Part shown: positions 1 through 55,376 of the stretch, piece by piece
How the letters are laid out: every line of letters starts with the position of its first letter
Numbering within the stretch: position 1 is the first letter of the stretch
NCBI RefSeq assembly: GCF_003334255.1
Contig: NZ_QOWU01000035.1
DNA from: Escherichia coli
GTDB lineage: Bacteria > Pseudomonadota > Gammaproteobacteria > Enterobacterales > Enterobacteriaceae
Reading direction: 5' to 3' (one strand)
Length of the DNA: 55,376 nucleotides
Made by a program: the position numbers and the translations under genes
The notes under the pieces: generated by a model
Seen by the model: only the letters and a program-made list of their open reading frames with translations
What the model was told of the DNA's origin: nothing
Database searches by the model: none

Positions 1-77
1 AGTTATCGTGAGAGTAATTCATCGGCACGTTAAATCATATCAGGCGTAATACCACAACCCTTAAGTTAGCGCTTATG
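1..77 (-). mobile_element. Terminal segment of IS186 (partial; element continues beyond the window start)
   Basis: Reverse complement of 1..77 reads CATAAGCGCTAACTTAAGGGTTG..., which I recall as the 23-bp terminal inverted repeat of IS186 plus adjacent internal sequence; the cheB reading frame is broken exactly at position 77/78. Confidence 0.65.
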
Positions 78-980
78 GGTCCATGCCCCCGCCTGACGCA
101 TCGCCAACATTCCTGCCGCGCCGTCGTTGCCCATGCCGGTCAGGATCACCCCAACCGCATTACGCCCCGCCTGTTTGGCGACAGAATGGAACAACACATC
201 TACCGAAGGCCGATGACGGTTAACCGCCGGGCCATCGTGAATTTTGATTTGATAATTTGCGCCACTACGCGCCAGCTCCATATGCCGATCGCCCGGCGCG
301 ATATAGGCATGTCCCGGCAAGACGCGCTCTCCGTCTTCGGCTTCTTTAACCCCGATCTGGCAAAGCTTATTAAGTCTGTCGGCAAAAGAGCGGGTGAAAC
401 CGGGCGGCATATGCTGGGTAATTAACAGTGCCGGGCTGGAAAGCGGCAACGGTTGCAGTACGTGACGAATTGCCTCAGTTCCACCCGTTGAAGCACCAAT
501 CGCAATCAGTTTTTCAGAACTCAGCAACGGCCCCGCCTTCAGCGTTGTCGGTGCCGACAATGGCTTATGTGCTGCAAGGCTCGCCTTTGCTGCCGTACGC
601 ACCTTTTCAGCAATCATTTCGCTATACGCCAGCATACCTTCGCGAATACCCAGTTGCGGTTTGGTGACAAAATCTATCGCCCCCAGCTCCAGCGCGCGCA
701 GCGTAACTTCTGACCCTTTGCCGGTCAGGGAAGAAACCATCACAACGGGCATTGGACGCAAACGCATTAATTTTTCGAGGAAATCCAGTCCGTCCATCCG
801 CGGCATTTCAACATCCAGCGTCAATACATCGGGATTGAATTTCTTAATCAAGTCACGCGCAACCAGCGGATCAGGCGCGGTCGCCACCATTTCCATGTCG
901 CTATGGCTGTTGATGATTTCTGTCATGATCTGGCGCATCAGTGCCGAATCATCGACAGATAACACCCTGATTTTGCTCAT
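78..980 (-). pseudogene. cheB: Chemotaxis methylesterase CheB, 3'-truncated after codon 301 by the IS186 insertion (the ORF runs into the IS as ...[12 protein letters not shown])
   Basis: Translation [19 protein letters not shown]... matches the CheB receiver and methylesterase domains; canonical CheB is 349 aa, so the last ~48 residues are missing and replaced by 3 IS-encoded codons. Confidence 0.85.
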
Positions 981-982
981 CG

Positions 983-1843
983 TTAATCCTTACTTAGCGC
1001 ATACACCGTCTGACCACGCAGCGTGAAGCGGCGCTCAAGGTGGCTAAAGTTTTCAGAGTGACCCGCAAACAGCAATCCGTCGGGTTTAAGGAGCGGAACA
1101 AAGCGGCGCAAAATCTCCTGCTGGGTAGTTTGATCGAAGTAGATCATGACGTTACGACAGAAGATCGCATCAAACGGCCCCGGCACGGTGTACTGTTTCG
1201 CCAGTAAATTCAGCGGGGCAAAATCAACATAGTTCGCCAGCTCCTGACGCACGCGTACCAGCCCTTCATGCGGTCCCGTCCCTCGCATGAAATACCGTTG
1301 CAGTTGCTGCGGCGTCAGGTTTTTCAACTCTTCATGGCGATAGATACCGCTTCTGGCTTTTTCCAGCACTTCGGTGTCGATATCACTGGCAAACACTTTC
1401 CAGCGTCCGGGCGCGGTGCCCAATGTGTCAGCCAGCGTCATCGCAATGCTGTACGGCTCTTCGCCGGTCGAAGCCGCCGCGCTCCATACGCGATACTCGC
1501 CAGAACGGCGACGTGCGTGATCCGCGAGCAGAGGGAAATGATGTGCCTCACGGAAAAATGCCGTCAGATTCGTGGTCAGCGAATTGATAAACGCCTGCCA
1601 CTCACCGCTGTGCTGATTAGATTCCAGCAAGTTCAGATAATGACCGAAATCCGTCAGTCCCAGTGAACGCAAACGACGAACCAGTCGGTTGTAAACCATG
1701 TCGCGTTTATGGTCAGCCAGAACGATCCCGGCTCGTTGATAGATCAATTGACTTATCCGCCGAAAATGCGCGTCGGAAAGCGCCAGGCGCTCGGTCATCT
1801 GTAACAATAAAGACGTTTGCCCACAGGGCAGAGATGAAGTCAT
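983..1843 (-). CDS. cheR: Chemotaxis protein methyltransferase CheR
   Basis: 286-aa [20 protein letters not shown]...; SAM-dependent MCP methyltransferase; overlaps the cheB start as in the meche operon. Confidence 0.95.
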
Positions 1844-1861
1844 AGCGCCTTCTCAATCACT

Positions 1862-3463
1862 TCAGGATACCACTGGCGCAATTTGTAACTGCGCCGACTC
1901 ATGTCGTGCTACTTCATGTTCTTCAAGGGTAAATACCGCCACACGCGACGAAAGATGGTCGGCCTGATTCGCCAGTTGTTCCGTTGCCACCGCCGCTTCT
2001 TCTACCAGCGAGGCGTTCTGCTGAGTCACCTGATCCATCTGGCTGACAGCCTGTGCAACCTGCTCAATCCCCCGCCGTTGTTCTTCCGACGCCGAAGCAA
2101 TTTCTCCCATAATGTCGTTCACGCGGGTCACCGAACTGACAATATCGGTCATGGTCGCGGCGGCGTTATTCACCAGTTTCGAACCCTGCTGGACACGATT
2201 GACTGACTCTTCGATCAGCCCTTTGATCTCTTTTGCTGCCTGCGCGCTACGGCTGGCAAGATTGCGCACTTCACCTGCCACTACCGCAAAACCACGCCCC
2301 TGCTCTCCGGCGCGAGCCGCTTCCACTGCCGCATTCAGGGCCAGAATATTGGTCTGGAAAGCAATTCCGTCGATAACGCTGATAATGTCGCCAATTTTTT
2401 GCGAGCTGGTGGCGATCTCCTGCATGGTGTGAGTCATGGTACTGACCTGAACACCGCCCGCCTGCGCCGTTGTCGCGGCATTTTTTGCCAGTTCCGACGC
2501 CTGTCGTGCGTTATCGGCGTTTTGCCCTACCGTGGCGGTTAATTGCTCCATACTGGCGGCCGTTTGTGCCAGCGATGCCGCCTGCTGTTCGGTACGACTT
2601 GAGAGATCGTTATTGCCTGCGACAATCTCCGCGATACCAATGTGCATCTCATGGCTTCCCTTACGCACATCACTCACCGTCCCACGCAAAGCCTGCTGCA
2701 TGGTCTTCAGGCTGGCAAAAATGGCGGTGATCTCATTACGACCATATACCGCAATCGGACGCGCCAGATTACCCGCAGCAATGCTGTCAAAATGGCTACC
2801 GATAATGGCCAGTGGTTGAACAATCATCTTGCGCGTCCACCACAGCGCACTGCTGATGTAGATCGCCGCAACAGTAATCATGCTGATAAACACCAGCGCC
2901 GAAATCTGATAGTTACGCTGGCTTTGCGCACTGGCGGCTTCCAGCACATGGTTGATCTCCAGCTGCCAGGCCTCAAAGTTAACGTCAAACGCATTCTGTG
3001 ATCCCTGCACCGGCGCAGTGAGGAAATCCGAAAGTTGATTACTTTCAAGCCAGGTCGCCTGATGTTCGAGATCGTTGTGCCAGCGGGCAAAACTTTTCTC
3101 CGTCTCTTTTTGCAATGCTCTGACGTGCTCGTTGCCCGCAGTCATCGCCATAAAACTTTTAAACAGCGTGGTGGATTGCGTCAGACTGGCGCGCGCCGTC
3201 GTCATCAACGTTTTAATGTCATCCGCCGGATAGCTAAGCGCTGTCAGAGTGCCTGCTTTGTTCAGCGCGGTACTGGCCTGTAACATTACCGCCCGAGTTT
3301 GCGCTAATGCCGCACGTTGCTGATTGCTCTGCTCGACCTGATTCAGTCGTTGCAAATCGTCGCGAAATGCCCAAAAAGACATGCCGTTACTGCCAATCTG
3401 CAAGATCCCGCAGAGAATCAAAATTAAAAACAGCGTGGTCGAAATTCGAATACGATTAAACAT
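1862..3463 (-). CDS. tap: Methyl-accepting chemotaxis protein IV (dipeptide/pyrimidine receptor Tap)
   Basis: ORF trimmed to MFNRIRISTTLFLIL... (533 aa); conserved MCP signalling domain; position between tar and cheR. Confidence 0.92.
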   Translation of the reverse strand: MFNRIRISTTLFLILILCGILQIGSNGMSFWAFRDDLQRLNQVEQSNQQRAALAQTRAVMLQASTALNKAGTLTALSYPADDIKTLMTTARASLTQSTTLFKSFMAMTAGNEHVRALQKETEKSFARWHNDLEHQATWLESNQLSDFLTAPVQGSQNAFDVNFEAWQLEINHVLEAASAQSQRNYQISALVFISMITVAAIYISSALWWTRKMIVQPLAIIGSHFDSIAAGNLARPIAVYGRNEITAIFASLKTMQQALRGTVSDVRKGSHEMHIGIAEIVAGNNDLSSRTEQQAASLAQTAASMEQLTATVGQNADNARQASELAKNAATTAQAGGVQVSTMTHTMQEIATSSQKIGDIISVIDGIAFQTNILALNAAVEAARAGEQGRGFAVVAGEVRNLASRSAQAAKEIKGLIEESVNRVQQGSKLVNNAAATMTDIVSSVTRVNDIMGEIASASEEQRRGIEQVAQAVSQMDQVTQQNASLVEEAAVATEQLANQADHLSSRVAVFTLEEHEVARHESAQLQIAPVVS

Positions 3464-3508
3464 CAACGCTCCCCATCAGGCGGCAATGACCGCGTTAGTA
3501 AATACTCG

Positions 3509-5170
3509 TCAAAATGTTTCCCAGTTTGGATCTTGTTCAGCAATTCGCAGTCGTGGCTGTGCCGGTGGTTGCTCACTGGCAGGACGGGATGGTGTTTGCG
3601 GTTTATTGGTGAGTGGGCTGGCTGCCAGACGAAACGCGGAAACCGCTTGCGTTAAACGACTAGCCTGTTCTTCCAGCGCAGCTGCAGCGGCAGCTGATTC
3701 CTGCACCAGCGATGCGTTCTGTTGCGTGACGCGATCCATTTCCGAAACCGCCAATGCGACTTGATCGATGCCACGGCTCTGTTCATCCGATGCCGATGCA
3801 ATCTCGCCCATAATGTCAGTCACGCGAGTGACAGCATTGACGATATTGTTCATTGTTTCCCCGGCGCTTTCGACCAGCACCGAACCGGTATCAACGCGCG
3901 AGACGGAGTCTTCAATGAGAGCTTTGATCTCTTTTGCCGCCTGGGCGCTACGACTGGCAAGATTACGCACTTCGCCCGCCACCACGGCAAAACCACGGCC
4001 CTGTTCACCCGCTCGCGCGGCTTCAACCGCGGCATTCAGCGCGAGGATATTAGTCTGGAAGGCAATACCGTCGATAACGCTGATAATGTCGGCAATTTTC
4101 TTCGAACTATCGGCGATCTCATGCATCGTTTTCACTACGCCATCCACCACTTTGCCGCCGTGCTGGGCGGTGTCGGAGGCACTTTGCGCCAGTTGCGAGG
4201 CCTGGCGGGCGTTATCGGCGTTTTGCTTCACTGTCGCGGTGAGCTGCTCCATGCTGGCGGCAGTTTCTTCCAGCGCGGATGCCTGCTGTTCAGTACGGGA
4301 GGAAAGATCGGTGTTGCCCGCCGCAATTTCACGGGTACCGGCATAGATGGCATCTGAACCTTCGCGGACATGAGTGACGGTGTCAGTCAAAGAGCGTTGC
4401 ATATGTGAAACGCTCTGCGCCAGGTCGCCCATTTCACTGCGCCCGTCAATGGTCAGGGTATTCGCCAGGTTACCACCGGCGATTTCGCGAATGTGAGCAA
4501 TAATTTTTGCCAGCGGTGTAAGCAACATACGGCGAATGCCGTACCACGCCACCAGCAGAATCAATACCACCACCAGCGCGATAACCGCCAGTTGCCACTG
4601 GGCAAATCGGTAATCATCTGCGTTGTCAGTGACGATATCGCGATACAGTTTTTCACTGCTGAGGGCGTACTGAGCAAACGCTTCGCCCATTGCATTTTGC
4701 ATTCCCTGGGTTGGCTGAGCGAAATAAGCTCCAGTATTGCCATAATCAAGATAATCAATCAGTTCAGTTAATGCTGTGTGATAGTTTTTATATTTTTCAT
4801 CAATATTACGACTGGTAGCGACCATTTCAGGTAACGGTGCCATACTTTTGAATTTTTTATAATGAGTCGCGGCCTGGGCCAATGTTTTCCTGGCGCTATC
4901 GAGCAATTCAACTTTGGCATTACTTTGTTGATTGGAGGAATCCATCATCATTCGCACCGCTGAACGACTCAGGTTAATGCGCGTTTGCAGCATTAAATCC
5001 CAGGTTGACGTCAGCTCGCCCTGCTGTTCCCGTAATTGATTGGAAACCACAAAGCTCTTCTGGCTATGGTGAAGGGAAGAAAAAAACAGACTGCCGGAAA
5101 TAAGCTGTAACAGTGCGAATACCCCCAGCACCATTACCAACAGCGTGACTACGCGGATACGGTTAATCAT
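3509..5170 (-). CDS. tar: Methyl-accepting chemotaxis protein II (aspartate/maltose receptor Tar)
   Basis: ORF trimmed to [18 protein letters not shown]... (553 aa); C-terminal NWETF pentapeptide present. Confidence 0.93.
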
Positions 5171-5201
5171 AAGGCACCTTCCTGAAAACAAGTTGATCTC
5201 G

Positions 5202-5228
5202 TTATCGGCAAGGAAGGGGGAAACTTTA
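5202..5228 (-). promoter_or_regulatory. Sigma-28 (FliA) class 3 promoter for the tar-tap-cheRB operon
   Basis: Minus strand reads TAAAGTTT-N11-GCCGATAA, a perfect match to the sigma-28 consensus, about 30 bp upstream of the tar start. Confidence 0.75.
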
Positions 5229-5254
5229 TTGCTGATGCCACCCGCCGCGAAATT

Positions 5255-5288
5255 GAAATAAAAAACCCGATGCGCAGATCATCGGGTT
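5255..5288 (-). terminator. Intrinsic terminator downstream of cheW (end of motA-motB-cheA-cheW operon)
   Basis: GC stem CCCGAT/ATCGGG followed by a U-run on the minus-strand transcript. Confidence 0.6.
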
Positions 5289-5314
5289 CATTTCAATTGA
5301 GGAAATCAGGAGAA

Positions 5315-5818
5315 TTACGCCACTTCTGACGCCGCGCTATCTAACAGCGCCATCTCTTCGCTGTTCAGCAGTTTTTCGATGTTCACCAGAATCAACATCC
5401 GGTCGCCCAGTGCGCCCAGTCCAGTGAGATATTCTGTTGAAAGCGTCACGGCAAATTCCGGTGCCGGACGAATTTGCTCCGCCGTCAATGAAAGCACATC
5501 TGAAACGCCGTCAACCACGATGCCGACCACCCGCTGTCCGAGATTCAGGACGATAACTACCGTGTTGTCGTTATAGTCCACATCCACCTGGCTGAACTTA
5601 ATTCGTAAGTCAACAATCGGCACAATAACGCCGCGCAGATTCGTGACGCCTTTGATAAACGCTGGCGTGTTCGCAATCCGTGTTACCTGATCGTAGCCAC
5701 GGATCTCCTGCACTTTCAGGATATCAATACCGTACTCTTCATCACCAAGGGTAAATACCAGAAATTCCTGGCCTGACGGCTCGCTGGCCAGCTTTGTTAC
5801 ATTCGTCATACCGGTCAT
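5315..5818 (-). CDS. cheW: Chemotaxis coupling protein CheW
   Basis: 167-aa [36 protein letters not shown]... Confidence 0.96.
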
Positions 5819-5838
5819 ATTGTTACCTTTTTACTCAT

Positions 5839-8730
<2,892 letters not shown>

Positions 8731-8734
<4 letters not shown>

Positions 8735-9618
8735 GCTTCCTCGGTTGTCGTCTGTTGTTGCGGATTTTTCACCGCACGCACATGCTCTTCCAGTTCAATA
8801 AACGACGGACGTTCGCTGGAATAGAGCGTTTTGCGACCAAACTCAACGGCGATAGGCGGTGCGTAACCGTTCAGATTAGAAAGCAGTGTGACTTTGACGC
8901 ACTGCATCATTTTGCTGGTTTCGGCGCTTTTCTGACGTAAAACACTCGCTAATGGGGAAATAAATCCGTAAGCCAATAAAATGCCGAGGAAAGTCCCCAC
9001 CATCGCATGTGCGATAAGCGCCCCCAGCTCGGCGGCAGGACGATCGGCTGAACCTAACGCGTGAACGACCCCCATTACAGCCGCGACAATACCAAACGCC
9101 GGAAGTGAGTCCCCGACCAGCGCCAGACTGTTCGCCGGGACTTCTGCCTCGCTTTCGTGCGTCTCAATCTCTTCATCCATCAGGGCTTCGATTTCGAAGG
9201 TGTTCATGTGACCGCTGATAATCAGGCGCAGATAATCGACGATAAAATCAAGCATGACGCTATCCGCGAGGATGCGTGGGTAGCTGGCGAAGATCTCGCT
9301 CTCACGGGGATTTTCAATATCACGTTCCAGCGAAAACATCCCCATCTGCCGCGATTTCGCCATCAACCGATAAAGCAGAGCCAGCAGATCCATATACATT
9401 GCTTTGGTGTATTTGGAGCGACGAAACAGCAACGGCAGCGCCTTCAGCGTGCCTTTAATCGCTTTGCCATTATTGCCGACGATAAACGACCCAATCCCTG
9501 CACCGGCAATAATCACCAGTTCAGCGGGTTGATAGAGTGCTCCAAGGCTTCCACCGGTCATCAAATAACCGCCGAAAACTGTACCGAGAACAACCAGGTA
9601 ACCTAATAAGATAAGCAC
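8731..9618 (-). CDS. motA: Flagellar motor stator protein MotA
   Basis: 295-aa [37 protein letters not shown]...; 4-nt overlap with motB. Confidence 0.96.
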
Positions 9619-9684
9619 GACATCATCCTTCCACTGTTGACCATGACAGGATGTTCAGTCGTCAGGCGTTAACGCGCGATTGGG

Positions 9685-9719
9685 GCAAAAAAAAGCAGCG
9701 GTACGTCGTTACCGCTGCT
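9685..9719 (-). terminator. Intrinsic terminator downstream of flhC
   Basis: Stem GCAGCGGTA/TACCGCTGC followed by an 8-nt U-run on the minus-strand transcript, 25 bp after the flhC stop. Confidence 0.65.
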
Positions 9720-9744
9720 GGAATGTTGCGCCACACCGTATCAG

Positions 9745-10323
9745 TTAAACAGCCTGTACTCTCTGTTCATCCAGCAGTTGTGGGATAATATCGGCAGGAT
9801 TCTGGGAAAGTTTACGTCTTTTTACTGCCCGGGATGGCGGTTGACATAAGCTGCAGGCAAAGCTGCCAACAGGCTGGTGAGCGTGGGTAATAAAATTGCC
9901 GCCGCAGCAGTTGCAGCTGGAAAGTTGCAGTAATCCACTTTCAACAAACCGCACCAATGTCCAGGCACGGGTTAATGCCAGCAGCGGTCCTTCTTCTGCT
10001 TGCGGGCACTGTTCAAGGTATAAACGGTAGGCTTTGATCACCGCGTCGACGCCATTACACAAACCGGTTTTCAGTAAAAACTGCCATGCATTACAGAACA
10101 TCGAAGCATGAACGTTTTGTTCCCAGGTCATAAACCAGTCGGTTGAGAATGGCAGCATGCCTTTCGGCGGTGGGCTTCCGCGCAGTTCTTTATAAAGTTT
10201 TATCAGGCGTCCGCGACTTAACTGTGTTTCGCTTTCAAGCATCTGCAAAAGAGCGCCCAAGGTGATCAATTCCATTGCCAGCTGAATATCCCGCGCTTCC
10301 TGAACAATGCTTTTTTCACTCAT
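9745..10323 (-). CDS. flhC: Flagellar master regulator subunit FlhC
   Basis: 192-aa [27 protein letters not shown]...; Cys-rich zinc site present. Confidence 0.96.
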
Positions 10324-10325
10324 GA

Positions 10326-10676
10326 TCAGGCCCTTTTCTTGCGCAGCGCTTCTTCAGGCTGATTAACATCATTCAGCAAGCGTGTTGAGAGCATGATGCC
10401 GGTATGAATTTGCTGGAGATCGTCAACGCGGGAATCTTGCGTCAACTGAGTAATCGTCTGGTGGCTGTCAAAACGGAAGTGACAAACCAGCTGATTGGTT
10501 TCTGCCAGCTTAACCATTTGCGGAAGAGTCAGTGCCGCTAATGTTGTCGCCATTTCTTCATTTATGCCGAGACGAAACATAGCGGACGCTTTGTCCTGAA
10601 CAATCAGACGCTGTGCAAGTAGTAAATATGACAAGTTGATGTCATAAATGTGTTTCAGCAACTCGGAGGTATGCAT
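10326..10676 (-). CDS. flhD: Flagellar master regulator subunit FlhD
   Basis: ORF trimmed to [24 protein letters not shown]... (116 aa). Confidence 0.94.
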
Positions 10677-11455
10677 TATTCCCACCCAGAATAACCAACT
10701 TTATTTTTATGCGGTTTCACCGCACCCCGTGATGTCGCCGGGAAGCCCCGGTAAAAAATAATTAGCATTAGAATAGTTGCGATAAGCTGCAATAAGCAGA
10801 GCCACCTTTTTGGTTTAATAAGTCCTTACAAATAGAAGGGGGTCTTTACACTTATCTAAGATTTTTCCTAAATCGACGCAACTGTACTCGTCACTACACG
10901 CACATACAACGGAGGGGGGCTGCGATTTTCAATAATGCGTGATGCAGATCACACAAAACACTCAATTACTTAACATAAATGTATAAGTCATACTTTTGTT
11001 TTGGGTGTATTTCAATCTGTTAAAAAGTTTTTCGCTACGCTAGCAAGCAAAAATGAAACAGGAATAATCGAAATGGGATGTTGCGCACAGTTAAAATAAC
11101 TCACCGTAAATAATCATCTGCTATAAATAATCACTTTCATGCAATACCAGATAAGCTATTTTTAAACAGACACTTACCGCACAACAAACTAATTAAATAC
11201 AAAGAAAGGCAACAATCAACTTTATGTTAATAAAATGTTTTGCATATATTAACCACTTGTTTAATGCGGAGAATCAGTACATTATTTTCTTATAATTACA
11301 GTTGAAATCATATGATCACCGAGAGTGATTGATTAATTGTCTTTACTAATAATCAGACTAATATTTACCTGTTTGACTGAGTTGGGATTGCGTCGTTTCT
11401 CCATTAGGAGTAAAGCTTTAATGTCACCTGAAGTTCACAGAATAAGGAACAGGTT
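10677..11455 (-). promoter_or_regulatory. flhDC class 1 promoter, long 5'UTR and upstream regulatory region (shared divergent region with uspC)
   Basis: About 780 bp of AT-rich non-coding DNA upstream of flhD with no ORF of note; established as a multi-regulator input region. Confidence 0.7.
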
Positions 11456-11884
11456 ATGAGCTATAGCAATATTCTTGTCGCTGTTGCGGTTACACCGGAA
11501 AGTCAGCAACTGCTGGCAAAAGCGGTATCTATCGCCAGGCCAGTAAAGGGACACATCAGTTTAATTACTCTCGCTTCCGACCCGGAAATGTACAATCAAT
11601 TAGCTGCGCCGATGCTTGAAGATTTACGCAGCGTGATGCAGGAAGAAACGCAAAGCTTTCTTGATAAGTTAATTCAGGATGCGGGGTATCCCGTTGACAA
11701 GACGTTTATTGCCTACGGTGAGTTAAGCGAACATATTCTGGAAGTATGTCACAAACATCATTTCGATTTGGTGATTTGCGGTAATCACAATCACAGTTTC
11801 TTTTCGCGAGCATCCTGCTCGGCGAAAAGAGTGATTGCCTCAAGTGAGGTCGATGTGCTGTTAGTTCCACTTACGGGAGATTAA
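11456..11884 (+). CDS. uspC: Universal stress protein C
   Basis: 142-aa ORF MSYSNILVAVAVTPESQQLLAKAVSIARP...; UspA-family fold; position between flhD and otsA. Confidence 0.9.
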   Translation: MSYSNILVAVAVTPESQQLLAKAVSIARPVKGHISLITLASDPEMYNQLAAPMLEDLRSVMQEETQSFLDKLIQDAGYPVDKTFIAYGELSEHILEVCHKHHFDLVICGNHNHSFFSRASCSAKRVIASSEVDVLLVPLTGD

Positions 11885-11890
11885 CCGCTC

Positions 11891-15243
<3,353 letters not shown>

Positions 15244-15257
15244 CATACTCTCCTTAC

Positions 15258-16772
15258 TCAGGCAACTGCCTGGCTGACTTTAGGCATCGCAAGGCTCAGT
15301 GCCTGACGCTCATCTGCCTGCTCGTGTAACAATTCACCGGCGATTTCACCTTCGCGCATCACCACAATCCGGTCGGCAACGCCGAGGACTTCAGGTAAGT
15401 CGCTGGAGGCAAACAGCACCGCCACACCCTGCGCCGCCAGCGCATAAATTACGTTATATATTTCGTGCTTAGCGCCAACATCAATGCCGCGCGTAGGTTC
15501 ATCCAGCAAAATGACCTTCATCTCTTCCGATAACCAGCGGCCCAGAATGGCTTTTTGCTGATTTCCGCCTGAGAGATTCATGATCAGTTGCTCAGCGCCC
15601 GGCGTTTTGATGTTGAGCGAACGAATGTGGTGATCGGCATTGTTTTCTTCCCAACCGTTGTTGATTACACAACCGCCGAGCACATGTTTACGTCTGGCAC
15701 TGATGTTGATATTGTCGCGAACGGAGTGCACGGGAATAATGCCTTCCGCTTTGCGATCTTCCGGGCAGAGCATCATGCCTGCGGCAATGGCGTGGCTCGG
15801 TTTACGAATATCGATCGGCTGTTGGTCGATATAAACCTGACCGGCGGTGATTTGCGTCCCGCCAAACAAGCCTTTCATTAATTCGCTACGCCCCGCCCCT
15901 ACCAGACCAAACAGCCCAACAATTTCACCACTGCGAACCGCCAGACTTATTGGCGTACGCACGCCTGGTGCTTTCACAGCATCAAGACGCAGGCGCTCCT
16001 CGCCATAACTACGAGGTTGCCAGCCGTAGATATCGCCAATGTCGCGCCCGACCATCGCCTGCACCAGCGCGTCGTGGTCAACCTGCTGCATATCGGTAAA
16101 GGTTTTGACATAACGTCCATCTTTAAAGACAGTGATGGCATCGCTGAGGGCAAATATTTCTTCCATACGGTGAGAAACGTATAAGATCACCCGCCCCTCT
16201 TTTCGCAGTTCACGAATAACGCGGAAAAGATTGTCGATTTCGCGGGCAGAAAGGGAGCTGGTTGGCTCATCAAAGGCGATAATTTTAGCGTTACGCGCCA
16301 GCGCCTTGGCGATTTCAACCATCTGCCACTGACCAATGGAGAGATATTTCAGCGGCGTGTCCGGGTCAATATCCATACCAAGATGTTTAAGTTGTAAACC
16401 CGCCTCATAATTCAGCAATGAGCGATTCACAATGCCGCCTTTATGCGGCAGCTGGCCGAGATAGATGTTTTCCGCGACGGTCATTTCCGGCACGAGATGC
16501 AGTTCCTGGTAAATAATCGCCACACCCGCGTTAAGTGCTGCGGTCGTGTCGGAAAAGGACATTTCCTGCCCATTAATCACTACAGAACCCGTGGTTGGCG
16601 CATAGTTGCCGCTGAGGATTTTTAAGAGAGTTGATTTTCCTGCGCCATTTTCACCCATCAACGCATGAACCTGACCGGCATAGCAGTCAAAACTAATATC
16701 CGTCAGCGCCTTAACGCCGGGAAACGTTTTACCGATGCCGCGAAATGAGAGATACGGGGTAGACTGTTGCAT
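15258..16772 (-). CDS. araG: L-arabinose ABC transporter ATP-binding protein (duplicated ABC domains)
   Basis: ORF trimmed to [23 protein letters not shown]... (504 aa); two Walker A motifs. Confidence 0.94.
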
Positions 16773-16841
16773 AACGTCTCCGTGAATCACTGGTCGTTCA
16801 CACCCCCTCTGCATCATGCAGAGGGGAATTTTTCCGGCAAA

Positions 16842-17831
16842 TTACTTACCGCCTAAACCTTTTTTCTCCAGTTCTTCTTTAAAGTTGTCACGCGTGATCA
16901 GCACCACGTCGGTAACTTCGGTAAATTTTGGCGGTTCAACGTCTTTTGCTACCCAGTTGTAAAGCATTTCGCTGGATTTATAGCCATGTACGTCCGGGCT
17001 TGGCAGCAGGGAACCGTAGAAGCCGGTTGCCTGTGCTTTAGACAGTTCGCTCACCGCATCCACACCGTTAATGCCAATGCCGATGATATCGGCAGCTTTA
17101 AAGCCCTGACCTTCCGTCGCGCGTACGCCGCCCAGCACGGTGCTGTCGTTCATACCGACGATCAGCCAATGTTTAACTTCCGGATGTTGAACCAGCATTG
17201 AGTTGGCAGCGTCAAATGCCCCCGGGATGTCGTTAGATTTGGTAGGTACCTGATAAATTTGTTTTTCCGGGAATCCGGCCGCTTTCAGCGCATCCATAGA
17301 ACCCGTTGTACGGCGACGTGCCGTATCCAGTTCGTTGGCGGTAATCGCCATCACCGCGCTTTCTTTGACATCCCAGCCACGTTTCTGCATCTCTTTATAC
17401 AGTTCCTGACCCTGACGTTCGCCAATTTTAGTCGCCGCCATCATCACCAGCGGAACGGTATCCATTGGCTTACCTTTGGCGTTAACAAACTGGTCATCCA
17501 CGGCAATGACTTTCATATCGTAGCCACGCGCTTTCGCGACGATGGCAGAGCCGAGTTTGGGGTCCGGAGTACAAATAACGAAACCTTTTGCGCCACTGGC
17601 AGCCAGGCTGTCGATCGCGTTCAATGTTTTTTCGCCATCCGGCACGGCAATCTTAATAACCTCAAACCCTAAATCCTTCCCGGCTTTATCGGCAAACTTC
17701 CATTCGGTCTGGAACCACGGCTCTTCCGGTTGCTTCACCAGAAAACCGAGCTTCAGGTTCTCCGCCATAGCGGATTGTGACATAACGGCTGCCAGACCAA
17801 TGGCTGCCAGGGCTTTAGTAAATTTGTGCAT
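16842..17831 (-). CDS. araF: L-arabinose-binding periplasmic protein
   Basis: ORF trimmed to MHKFTKALAAIGLAAVMSQSAMAENLKLGF... (329 aa); signal peptide. Confidence 0.94.
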   Translation of the reverse strand: MHKFTKALAAIGLAAVMSQSAMAENLKLGFLVKQPEEPWFQTEWKFADKAGKDLGFEVIKIAVPDGEKTLNAIDSLAASGAKGFVICTPDPKLGSAIVAKARGYDMKVIAVDDQFVNAKGKPMDTVPLVMMAATKIGERQGQELYKEMQKRGWDVKESAVMAITANELDTARRRTTGSMDALKAAGFPEKQIYQVPTKSNDIPGAFDAANSMLVQHPEVKHWLIVGMNDSTVLGGVRATEGQGFKAADIIGIGINGVDAVSELSKAQATGFYGSLLPSPDVHGYKSSEMLYNWVAKDVEPPKFTEVTDVVLITRDNFKEELEKKGLGGK

Positions 17832-18627
17832 GGTTCTCTCCAGCTTTAGTGTCGTTTTGTGTAGGGCAAAAACGAATGACATTCGTTAAATTAATCGGAA
17901 AACAAAGCATTACCTTTTAACTAAAAGATAAGTGACCGTGTTGACATAGTTTTAGCGAGAAATTAATTCTCCATAGGAGAGCAATATCACATCGCAGAAT
18001 TACAGTGAGAACGTGCATAAATTTAGCGGGAAAAGACATAAGGGAAAGCCAATTTGTCAGACAAATTGTCGAATGCACAGCAGATTAATCCATAAGATTA
18101 GCCTGGAAATCCTTGTTGTCTTTGGTACCCATGCGGGATGTCTTCTTTTTAACCAGTCAATAGGCCGCATTACCTGGCGTTGAGTTTTTGAAATGGTGTA
18201 ATAACCGCAACTCAAAGATGTGGAAAATGCACGCCATTCATTTCGCCATTAATTATCACTGTGCTCATTAATTAACAGAACACGTATAATGAGAGCCATC
18301 TCGCAAAAATGAAAAAACCTTTTATAAAATCATCATTTCATCATGAATTCAAATTCATTGATTAATATCAACAAGATACAAAAAGCACTATCATTAAAAT
18401 TCATTGCAGTTACATTGATTTCATCAATGAAATGTAAAAATATATAAACTTGATGATTTAAGCATTTTCTTATACCCGTTCAGACGTTATTCTTATTTCA
18501 GATCATCGTCAGAATTGACTCCACGATCACATTTCGGACCGGCAGAAAGGAATTATTCTGCAAACAGTAATTATGGTGTTTTGATTTATCTTGCACCTCT
18601 CCACTTCTGGATATAAGGATATTAGGT

Positions 18628-19131
18628 ATGGCAACCGCTGGAATGCTTCTCAAACTCAACTCTCAAATGAACCGCGAGTTTTACGCATCCAATCTCTACC
18701 TTCACCTGAGTAACTGGTGTTCTGAACAGAGTCTGAACGGCACCGCCACTTTCCTTCGCGCCCAGGCACAGAGTAATGTGACCCAAATGATGCGCATGTT
18801 TAACTTTATGAAGAGTGTCGGCGCTACCCCCATCGTTAAAGCCATTGATGTTCCCGGTGAAAAACTGAACTCTCTGGAAGAACTGTTCCAAAAAACGATG
18901 GAAGAATACGAGCAACGTTCTAGTACGTTGGCACAGTTAGCCGATGAAGCGAAAGAACTGAATGATGATTCAACCGTCAATTTCCTGCGCGATCTGGAAA
19001 AAGAACAGCAGCATGATGGTCTGTTGCTGCAAACCATTCTTGATGAAGTGCGCAGTGCGAAACTTGCGGGTATGTGCCCTGTGCAGACCGACCAACATGT
19101 TCTGAATGTCGTGTCACACCAGCTGCATTGA
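18628..19131 (+). CDS. ftnB: Ferritin-like protein FtnB
   Basis: 167-aa [41 protein letters not shown]...; ferritin fold; preceded by about 750 bp of AT-rich intergenic DNA. Confidence 0.9.
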
Positions 19132-19174
19132 TCATCATCGGCGCTAATGCATTGCGCCGATGAAGGTTTTGAGA

Positions 19175-19211
19175 AACCGCTGCCTCATCTGTTTGAAGCA
19201 GCGGTTTTTTT
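19175..19211 (+). terminator. Intrinsic terminator downstream of ftnB
   Basis: Stem CCGCTGC/GCAGCGG followed by TTTTTTT, preceded by a second hairpin CATCGGCGC/GCGCCGATG. Confidence 0.6.
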
Positions 19212-19461
19212 AATGGGATTCACCCTGTGGGGTAAACTTGAGTTCAATCAGCGCGATGGCTTTTTGGATTGCCCGCATGGTGACCGGGTCTGCGGCGGCG
19301 GGATGGTTACTAAAGTCGATATTCTTCAGCTGACTGGACATTTTTTCACGAACTTCAACGGGCGCGATTACATCGAGAACATCCAGAATTTGTTTGATAA
19401 CCAACTGGCAAGCAACCACATCAGAAACCAGTTCCTGATCGGCATTCAGCGGCTGGGACAT
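19210..19461 (-). CDS. yecJ: DUF2766-family small protein YecJ
   Basis: 83-aa [53 protein letters not shown]... Confidence 0.85.
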
Positions 19462-19546
19462 CGTAAACTCCTGATAGCATTTTGAAAGCCGTTATAGTAG
19501 CGACTTCACATCTTCAGCGATAGTCACATCCACCGTCATCAGGACA

Positions 19547-19574
19547 CAAAAAAACCTGCCGGAGCAGGTTTTTT
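19547..19574 (-). terminator. Bidirectional intrinsic terminator immediately downstream of azuC
   Basis: Stem CCTGC/GCAGG flanked by an A-run on one side and a T-run on the other (AAAAAAACCTGCCGGAGCAGGTTTTTT). Confidence 0.6.
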
Positions 19575-19575
19575 G

Positions 19576-19662
19576 TTATCGGAACATATTGCCTGGCGGT
19601 ACGTCTTTGAACGTCTTGCAATAGTTATTGAACATACTTTTCAGGATTTTGCGCAGTTTCAT
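19576..19662 (-). CDS. azuC: Small membrane-associated protein AzuC (28 aa; transcript formerly annotated as sRNA IsrB)
   Basis: I translated the minus strand by hand: ATGAAACTGCGCAAAATCCTGAAAAGTATGTTCAATAACTATTGCAAGACGTTCAAAGACGTACCGCCAGGCAATATGTTCCGATAA gives MKLRKILKSMFNNYCKTFKDVPPGNMFR; too short to appear in the ORF track. Confidence 0.85.
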   Translation of the reverse strand: MKLRKILKSMFNNYCKTFKDVPPGNMFR

Positions 19663-19744
19663 CGCGGCACTCCGACCATTTGTTATACAGGTGTTATTGT
19701 CTTTGCGCTTATAATATGACAACCATCACAAAAATCAATCTTTA

Positions 19745-19760
19745 TGTGATGCAAATCACA
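19745..19760. promoter_or_regulatory. Candidate CRP binding site (TGTGA-N6-TCACA) upstream of azuC
   Basis: Perfect palindromic half-sites TGTGATGCAAATCACA about 85 bp upstream of the azuC start codon. Confidence 0.5.
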
Positions 19761-19924
19761 TAAATACCCCTTTAATGTTATAAAAATGATAATCAAAAAA
19801 CAACCCCCCCATTTCTGACACCTACAGATGGCAAGAAATAGCGCCTGCCAGGCGTCTTTTCCGGCCATTGTCGCAGCGCTGTAACGCGTAAAATAGTGCT
19901 TTCTCTTACTCTTCTGGCTGGACC

Positions 19925-20248
19925 ATGAGACTTCTGATTCTGACTCTTTCATTAATAACGCTGGCGGGGTGTACGGTTACTCGCCAGGCCCATGTGAGCG
20001 AAGTTGACGCGGCAACAGGTATTGTACGGTTGGTTTATGACCAGGCTTTTTTGCAGCATGCCCATACCGATCATTATGTCAGTCGCGGGATCGCCGATCG
20101 CGCATGCCAGCAGGAAGGCTATACCCACGCGATCCCCTTTGGTCAGCCAGTAGGCAACTGTAGCCTTTTTGCGGGTTCCTTATGTTTGAATACGGAATTC
20201 ACTTTGTCATATCAGTGCCATCATTCCGCCTTCCCTGTCTTTCTCTAA
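19925..20248 (+). CDS. yecR: Predicted lipoprotein YecR
   Basis: 107-aa ORF MRLLILTLSLITLAGCTVTRQ... with lipobox LAGC. Confidence 0.85.
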   Translation: MRLLILTLSLITLAGCTVTRQAHVSEVDAATGIVRLVYDQAFLQHAHTDHYVSRGIADRACQQEGYTHAIPFGQPVGNCSLFAGSLCLNTEFTLSYQCHHSAFPVFL

Positions 20249-20419
20249 ATGTTTTAATCAGCGAGGGGGATCTTCGCTGATTAAATAAATAGCGGTAATG
20301 CGTTTTATTCCCATTCGTATTTTTAATAATTGAAGTTTATATTTTACCTTTTGCAAATAATAAAATAACAAATTATAGTGACGCCACAGCAACAAATATA
20401 ACCTTTGTGGAGCACTATC

Positions 20420-20917
20420 ATGCTGAAACCAGAAATGATTGAAAAACTTAATGAGCAGATGAACCTGGAACTGTACTCTTCACTGCTTTATCAGCAAATG
20501 AGCGCCTGGTGCAGCTATCATACCTTCGAAGGTGCTGCCGCGTTCCTGCGCCGTCACGCCCAGGAAGAGATGACGCATATGCAGCGTCTGTTTGATTATC
20601 TGACTGATACCGGCAATTTACCGCGTATTAATACCGTTGAATCTCCGTTTGCTGAATATTCCTCACTTGATGAATTATTCCAGGAAACCTATAAACACGA
20701 ACAATTAATCACCCAGAAAATTAACGAACTGGCTCATGCAGCAATGACCAATCAGGACTACCCAACATTTAATTTCCTGCAATGGTATGTTTCTGAGCAG
20801 CATGAAGAAGAGAAACTGTTCAAATCGATTATTGATAAATTAAGCCTGGCAGGCAAAAGCGGCGAAGGTCTGTATTTTATCGACAAAGAACTCTCTACCC
20901 TCGACACACAAAACTAA
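20420..20917 (+). CDS. ftnA: Ferritin (iron storage) FtnA
   Basis: ORF trimmed to [43 protein letters not shown]... (165 aa). Confidence 0.95.
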
Positions 20918-20924
20918 TGCTCTC

Positions 20925-20950
20925 CGGCGGCAGGTTTCTGCCGCCGTTTC
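20925..20950. terminator. Hairpin / probable bidirectional terminator between convergent ftnA and yecH
   Basis: 9-bp GC-rich stem CGGCGGCAG/CTGCCGCCG with short T-tracts on either side. Confidence 0.4.
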
Positions 20951-20953
20951 AAA

Positions 20954-21193
20954 TCAGTGACGGCAAATCTTACTCTGATCGGTCGAAAAACCTTCTTCTG
21001 AAGGTATAAATTTGCCTTTTGCTGCCAGAAACGCCACCAGCTCTCCCGCTGTCATCCCTTCTGCCGAGCAGGTGTGAAAACGTGCCTGTTCACCAAAACG
21101 CGCTTTAATCGCAGCTTCCAGACTGGCATGCGTATATTGCTCGCCTGATTCAATCATCATATTTAACACTTCATGACCGTGAATAGAGTCCAT
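20954..21193 (-). CDS. yecH: DUF2492-family protein YecH
   Basis: 79-aa ORF MDSIHGHEVLNMMIESGEQYTHASLEAAIKARFGEQARFHTCSAEGMTAGELVAFL... Confidence 0.85.
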   Translation of the reverse strand: MDSIHGHEVLNMMIESGEQYTHASLEAAIKARFGEQARFHTCSAEGMTAGELVAFLAAKGKFIPSEEGFSTDQSKICRH

Positions 21194-21384
21194 CGTTCCT
21201 CCTCAAAAAAAAGCCTAGCGTAGCGATTGCCGCTTATGAAGACTTTGCGCCAGCGCAGGACTGAATGCTTTTTATTGTACATTTATATTTACACCATATG
21301 TAACGTCGGTTTGACGAAGAAGCCGTTATGCCTTAACCTGCGCCGCAGATATCACTCATAAAGATCGTCAGGACAGAAGAAAGC

Positions 21385-22596
21385 GTGAAAAACAGAACCC
21401 TGGGAAGTGTTTTTATCGTGGCGGGAACCACAATTGGCGCTGGCATGCTGGCAATGCCGCTGGCTGCGGCCGGTGTTGGTTTTAGCGTTACGTTAATCTT
21501 GTTGATTGGGCTTTGGGCGTTGATGTGCTACACGGCGCTATTACTGCTGGAGGTGTACCAGCATGTTCCGGCAGATACCGGTCTGGGCACGCTGGCAAAA
21601 CGCTATCTGGGACGCTACGGTCAATGGCTGACGGGCTTCAGTATGATGTTCTTAATGTATGCTCTGACTGCGGCATACATCAGCGGTGCCGGTGAATTGT
21701 TGGCCTCCAGCATCAGCGACTGGACAGGTATTTCAATGTCGGCAACCGCTGGCGTGCTGTTGTTCACTTTTGTTGCCGGTGGCGTGGTTTGTGTTGGAAC
21801 ATCGCTGGTCGATTTATTTAACCGTTTTCTGTTCAGCGCCAAAATTATTTTTCTGGTGGTGATGCTGGTATTGCTGCTACCGCATATTCACAAAGTGAAT
21901 CTTTTAACCCTGCCGTTGCAACAGGGGCTGGCACTGTCTGCAATCCCGGTGATTTTTACGTCGTTTGGTTTTCACGGTAGCGTGCCGAGTATTGTCAGCT
22001 ATATGGATGGCAACATTCGTAAGCTACGCTGGGTGTTTATAACCGGTAGTGCGATCCCCCTGGTGGCATATATTTTCTGGCAGGTGGCGACGCTTGGCAG
22101 CATTGATTCAACAACCTTTATGGGATTGCTGGCTAATCATGCCGGATTAAACGGGCTGTTACAGGCGTTACGCGAAATGGTGGCCTCTCCGCATGTTGAG
22201 CTGGCAGTGCATTTATTTGCTGATTTAGCCCTCGCCACGTCATTTCTCGGCGTTGCGTTAGGCTTATTTGATTATCTGGCTGATTTGTTTCAGCGTTCAA
22301 ATACCGTTGGTGGAAGATTGCAAACTGGTGCAATTACCTTTCTGCCGCCGTTGGCGTTTGCACTGTTTTATCCACGAGGATTTGTGATGGCGCTGGGTTA
22401 CGCCGGTGTGGCGCTGGCGGTACTGGCATTGATTATCCCTTCGCTGTTGACCTGGCAAAGCAGAAAGCACAATCCTCAGGCGGGTTACCGGGTCAAAGGT
22501 TGTCGTCCGGCGCTGGTGGTGGTGTTTCTCTGTGGTATTGCTGTGATTGGCGTGCAATTTTTGATTGCGGCAGGGTTGTTACCAGAAGTGGGGTGA
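21385..22596 (+). CDS. tyrP: Tyrosine-specific transport protein (HAAAP family)
   Basis: 403-aa ORF with GTG start, (V/M)[32 protein letters not shown]... Confidence 0.93.
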
Positions 22597-22657
22597 TTAG
22601 ATAGCCTCAAATTCCTTATTGGGTGCCAGAATTAACGCTGACACCCAATTTGGCCTC

Positions 22658-23323
22658 TTAATGCAGGCAGCACTGCTTAAATTTCTTACCACTACCGCAC
22701 GGGCAAGGATCGTTACGCCCCGGTTTCTCTTCTGCTTTGATCGGTTGCTGAACAGCTTTTTCCTGCGGATGCGCCATCCAGTACGCATGTAGATCAAGCG
22801 CCGCCAGTCGAATGGCATCTACGCTCTCTTCAAACGCTTCTGGCGACATTTTCTCTACCCGCTCGAAGTTTTCCTCAGTACCGTGCAGCGCAATCGCTTC
22901 CAGCGCTGGTTTTAACGAATCGGGCAACGTTGACCAGTCAGAAAGTGCCACGCCCCGCATATAGCCAAAGCACCACTCCTCAACAATCGTCAGCTCGCTG
23001 CCATCAACTTCTCGCAAGCCGAATAACGGCTCAAACTGCTCCGGGAATTCGTTCAGACGCTCTGCGGTATCGGCCATATGTTGAAAAGCCAGGTTCATAA
23101 AGCGCGTCATCTCTTTCTCTGACGCCCAGCGCGGCACATAGTCAGCCCCACCCCACACGGCAACCAGCCACTGTTCCGGTTCAATCTCTTGCGGAGAACT
23201 CAACACCGCCGTCAATAAACCGTCCAGCTCCGCCACATCAAGGATGGCGTGGTCAGTGTTGTATTTGGTCAGAATATCGTCCAGCCATTCCAACTCACTT
23301 TCGTTTAACGGTCCCGTTTTCAT
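22658..23323 (-). CDS. yecA: UPF0149-family protein with C-terminal SEC-C zinc motif
   Basis: 221-aa ORF ending ...[19 protein letters not shown] (SEC-C metal-binding motif). Confidence 0.88.
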
Positions 23324-23451
23324 ACGCTTTTCCTTGTGGATCTCAACTCGCCAGCACCTATCTTACATGCCGGTCCGTATCAGAGATACTTTTTGAGTGG
23401 CTTTGCCGGTGATTAAAAATTAAGGAGGGTGTAACGACAAGTTGCAGGCAC

Positions 23452-23474
23452 AAAAAAACCACCCGAAGGTGGTT
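23452..23474 (-). terminator. Intrinsic terminator at the end of the glyW-cysT-leuZ tRNA operon
   Basis: Minus-strand RNA folds as ACCACC-UUCG-GGUGGU followed by UUUUUUU. Confidence 0.6.
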
Positions 23475-23518
23475 TCACGACACTGCTTATTGCTTTGATT
23501 TTATTCTTATCTTTCCCA

Positions 23519-23605
23519 TGGTACCCGGAGCGGGACTTGAACCCGCACAGCGCGAACGCCGAGGGATTTTAAATCCCTTGTGTCTACCGATTCCACCATC
23601 CGGGC
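23519..23605 (-). tRNA. leuZ: tRNA-Leu (anticodon UAA)
   Basis: Minus strand reads GCCCGGATGGTGGAATCGGTAGACACAAGGGATTTAAAATCCCTCGGCGTTCGCGCTGTGCGGGTTCAAGTCCCGCTCCGGGTACCA: cloverleaf with long variable arm and encoded CCA. Confidence 0.92.
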
Positions 23606-23617
23606 TCGGGAAGAAAG

Positions 23618-23691
23618 TGGAGGCGCGTTCCGGAGTCGAACCGGACTAGACGGATTTGCAATCCGCTACATAACCGCTTTGTTAACGCGCC
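23618..23691 (-). tRNA. cysT: tRNA-Cys (anticodon GCA)
   Basis: Minus strand reads GGCGCGTTAACAAAGCGGTTATGTAGCGGATTGCAAATCCGTCTAGTCCGGTTCGACTCCGGAACGCGCCTCCA. Confidence 0.92.
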
Positions 23692-23745
23692 AAATTCTTC
23701 AGGCCTTTCAACCAGACATCCGCTTGACGCCGATGTCTTTTAAAC

Positions 23746-23821
<76 letters not shown>

Positions 23822-23972
23822 ATTCATCAAGCAATCAGTTAATCACTTGATTTTATTATCGTCTGGCAATCAGTGCCGCCGTTCGATGCGTTGCATTCTA
23901 CTTACCTGGCGCGATGAGTCAACGATATTTTTCACCACTTTTGATCGTTTGCTGAAAATTACGCCGAAACGA

Positions 23973-24521
23973 TCACTGATCAAGCAAATCTGCACGCGCA
24001 GCGCTCAAATATTGCAACATTGACCACAGAGTCAGTACCGCAGCCACAAAGAAAAGTGCAATACCGGCGTACTCAACCCAAATGTTCGGACGCCACAGCA
24101 GCCAGGCCAACGCCACCATCTGGGCAGTGGTTTTCACTTTCCCAATCCAGGAGACGGCCACGCTACTGCGTTTACCCAACTCCGCCATCCATTCGCGTAG
24201 CGCAGAAATAATAATTTCACGGGCGATCATCGTTGCCGCCGGTAATGTCACCCACCAGCTGTGATAATGCTCGGTTACCAGCACCATGGCGATAGCCACG
24301 AGAACTTTATCTGCGACAGGGTCAAGGAAAGCACCAAACCGGGTACTCTGGTTCCAGCGGCGTGCCAGAAAACCATCGAACCAGTCAGTCACCGCCGCGA
24401 CGCAGAAAATGAGCGCGGCGGCAAACGGCGACCAGGTGACAGGCAGATAAAAGACCAATACAAAGAATGGGATAAGGATGACACGGAACAGTGTAAGCAA
24501 CGTAGGGATATTAAATTGCAT
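23973..24521 (-). CDS. pgsA: CDP-diacylglycerol--glycerol-3-phosphate 3-phosphatidyltransferase
   Basis: 182-aa [30 protein letters not shown]...; CDP-alcohol phosphatidyltransferase motif D-x2-DG-x2-AR. Confidence 0.95.
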
Positions 24522-24577
24522 AATGACGGGTAACTATCTGTTGTCAGTAAGATTACCCCTATGTTGCTACAGAGACA

Positions 24578-26410
24578 TCAATGTTTCAACGACCAGAAGA
24601 TCTTTTCTGCCAGACCTTGCGAAATACCCGGCACTTTTGCAATTTCCTCGACGCTGGCGTTACGTAAACCTTGCAAACCGCCCATATATTTCAACAACAT
24701 TTGCCGACGTTTTGGCCCGACGCCTTCAATGGTTTCCAGGGAACTGGTATTTTTGACTTTCGCCCGTTTTTTACGGTGCCCGCCAATCGCGTGATCATGT
24801 GATTCATCGCGAATATGCTGGATAACATGCAGCGCGGGTGAATCTGGCGGCAAACTAAATCCCTCACCTTCCGGCTCAAAGAACAGCGTTTCCAGTCCAG
24901 CCTTACGATCTGCTCCTTTGGCAACGCCAAGTAGCAGCGGATGATTTTTATCCCATGAGACATCCAGTTCGGCGAAGACATTTTTCGCCTGCGCAAGCTG
25001 GCCTTTGCCGCCGTCGATAAGGATCACATCCGGGATCTTACTGTCGTCAATGGCTTTACCATAACGCCGACGCAGCACCTGATTCATCGCCGCATAATCA
25101 TCGCCCGGCGTGATGCCAGTAATGTTATAGCGCCGATACTCCGCACGCAGCGGGCCGTTAGCATCAAACACCACACAGGAAGCGACGGTTTGTTCACCCA
25201 TGGTATGGCTGATGTCAAAGCACTCCATCCGCTTCACTTCCGGTAATTTCAACACGCTGGCAAGCGCGGTCAGTCGCTGGTGAACGGTAGATTGCTGCGA
25301 AAGTTTGCTGGTTAAGGCCGTCGCCGCATTGGTGCGCGCGAGTTTCAGATAACGCGCCCGATCGCCGCGAGGTTTGGTTTGAACATTAATCTTGCGTCCC
25401 GCCAGTTCTGAAAGGGAATTGGCGAGCAGCGTTTTATCGCTAAGATTAAAATCGAGCAGGATCTCACCCGGTAAGGTGCGCATCTGGCTGCCTTGTAAAT
25501 AGAACTGACCTACGAAGGTTTCCACCACCTCGCTCAGTTCCGTACCGCCCGGCACTTTCGGGAAATAGCTGCGGCTGCCGAGCACTTTACCCTGACGAAT
25601 GAACAATACGTGGACACAAGCCATGCCCGCATCGAACGCCACACCAATAACGTCAAGGTCGTCGCCGGTATTGGACACAAACTGTTTTTCGGTGACGCGT
25701 CGCACCGCCTGAATTTGGTCGCGAATACGTGCCGCTTCTTCAAACTCCAGATTCTGGCTGGCAGTTTCCATACGACTAATGAGTTGCGTAAGCACCTGAT
25801 CATCTTTACCAGACAAAAACAGGCGCACATACTCGACCTGCTGAGCGTATTCTTCTTCACTCACCAGTCCTTCAACGCACGGTCCCAGACAGCGCCCTAT
25901 CTGATATTGCAGACACGGACGCGAGCGATTGCGATAAACACTATTTTCGCACTGGCGAATGGGGAAAATCTTTTGCAGTAGCGCCAGAGTTTCACGTACG
26001 GCATAGCCATTCGGGAACGGGCCGAAGTATTCACCTTTGGCATGCTTCGCACCACGATGCATCGCCAGACGCGGGTGGGTATCGCCACTCAGGAAGATAA
26101 AAGGATAAGATTTATCATCGCGTAGCAAAACGTTGTAACGCGGCTGATAGAGTTTGATGTAGTTGTGTTCCAGCAACAGCGCTTCGGTTTCTGTATGCGT
26201 AACCGTTACATCAATTTGCTGGATCTGGGCGACCAGCGCTTCGGTTTTGCGCGAAGCGAGGTTGCTGCGGAAATAGCTGGAAAGCCGTTTTTTCAGGTCT
26301 TTCGCTTTGCCGACATAGATAACCGTACCACCAGCATCGTACATGCGATAAACGCCTGGCTGGCTGGTTACGGTTTTTAAAAACGCTTTTGCGTCAAACT
26401 GATCACTCAC
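24578..26410 (-). CDS. uvrC: Excinuclease ABC subunit C
   Basis: 610-aa [50 protein letters not shown]... (GIY-YIG N-terminal nuclease). Confidence 0.96.
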
Positions 26411-27063
26411 TGACTTGATAATGTCTCCGCATTACACAGACCATGGCGAATTGCCAGGTGAGTCAGCTCAACATCGCCATGAATGTTTAGTTTACTGAAC
26501 ATACGATAGCGGTAGCTGTTCACCGTTTTCGGACTGAGATTGAGCTGTTCTGAGATCTCATTGACCTTCTGGCCCTTAGTGATCATCAGCATAATCTGCA
26601 ATTCACGTTCAGACAAACTGGCAAATGGGCTTTCTGTTTTTTCTGGTTCGATCTGGCTTAACGCCATTTGTTGAGCGATATCAGAAGCAATGTAACGCTG
26701 CCCAGAATAGACAGAACGAATCGCACTCACGACTTCCTGCGGAGCCGCGCCTTTGCTGAGGTAGCCCGCAGCACCTGCCTGCATGACTTTCGCTGGTAAA
26801 GGGTTTTCTGTATGGACCGTAAGCATGATGATTTTAACATCAGCTGTGGAACGCGCGATTTTACGCGTCGCCTCAAGACCGCCAATGCCCGGCATACTCA
26901 TGTCCATTAGCACCACGTCAACGGCATTTGTCCGGCACCACTTAACGGCGTCTTCACCGCACGATGCCTCTCCGACGACTTTTATACCCTTTATATCTTC
27001 CAGAATGCGTCGTATCCCTGCGCGCACCAGTTCGTGGTCATCAACAAGTAGAACGTTGATCAA
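26407..27063 (-). CDS. uvrY: Two-component response regulator UvrY (partner of BarA; LuxR/FixJ family)
   Basis: 218-aa [36 protein letters not shown]...; 4-nt overlap with uvrC. Confidence 0.96.
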
Positions 27064-27521
27064 AGGAATATCTCCAGAAATAGGGATAACGCTACTGATA
27101 GTTAGTCATTCGTATATTAGCGGTTTTTATTGCAACTTTGAAACGTTAAAAATGGTGGGTATTCGATTTTTCTCTCGTTTTTGTCAATTCGATTGTCCAC
27201 AGTTATGGTCACGCCCGTCACCAACGGCTTACCGGATCGTTTCACAGTAAGCCCTGCGATGAAATGTGACAAAAATTGACTTTATTCAGCAAAAATGAAA
27301 ATCAGCCCGCTGAATATGTAACATTAATTAACCCGAACAATACGGGCAAAAAACATTCATGATAAAAATATTTATTGGTCATTATATTAACGTATTTTAT
27401 AGCACTGCCGATATCGCGCTCAAAAAACAACCACTGCTATTTTTAGCAAAGCTTATGGTATACTCCGCCGCCTTAACATTTTTCACCGCAAATTTTCATT
27501 GCAACATGACGAGGAAAATAA

Positions 27522-27746
27522 ATGAGTACGCCTGATTTTTCTACTGCCGAGAATAATCAAGAACTGGCAAATGAAGTCTCCTGCCTGAAAGCGATGCTGA
27601 CGCTGATGCTGCAGGCGATGGGACAAGCTGACGCGGGCCGCGTGATGTTAAAGATGGAAAAACAGCTTGCGCTGATCGAAGACGAAACCCAGGCTGCAGT
27701 ATTTTCCAAAACGGTTAAGCAAATTAAACAAGCCTACCGTCAGTAA
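27522..27746 (+). CDS. yecF: DUF2594-family small protein YecF
   Basis: 74-aa [58 protein letters not shown]... Confidence 0.85.
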
Positions 27747-27812
27747 TATAAAACCGGCTGAGAGCGTGCCTTTCAGCCGGTTTTTGCATCTGGCACGCAG
27801 AAAGAAAAGCGA

Positions 27813-28535
27813 TCAAATTAAGCCAGTAGCGGCCGCGTAACAGGCCACCTGGGTCTTATTTGGTGCATTGATTTTTTTCTGCATGTTTTTCTGATGGAAA
27901 TTGACCGTATTCTCAGAGATTGACAAAATCATCGCTATCTCTGCTGATGTCTTCCCTTCCGCCGTCCATTTCAGAATTTCTTTTTCGCGCTTGCTGAAAT
28001 TCATCTCTGGCGTCATCACTATTTCATCATTTAAACGCATCAGAGCCATCAGACTTTCGCGCACCAGTAACTGCATTTTTAATTGCAGTTCATCACTAAG
28101 AATGGGTATTTCGCGAGCGCTGCAACGGGAAAAGGACAAAAAGCCCAACGCCCGATTTGGCAGCATTAAATACTGAGTGACACCGCGGCGTAAACCATGT
28201 GCGCGCGCGGCTTCCCATAACGGCTGTGCTTCGCTGAATAAGTCATCATTCCACATTAAATGGCCCTGACTAAAGTTTTCAGGGTTCAGCACCGGATCAA
28301 TTGCGAGAAAGTTTTTTGCCTGATAATAACTAACCCACGCCTCAGGGTAATTGGTGTAGAAAGCCACTTTAGGTCGCGTGAATGGTACCGGGTGGCGAAC
28401 ACATAACGAATAGTAATCGTACTCCAGCTGCTGAGCCTGAAGCTCTATTTCATGGTAGACCTCTTCTGCGGCCTCCATCCTCTGAAAACGCAACAGCATC
28501 GTGCGACGCCAGCTGAAAAAATCCGTATCCTGCAT
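27813..28535 (-). CDS. sdiA: LuxR-family acyl-homoserine-lactone-responsive regulator SdiA
   Basis: ORF trimmed to MQDTDFFSWRRTMLLRFQRMEAAEEVYHEIELQ... (240 aa); C-terminal LuxR helix-turn-helix. Confidence 0.94.
   Translation of the reverse strand: MQDTDFFSWRRTMLLRFQRMEAAEEVYHEIELQAQQLEYDYYSLCVRHPVPFTRPKVAFYTNYPEAWVSYYQAKNFLAIDPVLNPENFSQGHLMWNDDLFSEAQPLWEAARAHGLRRGVTQYLMLPNRALGFLSFSRCSAREIPILSDELQLKMQLLVRESLMALMRLNDEIVMTPEMNFSKREKEILKWTAEGKTSAEIAMILSISENTVNFHQKNMQKKINAPNKTQVACYAAATGLI

Positions 28536-55376: not shown

Follow-up and report, generated by a model that had tools for sequence, protein, structure and literature searches.

IS186 insertion truncates cheB in Escherichia coli at a near-consensus target site that is used in both orientations

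IS186 belongs to the IS4 family and encodes a cut-and-paste DDE transposase, InsL. Insertion sequences are known to erode flagellar and chemotaxis genes in E. coli and Shigella lineages that are non-motile. Mutants with a null cheB are expected to be biased toward tumbling and unable to adapt, their receptors being over-methylated and not deamidated. The described target of IS186 is 5'-GGGG(N6/N7)CCCC-3', which accepts the element in either orientation because its flanks are palindromic (Lee et al. 2016, PMC5009759; also PMC6925257). In mutation-accumulation lines, fimA and menC were described as coding-region hotspots of IS186 (Lee et al. 2016, PMC5009759). The lon promoter is a hotspot in both E. 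coli B and K-12, where insertions are described at the same position in either orientation with a 10-12-bp duplication (SaiSree et al. 2001, as cited in PMC3045373 and PMC3861542), and from which IS186 excises precisely (PMC3861542). Opposite orientation at one position served there as a criterion for independent insertions (PMC3045373). The main text of Lee et al. 2016 (PMC5009759) does not mention cheB, and no report of an IS186 insertion in cheB was found in the literature searched.

The window analyzed here is a 55,376-nt stretch of E. coli DNA (assembly GCF_003334255.1, contig NZ_QOWU01000035.1), which begins inside an insertion sequence and runs directly into cheB (Table 1). The sequence-only reading had taken the first bases for an IS186 end, and alignment bore this out: window positions 1..79 matched the terminus annotated as 'insertion sequence:IS186A' in E. 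coli K-12 MG1655 (NC_000913.3) at 79 of 79 positions (E = 8e-39). The visible part of the element is one end of 77 nt; IS186 runs on past window position 1, with insL and cheB in the same direction. Base 77 is common to the IS186 end and cheB, which leaves a 1-nt ambiguity in the position of the junction.

Table 1. Features of the window at the cheB and fliR junctions
Feature	Coordinates	Strand	Evidence
IS186 terminal 77 nt, end upstream of transposase gene insL	1..77	-	79/79 identity to IS186A end
IS186 23-bp terminal inverted repeat, CATAAGCGCTAACTTAAGGGTTG on minus strand	55..77	.	matches both IS186A ends
cheB truncated ORF, 304 codons	66..980	-	translation, profile matches
IS186-derived stop of cheB ORF	66..68	-	IS sequence
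IS186-derived codons H302 K303 R304	69..77	-	IS sequence
cheB native codons 1-301	78..980	-	match to K-12 CheB
Target-site copy GGTCCATGCCC (= GGGCATGGACC on cheB strand); left copy, the sole one in the window	78..88	.	far-side duplicate in carrier locus L001
Upstream operon genes tar, tap, cheR, apparently intact	983..5191	-	ORF lengths
fliR truncated: native codons 1-218 (261 in full), with R + stop added by IS1	54645..55304	+	IS1 end match
IS1 terminal 77 nt; window ends inside element	55300..55376	.	77/77 to MG1655 IS1A end

Residues 1-301 of the window CheB are those of K-12 CheB (349 aa), save for N120S and S237A. Beyond T301 the K-12 sequence is LAQNEASCVV... and the window ORF reads HKR-stop, where the strand enters the IS sequence CATAAGCGC. 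Both the breakpoint after codon 301 and the loss of the last 48 codons, as originally read from the sequence, were thus confirmed: the K-12 match ends at T301, cheB matches begin at base 77, and the domain matches are incomplete. The ORF covered profile positions 2-313 of 357 in NCBIfam CheB PRK00742 and model positions 1-138 of 174 in Pfam CheB_methylest, so that 36 positions at the end of the esterase model, ~21% of its length, are absent. The receiver domain is kept, with the Pfam Response_reg match at CheB residues 6-108. The phospho-acceptor Asp56 and the catalytic triad of Ser164, His190 and Asp286 are all present. The solved CheB structures 1A2O and 1CHD (catalytic domain, residues 147-349) extend to residue 349; residues 302-349 therefore belong to the catalytic fold. 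Since the catalytic domain is incomplete, the gene was filed as a cheB pseudogene. Judging from these matches, CheB(1-301)HKR is most likely misfolded, inactive or unstable, although residual activity is possible given the retained triad. Such a truncation would abolish demethylation of the receptors and their Gln-to-Glu deamidation, and with them chemotactic adaptation.

The upstream genes appear unaffected: the tar, tap and cheR ORFs of 560, 534 and 286 aa cover the expected 553, 533 and 286 aa, and in the 100% identical carrier locus L002 the three genes are called at 553, 533 and 286 aa. Expression of the downstream genes cheY and cheZ may be reduced by polarity, which we offer as a conjecture. 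A terminator scan of both IS186 strands returned two terminator-like sites versus 1.9 expected by chance, none of them strong in the cheB direction. Compared with laboratory cheB null mutants of E. coli K-12, the window allele differs in keeping the receiver domain and the catalytic triad, and it may be polar on cheYZ.

The uninterrupted cheB target reads GGGGGCATGGACCCTTGCG, and K-12 carries the same cheB site, at about position 1,967,600 of NC_000913.3. Written as GGGG(G)CATGGACCCT, it spans codons 298-302 and lies one mismatch from GGGG(N6/N7)CCCC, which substantiates the earlier remark that the junction sits in a G/C-rich target. The stretch GCG GGG GCA TGG ACC CTT holds GGGG(CATGGA)CCCT, with the mismatch in one flank. 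Beyond the element, cheB from codon 302 onward would read GGGCATGGACC-CTTGCGCAAAAC. No perfect GGGG(N6/N7)CCCC site occurs within the window, and the intact reference region has, over 49 kb, only five or six sites with one mismatch.

The cheB site shares with the lon promoter hotspot the same element, recurrence at the exact position in both orientations, a G/C-rich target, a duplication in the 10-12-bp range and inactivation of the gene. It differs in lying within a coding region (codon 301), one mismatch off consensus, and in coming from natural isolates rather than laboratory selections; insertion in cheB is also much rarer, with the junction in either orientation present in 0 of 5,426 complete RefSeq E. 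coli genomes. With the fimA and menC hotspots it has in common a site-specific, orientation-independent, recurrent insertion in coding sequence and a palindromic G4/C4 flank; however, its GGGG(CATGGA)CCCT motif places it in the minority class with a flank mismatch. The codon-301 site shows known IS186 behavior (lon promoter, fimA, menC) in a new gene and reveals no new mechanism.

One carrier, L001 (GCA_900450175.1), has a contig that crosses the whole element, 381 kb in length. Its IS186 measures 1338 bp (L001 positions 10904-12241), is 99.85% identical to IS186A and has perfect inverted repeats, with the 23-bp CATAAGCGCTAACTTAAGGGTTG at both ends; its DDE_Tnp_1 gene points in the same direction as cheB. 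Identical 11-mers GGGCATGGACC at 10893-10903 and 12242-12252 flank the element as a target-site duplication. They are followed by cheB codons 302-349, cheY, cheZ, flhB, flhA and flhE. The 1338-bp element, the 11-bp duplication and the collinear remainder make this a simple insertion in L001. The sequence-only reading had asked whether the IS end marks an insertion or a breakpoint; this was settled for the sister carrier, and the contig of the window strain stops inside the IS. As a separate observation, a G-run in the L001 copy (11120..11130) has five G versus six in IS186A, so that insL is frameshifted with a gene call of 316 aa; either the gene is truly inactivated or the long reads may have miscounted the homopolymer.

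By exact match, the 304-aa CheB was found in 41 collection blocks and on no fewer than 32 contigs in public data, labelled Escherichia coli (NCBI, ENA, Logan); the identical insertion point in all of these carriers is a consequence of the exact-protein look-up. The cheB matches in complete E. coli genomes, 5,385 in number, all begin at query base 77. Nine carrier loci fell into about five flanking haplotypes, 12-196 SNPs apart over 11 kb, with synonymous differences inside cheB as near as 60-250 nt from the junction. The 23-bp repeat is followed by TGGTA, the insL-proximal end, in the window, L001-L005 and L007, and by AACC(A), the opposite IS186A end, in L006, L008 and L009; IS186 is therefore present in both orientations, the second being defined by 4-5 nt in Logan contigs. 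The IS186 part of the window is 100% identical to L002 and has one mismatch to L001, and the copy in L001 and L003 differs from that in the window and L002 at IS position 42. Since both orientations occur at the same base, there have been at least two independent insertions at the cheB site; from the haplotypes, their number is probably five or six.

Two observations on tap were made in the same loci. In L001 (7520..9119) and L003 (7519..9119) the gene has a 1-nt frameshift that is absent in otherwise identical non-carrier relatives. In L005 (8893..9012) a ~1.36-kb deletion leaves a 39-aa fragment of tap, the window gene being intact. The ends of several Logan contigs at ~23.7 kb were considered as a shared IS and rejected: they coincide with the leuZ-cysT-glyW tRNA cluster and represent a repeat break, not common ancestry.

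Relative to its nearest complete genome, MLI023K1, the window carries 118 SNPs in the first 12 kb (77..12000), from cheB to the flhD upstream region, and only about 11 over the other 43 kb. Its che-mot-flhDC block is of a different haplotype and matches the complete genomes G1/2, G6/7 and G8 at ~100% identity, which suggests import of this block by recombination, with one boundary near 11.3-12 kb. These complete genomes have 13-14 query matches per chromosome, suggesting that IS186 is present in many copies in this background. Elsewhere in the window, yedD has a 66-bp in-frame deletion (22 codons) versus MLI023K1 at ~38799..38808, with ~10 nt of shared sequence at the deletion junction (the two BLAST segments have 10 nt of the window in common). 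An IS200/IS605-family tnpA together with ybcM, ybcL and emrE lies between yedF and fliE (41567..44107). This block adjoins remnants of an SOS-response-associated peptidase gene, and the same arrangement is annotated in MLI023K1.

At the other end of the window, fliR (786 nt in the reference) is cut by IS1, whose identity at this junction extends to 120 of 120 nt in L013. The 219-aa FliR product was found on nine public contigs, among them the GCA_965136505.1 contig that also carries cheB::IS186. FliR is a core component of the export gate, and with this truncation flagella are probably not assembled in the window strain. With no flagella because fliR is cut by IS1, the cheB defect would be masked and may have no visible effect; the phenotype expected here is that of laboratory cheB nulls, probably hidden by fliR::IS1. 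The other flagellar, motor and che genes in the 55-kb window are all full-length ORFs. The presence on one contig of two flagellar-regulon genes, cheB and fliR, each cut by an IS resembles the decay of non-motile E. coli and Shigella lineages, whereas the full-length state of the remaining flagellar and che ORFs sets the window apart as a case of early or limited decay. A Shigella origin was considered, given a contig bounded by IS copies and the lack of the junction in complete E. coli genomes; it was rejected since the deposited proteins carry the label Escherichia coli and the region is in other respects collinear and intact.

Exactly 77 nt of IS stand at each end of the window (IS186 at the left, IS1 at the right). 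The window is most likely a whole short-read contig bounded by two IS copies, because a k=77 short-read assembler would be expected to leave just this much of a repeat at each break. The IS186 end could nevertheless be a rearrangement breakpoint, left by a deletion or inversion between IS186 copies, with the 3' part of cheB and cheYZ-flhBAE elsewhere or lost. The window does stop inside IS186, IS-mediated recombination is described as common in E. coli (PMC5009759), and the 13-14 IS186-end matches of the G1/2, G6/7 and G8 relatives mean that recombination substrates may exist. We nonetheless consider a breakpoint unlikely, as the lone carrier with a long contig, L001, is a simple insertion with an 11-bp duplication, and a complete genome aligns collinearly with the 55-kb window except at the IS ends and the 66-bp gap. 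A simple insertion in the window strain is accordingly judged likely, by analogy with L001. Contig ends at repeats are error-prone and the IS stretch is just 77 nt, so an assembly artefact, either a chimeric contig end or a minority IS sub-population, was also weighed. It appears extremely improbable: the junction is reproduced in the independent assembly GCA_965136505.1 (100% over 10,980 nt), whose contig CBCRYS010000029.1 (55,461 bp) matches both window ends at 100% identity and carries both the 304-aa CheB and the 219-aa FliR. The same junction also occurs on the public contigs from NCBI, ENA and Logan counted above, including the 381-kb L001 contig with its complete element.

The distribution of the junction could likewise be read as a single ancestral cheB::IS186 allele spread by descent or homologous recombination, the site not being a recurrent target. 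The shared insertion point speaks for this, but the look-up was by exact protein; in addition, the 12-kb flhDC-cheB block of the window has a haplotype other than that of the rest of the contig, and arrival by recombination is possible. One event for all carriers is refuted by the opposite IS186 orientations, which a single event cannot produce. The SNPs between carriers, 108-196 per 11 kb, reach into cheB beside the junction, and the IS copies differ at IS position 42. Moreover, every carrier haplotype is matched, at ~100% identity, by complete genomes whose cheB is intact: the window flank by G1/2, G6/7 and G8, L001 by O121 strain 201805972 and others, L005 by MS1170 and A20 (99.9% to LF82), L009 by AMA1167, WCHEC020031 and others, and L004 and L006 by HUE1, WL164 and NCTC11121. 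A common ancestral allele is thus very unlikely, and recurrent use of the site is preferred. Such recurrence might in turn be taken to mean that codon 301 is a recurrently used, perhaps reversible off-switch selected in host-associated E. coli. Such a switch, if real, would turn off either chemotactic adaptation or cheYZ within the operon, and would account for unrelated lineages having IS186 in both orientations. We regard it as doubtful: recurrence is the sole support for a selected or reversible switch, and the target motif already accounts for recurrence. A target this close to the consensus accounts for an insertion that is both recurrent and rare, without invoking selection.

The explanation we favor, and hold to be very probable, is transposition of IS186 into cheB at the near-consensus site, yielding a pseudogene. 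The insertion parts codon 301 from the last 48 codons, with the IS terminal repeat supplying HKR and the stop. The product keeps the CheY-like receiver and the Ser164/His190/Asp286 triad and lacks about a fifth of the methylesterase fold. The abrupt start of the window within IS186 would reflect the breaking of short-read contigs at repeats. This is ordinary IS pseudogenization, that is, gene decay.

For the strain, the combination of cheB::IS186 and fliR::IS1 would probably mean a non-motile or non-chemotactic state. Because the 304-aa product is named as an ordinary CheB in public records, recognition of the truncation is useful for annotation. For IS186, cheB joins the few known recurrent targets (lon promoter, fimA, menC) as a natural example within a coding region, and a site with one mismatch to the target consensus can be used repeatedly in the wild.

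Follow-up and report, generated by a model that had tools for sequence, protein, structure and literature searches.

The tandem chemoreceptor genes tar and tap of Escherichia coli: identical hairpin tips on diverged DNA and rare natural hybrids joined at short exact matches

The window, i.e. the whole analysed stretch of 55,376 nucleotides from Escherichia coli (contig NZ_QOWU01000035.1), contains two adjacent genes for methyl-accepting chemotaxis proteins (MCPs), which lie on the minus strand in direct orientation and are separated by a 45-bp spacer. The gene tar (3509..5170) encodes MCP II, the aspartate/maltose receptor, and tap (1862..3463) encodes MCP IV, the dipeptide receptor. Both assignments are based on the open reading frames, NCBIfam, Pfam, and RefSeq, which uses the names tar and tap in a 100%-identical genome. 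Tar (553 aa) belongs to the NCBIfam equivalog NF011622 with 1199.7 bits (cut-off 900; full length, 1-553), and Tap (533 aa) belongs to NF007309 with 1180.6 bits (cut-off 903; full length, 1-533). Both proteins have the Tar/Tsr-type transmembrane architecture consisting of a four-helix-bundle TarH domain, a HAMP domain, and a signalling domain. In Pfam, these are found at residues 1-169, 212-262, and 325-482 (MCPsignal, 5e-62) of Tar and at residues 1-167 (2e-42), 209-260, and 323-480 (MCPsignal, 2e-56) of Tap. The translation of tar ends with the pentapeptide NWETF (codons at 3512-3526), the tether for CheR and CheB that marks high-abundance receptors, whereas that of tap ends with IAPVVS and lacks NWETF, as expected of a low-abundance receptor (PMC4692393). 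Enterobacterial receptors have been reported to fall into a single length class (PMC4742279).

The succession cheW, tar-tap-cheR-cheB on a single strand identifies the locus as the meche operon; cheB of the window is truncated by the end of an IS at position 76/77. In genes, order, lengths, and domain architecture the pair corresponds to tar-tap of the meche operon (tar-tap-cheRBYZ) of E. coli K-12, from which it differs in nothing of substance. At the level of nucleotides, tar-tap matches K-12-type records with 98.9% and strain G1/2 with 100% identity, and the proteins presumably differ from those of K-12 by a few amino-acid substitutions. Thus, tar-tap of the window is a textbook gene pair that is already known. 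Strain G1/2 is 100% identical to the window over positions 77-5170, which include both genes, and 99.2% identical over positions 5391-23488, and it carries an island that is absent from the window.

A preliminary description of this DNA had drawn attention to a stretch of 46 residues common to Tap and Tar. This stretch is present in both proteins (positions 2222-2359 and 3923-4060), and the longest common substring of the translations is longer still, comprising 56 residues (DIISVIDG...KEIK) encoded by tap codons 359-414 (2222..2389, minus strand) and tar codons 361-416 (3923..4090, minus strand). It covers the hairpin-tip region of the signalling domain, which harbors trimer contacts as well as CheA/CheW determinants and is nearly invariant (PMC4692393). 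The flanks of this run had been called near-identical, which is an overstatement, as the windows of 30 residues on either side are 57-87% identical. Over their entire length, Tar and Tap share 47% amino-acid identity, with about 20% in the periplasmic domain. The run is conserved in further receptors: Tsr contains an exact core of 35 residues and is 95% identical across the 56 residues, and among the matches listed in a scan of bacterial genomes with the peptide pattern DGIAFQTN the reach extends to the Burkholderiales.

At the level of DNA, the near-identity ascribed to the signalling segments is not found: tar and tap share no tract of identity longer than about 30 bp, the longest exact matches being 24, 18, and 16 nt. 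Within the 56-residue run, nucleotide identity is about 82-85% and synonymous sites are saturated (pS 0.59, dS about 1.1). The best in-register windows of 150 and 300 nt are 84.7% and 78% identical, respectively. There are four shared 21-mers and no shared k-mers between tar and tap at k ≥ 25. In a null model, in which the same two proteins are encoded by independently drawn codons, the longest run is expected to be 15 ± 3.6 nt and a run of at least 24 nt has a probability of about 0.02, so that the 24-nt tract exceeds chance by no more than a small margin. Overall in-register identity is 0.59 vs. 0.55 in the null model, which is a slight excess. The 16 in-register tracts of at least 8 nt hold 19% of the possible positions. 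The 24-nt match lies at 2367..2390 in tap and at 4068..4091 in tar (tar nt 1080-1103), and the 18-nt match, the second-longest, at 2508..2525 and 4209..4226 (tar nt 945-962). Identity of the Tar and Tap proteins thus implies neither identity of their DNA nor gene conversion nor a risk for assembly.

Gene conversion had been suggested for these tracts, and ongoing conversion, i.e. concerted evolution of the adjacent copies, would indeed maintain an identical stretch. The adjacent position and direct orientation of the genes are in its favor, as are the nominal excess of the 24-nt tract over the codon-resampling null and the hairpin of the Enterobacter sp. Ag1 pair, in which nucleotide identity is slightly raised, with 0.80 vs. 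0.72-0.76 for cross-genome paralogues. However, a dS of about 1.1 for tar-tap in the run is the same as for unlinked paralogues (tar-tsr 1.4, tar-trg 1.2, tap-aer 0.96), and exact tracts of equal or greater length occur in unlinked pairs (28 nt in tar-tsr, 29 nt in tap-aer, and 23 nt in tar-trg, vs. 24 nt in tar-tap). Tar is also nearer to the unlinked Tsr than to the adjacent Tap, with 84% amino-acid and 76% nucleotide identity in the cytoplasmic domain compared to 72% and 69%. The unlinked E. coli receptors Tsr, Trg, and Aer thus resemble the tar-tap pair in hairpin core, synonymous divergence, and lengths of exact tracts.

The comparison across genera, which comprises the three tar-tap loci of Citrobacter, Enterobacter, and Yersinia among the matches listed by the DGIAFQTN scan, argues in the same direction; tar-tap loci of other Escherichia species were not among these matches. 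E. coli tar and the upstream gene of Citrobacter are 96% identical in amino acids and 82% in nucleotides, E. coli tap and the downstream gene 83% and 75%, while paralogues within a genome reach 72-73% and 67-73%. Orthologues of tar and tap from Citrobacter and Enterobacter cluster by gene and not by genome, grouping by gene holds in three genera, and in E. coli and Citrobacter paralogues within a genome show no greater similarity than those between genomes. Neither low-dS tracts nor a likeness of silent sites within genomes, as expected for concerted evolution, were found, and maintenance of the stretch by ongoing conversion is extremely improbable. In view of the mild excess of the 24-nt tract and of in-register identity over the null model, conversion between tar and tap that is old or very short stays just conceivable in a strict sense. 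It is next to impossible that tar and tap are the products of a recent duplication with the identical run as residual similarity. The tandem layout, the common domain architecture, and the collinear alignment would fit such an origin, but the low overall and periplasmic identity and the saturated synonymous sites do not. In addition, a pair of the same order, with NWETF in the upstream and no NWETF in the downstream product, is already present in Citrobacter, Enterobacter, and Yersinia, so that the duplication is old.

Because their synonymous sites have diverged to saturation, tar and tap evolve independently without detectable conversion. Purifying selection on the hairpin tip, with its trimer-of-dimers contacts and the determinants by which CheA and CheW are bound, would keep the 56 residues near invariant throughout the family, and selection is the probable cause of the conservation of the tip. 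Taken as a whole, an old duplication, identity of the tip by selection, no detectable conversion, and rare deletions between short matches very probably account for the features of this pair.

Such deletions were also anticipated in the preliminary description, which regarded the tracts as substrates for recombination fusing tar and tap. Hybrids of this kind do exist, and their crossovers lie in tracts of 24, 18, 11, and 8 nt; the substrates are thus short exact matches of 8-24 nt and not near-identical segments. A search with a synthetic fusion was used for their detection. Genomes with both genes are 100% covered at about 93% identity in this search, because the in-register alignment crosses the junction. 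Accordingly, hybrids were called from a single-piece span of 1,608 bp with at least 96.5% identity, followed by direct verification. Among 5,426 complete genomes of E. coli, three (strains ET474, GCF_041320105.1; PEC389, GCF_056989455.1; ETEC4088, GCF_030013145.1) carry a single in-register tar'-'tap hybrid, in each case as one gene of 1,608 bp between cheW and cheR; such hybrids are also present in many draft assemblies. The switch between the parental sequences is clean and is located inside the 24-nt tract in WP_096259879.1 and inside the 18-nt tract in WP_098723133.1. Two further classes cross over in an 11-nt tract (P0026, locus L099; 2580..2590 in tap and 4281..4291 in tar, tar nt 880-890) and in an 8-nt tract (P0023/P0025, locus L098; 2553..2560 in tap and 4254..4261 in tar, tar nt 910-917). 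These two classes come solely from short-read (Logan) assemblies. All four crossovers fall within the 16 in-register tracts of at least 8 nt, the junctions lie within codons 294-368, and NWETF is missing from every hybrid allele.

In total, the hybrids of E. coli/Shigella fall into at least four junction classes. A tar-tap hybrid was found once in another enterobacterium, and a fusion of tar to the tail of tap is present on at least 15 contigs, some of them named Escherichia fergusonii. The reciprocal tap'-'tar hybrid, the product of an unequal exchange, was not found in the 5,426 genomes; the top matches of this search were unrelated small deletions. With 1049 and 1004 bits, the hybrids pass the Tar equivalog cut-off of 900, so that automatic annotation calls them plain 'tar'. 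Strains with a tether-less Tar and without Tap are thus hidden in tables of gene presence.

The public hybrids might also be assembly collapses of two real genes, as they look exactly like a collapse across a shared segment and as short-read assemblies are the only source for two of the four classes. A risk of collapse in short-read assemblies had been raised for tar and tap as well. A collapse is to be expected if the genes share k-mers at the k of the assembler (21-127) or windows of read length with about 95% identity or more. The absence of common k-mers at k ≥ 25 and an identity of 85% in the best windows of 100-150 nt do not support this concern, and junctions of 8-24 nt are too short for de Bruijn or overlap graphs. 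The predicted risk of collapse for tar/tap is therefore negligible. Furthermore, three of the hybrids belong to assemblies at the 'complete genome' level, and identical copies of the hybrid proteins appear on 71 and on 28 contigs that stem from independent assemblies (NCBI, ENA, and Logan), with the same neighboring genes on every contig examined. Two strains that differ in both host and country share an identical locus of 4.6 kb. It is thus very unlikely that the hybrids are artefacts of assembly. The contig numbers probably reflect clonal spread and not the rate of events.

Exact matches of 8-24 nt between tar and tap still act occasionally as end-points of deletions; the two copies of each are directly oriented, in a common reading register, and spaced 1,701 bp apart. 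Such a deletion leaves one in-frame gene with the sensing half of Tar and the signalling half of Tap, while tap and the NWETF tether are lost. For unlinked receptors the situation is different: as Tsr, Trg, and Aer are not encoded adjacent to each other, a short-homology deletion between their genes would take out essential segments of the chromosome. Shen and Huang reportedly determined a minimal efficient processing segment of about 23-27 bp for E. coli in 1986. The longest uninterrupted identity between tar and tap, 24 nt, would lie at the lower limit of this range, and all others have at most 18 nt. Judged from the tract lengths, the deletion may be RecA-dependent at the lower limit of length, or it may proceed by replication slippage or short-homology illegitimate recombination. 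The crossovers in the shorter tracts suggest a RecA-independent route. The mapped junctions represent a small natural data set on the minimal match length at which E. coli can undergo a deletion of 1.7 kb.

Comparable hybrids are known from the laboratory. Those of Slocum and co-workers (1987) are said to have arisen by deletion between the homologous C-terminal coding regions, and the work of Weerasuriya and co-workers (1998) reportedly identified the cytoplasmic domain of Tap as a poor generator of the clockwise signal. Laboratory tar-tap hybrids likewise combine N-terminal sensing by Tar with C-terminal signalling by Tap (Slocum, Halden & Parkinson 1987, J Bacteriol 169:2938; Weerasuriya, Schneider & Manson 1998, J Bacteriol 180:914), and PMC2229510 cites both studies in a passage on chimeras that join closely related chemoreceptors and are functional. 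In contrast, the present hybrids are natural alleles of wild isolates, with junctions in exact tracts of 8-24 nt outside the linker region. Within the set of papers searched by text, neither the phrase 'tar-tap fusion' nor 'tar-tap hybrid' was found. Cells with a hybrid would be expected to possess an aspartate/maltose receptor without a tether and to lack dipeptide taxis. That some hybrid alleles persist because they are advantageous, rather than as neutral gene loss, is a tentative and rather doubtful idea; if true, this combination would re-tune adaptation and receptor stoichiometry.

Loss of tap is much more common by another route. In passages of PMC3559539 and PMC12623472, Lane et al. 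2006 and Borziak et al. 2013 are cited for the loss of Tap in B2/uropathogenic E. coli. This reported loss in phylogroup B2/UPEC is matched by the absence of a functional tap, with tar retained, in about 20% of the complete E. coli genomes, the likeness lying in tap loss itself. An origin of this common loss from tar-tap recombination was ruled out, as the deletion is internal to tap and bounded by 8-nt repeats. It removes 1,374 bp between two copies of the direct repeat CCTGATTC, one near the 5' end of tap (3337..3344) and the other, the right-hand copy in gene orientation, at 1963..1970, and leaves a remnant of about 228 bp.

The tandem chemoreceptor genes tap (MCP IV; 1862-3463, 533 aa) and tar (MCP II; 3509-5170, 553 aa) are encoded on the minus strand of the window between the E. 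coli chemotaxis gene cheR (983-1843, minus strand) and cheW (5315-5818, minus strand), which is followed by cheA, motB, and motA. Both proteins consist of TarH, HAMP, and MCPsignal domains. The open reading frames, the scores for the NCBIfam Tap (1180.6 bits, cut-off 903) and Tar (1199.7 bits, cut-off 900) equivalogs, and the annotation as tap (MCP IV) and tar (MCP II) in three complete E. coli genomes with 100% identity to 1862-5170 confirm the names and coordinates assigned in the preliminary description. Between cheW and tar, Rfam predicts a C0465 sRNA that runs opposite to the operon (5218-5295, plus strand; 111.6 bits, gathering score 40). At the left end of the window, cheB (minus strand) lacks its 3' end. 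The first 76-79 nt (window 1-76) match not cheB but the end of an IS4-family element, which is IS421 in strain G1/2, and the cheB reading frame is interrupted after about codon 300 of 349, with the ORF terminating in ...AGAWTHKR. This junction at about position 77 is absent from 5,426 complete genomes, in which the best matches all begin at window 77. A disrupted cheB would abolish normal adaptation.

The stretch of 46 residues reported to be identical in Tap and Tar is present in both proteins and is part of a longer identical run of 56 residues (DIISVIDG...AAKEIK; Tap 359-414, window 2222-2389; Tar 361-416, window 3923-4090). The flanks, which had been regarded as near-identical, are merely similar (57-87% identity in 30-residue windows), with 47% identity over the whole proteins and about 20% in the periplasmic domain. 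In the DNA of the identical run, the two genes differ at about half of the codons and are 82-85% identical by nucleotide, with a synonymous-difference proportion of 0.59 (dS about 1.1). The best 150-nt in-register window reaches 84.7% identity. Near-identity of the DNA is thus contradicted by the exact matches, none of which exceeds about 30 bp despite the protein identity: the longest comprises 24 nt (2367-2390 = 4068-4091), followed by 18 nt (2508-2525 = 4209-4226) and 16 nt, and the genes share four 21-mers. When both proteins were held fixed and codons were resampled from the genes' own usage, the longest run was 15.2 +/- 3.6 nt, with P(>=24) of about 0.02.

The proposed gene conversion between the two genes is rejected on three grounds. 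Firstly, dS in the identical run is saturated to a similar degree in the unlinked pairs tar-tsr (1.4), tar-trg (1.2), and tap-aer (0.96). Secondly, adjacency has not produced longer exact tracts, as these reach 28 nt for tar-tsr, 29 nt for tap-aer, and 23 nt for tar-trg; in the cytoplasmic domain, Tar shares 84% of its amino acids and 76% of its nucleotides with the unlinked Tsr, compared to 72% and 69% with the adjacent Tap. Thirdly, the tandem pair is also found in Citrobacter werkmanii, Enterobacter sp. Ag1, and Yersinia aldovae, and the cytoplasmic domains cluster gene-wise across species. E. coli tar is 96% (aa) and 82% (nt) identical to the upstream gene of Citrobacter and E. coli tap 83% and 75% identical to the downstream gene, while paralogues inside one genome show 72-73% and 67-73% identity. 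The pentapeptide NWETF terminates the upstream but not the downstream gene in all four species. These comparisons indicate that the duplication is old and that the copies evolve independently. In Enterobacter sp. Ag1, nucleotide identity of the tandem genes in the hairpin region is 0.80, compared to 0.72-0.76 for cross-genome paralogues, which could reflect local conversion or just shared codon usage.

The 56-residue run corresponds to the signalling domain's hairpin-tip region, which is nearly invariant and contains the trimer-of-dimers contacts and the determinants of CheA and CheW binding (PMC4692393). Tsr contains an exact copy of its 35-residue core, and identity to Tar/Tap over the 56 residues amounts to 95% for Tsr, 86-88% for Trg, and 80% for Aer. 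When 100,000 bacterial species were scanned for the 8-residue pattern DGIAFQTN, some of the matches listed were as distant as Burkholderiales. Because of this shared core, the wide spread of the pattern, and the binding roles of the tip, purifying selection would be the simple explanation for its identity in Tar and Tap.

Natural fusions of the two genes do occur. A search of complete E. coli genomes with a synthetic in-register tar5'-tap3' query revealed a single 1,608-bp gene separating cheW and cheR in 3 of 5,426 genomes (ET474, PEC389, and ETEC4088). Site-by-site parent assignment gave clean switches: in the hybrid of ET474 and PEC389, tar-type sequence extends to nt 1079 and is replaced by tap-type sequence from nt 1104; in that of ETEC4088, the corresponding limits are nt 944 and nt 963. 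The intervals are exactly the 24-nt and the 18-nt tract, respectively. The two longest tracts are therefore those used by both classes in complete genomes. The exact hybrid proteins are encoded in 71 and 28 contigs from NCBI, ENA, and Logan assemblies, with the context cheA-cheW-hybrid-cheR-cheB in every contig examined (24 per protein). A protein search with one hybrid yielded two further in-register classes, one crossing over in an 11-nt tract (tar nt 880-890), the other in an 8-nt tract (tar nt 910-917). All four junctions lie inside the 16 in-register tracts of at least 8 nt, which make up about 19% of possible positions. The reciprocal tap'-'tar product was not found among the 5,426 complete E. 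coli genomes. Since the hybrids score 1049 and 1004 bits for the Tar equivalog, above its cut-off, they are annotated as plain tar. Accordingly, the suggested deletion fusing tar and tap is borne out by natural hybrids, but its substrates are matches of 8-24 nt and not near-identical tracts. Collapse of the two genes in short-read assemblies is not realistic, and the hybrids are unlikely to be artefacts of this kind, because no k-mers are shared at k>=25 and identity across read lengths is at most 85%; at the assembly level, they recur in complete genomes and in many independent assemblies.

As tar and tap are direct repeats in the same codon register with a spacing of 1,701 bp, deletion between matched short tracts would result in an in-frame gene. 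Its product would join the sensing, transmembrane, and HAMP regions and the first methylation helix of Tar to the hairpin, second helix, and tail of Tap. Efficient RecA-dependent exchange needs about 23-27 bp. With tracts of 8-24 nt being at or below this length, slippage or short-homology illegitimate recombination appears at least as likely as a RecA-dependent route. Such hybrids would be expected to retain aspartate and maltose sensing and to lose dipeptide taxis, and since they lack the NWETF tether, adaptation would rely on Tsr in trans; these predictions draw on PMC4692393 and on what Weerasuriya et al. 1998 reportedly found.

Other fusions were encountered as well. Another enterobacterium encodes a 535-aa Tar/Tap hybrid (P0084; about 71% identity to the E. 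coli hybrid) that switches parents within the same identical run and is followed by a cheR-like gene, its sole source being a 2.4-kb Logan contig. A 519-521 aa 'Tar' (P0072/P0073, named Escherichia fergusonii) follows tar to about codon 516 and ends with the last six tap codons (TAPVVS). It lacks NWETF, no separate tap is present, cheR follows directly, and fimbrial usher/SCPU genes are located upstream in place of cheW. This fusion type, found in at least 15 contigs and a 74-member cluster, may be typical of E. fergusonii. Longer Tar-then-Tap chimeras with an out-of-register switch and a partly duplicated cytoplasmic domain (P0017, 771 aa; P0018, 688 aa; P0027, 656 aa; P0028, 680 aa), each from 1-2 contigs, could represent either genuine illegitimate deletions or artefacts.

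An intact tar-tap pair is present in 4,322 of the 5,426 complete genomes, and about 1,050-1,100 (~20%) have a shorter locus with intact tar and a 1,374-bp deletion within tap, bounded by two CCTGATTC repeats (1963-1970 and 3337-3344). The annotation treats the tap remnant as a pseudogene of a 'Tar ligand binding domain-containing protein'. This deletion, which is not a tar-tap exchange, is probably the known Tap loss of B2/uropathogenic E. coli, as published according to passages of PMC3559539 and PMC12623472 citing Lane 2006 and Borziak 2013. Complete genomes also contain further structural variants of the locus (L006, L008, L009, and L007). These comprise an in-frame 222-bp deletion in tar (window equivalent about 3790-4011), two distinct in-frame deletions of 81 bp in tap at imperfect short repeats (about 2492-2578), and an IS1-bounded deletion extending leftwards from about 2274, which has removed the 3' part of tap, cheR, and downstream genes and connects the locus to argS. 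Previous work has established the gene pair and its paralogy, the conservation of the signalling domain, and the tap loss of B2 strains, as well as functional Tar/Tap chimeras according to a passage of PMC2229510 that refers to Krikos 1985, Slocum 1987, and Weerasuriya 1998. The sole addition is a list of natural fusion alleles with their junctions; a phrase search for tar-tap fusions had no match in the searchable literature, which leaves out key older papers.

Relative to sequenced strains, the window is a mosaic. It is 100% identical to G1/2 at 77-5170 and 99.2% at 5391-23488, and 23400-47000 is 100% identical to strain MLI023K1. At 23488-23821 and beyond, where tRNA-Leu(taa), tRNA-Cys, and tRNA-Gly are encoded (23519-23821, minus strand), G1/2 carries an island of about 30 kb without counterpart in the window, comprising integrases, a type I restriction-modification system, and an MZA anti-phage system split by IS421. 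According to the annotation of the closest genome, the yedF-fliE interval (about 40800-44300) contains a truncated SOS-response peptidase gene, an IS200/IS605 transposase (window ORF 41522-2091), ybcM, ybcL, and emrE. In K-12, the latter three belong to the DLP12 prophage region, and the segment appears to be a small insertion or rearrangement within the flagellar region.

Follow-up and report, generated by a model that had tools for sequence, protein, structure and literature searches.

A MotR gene with a variant seed base and a short fliC 3′UTR that does not classify as FliX in an Escherichia coli flagellar gene cluster

Does an Escherichia coli flagellar gene cluster interrupted by insertion sequences still encode the small RNAs (sRNAs) that derive, in K-12, from untranslated regions of flagellar mRNAs, and, if so, would those RNAs be expected to act? 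The question is raised by a stretch of 55,376 nucleotides, hereafter the window. A reading made from the sequence alone placed MotR in the motA 5′UTR and FliX in the fliC 3′UTR, held both regions to be intact, and proposed that both RNAs could still act if the flagellar regulon were transcribed. That MotR and FliX are described sRNAs with these origins is right (PMC10578931); the remainder of the claim needs revision, most of all for FliX.

Both RNAs come from the work of Melamed et al. (2023, eLife 12:RP87151; PMC10578931), where four sRNAs are described. MotR is a ~95-nt, sigma-28-dependent, Hfq-binding RNA transcribed from the motA promoter within flhC; the majority of transcripts end at the flhDC terminator, and read-through yields the motAB-cheAW mRNA (PMC10578931). 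In K-12, MotR has pairing partners in fliC and within the coding sequence of rpsJ, and raises S10 levels as well as flagellar gene expression; its function is abolished by the M1 mutation, in which G46, U47 and G48 are changed (PMC10578931). FliX (~200 nt, with a ~100-nt form, FliX-S) is processed from the fliC 3′UTR, carries REP sequences, and represses S10-operon and fliC mRNAs through a seed, GUCAGCAACGUGC, in which the FliX M1 mutation turns GCA into CGU (PMC10578931). On northern blots, the levels of both RNAs drop in a fliA deletion, that of MotR strongly (PMC10578931).

As references, we took the sequences of MotR, FliX-S, rpsJ and rpsS and their M1 forms from supplementary file 3 of that paper (PMC10578931), along with the K-12 RefSeq annotation, which lists motR (b4828, 95 nt) and fliX (b4827, 195 nt) at syntenic positions. 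Rfam 15 contains no MotR or FliX family, and no Rfam family covered either locus, whether scored against gathering cutoffs or searched with E-values as high as 1; the identification therefore rests on the published oligonucleotides and gBlocks and on the K-12 annotation. The sole weak Rfam match, to mir-283 (18 bits, E = 0.7), was dismissed as chance.

The open reading frame listing and tblastn searches with K-12 proteins identify the window as E. coli-type flagellar regions II and IIIa/b (Table 1), in which all flagellar genes other than cheB and fliR are full length and free of gaps (tblastn). The top complete E. coli genome is 99.5% identical over the first 25 kb of the window, and the best E. 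coli matches all begin at window position 77. Several further features lie outside the two sRNA regions. A full-length Rfam match to C0465 RNA (111.6 bits) occupies 5218-5295 on the plus strand, between tar and cheW. Three tRNA genes at 23522-23821 on the minus strand correspond by K-12 synteny to leuZ, cysT and glyW, which implies that the 3′ETS-leuZ sponge RNA adjoins them. A ~3-kb segment at 41275-44304 has no counterpart in the K-12 yedK-intG interval, and its flanks align at 97-98%.

Table 1. Coordinates of the flagellar genes, sRNA-related elements and insertion sequence ends in the window
Feature	Position	Strand	Remarks
IS186 end interrupting cheB	1..79		100% identical to K-12 IS186A positions 80-2
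cheB′, cheR, tap, tar, cheW, cheA, motB, motA, flhC, flhD		minus	in that order
motB	7808-8734	minus	
motA	8731-9618	minus	GTG start codon 9618-9616
Remaining motA 5′ leader	9619..9686	minus	K-12-identical; RBS GGAAGGA
motR (95-nt MotR sRNA)	9781..9687	minus	U49/C54 allele; matches published in vitro template
MotR T run after terminator stem	9693-9687	minus	about eight T
MotR/flhDC intrinsic terminator hairpin	9694..9719	minus	10 pairs, 6 G-C
MotR nt 43-54, rpsJ-pairing stretch	9728..9739	minus	ACGGUGUGGCGC; includes M1 positions 46-48
MotR A49U	9733	minus	U here, A in K-12; adjoins M1 positions 46-48
flhC	9745-10323	minus	stop codon 9745-9747
MotR transcription start	9781	minus	+1 A
motA/motR promoter -10	9788..9795	minus	GCCGATAT; read from sequence
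motA/motR promoter spacer	9796-9806	minus	11 nt
motA/motR sigma-28 class 3 promoter -35	9807..9814	minus	TAAACTTT; inside flhC coding sequence
flhD	10326-10685	minus	
fliZ, fliA, fliC		minus	farther along the window
fliA	32773-33492	minus	GTG start at 33492
fliA upstream regulatory region and 5′UTR	33493..33614	minus	not fliC 3′UTR
fliC 3′UTR, entire	33615..33655	minus	41 nt, UGGCCUUAACCUGCCUGACCCCGCUACCGGCGGGGUUUUUU; no REP, no FliX seed
fliC intrinsic terminator hairpin	33619..33639	minus	sole part common to K-12 FliX
fliC	33656..34705	minus	H4-type flagellin, 349 aa
fliDST, then fliE through fliR′		plus	
fliR, truncated	54645..55304	plus	ends after residue 218/261; cut ~55300, in last hydrophobic segment
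IS1 end interrupting fliR	55300..55376		100% identical to K-12 IS1H positions 768-692

The motR locus and its seed allele

The motR locus has the genomic position of its K-12 counterpart (b4828) and is identical to it in the sigma-28 promoter, the start site, the terminator and the U tail. It lies on the motA strand, across the 3′ end of flhC and the 5′ leader of motA, with MotR nt 1-37 overlapping the end of flhC and the flhC stop codon forming nt 35-37. The span proposed for it from the sequence alone (9600-9760, specified as 9619..9744) is thus placed on MotR and misses the 5′ end of the RNA and the promoter inside flhC. That promoter, TAAACTTT-N11-GCCGATAT, and the published +1 are identical to those of K-12, and the promoter hexamers do not vary across 10 E. 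coli genomes. Over 9854..9619, the window differs from the published 236-nt K-12 gBlock by the engineered M1 bases and by one natural SNP, and in the alignment of MotR itself 94 of the 95 bases agree with the published sequence, the sole difference being A49U. The hairpin at 9719..9694 is the only terminator-like site in 9550-9900, and it therefore also serves flhDC; its stem, followed by the U tail, is folded in the predictions for every allele. With position, promoter and start site, sequence match and terminator with U tail all in agreement, the motA-leader feature is, as judged from sequence, a member of the MotR family, that is, a predicted gene for a known Hfq-binding sRNA. In kind, the biology of the window is nothing new: its MotR is a copy of a published sRNA at the textbook position. 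The terminator itself varies elsewhere in the species, given that in E. coli 20Y000092 (NZ_CP138217.1) an 11-nt deletion takes the 3′ half of the MotR/flhDC terminator stem together with the T run, which should abolish both termination and MotR formation.

The claim that the MotR region is intact holds for the location, the terminator hairpin and all bases save one, and is not strictly true of the seed, where base 49 is U instead of the K-12 A. The M1 triplet, G46-U47-G48, is conserved, and the window carries the U49/C54 haplotype in a fliR::IS1 background, unlike K-12. Comparison of the rpsJ and rpsJ-M1 gBlocks, and of the MotR and MotR-M1 gBlocks, defines the rpsJ target site as 5′-GCGCUUCACUGU-3′ (codons E-R-F-T-V), which pairs with MotR nt 54-43 such that, in K-12, A49 stands opposite a U in the middle of the duplex; U49 places a U-U mismatch at the center of the predicted 12-bp duplex. 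The seed-rpsJ duplex has a predicted energy of -22.4 kcal/mol with the K-12 allele, of -18.7 with that of the window, of -15.1 with the U49/A54 haplotype and of -10.3 with M1. Hence the predicted effect of A49U is modest, a weakening by about 3.7 kcal/mol relative to K-12 that is a difference in computed energy only and that is calculated on a 12-bp model not fully validated, because the compensatory rpsJ-M1 mutation did not restore binding of MotR-M1 and MotR binding seems not to be confined to one site (PMC10578931). By prediction, U49 leaves the seed at least as accessible. For pairing of MotR with fliC, several sites of nearly equal predicted energy shift between alleles, and M1 scored well too, so that we draw no conclusion from them.

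U49 is a widespread natural allele. Allele counts by short-query megablast in 5377 locus-bearing complete E. coli genomes show the K-12 MotR 80-mer as an exact match in 2900, with A49 in ~54%, and the window 80-mer in 587. A 40-mer requiring U49 and C54 occurs in 1161 genomes (~22%), and one requiring U49 and A54 in 1137 (~21%), including ST131-type H4 strains; thus, at least 43% of the 5377 genomes have U49, and half of these also have C54A. Six close relatives that share the FlhC allele of the window have an identical MotR. Among sampled non-K-12 MotR loci, U49 is present in eight of eight, and a scan of species representatives with the MotR seed/terminator pattern recovered one locus, in a divergent Escherichia, with the U49/A54 haplotype. 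This distribution points to U49 as the ancestral base and to the A49 of K-12 as derived.

The fliC 3′UTR of H4-type strains

The second locus presents a different picture. The flagellin gene of the window is of the H4 type, its central 601 nt being 99.8% identical to those of O104:H4 and ST131-type genomes, with the central part at least 99% identical in 759 genomes. The interval 33493..33655, taken in the sequence-only reading to hold an intact FliX next to the fliC terminator, does contain that terminator, the single intrinsic one in the interval (stem 33639..33619). The rest does not stand, given that the fliC 3′UTR amounts to only 41 nt, and that, when the stretch between the fliC end and the fliA start is aligned globally, ~156 nt of the 195-nt K-12 FliX have no counterpart; both REP elements and the seed GUCAGCAACGUGC fall within this gap. 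From ~33595 down to the fliA start, the window is identical to K-12. FliX-S aligns to the window by its terminator alone (33648..33615), and that terminator departs from the K-12 one by a single loop-side substitution and a T run of 6 rather than 7 bases. No match to the FliX seed occurs anywhere in the window with up to 3 mismatches allowed, and on this ground a second copy of FliX elsewhere in the window was rejected.

Measured against K-12 FliX (b4827), the window sequence has the same place, directly after the fliC stop codon and ending at the fliC terminator; it has a homologous terminator hairpin, and it starts with a loose likeness to the first 20 to 26 nt or so of the K-12 RNA. Without counterpart are the length (41 nt vs ~195 nt, or ~100 nt for FliX-S), the REPs, the SM043 probe site, and the seed with its M1 site, through which FliX pairs with rpsS, rplC, rpsQ and fliC. 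As two of the defining features, namely length with REPs and seed, are lacking, the locus is not to be classed as FliX, and, to judge by its sequence, FliX is absent here as a regulator. By the refuting condition that the sequence-only reading had set for its own claim, divergence in the seed region, the claim of an intact FliX falls.

The short 3′UTR is by no means private to this strain. O104:H4 FDAARGOS_349 and ST131 strain 81009 have the same 41-nt architecture and the same distance to fliA, in nearly identical sequence (the terminator loop differs at one or two bases, and there is one more substitution immediately downstream), although their MotR haplotype is U49/A54 as opposed to the U49/C54 of the window. 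In 723 genomes, the identity to a 308-nt stretch of the window that includes the short 3′UTR is 99% or higher. O157:H7 has a long, K-12-like fliC 3′UTR. Megablast detects a FliX seed segment like that of K-12 in 2874 of 5426 genomes, and the identity reaches 99% or more in just 370 of these. FliX is, on this comparison of sequences, polymorphic in the species and tracks the fliC allele. In papers mentioning these sRNAs, we found neither the absence of FliX from H4 lineages nor the dimorphism of the MotR seed.

Some variation around these elements can be recorded in passing. The FliX seed of O157:H7 ECP17-1298 reads GUUAGC in place of GUCAGC, adjoining the M1 triplet. In the window, the fliC-fliD intergenic region (34706-34952) is partially similar to that of K-12, with a 19-nt gap, and TAAAGGTT and GACGATAA, the two elements of the fliC sigma-28 promoter, are conserved around a diverged spacer.

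Insertion sequences and the expected state of sigma-28

The lesions in cheB and fliR reported from the sequence alone were confirmed as the ends of an IS186 and an IS1 element, respectively. In cheB, the cut lies at window positions 77-79, after residue 301 of 349. The window stops within both elements, which is compatible with simple insertions as well as with larger rearrangements, and its appearance is that of an assembly contig with repeats at both ends. Among complete E. coli genomes, none has the identical fliR::IS1 junction, and 11 have IS1 in or beside fliR at other positions. As these elements disrupt fliR and cheB, the strain is, on the sequence, very likely non-flagellate.

FliR belongs to the core of the FliPQR export gate, and its loss should therefore block completion of the hook-basal body. 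FlgM would then be retained and sigma-28 inhibited, such that MotR, and fliC with its 3′UTR, would be transcribed at a low basal level. In K-12, export of FlgM, and hence release of sigma-28, awaits the complete hook-basal body (PMC10578931). Thus, low expression of MotR is expected because of its dependence on sigma-28 and because the truncation of fliR would block FlgM export, and the earlier proposal that the sRNAs could still act if the regulon is transcribed overlooks this dependence. The FlgM checkpoint is leaky, and some sigma-28 activity, and with it some MotR, may persist; the window does not reach flgM, nor the flg and flhBA genes.

The upstream regulators present their own variation. 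The region upstream of flhD (10974-10981) has no IS1, unlike that of MG1655, and its flanks join cleanly; in MG1655, the IS1H insertion raises flhDC expression. Compared with K-12, FlhC carries R25L (codon 25, window position 10250) and FliA carries T188M (codon 188). The exact FlhC-L25 protein is present in 319 blocks of public assemblies, and L25 is therefore a natural lineage allele, not a private lesion; a 71-nt megablast query for R25L was uninformative, as two nearby synonymous SNPs break the 28-nt word.

Weighing the readings

Our preferred reading, to which we assign a probability of roughly 0.85, is that the motA leader holds a MotR gene, that the second locus is not FliX, and that fliR::IS1 would result in low sigma-28-driven transcription. 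The view that both MotR and FliX are intact, and able to act provided that the regulon is transcribed, draws on the 94 of 95 conserved MotR bases with an unchanged promoter and terminator, as well as on the presence of the fliC terminator hairpin, flhD, flhC, fliA and the fliC sigma-28 promoter elements. It appears highly improbable, however, in the face of the loss of ~156 nt of FliX with the seed and both REPs, the SNP in the MotR seed, and a fliR::IS1 lesion that should keep sigma-28 inactive. A somewhat better, although still poor, case can be made for functional replacement of FliX, in which the H4 fliC 3′UTR would yield an Hfq-binding fragment of its own with a different seed, either the terminator preceded by ~20 bases or a longer fragment cleaved from the coding end of fliC. 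A hairpin followed by a U tail is the usual Hfq-binding module, and the 41-nt UTR keeps a strong, G+C-rich hairpin with such a tail; judging from this, a short H4 3′UTR fragment could bind Hfq. Furthermore, the first bases of the UTR resemble the first ~26 nt of K-12 FliX, and the short-UTR architecture is conserved in H4 genomes. Nevertheless, the stop codon and the hairpin are separated by just ~18 unpaired bases, predicted pairing with the rpsS site targeted by FliX is weak and scattered (-14.7 kcal/mol for a 61-nt stretch vs -20.1 kcal/mol for the 25-nt K-12 seed region), and we found nothing in the literature on an H4 fliC 3′ fragment.

The remaining alternative, that the hairpin at 9719..9694 is solely the flhDC terminator and that any MotR-like activity is owed to the 3′-terminal part of the flhDC mRNA rather than to transcription from the sigma-28 promoter, seems comparably unlikely. 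We know of no processing site that would release MotR from flhDC mRNA. Since MotR begins within flhC and stops at the terminator of flhDC, the whole of MotR nt 1-95, seed and U tail included, is found at the 3′ end of every flhDC transcript, and flhDC, being class 1, does not need sigma-28; yet the strong fall of K-12 MotR in the fliA deletion implies that processing of flhDC mRNA contributes little there (PMC10578931). The evidence is best accommodated, then, by the preferred reading, that of a sigma-28-dependent MotR gene accompanied by a fliC 3′UTR that is not FliX, in a background where the transcription of both would be low.

Beyond this one strain, it is conceivable, although we would put it at somewhat less than an even chance, that the MotR/FliX circuit of K-12 is not universal in E. 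coli and that the strength of the link between flagella and ribosomes depends on the lineage. Should this be the case, FliX would be an accessory sRNA tied to particular fliC alleles, and H4 lineages, including ST131 and O104:H4, would be without the FliX brake on S10-operon and flagellar expression. The MotR seed is dimorphic, and its predicted pairing with rpsJ weakens in steps, from -22.4 through -18.7 to -15.1 kcal/mol. A fliC 3′UTR cannot be presumed to encode FliX, as H4-type strains are without its regulatory part, and the K-12 MotR seed is to be viewed as one of two common alleles. Before the MotR/FliX model is transferred to ST131, O104:H4 or O157:H7, the alleles that these strains carry need to be checked.

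Follow-up and report, generated by a model that had tools for sequence, protein, structure and literature searches.

The stretch of DNA analysed here, called the window throughout, comprises 55,376 nucleotides of Escherichia coli sequence and is collinear with the MG1655 chromosome from inside cheB (1,967,598) to inside fliR (2,023,547), except in the fliC-fliD region, which is allelic, and in a variant segment spanning 41.3-44.3 kb. Motility genes make up about 26 of these 55 kb, and using tblastn we found cheR, tap, tar, cheW, cheA, motB, motA, flhC, flhD, fliZ, fliA, fliC, fliD, fliS, fliT and fliE to fliQ to be full length, with no stop codon or frameshift. Within the fliC-fliD region (33656-36368) the intact fliC is a short allele of 349 aa whose central domain is much shorter than that of K-12, and the product of the intact fliD shares 79% identity with K-12 FliD. 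The variant segment (41215-44300), which MG1655 lacks and about every second complete E. coli genome has, often at 100% identity, carries IS200/IS605 tnpA, a TnpB fragment, ybcM, ybcL and emrE; yedK is truncated at residue 142 and the yedN region did not align, and no match to yedL was found in the window. An Rfam match to the sRNA C0465 (111.6 bits) lies at 5218-5295 in the tar-cheW intergenic interval, on the strand opposite to the che genes. An open reading frame of 167 aa near 18.6 kb was considered as an internal IS1 and rejected, the frame being ftnB. The two ends of the window lie 76 and 77 nt into multicopy IS elements, in a manner resembling assembler k-mer overlaps, and the window probably represents one whole short-read contig with repeats at its boundaries; a near-identical contig of 55,461 bp is present in GCA_965136505.1. 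The features on which the following analysis rests are collected in Table 1.

Table 1. Features of the flhD-uspC region and of the two IS junctions, in window coordinates
Feature	Position	Strand	Basis
IS186 left end adjoining cheB	1..76		100% identity to K-12 IS186A end (match given to 1-79)
cheB, truncated: 301 of 349 native residues kept (1-301), followed by HKR-stop from the IS186 terminal repeat	66..980	-	tblastn
flhC, intact, 192 aa, 99.5% identical to K-12 FlhC (191/192)	9745..10323	-	tblastn
flhD, intact, 116 aa, 100% identical to K-12 FlhD (116/116)	10326..10676	-	tblastn
flhD-uspC divergent intergenic region, complete and uninterrupted	10677..11455		ungapped alignments, flanking ATGs
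flhDC 5' untranslated leader, 198 nt; putative transcription start 10874	10677..10874	-	homology
Core flhDC promoter: candidate -35 TTGTAT 10904-10909, candidate -10 TACAGT 10881-10886; same as K-12	10881..10909	-	read from sequence
cAMP-CRP site TGTGA-TCTGCA-TCACG, centred at -71.5	10938..10953	-	sequence
Empty K-12 IS hot spot: IS5 target TTAA 10970-10973 and IS1H target 10974-10981	10970..10981		W3110/MG1655 alignment break points, PMC5100188
A+T-rich upstream silencer zone, about 28-36% G+C	10970..11350		reported range of activating IS insertions, -96 to -476
uspC, intact, 142 aa	11456..11884	+	tblastn
fliR, truncated after residue 218 of 261	54645..55304	+	tblastn
IS1 end, inverted repeat GGTGATGCTGCCAACTTACTGAT...	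55300..55376		100% identity to MG1655 IS1H end

The whole flhD-uspC intergenic region is 779 bp long and lies between the flhD ATG at 10676 and the uspC ATG at 11456. When it was aligned with the corresponding region of E. coli G1/2, all positions paired (779/779) with 0 gaps and 1 substitution, which amounts to 99.9% identity. The same interval measures 1,555 bp in MG1655, where it contains IS1H according to the K-12 annotation, and 1,978 bp in W3110, where it holds an insert of about 1.19 kb bearing an IS5 transposase gene, the identification as IS5 resting on this gene annotation and on the size of the insert. On removal of IS1H or IS5 together with one target copy each interval was reduced to exactly 779 bp, and both IS-less versions aligned with the window over 779/779 positions, ungapped, with 14 substitutions each and no indel. 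From these ungapped alignments it follows that 10677..11455 contains no partial IS, deletion or duplication scar. The preliminary description had held that a flhD-uspC region of about 780 bp is uninterrupted here and that K-12 laboratory strains carry IS1 or IS5 upstream of flhD; the first statement stands against G1/2 and the IS-less MG1655 and W3110, the second agrees with MG1655 and W3110 as they are, and pairwise alignment with IS-bearing and IS-free strains together excluded any hidden IS fragment or deletion. In window coordinates the alignments broke at 10974-10981, the target of IS1H in MG1655, and at 10966-10973 for the IS5 of W3110, and both the IS1H target and the IS5 target TTAA are single-copy and unoccupied in the window.

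An IS-activated flhDC allele would carry an element between about -96 and -476, and none is present there, the corresponding DNA (10970-11350) being unbroken. What we found are the properties of a native IS-free flhDC control region, namely full-length collinearity with IS-free references, the presence of the core promoter, the transcription start region and the CRP site, and flhD and flhC with reading frames intact, neither of which had stops or gaps in the tblastn alignments. We are highly confident that 10677..11455 is such a native control region, with the arrangement that the large majority of natural E. coli have; as such, the IS-free control region of the window is wholly a matter of already known biology. 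The continuity was read from an assembled contig, in which a low-frequency subpopulation with an IS upstream of flhD would be invisible. It could also be argued that a real IS upstream of flhD was lost or collapsed by the assembler, given that the window looks like a whole short-read contig with both ends inside multicopy IS elements. Multicopy IS elements, however, break short-read contigs, as they did at both ends of the window, and do not vanish from the interior of a contig; the region is moreover continuous and indel-free against the references, and the same contig was recovered in a second, independent assembly (GCA_965136505.1), whose sequence is identical to the window through at least 10980. 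We consider such an artefact extremely improbable, and the native, uninterrupted control region is taken as the basis of what follows.

The transcription start of flhDC was placed by homology, the K-12 AsflhD annotation ending 198 nt upstream of the flhD ATG, and a start at 10874 puts the TTAA at 10970-10973 at -99..-96, which is the published IS5 target (PMC5100188). The -35 and -10 hexamers are candidates, read by eye from the letters. Between the window and K-12 there are zero differences from -218 to +35, a stretch which covers these hexamers and the CRP site. Four of the substitutions relative to K-12 fall in the leader (+36, +37, +54 and +74) and are all common to G1/2, and the ten far-upstream ones are natural polymorphisms likewise common to G1/2. 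A generic consensus promoter scan did not detect the flhDC promoter, which is expected, and uninformative, because this promoter is weak and activator-dependent; an Rfam search gave no match within 10677..11455. The A+T-richness of the upstream DNA (28-36% G+C) fits the silencer role ascribed to it in PMC5493358, and the dependence of flhDC on CRP is established (Soutourina et al. 1999, as cited in PMC5493358).

Combining K-12 knowledge with the sequence identity, we infer that a weak sigma-70 promoter would start transcription 198 nt upstream of flhD, at window position 10874, and that its activity would depend on cAMP-CRP bound at -71.5. H-NS, LrhA, OmpR, RcsAB and other regulators would be expected to damp this promoter by way of the A+T-rich upstream DNA and the leader. 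An IS1 or IS5 placed at -96 to -476, as in K-12 laboratory strains, would lift the damping and lead to constitutive motility; with no IS present, flhDC of the window is predicted to remain under ordinary, condition-dependent control.

We then asked how common an uninterrupted region is among complete E. coli genomes. A 451-nt core across the hot zone was covered to at least 80% in one piece in 5,244 of 5,426 genomes and was split between two places in about 145 of the 5,426, and the full 779-bp region gave one full-length match in more than 5,200 genomes. The exact IS1H junction of MG1655 was present in 60 genomes and the exact IS5 junction of W3110 in 57; these two K-12 laboratory alleles make up about 117 of the roughly 145 interrupted genomes, and other interruptions are found in only about 0.5% of genomes. 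The IS-free share is about 97% of complete genomes, rising to more than 99% when the two laboratory alleles are set aside. Since about 97% of complete E. coli genomes are uninterrupted too, the absence of an IS in the window is uninformative; the empty site upstream of flhD is the default, ancestral state and carries no signal on selection for hyper-motility. Stimulatory IS insertions upstream of flhDC have been reported at several positions, with IS5 at -99..-96 (TTAA) and further sites as far as -476 (PMC5100188, PMC5493358), and they are described as appearing on motility agar in K-12 strains of poor motility (PMC5493358, PMC5100188, PMC5289928). Activating flhDC insertions are thus essentially a K-12 laboratory phenomenon, and the present result guards against over-reading a negative observation.

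From cheB to upstream of flhD, a distance of 10.9 kb, the window and the commensal strain G1/2 differ only at 10938, where the A of G1/2 is replaced by G. This position corresponds to -64 and is the final base of the right CRP half-site. G, which makes the half-site TCACG, is present in the window, K-12 and strain 203740; A, which makes it the consensus TCACA, is present in G1/2, EDL933, BL21, Nissle 1917 and four unrelated contigs, and the 61 nt around -64 were matched exactly by only 399 of 5,339 complete genomes. As judged from sequence comparison, G at -64 is the minority allele, with A in most E. coli, and on the haplotype of the window it is probably derived. Owing to this G, the flhDC promoter of the window may be somewhat weaker than that of its closest relative G1/2. 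A literature search on point mutations in the flhDC CRP site did not find the -64 polymorphism, and CRP goes unmentioned in two papers on motility. It may be added that the identity with G1/2 drops abruptly near the start of uspC (about 11400-11600): a single difference over 10.9 kb gives way to a divergence of about 1% beyond about 11.5 kb, a step suggestive of a recombination boundary in or close to the flhD-uspC region.

It is conceivable, and we put it forward only tentatively, that the region is structurally intact and functionally down-tuned, the A-to-G change at -64 lowering cAMP-CRP-dependent transcription of flhDC to a state like that of poorly motile, IS-less K-12. This idea is encouraged by the isolation of the change as the one difference from G1/2 in 10.9 kb, by the A found in EDL933, BL21, Nissle, G1/2 and the four unrelated contigs together with the scarcity of exact 61-nt matches, and by the location of -64 inside the CRP site centred at -71.5. 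However, -64 is the outermost base of the TGTGA pentamer of CRP, which is its least critical one, and any effect may be slight; the G could also have come from a K-12-like donor by gene conversion of a short tract; the observation was made post hoc; and with fliR broken the change would be of no phenotypic consequence for motility. As a natural polymorphism the -64 base could contribute to baseline motility differences between strains. If down-tuning were true, G at -64 in K-12 and in this clone would be a low-expression state, helping to explain why IS-less K-12 is poorly motile, and the A-to-G change in this clone would count as a third independent motility lesion. For the arrangement of the region, the native IS-free control region described above remains our reading.

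At the left end of the window cheB is cut by IS186, an element of the IS4 family which NCBI PGAP labels 'IS421 family' in E. coli genomes. The element was recognised by its 23-bp terminal inverted repeat CATAAGCGCTAACTTAAGGGTTG at the window start and by a target of the G-run/N6-7/C-run type, for which the duplication is about 10-13 bp. The cheB target GGGGGCATGGACCC reads GGGGG-CATGGA-CCC and spans cheB codons 297-301, and the flanks of K-12 IS186A, GGGGATCACTCCCC, represent the same type of target (GGGG-ATCACT-CCCC). In a relative, L008, the insertion in cheB is a simple one with a 13-bp target duplication GGGGCATGGACCC, and the rest of cheB, cheY, cheZ and flhBAE continue past IS186 (junction region 10890-12250); the full IS186 copy of 1.34 kb in this strain is 99.85% identical to K-12 IS186A. 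The insertion probably has polar effects on cheY and cheZ.

The exact truncated CheB protein is present in 41 blocks of public assemblies, and the cheB::IS186 junction was absent from all complete RefSeq E. coli genomes searched. The carriers differ from the window at 107 to 169 positions over 10.9 kb and from one another at up to 191 (about 1.7%), and one pair of them is K-12-like, with 10-11 differences from MG1655. In L013 and L015 the cheB IS186 lies in the opposite orientation (junctions of L011-L015 near 10900). IS186 accordingly occupies the same cheB site in five or more unrelated backgrounds, and it does so in either orientation. A single ancestral insertion marking one lineage was ruled out, as the carriers diverge to about 1.7% and two of them have the element in opposite orientation. 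The insertion is best explained by the target preference of IS186 together with recurrent independent insertion, and not by a lineage-specific selective event; it is recurrent but rare, since no complete RefSeq genome carries it. A consensus target of IS186 and a hot spot within the promoter of lon have been published (SaiSree et al. 2001, as cited in PMC3045373), and no report of IS186 in cheB was found in the literature searched. The 55-kb window contains only two GGG-N6-CCCC sites, one of them the cheB junction; the other, at 45104-45116 inside fliF, is unoccupied and is a potential IS186 target. In other cheB::IS186 strains tap shows frameshifts or a deletion of 1.36 kb (L008 7520-9119, L010 7519-9119, L012 8893-9012), unlike the window, in which tap is intact. 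Loss of chemotaxis could commonly come about through this recurrent target of IS186 in cheB, and the recurrence calls for caution when IS insertions are read as evidence of selection.

At the right end of the window FliR is left without its last 43 residues. The element here was identified as IS1 from its terminal inverted repeat GGTGATGCTGCCAACTTACTGAT and the adjacent sequence, one IS1 end only being visible as the window stops there. Every contig in which we found the fliR::IS1 junction was identical to the window, and the insertion is therefore one event within a single clone. FliR is a core subunit of the export gate FliPQR. From what is established about flagellar biology, cells without FliR would fail to complete the hook-basal body and to export FlgM, class 3 genes would stay off and the cells would be non-flagellate; motility in this clone is probably abolished downstream of flhDC. 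Once the export gate is broken, an activating IS upstream of flhD could not improve motility and would be unselectable, and the absence of an IS is therefore no evidence about selection in favour of hyper-motility or against it.

The preliminary description was right in noting that IS elements interrupt cheB and fliR (IS186 at 1-76 and IS1 at 55300-55376). From this, and from the empty site upstream of flhD, it had gone on to suggest that selection in this lineage has been against motility or chemotaxis, a step which does not follow, the empty site being the default, the cheB site behaving like a hot spot and the fliR insertion confined to one clone, with no other decay. We regard it as unlikely that the lineage was selected against motility or chemotaxis, with IS elements accumulating in cheB and fliR as the flhD upstream site stayed empty. 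In its favour one may cite the disruption of two motility genes within the window, the fact that the sole SNP relative to G1/2, over 10.9 kb, moves the flhDC CRP site further from its consensus, the tap frameshifts or deletion of L008, L010 and L012, and the loss of flagella as a known convergent trait of host-restricted E. coli and Shigella lineages (PMC7373316). On the other hand, an empty flhD upstream region is what about 97% of genomes have by default (more than 99% without the two K-12 alleles); an IS186-type target hit in at least five independent backgrounds and in both orientations bears the signature of a mutational hot spot; the fliR insertion is one event in one clone; and the remaining motility genes are all intact. 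Where motility genes fill about 26 of 55 kb, two insertions are unremarkable once purifying selection is relaxed.

Because the other motility genes are full length, the loss of motility would be recent. Relaxed constraint, drift or laboratory passage explain this loss as well as selection does. The fliR block, which would make an activating IS unselectable, and the CRP-site SNP speak for the preliminary description, but neither of them distinguishes selection from neutrality in this case. Selection may have acted against motility, but the data do not favour this over relaxed constraint combined with a mutational hot spot. Taken jointly, that cheB codons 297-301 form an unremarked IS186 hot spot repeatedly yielding chemotaxis-defective E. 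coli, in the wild or in culture, and that the -64 A/G base is a natural tuning knob of motility is a speculative proposal, which we hold to be rather improbable in this combined form. The recurrent IS186 target in cheB, the -64 polymorphism and the putative recombination boundary near uspC are to be seen as minor leads.

Compared with known systems, the region agrees most closely with the native IS-free flhDC-uspC regions of G1/2 and O157:H7, which have the same 779 bp and the same order of elements and align without gaps, at 99.9% identity for G1/2 and 99.5% for O157:H7, and from which the window differs at -64 in having G and not A. With MG1655 (IS1H) and the W3110/RP437/MC1000-type strains (IS5) the window shares the flanking DNA, an identical stretch from -218 to +35 and the G at -64; unlike these motility-activating alleles, it is without an IS. 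The cheB junction resembles the hot spot at the promoter of lon in E. coli B and K-12 (SaiSree et al. 2001, as cited in PMC3045373) in the element, IS186, in the G-run/N6/C-run type of target and in the recurrent use of one site in either orientation; the target in cheB, however, is intragenic and insertion there inactivates the gene, whereas the lon hot spot is a promoter which insertion silences. Finally, in Shigella, as in the window, IS elements inactivate the motility regulon, and flagella have been lost there through an IS1 in flhD in the case of S. flexneri and through one in flhC in that of S. dysenteriae (PMC5100188, PMC7373316). The window differs from Shigella in having a master operon and a flhDC control region free of insertions; it is fliR and cheB that are interrupted, and elsewhere the regulon shows no decay.

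Follow-up and report, generated by a model that had tools for sequence, protein, structure and literature searches.

The short minus-strand gene between yecJ and yecR in the E. coli DNA analysed here (55,376 nt; hereafter, the window) is very probably azuC/AzuCR, a dual-function small RNA gene that is repressed by cAMP-CRP, most likely through occlusion of its promoter by two CRP dimers. A preliminary description of this DNA was incomplete in that it recorded one CRP box where there are two, the second of which overlaps the -10 element, and the small RNA AzuCR/IsrB, inside which the AzuC ORF sits, was absent from it. Neither the azuC gene nor the dual-function RNA is new, and CRP repression and the two CRP boxes have likewise been recorded before, in publications, in RefSeq or in both. 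The locus is thus of little discovery value but is a useful positive control, in which hand translation of a short intergenic ORF together with motif reading recovered a real, regulated small-protein gene. Coordinates of the features are collected in Table 1.

Table 1. Features of the azuC/AzuCR locus, in window coordinates, with the basis on which each was placed
Feature	Position	Strand	Basis
AzuCR (IsrB/IS092; K-12 azuR b4434) transcript	19546..19704	-	K-12 ncRNA 1987843..1988001 mapped to the window; TSS 19704, 3' end about 19546
CRP box 1, perfect palindrome TGTGATGCAAATCACA / TGTGATTTGCATCACA on the minus strand	19745..19760		Exact core and PWM; just upstream of the -35 hexamer
-35 hexamer TTGATT	19733..19738	-	Promoter scan; conservation of 90% or more among the 59 aligned sequences
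CRP box 2, TGTGATGGTTGTCATA on the minus strand	19715..19730		One mismatch to the core, PWM; covers the spacer and the first two -10 bases
-10 hexamer TATTAT	19711..19716	-	Promoter scan; conservation of 90% or more among the 59 aligned sequences
Shine-Dalgarno GGAG, 7 nt upstream of the ATG	19670..19673	-	Read from the sequence
azuC CDS, 28 codons and TAA	19576..19662	-	Translation; RefSeq and K-12 annotation; NCBIfam NF033642
azuC intrinsic terminator: A6 tract, CCUGC-UCCG-GCAGG stem-loop, U7 tail	19546..19574	-	Folding

The azuC coding sequence

The 28-amino-acid AzuC protein that had been read by hand from the minus strand was borne out on direct re-translation, the frame from 19662 to 19576 running without interruption from ATG to TAA and giving MKLRKILKSMFNNYCKTFKDVPPGNMFR before the stop. 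This protein was found by exact look-up to match AZUC_ECOLI (stress response protein AzuC) letter for letter and, with 75.9 bits (E 1.3e-21), exceeded the cut-off of 30 set for the equivalog family NCBIfam NF033642 (stress_AzuC), the match spanning positions 1-26 of the 26 in the profile. Alignment with annotated azuC gave a concordant result. Thus, E. coli strain H6 (NZ_CP010170) was 100% identical over the 401 bases compared, with azuC annotated at exactly the same bases, and the azuC CDS of K-12 MG1655 (NC_000913), b4663, is annotated at the bases that correspond to 19576..19662. By megablast, the 401-bp azuC stretch was present in 5,420 of 5,426 complete E. coli genomes, and every region-covering match among the RefSeq matches listed carried the label "azuC: stress response protein AzuC". 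The gene is therefore an already annotated one, not an unannotated one.

A length of 28 codons was by itself little evidence for a gene because 39 ORFs of at least 20 amino acids were found in the ORF listing to overlap the surrounding 2.5-kb stretch. The azuC ORF is nevertheless confirmed as genuine, the evidence being its identity to a known gene, not its length. In the mechanical ORF list, the frame appeared only as a 48-amino-acid ORF with a TTG start, and only when the minimum length was set at 20 amino acids. Among the 59 sequences compared (see below), variation at the first, second and third codon positions of azuC was 0.034, 0.067 and 0.238, respectively, which is the signature of a translated frame and a sign of selection on the protein.

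The AzuCR transcript, its promoter and its terminator

Raina et al. (2022, PMC8915982) described AzuCR (IS092/IsrB) as a 164-nt dual-function RNA with a transcription start site (TSS) at K-12 position 1988001. The window and K-12 (azuC b4663, azuR b4434) were identical in protein and, from upstream of the -35 hexamer to beyond the terminator, in DNA, and the neighbouring genes were likewise the same (ftnB, yecJ, azuC, yecR and ftnA). Because no indels separated the two sequences from the promoter to past the terminator, K-12 coordinates were converted to window coordinates by a constant offset of -1,968,297. The length of AzuCR from the mapped K-12 annotation and from Raina et al. (2022) was approximately 159-164 nt, and a defined TSS, a promoter and an intrinsic terminator were all present. 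The promoter indicated by the promoter scan was a predicted sigma-70 promoter of the form TTGATT-16-TATTAT.

Production of AzuC in E. coli has been documented with SPA-tagged protein and by ribosome profiling, and the 28-amino-acid amphipathic protein binds and stimulates the aerobic glycerol-3-phosphate dehydrogenase GlpD (PMC8915982). In addition, AzuCR RNA pairs with the mRNAs of cadA and galE by means of a region overlapping the ORF, and translation of AzuC is repressed by FnrS (PMC8915982). Since the transcript is 100% identical to that of K-12, pairing with cadA and galE and repression by FnrS should carry over to the present strain. No family of Rfam 15 reached its gathering score for AzuCR (STnc370, 33.4 bits against 54; rsmX also below threshold), and no Rfam families were found in eight related loci. 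The sub-threshold STnc370 matches, which occurred on both strands, comprised the terminator hairpin only, and the missing Rfam match says nothing against the identity of AzuCR.

The terminator hairpin (11 bp, 19574-19549) began 2 nt past the azuC stop codon. Folding of the minus strand gave -18 kcal/mol (z -5.3) with a U7 run, and folding of the plus strand gave -14.3 kcal/mol with a U6 tail. This terminator was absent from the promoter/terminator scan, probably because the stem reaches into the A/T tracts and thereby uses up the T-run. A bidirectional terminator immediately after azuC had been proposed in the preliminary description. Its position and symmetric shape agreed with this proposal, whereas no obvious plus-strand transcript was found for it to terminate. 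The next gene downstream, yecJ, has the same orientation as azuC, and the convergent genes ftnB and yecJ have two strong hairpins of their own at 19135-19211. Plus-strand transcription was hinted at, and only weakly, by two things: a promoter-like match at 19471-19498 and a signal termed "antisense of azuC" that was obtained by sigma-S run-off in vitro (PMC3141248).

Two CRP boxes at the AzuCR promoter

The perfect CRP palindrome claimed for the upstream region was confirmed as an exact TGTGA-N6-TCACA core, the only one in the 55-kb window, where 0.09 were expected per window from shuffles. Its distance from the azuC ATG, previously put at about 85 bp, was 83 bp from the near edge and 90.5 bp from the centre. 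Scores for this and other sites were obtained with a symmetrised CRP position weight matrix (PWM) that was built, after exclusion of the azuC boxes, from 148 boxes in the first part of Table S3 of Shimada et al. (2011, PMC3105977); the training boxes were motif-picked within SELEX peaks, and the matrix is thus a serviceable one rather than one derived from a curated footprint set. The outcome named beforehand as a refutation, a PWM score below threshold, did not occur. Box 1 scored 18.39 of a possible 19.89 bits, the best score in the window, and reached the 99th percentile among the 148 published boxes; this score was attained by none of 200 Markov-1 random windows. Box 2 scored 11.62 bits (rank 3 in the window, 56th percentile of the published boxes), a score which taken alone is no better than approximately 2.8 chance matches per window.

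Relative to the TSS at 19704, box 1 was centred at -48.5 and occupied bases -56 to -41, abutting the -35 hexamer, while box 2, exactly 30 bp downstream of box 1, was centred at -18.5 and occupied bases -26 to -11. A centre at -48.5 is not known as a standard activating position (class I or class II spacing).

In agreement with these assignments, the SELEX-chip table (Table S3) of Shimada et al. (2011, PMC3105977) lists TGTGATACAAATCACA and TATGACAACCATCACA for isrB(azuC), and these are the K-12 versions of boxes 1 and 2. The central spacer of box 1 was TTTGCA in the window as opposed to TTTGTA in K-12, i.e., a single C/T difference at a non-contacted position, and three more substitutions were found farther upstream of box 1. 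The in vitro affinity of cAMP-CRP for this region is very high. When genomic fragments were selected with cAMP-CRP by SELEX-clos, the yecJ-yecR intergenic fragment was cloned most often, 59 times (Shimada et al., 2011, PMC3105977), and "Predicted CRP binding sites", in the plural, are marked in Figure 1A of Raina et al. (2022, PMC8915982).

Regulation by CRP

The link drawn in the preliminary description between the CRP site and carbon-source regulation of azuC is supported by the studies of Raina et al. (2022) and Shimada et al. (2011). The direction of CRP control at this promoter is repression, not activation (Raina et al., 2022, PMC8915982). AzuCR RNA and AzuC-SPA are described there, with citation of Hemm (2010), as high in glucose and as de-repressed in a crp deletion, and the high levels of both RNA and protein in glucose are attributed to repression of transcription by CRP under other conditions (PMC8915982).

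Minus-strand RNA is started at 19704 by the sigma-70 promoter, ends at the intrinsic terminator (19574-19546) and serves twice, as message for AzuC from the ATG at 19662 and as a base-pairing regulator. As cAMP-CRP represses its transcription, the level of this RNA is high in glucose and low on poorer carbon sources. The anatomy of the promoter suggests a mechanism for this repression. Most likely, the promoter is occluded by two CRP dimers bound 30 bp apart, which together would extend over roughly -62 to -5, on both sides of the -35 hexamer, across the spacer and into the -10 element, with RNA polymerase being excluded. The strong box 1 probably helps to bring or hold CRP at box 2, the weaker one, over the core promoter. 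From this arrangement we infer that both boxes are filled at the same time and that RNA polymerase is sterically excluded. Box 2, by virtue of its overlap with the -10 element, is a more obvious cause of repression than box 1, and its conservation could partly reflect that of the -10 element which it overlaps.

Conservation across Enterobacteriaceae

Syntenic loci were gathered from 80 species-representative genomes by way of the neighbouring protein YecJ. By tblastn, azuC was located just upstream of yecJ, at a distance of 100-200 bp, in approximately 60 of these 80 genomes. The gene was present in Escherichia, part of Citrobacter, Enterobacter, Lelliottia, Leclercia and Kosakonia as well as in Huaxiibacter, Silvania, Pseudescherichia, Pseudocitrobacter and Pseudenterobacter, whereas tblastn detected no azuC next to yecJ in Salmonella arizonae/diarizonae, C. 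koseri, the C. freundii complex, Buttiauxella and one Escherichia sp. Fifty-nine full-length sequences were compared, i.e., the window and 58 loci from other species of Enterobacteriaceae, representing at least 11 genera.

Both CRP boxes were found in all 59 sequences, always with a spacing of 30 bp, and the position of box 1 relative to the azuC -35 and -10 elements was invariant. Within box 1, G5, T6, G7, A8, T15, C16 and C18 were present in 59 of 59 sequences, A17 in 56 and A19 in 57, while the first T was either T or C about equally often and the central spacer was free to vary, which accounts for the occurrence of 46 distinct 16-mers at this box. In box 2, TGTGA and TCATA were kept in 56 to 59 of the 59 sequences at each position. 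Conservation reached at least 90% in the -35 and -10 hexamers, in the ORF, in the terminator and over much of the 5' UTR, unlike in the region upstream of box 1. GGAG was present between -14 and -5 before the azuC start in 56 of 59 sequences and the terminator pattern in 54 of 59. The promoter with its pair of CRP boxes, the ORF and the terminator thus form a conserved unit in at least 11 enterobacterial genera.

Alternative interpretations

It is possible, although we consider it doubtful, that the palindrome at 19745-19760 is mainly or additionally an FNR operator for anaerobic shut-off of azuC, with CRP acting chiefly elsewhere or through a shared hybrid site. Ekdahl et al. (2025, PMC12266141) placed FNR motifs at K-12 1,988,039-1,988,058, which corresponds to 19742-19761 of the window and hence to the same palindrome, and noted de-repression upon either mutation of the motif or deletion of fnr, as well as IPOD-HR occupancy changes "further upstream" than the annotated CRP sites. 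These reporter data do not separate the two regulators, however, because mutation of the "FNR motif" also destroys the CRP box. Hybrid CRP/FNR sites are known, for example at pepT. If, as we assume, U00096.2 and U00096.3 are offset by approximately 1,976 in this region, a published FNR ChIP-seq summit would also lie near the azuC TSS. This summit, at 1,986,025 (U00096.2), was reported by Myers et al. (2013) and assigned to yecR. Against these observations, the palindrome matched the CRP core at 10 of 10 positions and the FNR core, TTGAT-N4-ATCAA, at 8 of 10, with both misses at bases that differ between the two cores, and FNR-like matches with no more than two mismatches occurred in the window at chance level (36 found, 31 expected). 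The distinguishing bases were always of the CRP type (G5 and C18, each in 59 of 59 sequences), mismatches to CRP were fewer than mismatches to FNR in 58 of 59 sequences, and the azuC-region fragment was recovered more often than any other by SELEX with CRP (PMC3105977). Judged by core match and conservation, a purely FNR-type site is rejected, and the sequence evidence favours CRP as the primary reader of the palindrome, with FNR as a possible secondary one. Only tentatively can it be suggested that -48.5 is the centre of a shared CRP/FNR operator or else that the published isrB "FNR site" is a CRP box to which the phenotype was misassigned. A shared operator, if real, would mean that a single 16-bp site combines carbon and oxygen signals at the promoter of a dual-function small RNA. 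In either event, the motif assigned to FNR is the same sequence as the strongest CRP box, and FNR genetics at this locus therefore needs mutations that separate the regulators. PhoP and NarP motifs, mutation of which also led to de-repression, have been placed just upstream of the FNR motifs (Ekdahl et al., 2025, PMC12266141); this region was poorly conserved outside Escherichia in the 59-sequence alignment.

The intergenic region that contains box 1 separates the divergent genes azuC and yecR, with box 1 located 172 bp upstream of the yecR ATG (19925), and CRP sites between divergent genes frequently act on both (Shimada et al., 2011, PMC3105977). That box 1 is an activator site of the yecR promoter and only incidentally close to azuC is nonetheless highly improbable, as 46 azuC-bearing loci without a yecR homologue within approximately 1.3 kb upstream keep both boxes at fixed distances from azuC. 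The boxes thus go with azuC and not with yecR, although box 1 could additionally serve yecR in Escherichia. Scarcely any weight can be given to the proposal that the true product is a 48-amino-acid protein started from TTG 19722, or that the RNA codes for no protein at all and its 28-codon frame arose by chance. While 19576..19722 on the minus strand was reported as a single 48-amino-acid ORF by the mechanical list, and the locus was first described merely as a small RNA (IS092/IsrB), the supposed start, TTG 19722, falls within CRP box 2, ahead of the TSS (19704). Moreover, 43 of 59 sequences had no in-frame upstream start, the open stretch upstream varying from 1 to 56 codons, and the longer ORF was rejected on account of the location of its start upstream of the TSS and the lack of a conserved counterpart. 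The coding function of the 28-codon frame, on the other hand, is indicated by the GGAG that precedes its ATG in 56 of 59 sequences, by variation at third positions that is 3.5- to 7-fold above that at positions 2 and 1, and by the tagged protein and ribosome-profiling evidence (PMC8915982).

Comparison with known systems

Repressed by CRP and endowed with two functions, AzuCR resembles Spot 42 (spf)/SpfP of E. coli, a dual-function small RNA likewise listed as CRP-repressed, which pairs with mRNAs from carbon metabolism and also codes for a very small protein. The two RNAs are unrelated in sequence and in targets, and coding and pairing regions overlap in AzuCR; the small proteins act on different partners, CRP itself in the case of SpfP and GlpD in that of AzuC. 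SgrS/SgrT is likewise an enterobacterial dual-function small RNA in sugar metabolism but differs from AzuCR in having separate coding and pairing regions and a different regulator, SgrR, and in showing no sequence similarity. With regard to the promoter, galP2 and cyaA P2 are cases in which a CRP box overlaps the core promoter and bound CRP competes with RNA polymerase, i.e., acts by occlusion. The azuC promoter is distinguished from these by two boxes, 30 bp apart, that bracket the -35 hexamer and to which CRP would bind jointly.

Distribution and coding sequence of azuC

[quoted passage not shown] Among syntenic loci (L numbers) gathered from species-representative genomes by way of the neighboring YecJ protein, azuC was not found beside yecJ in Salmonella enterica subsp. 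arizonae/diarizonae, Citrobacter koseri, the C. freundii complex or Buttiauxella. The gene was present in at least 11 further genera, and AzuC was named also in Mangrovibacter and Klebsiella oxytoca by exact sequence look-up. In locus L004 of Escherichia sp. MOD1-EC7003, homology to the yecR-yecJ intergenic region of the window started exactly at the azuC stop codon (19576); in this comparison the azuC ORF, its promoter and the CRP boxes were missing, and the segment from the terminator to yecJ was retained with 93% identity to the window.

Differences between orthologues were also noted at both ends of the coding sequence. GTG replaced ATG as the start codon in several orthologues from Enterobacter/Lelliottia, the first in-frame ATG was codon 3 in Pseudocitrobacter (L079 and L080), and most AzuC orthologues outside Escherichia were 27 aa in length, without the final Arg. 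Published transcript coordinates are slightly at odds. The azuC CDS was assigned to nt 40-126 of the RNA by Raina 2022, whereas the transcription start of that study (K-12 1988001, window 19704) combined with the RefSeq CDS (1987873..1987959) places the ATG (window 19662) at +43, a small inconsistency. The length of the RNA is likewise 159 nt in the RefSeq annotation as opposed to 164 nt in Raina 2022.

Terminator hairpins

Folding of the two strands gave -44.6 and -41.7 kcal/mol (z from about -7.5 to -8) for a pair of strong adjacent hairpins located between the convergent ftnB and yecJ genes; A/T tracts stand on either side of the second hairpin. This pair is likely to be the bidirectional terminator of the neighborhood, rather than the hairpin following azuC to which the preliminary description had given that role. 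The azuC terminator hairpin was responsible for matches on both strands to Rfam STnc370, a Salmonella sRNA family. These matches, of 33.4 and 27 bits, were below the gathering score of 54, and eight related loci, Salmonella included, yielded no match; the likeness is taken to be one that terminators share by chance.

Features and loci (window positions unless stated)
Feature	Position or loci	Strand	Remark
Paired hairpins	19135-19211		ftnB-yecJ
STnc370 match	19516-19580	+	33.4 bits
STnc370 match	19543-19626	-	27 bits
Possible antisense ORF, 48 aa	19573-19719	+	Opposite azuC; ORF list
Weak promoter-like site, possible antisense feature	19471-19498	+	Promoter scan
C/T change	19751 (K-12 1988048)		CRP box 1 spacer
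G-run, two substitutions	19802-19809		Upstream
CRP box CGTGATGCAGATCACA	10938-10953		flhDC
FNR-consensus match TTGATTAATATCAA	18358-18371		AT-rich araF-ftnB intergenic region, ~260 bp upstream of ftnB ATG
Homology to window	L004 1387-1500		Escherichia sp. MOD1-EC7003
No azuC beside yecJ	L010, L032, L016, L022, L024, L031, L033, L041, L044, L045, L049, L050, L052, L054, L058, L062, L076-L078, L082
azuC with GTG start	L029, L034, L035, L037, L039, L040, L043

CRP and FNR sites

Compared with K-12, the window carries a C/T change within the spacer of CRP box 1, the palindrome upstream of azuC, and the score of this box with a CRP position weight matrix was 18.39 in the window and 17.64 in K-12. 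The upstream G-run also differs, reading GGGGGGGT in the window and AGGGGGGC in K-12. The sole zero-mismatch match to the FNR consensus in a scan of the whole window lies upstream of ftnB. The main text of the FNR ChIP-seq paper (Myers 2013) makes no reference to ftnB. When the whole window was scored with the CRP matrix, the second-ranking site (17.25 bits) was the already known CRP site of flhDC, because the flhDC entry in Table S3 of Shimada 2011 (PMC3105977) is the same box.
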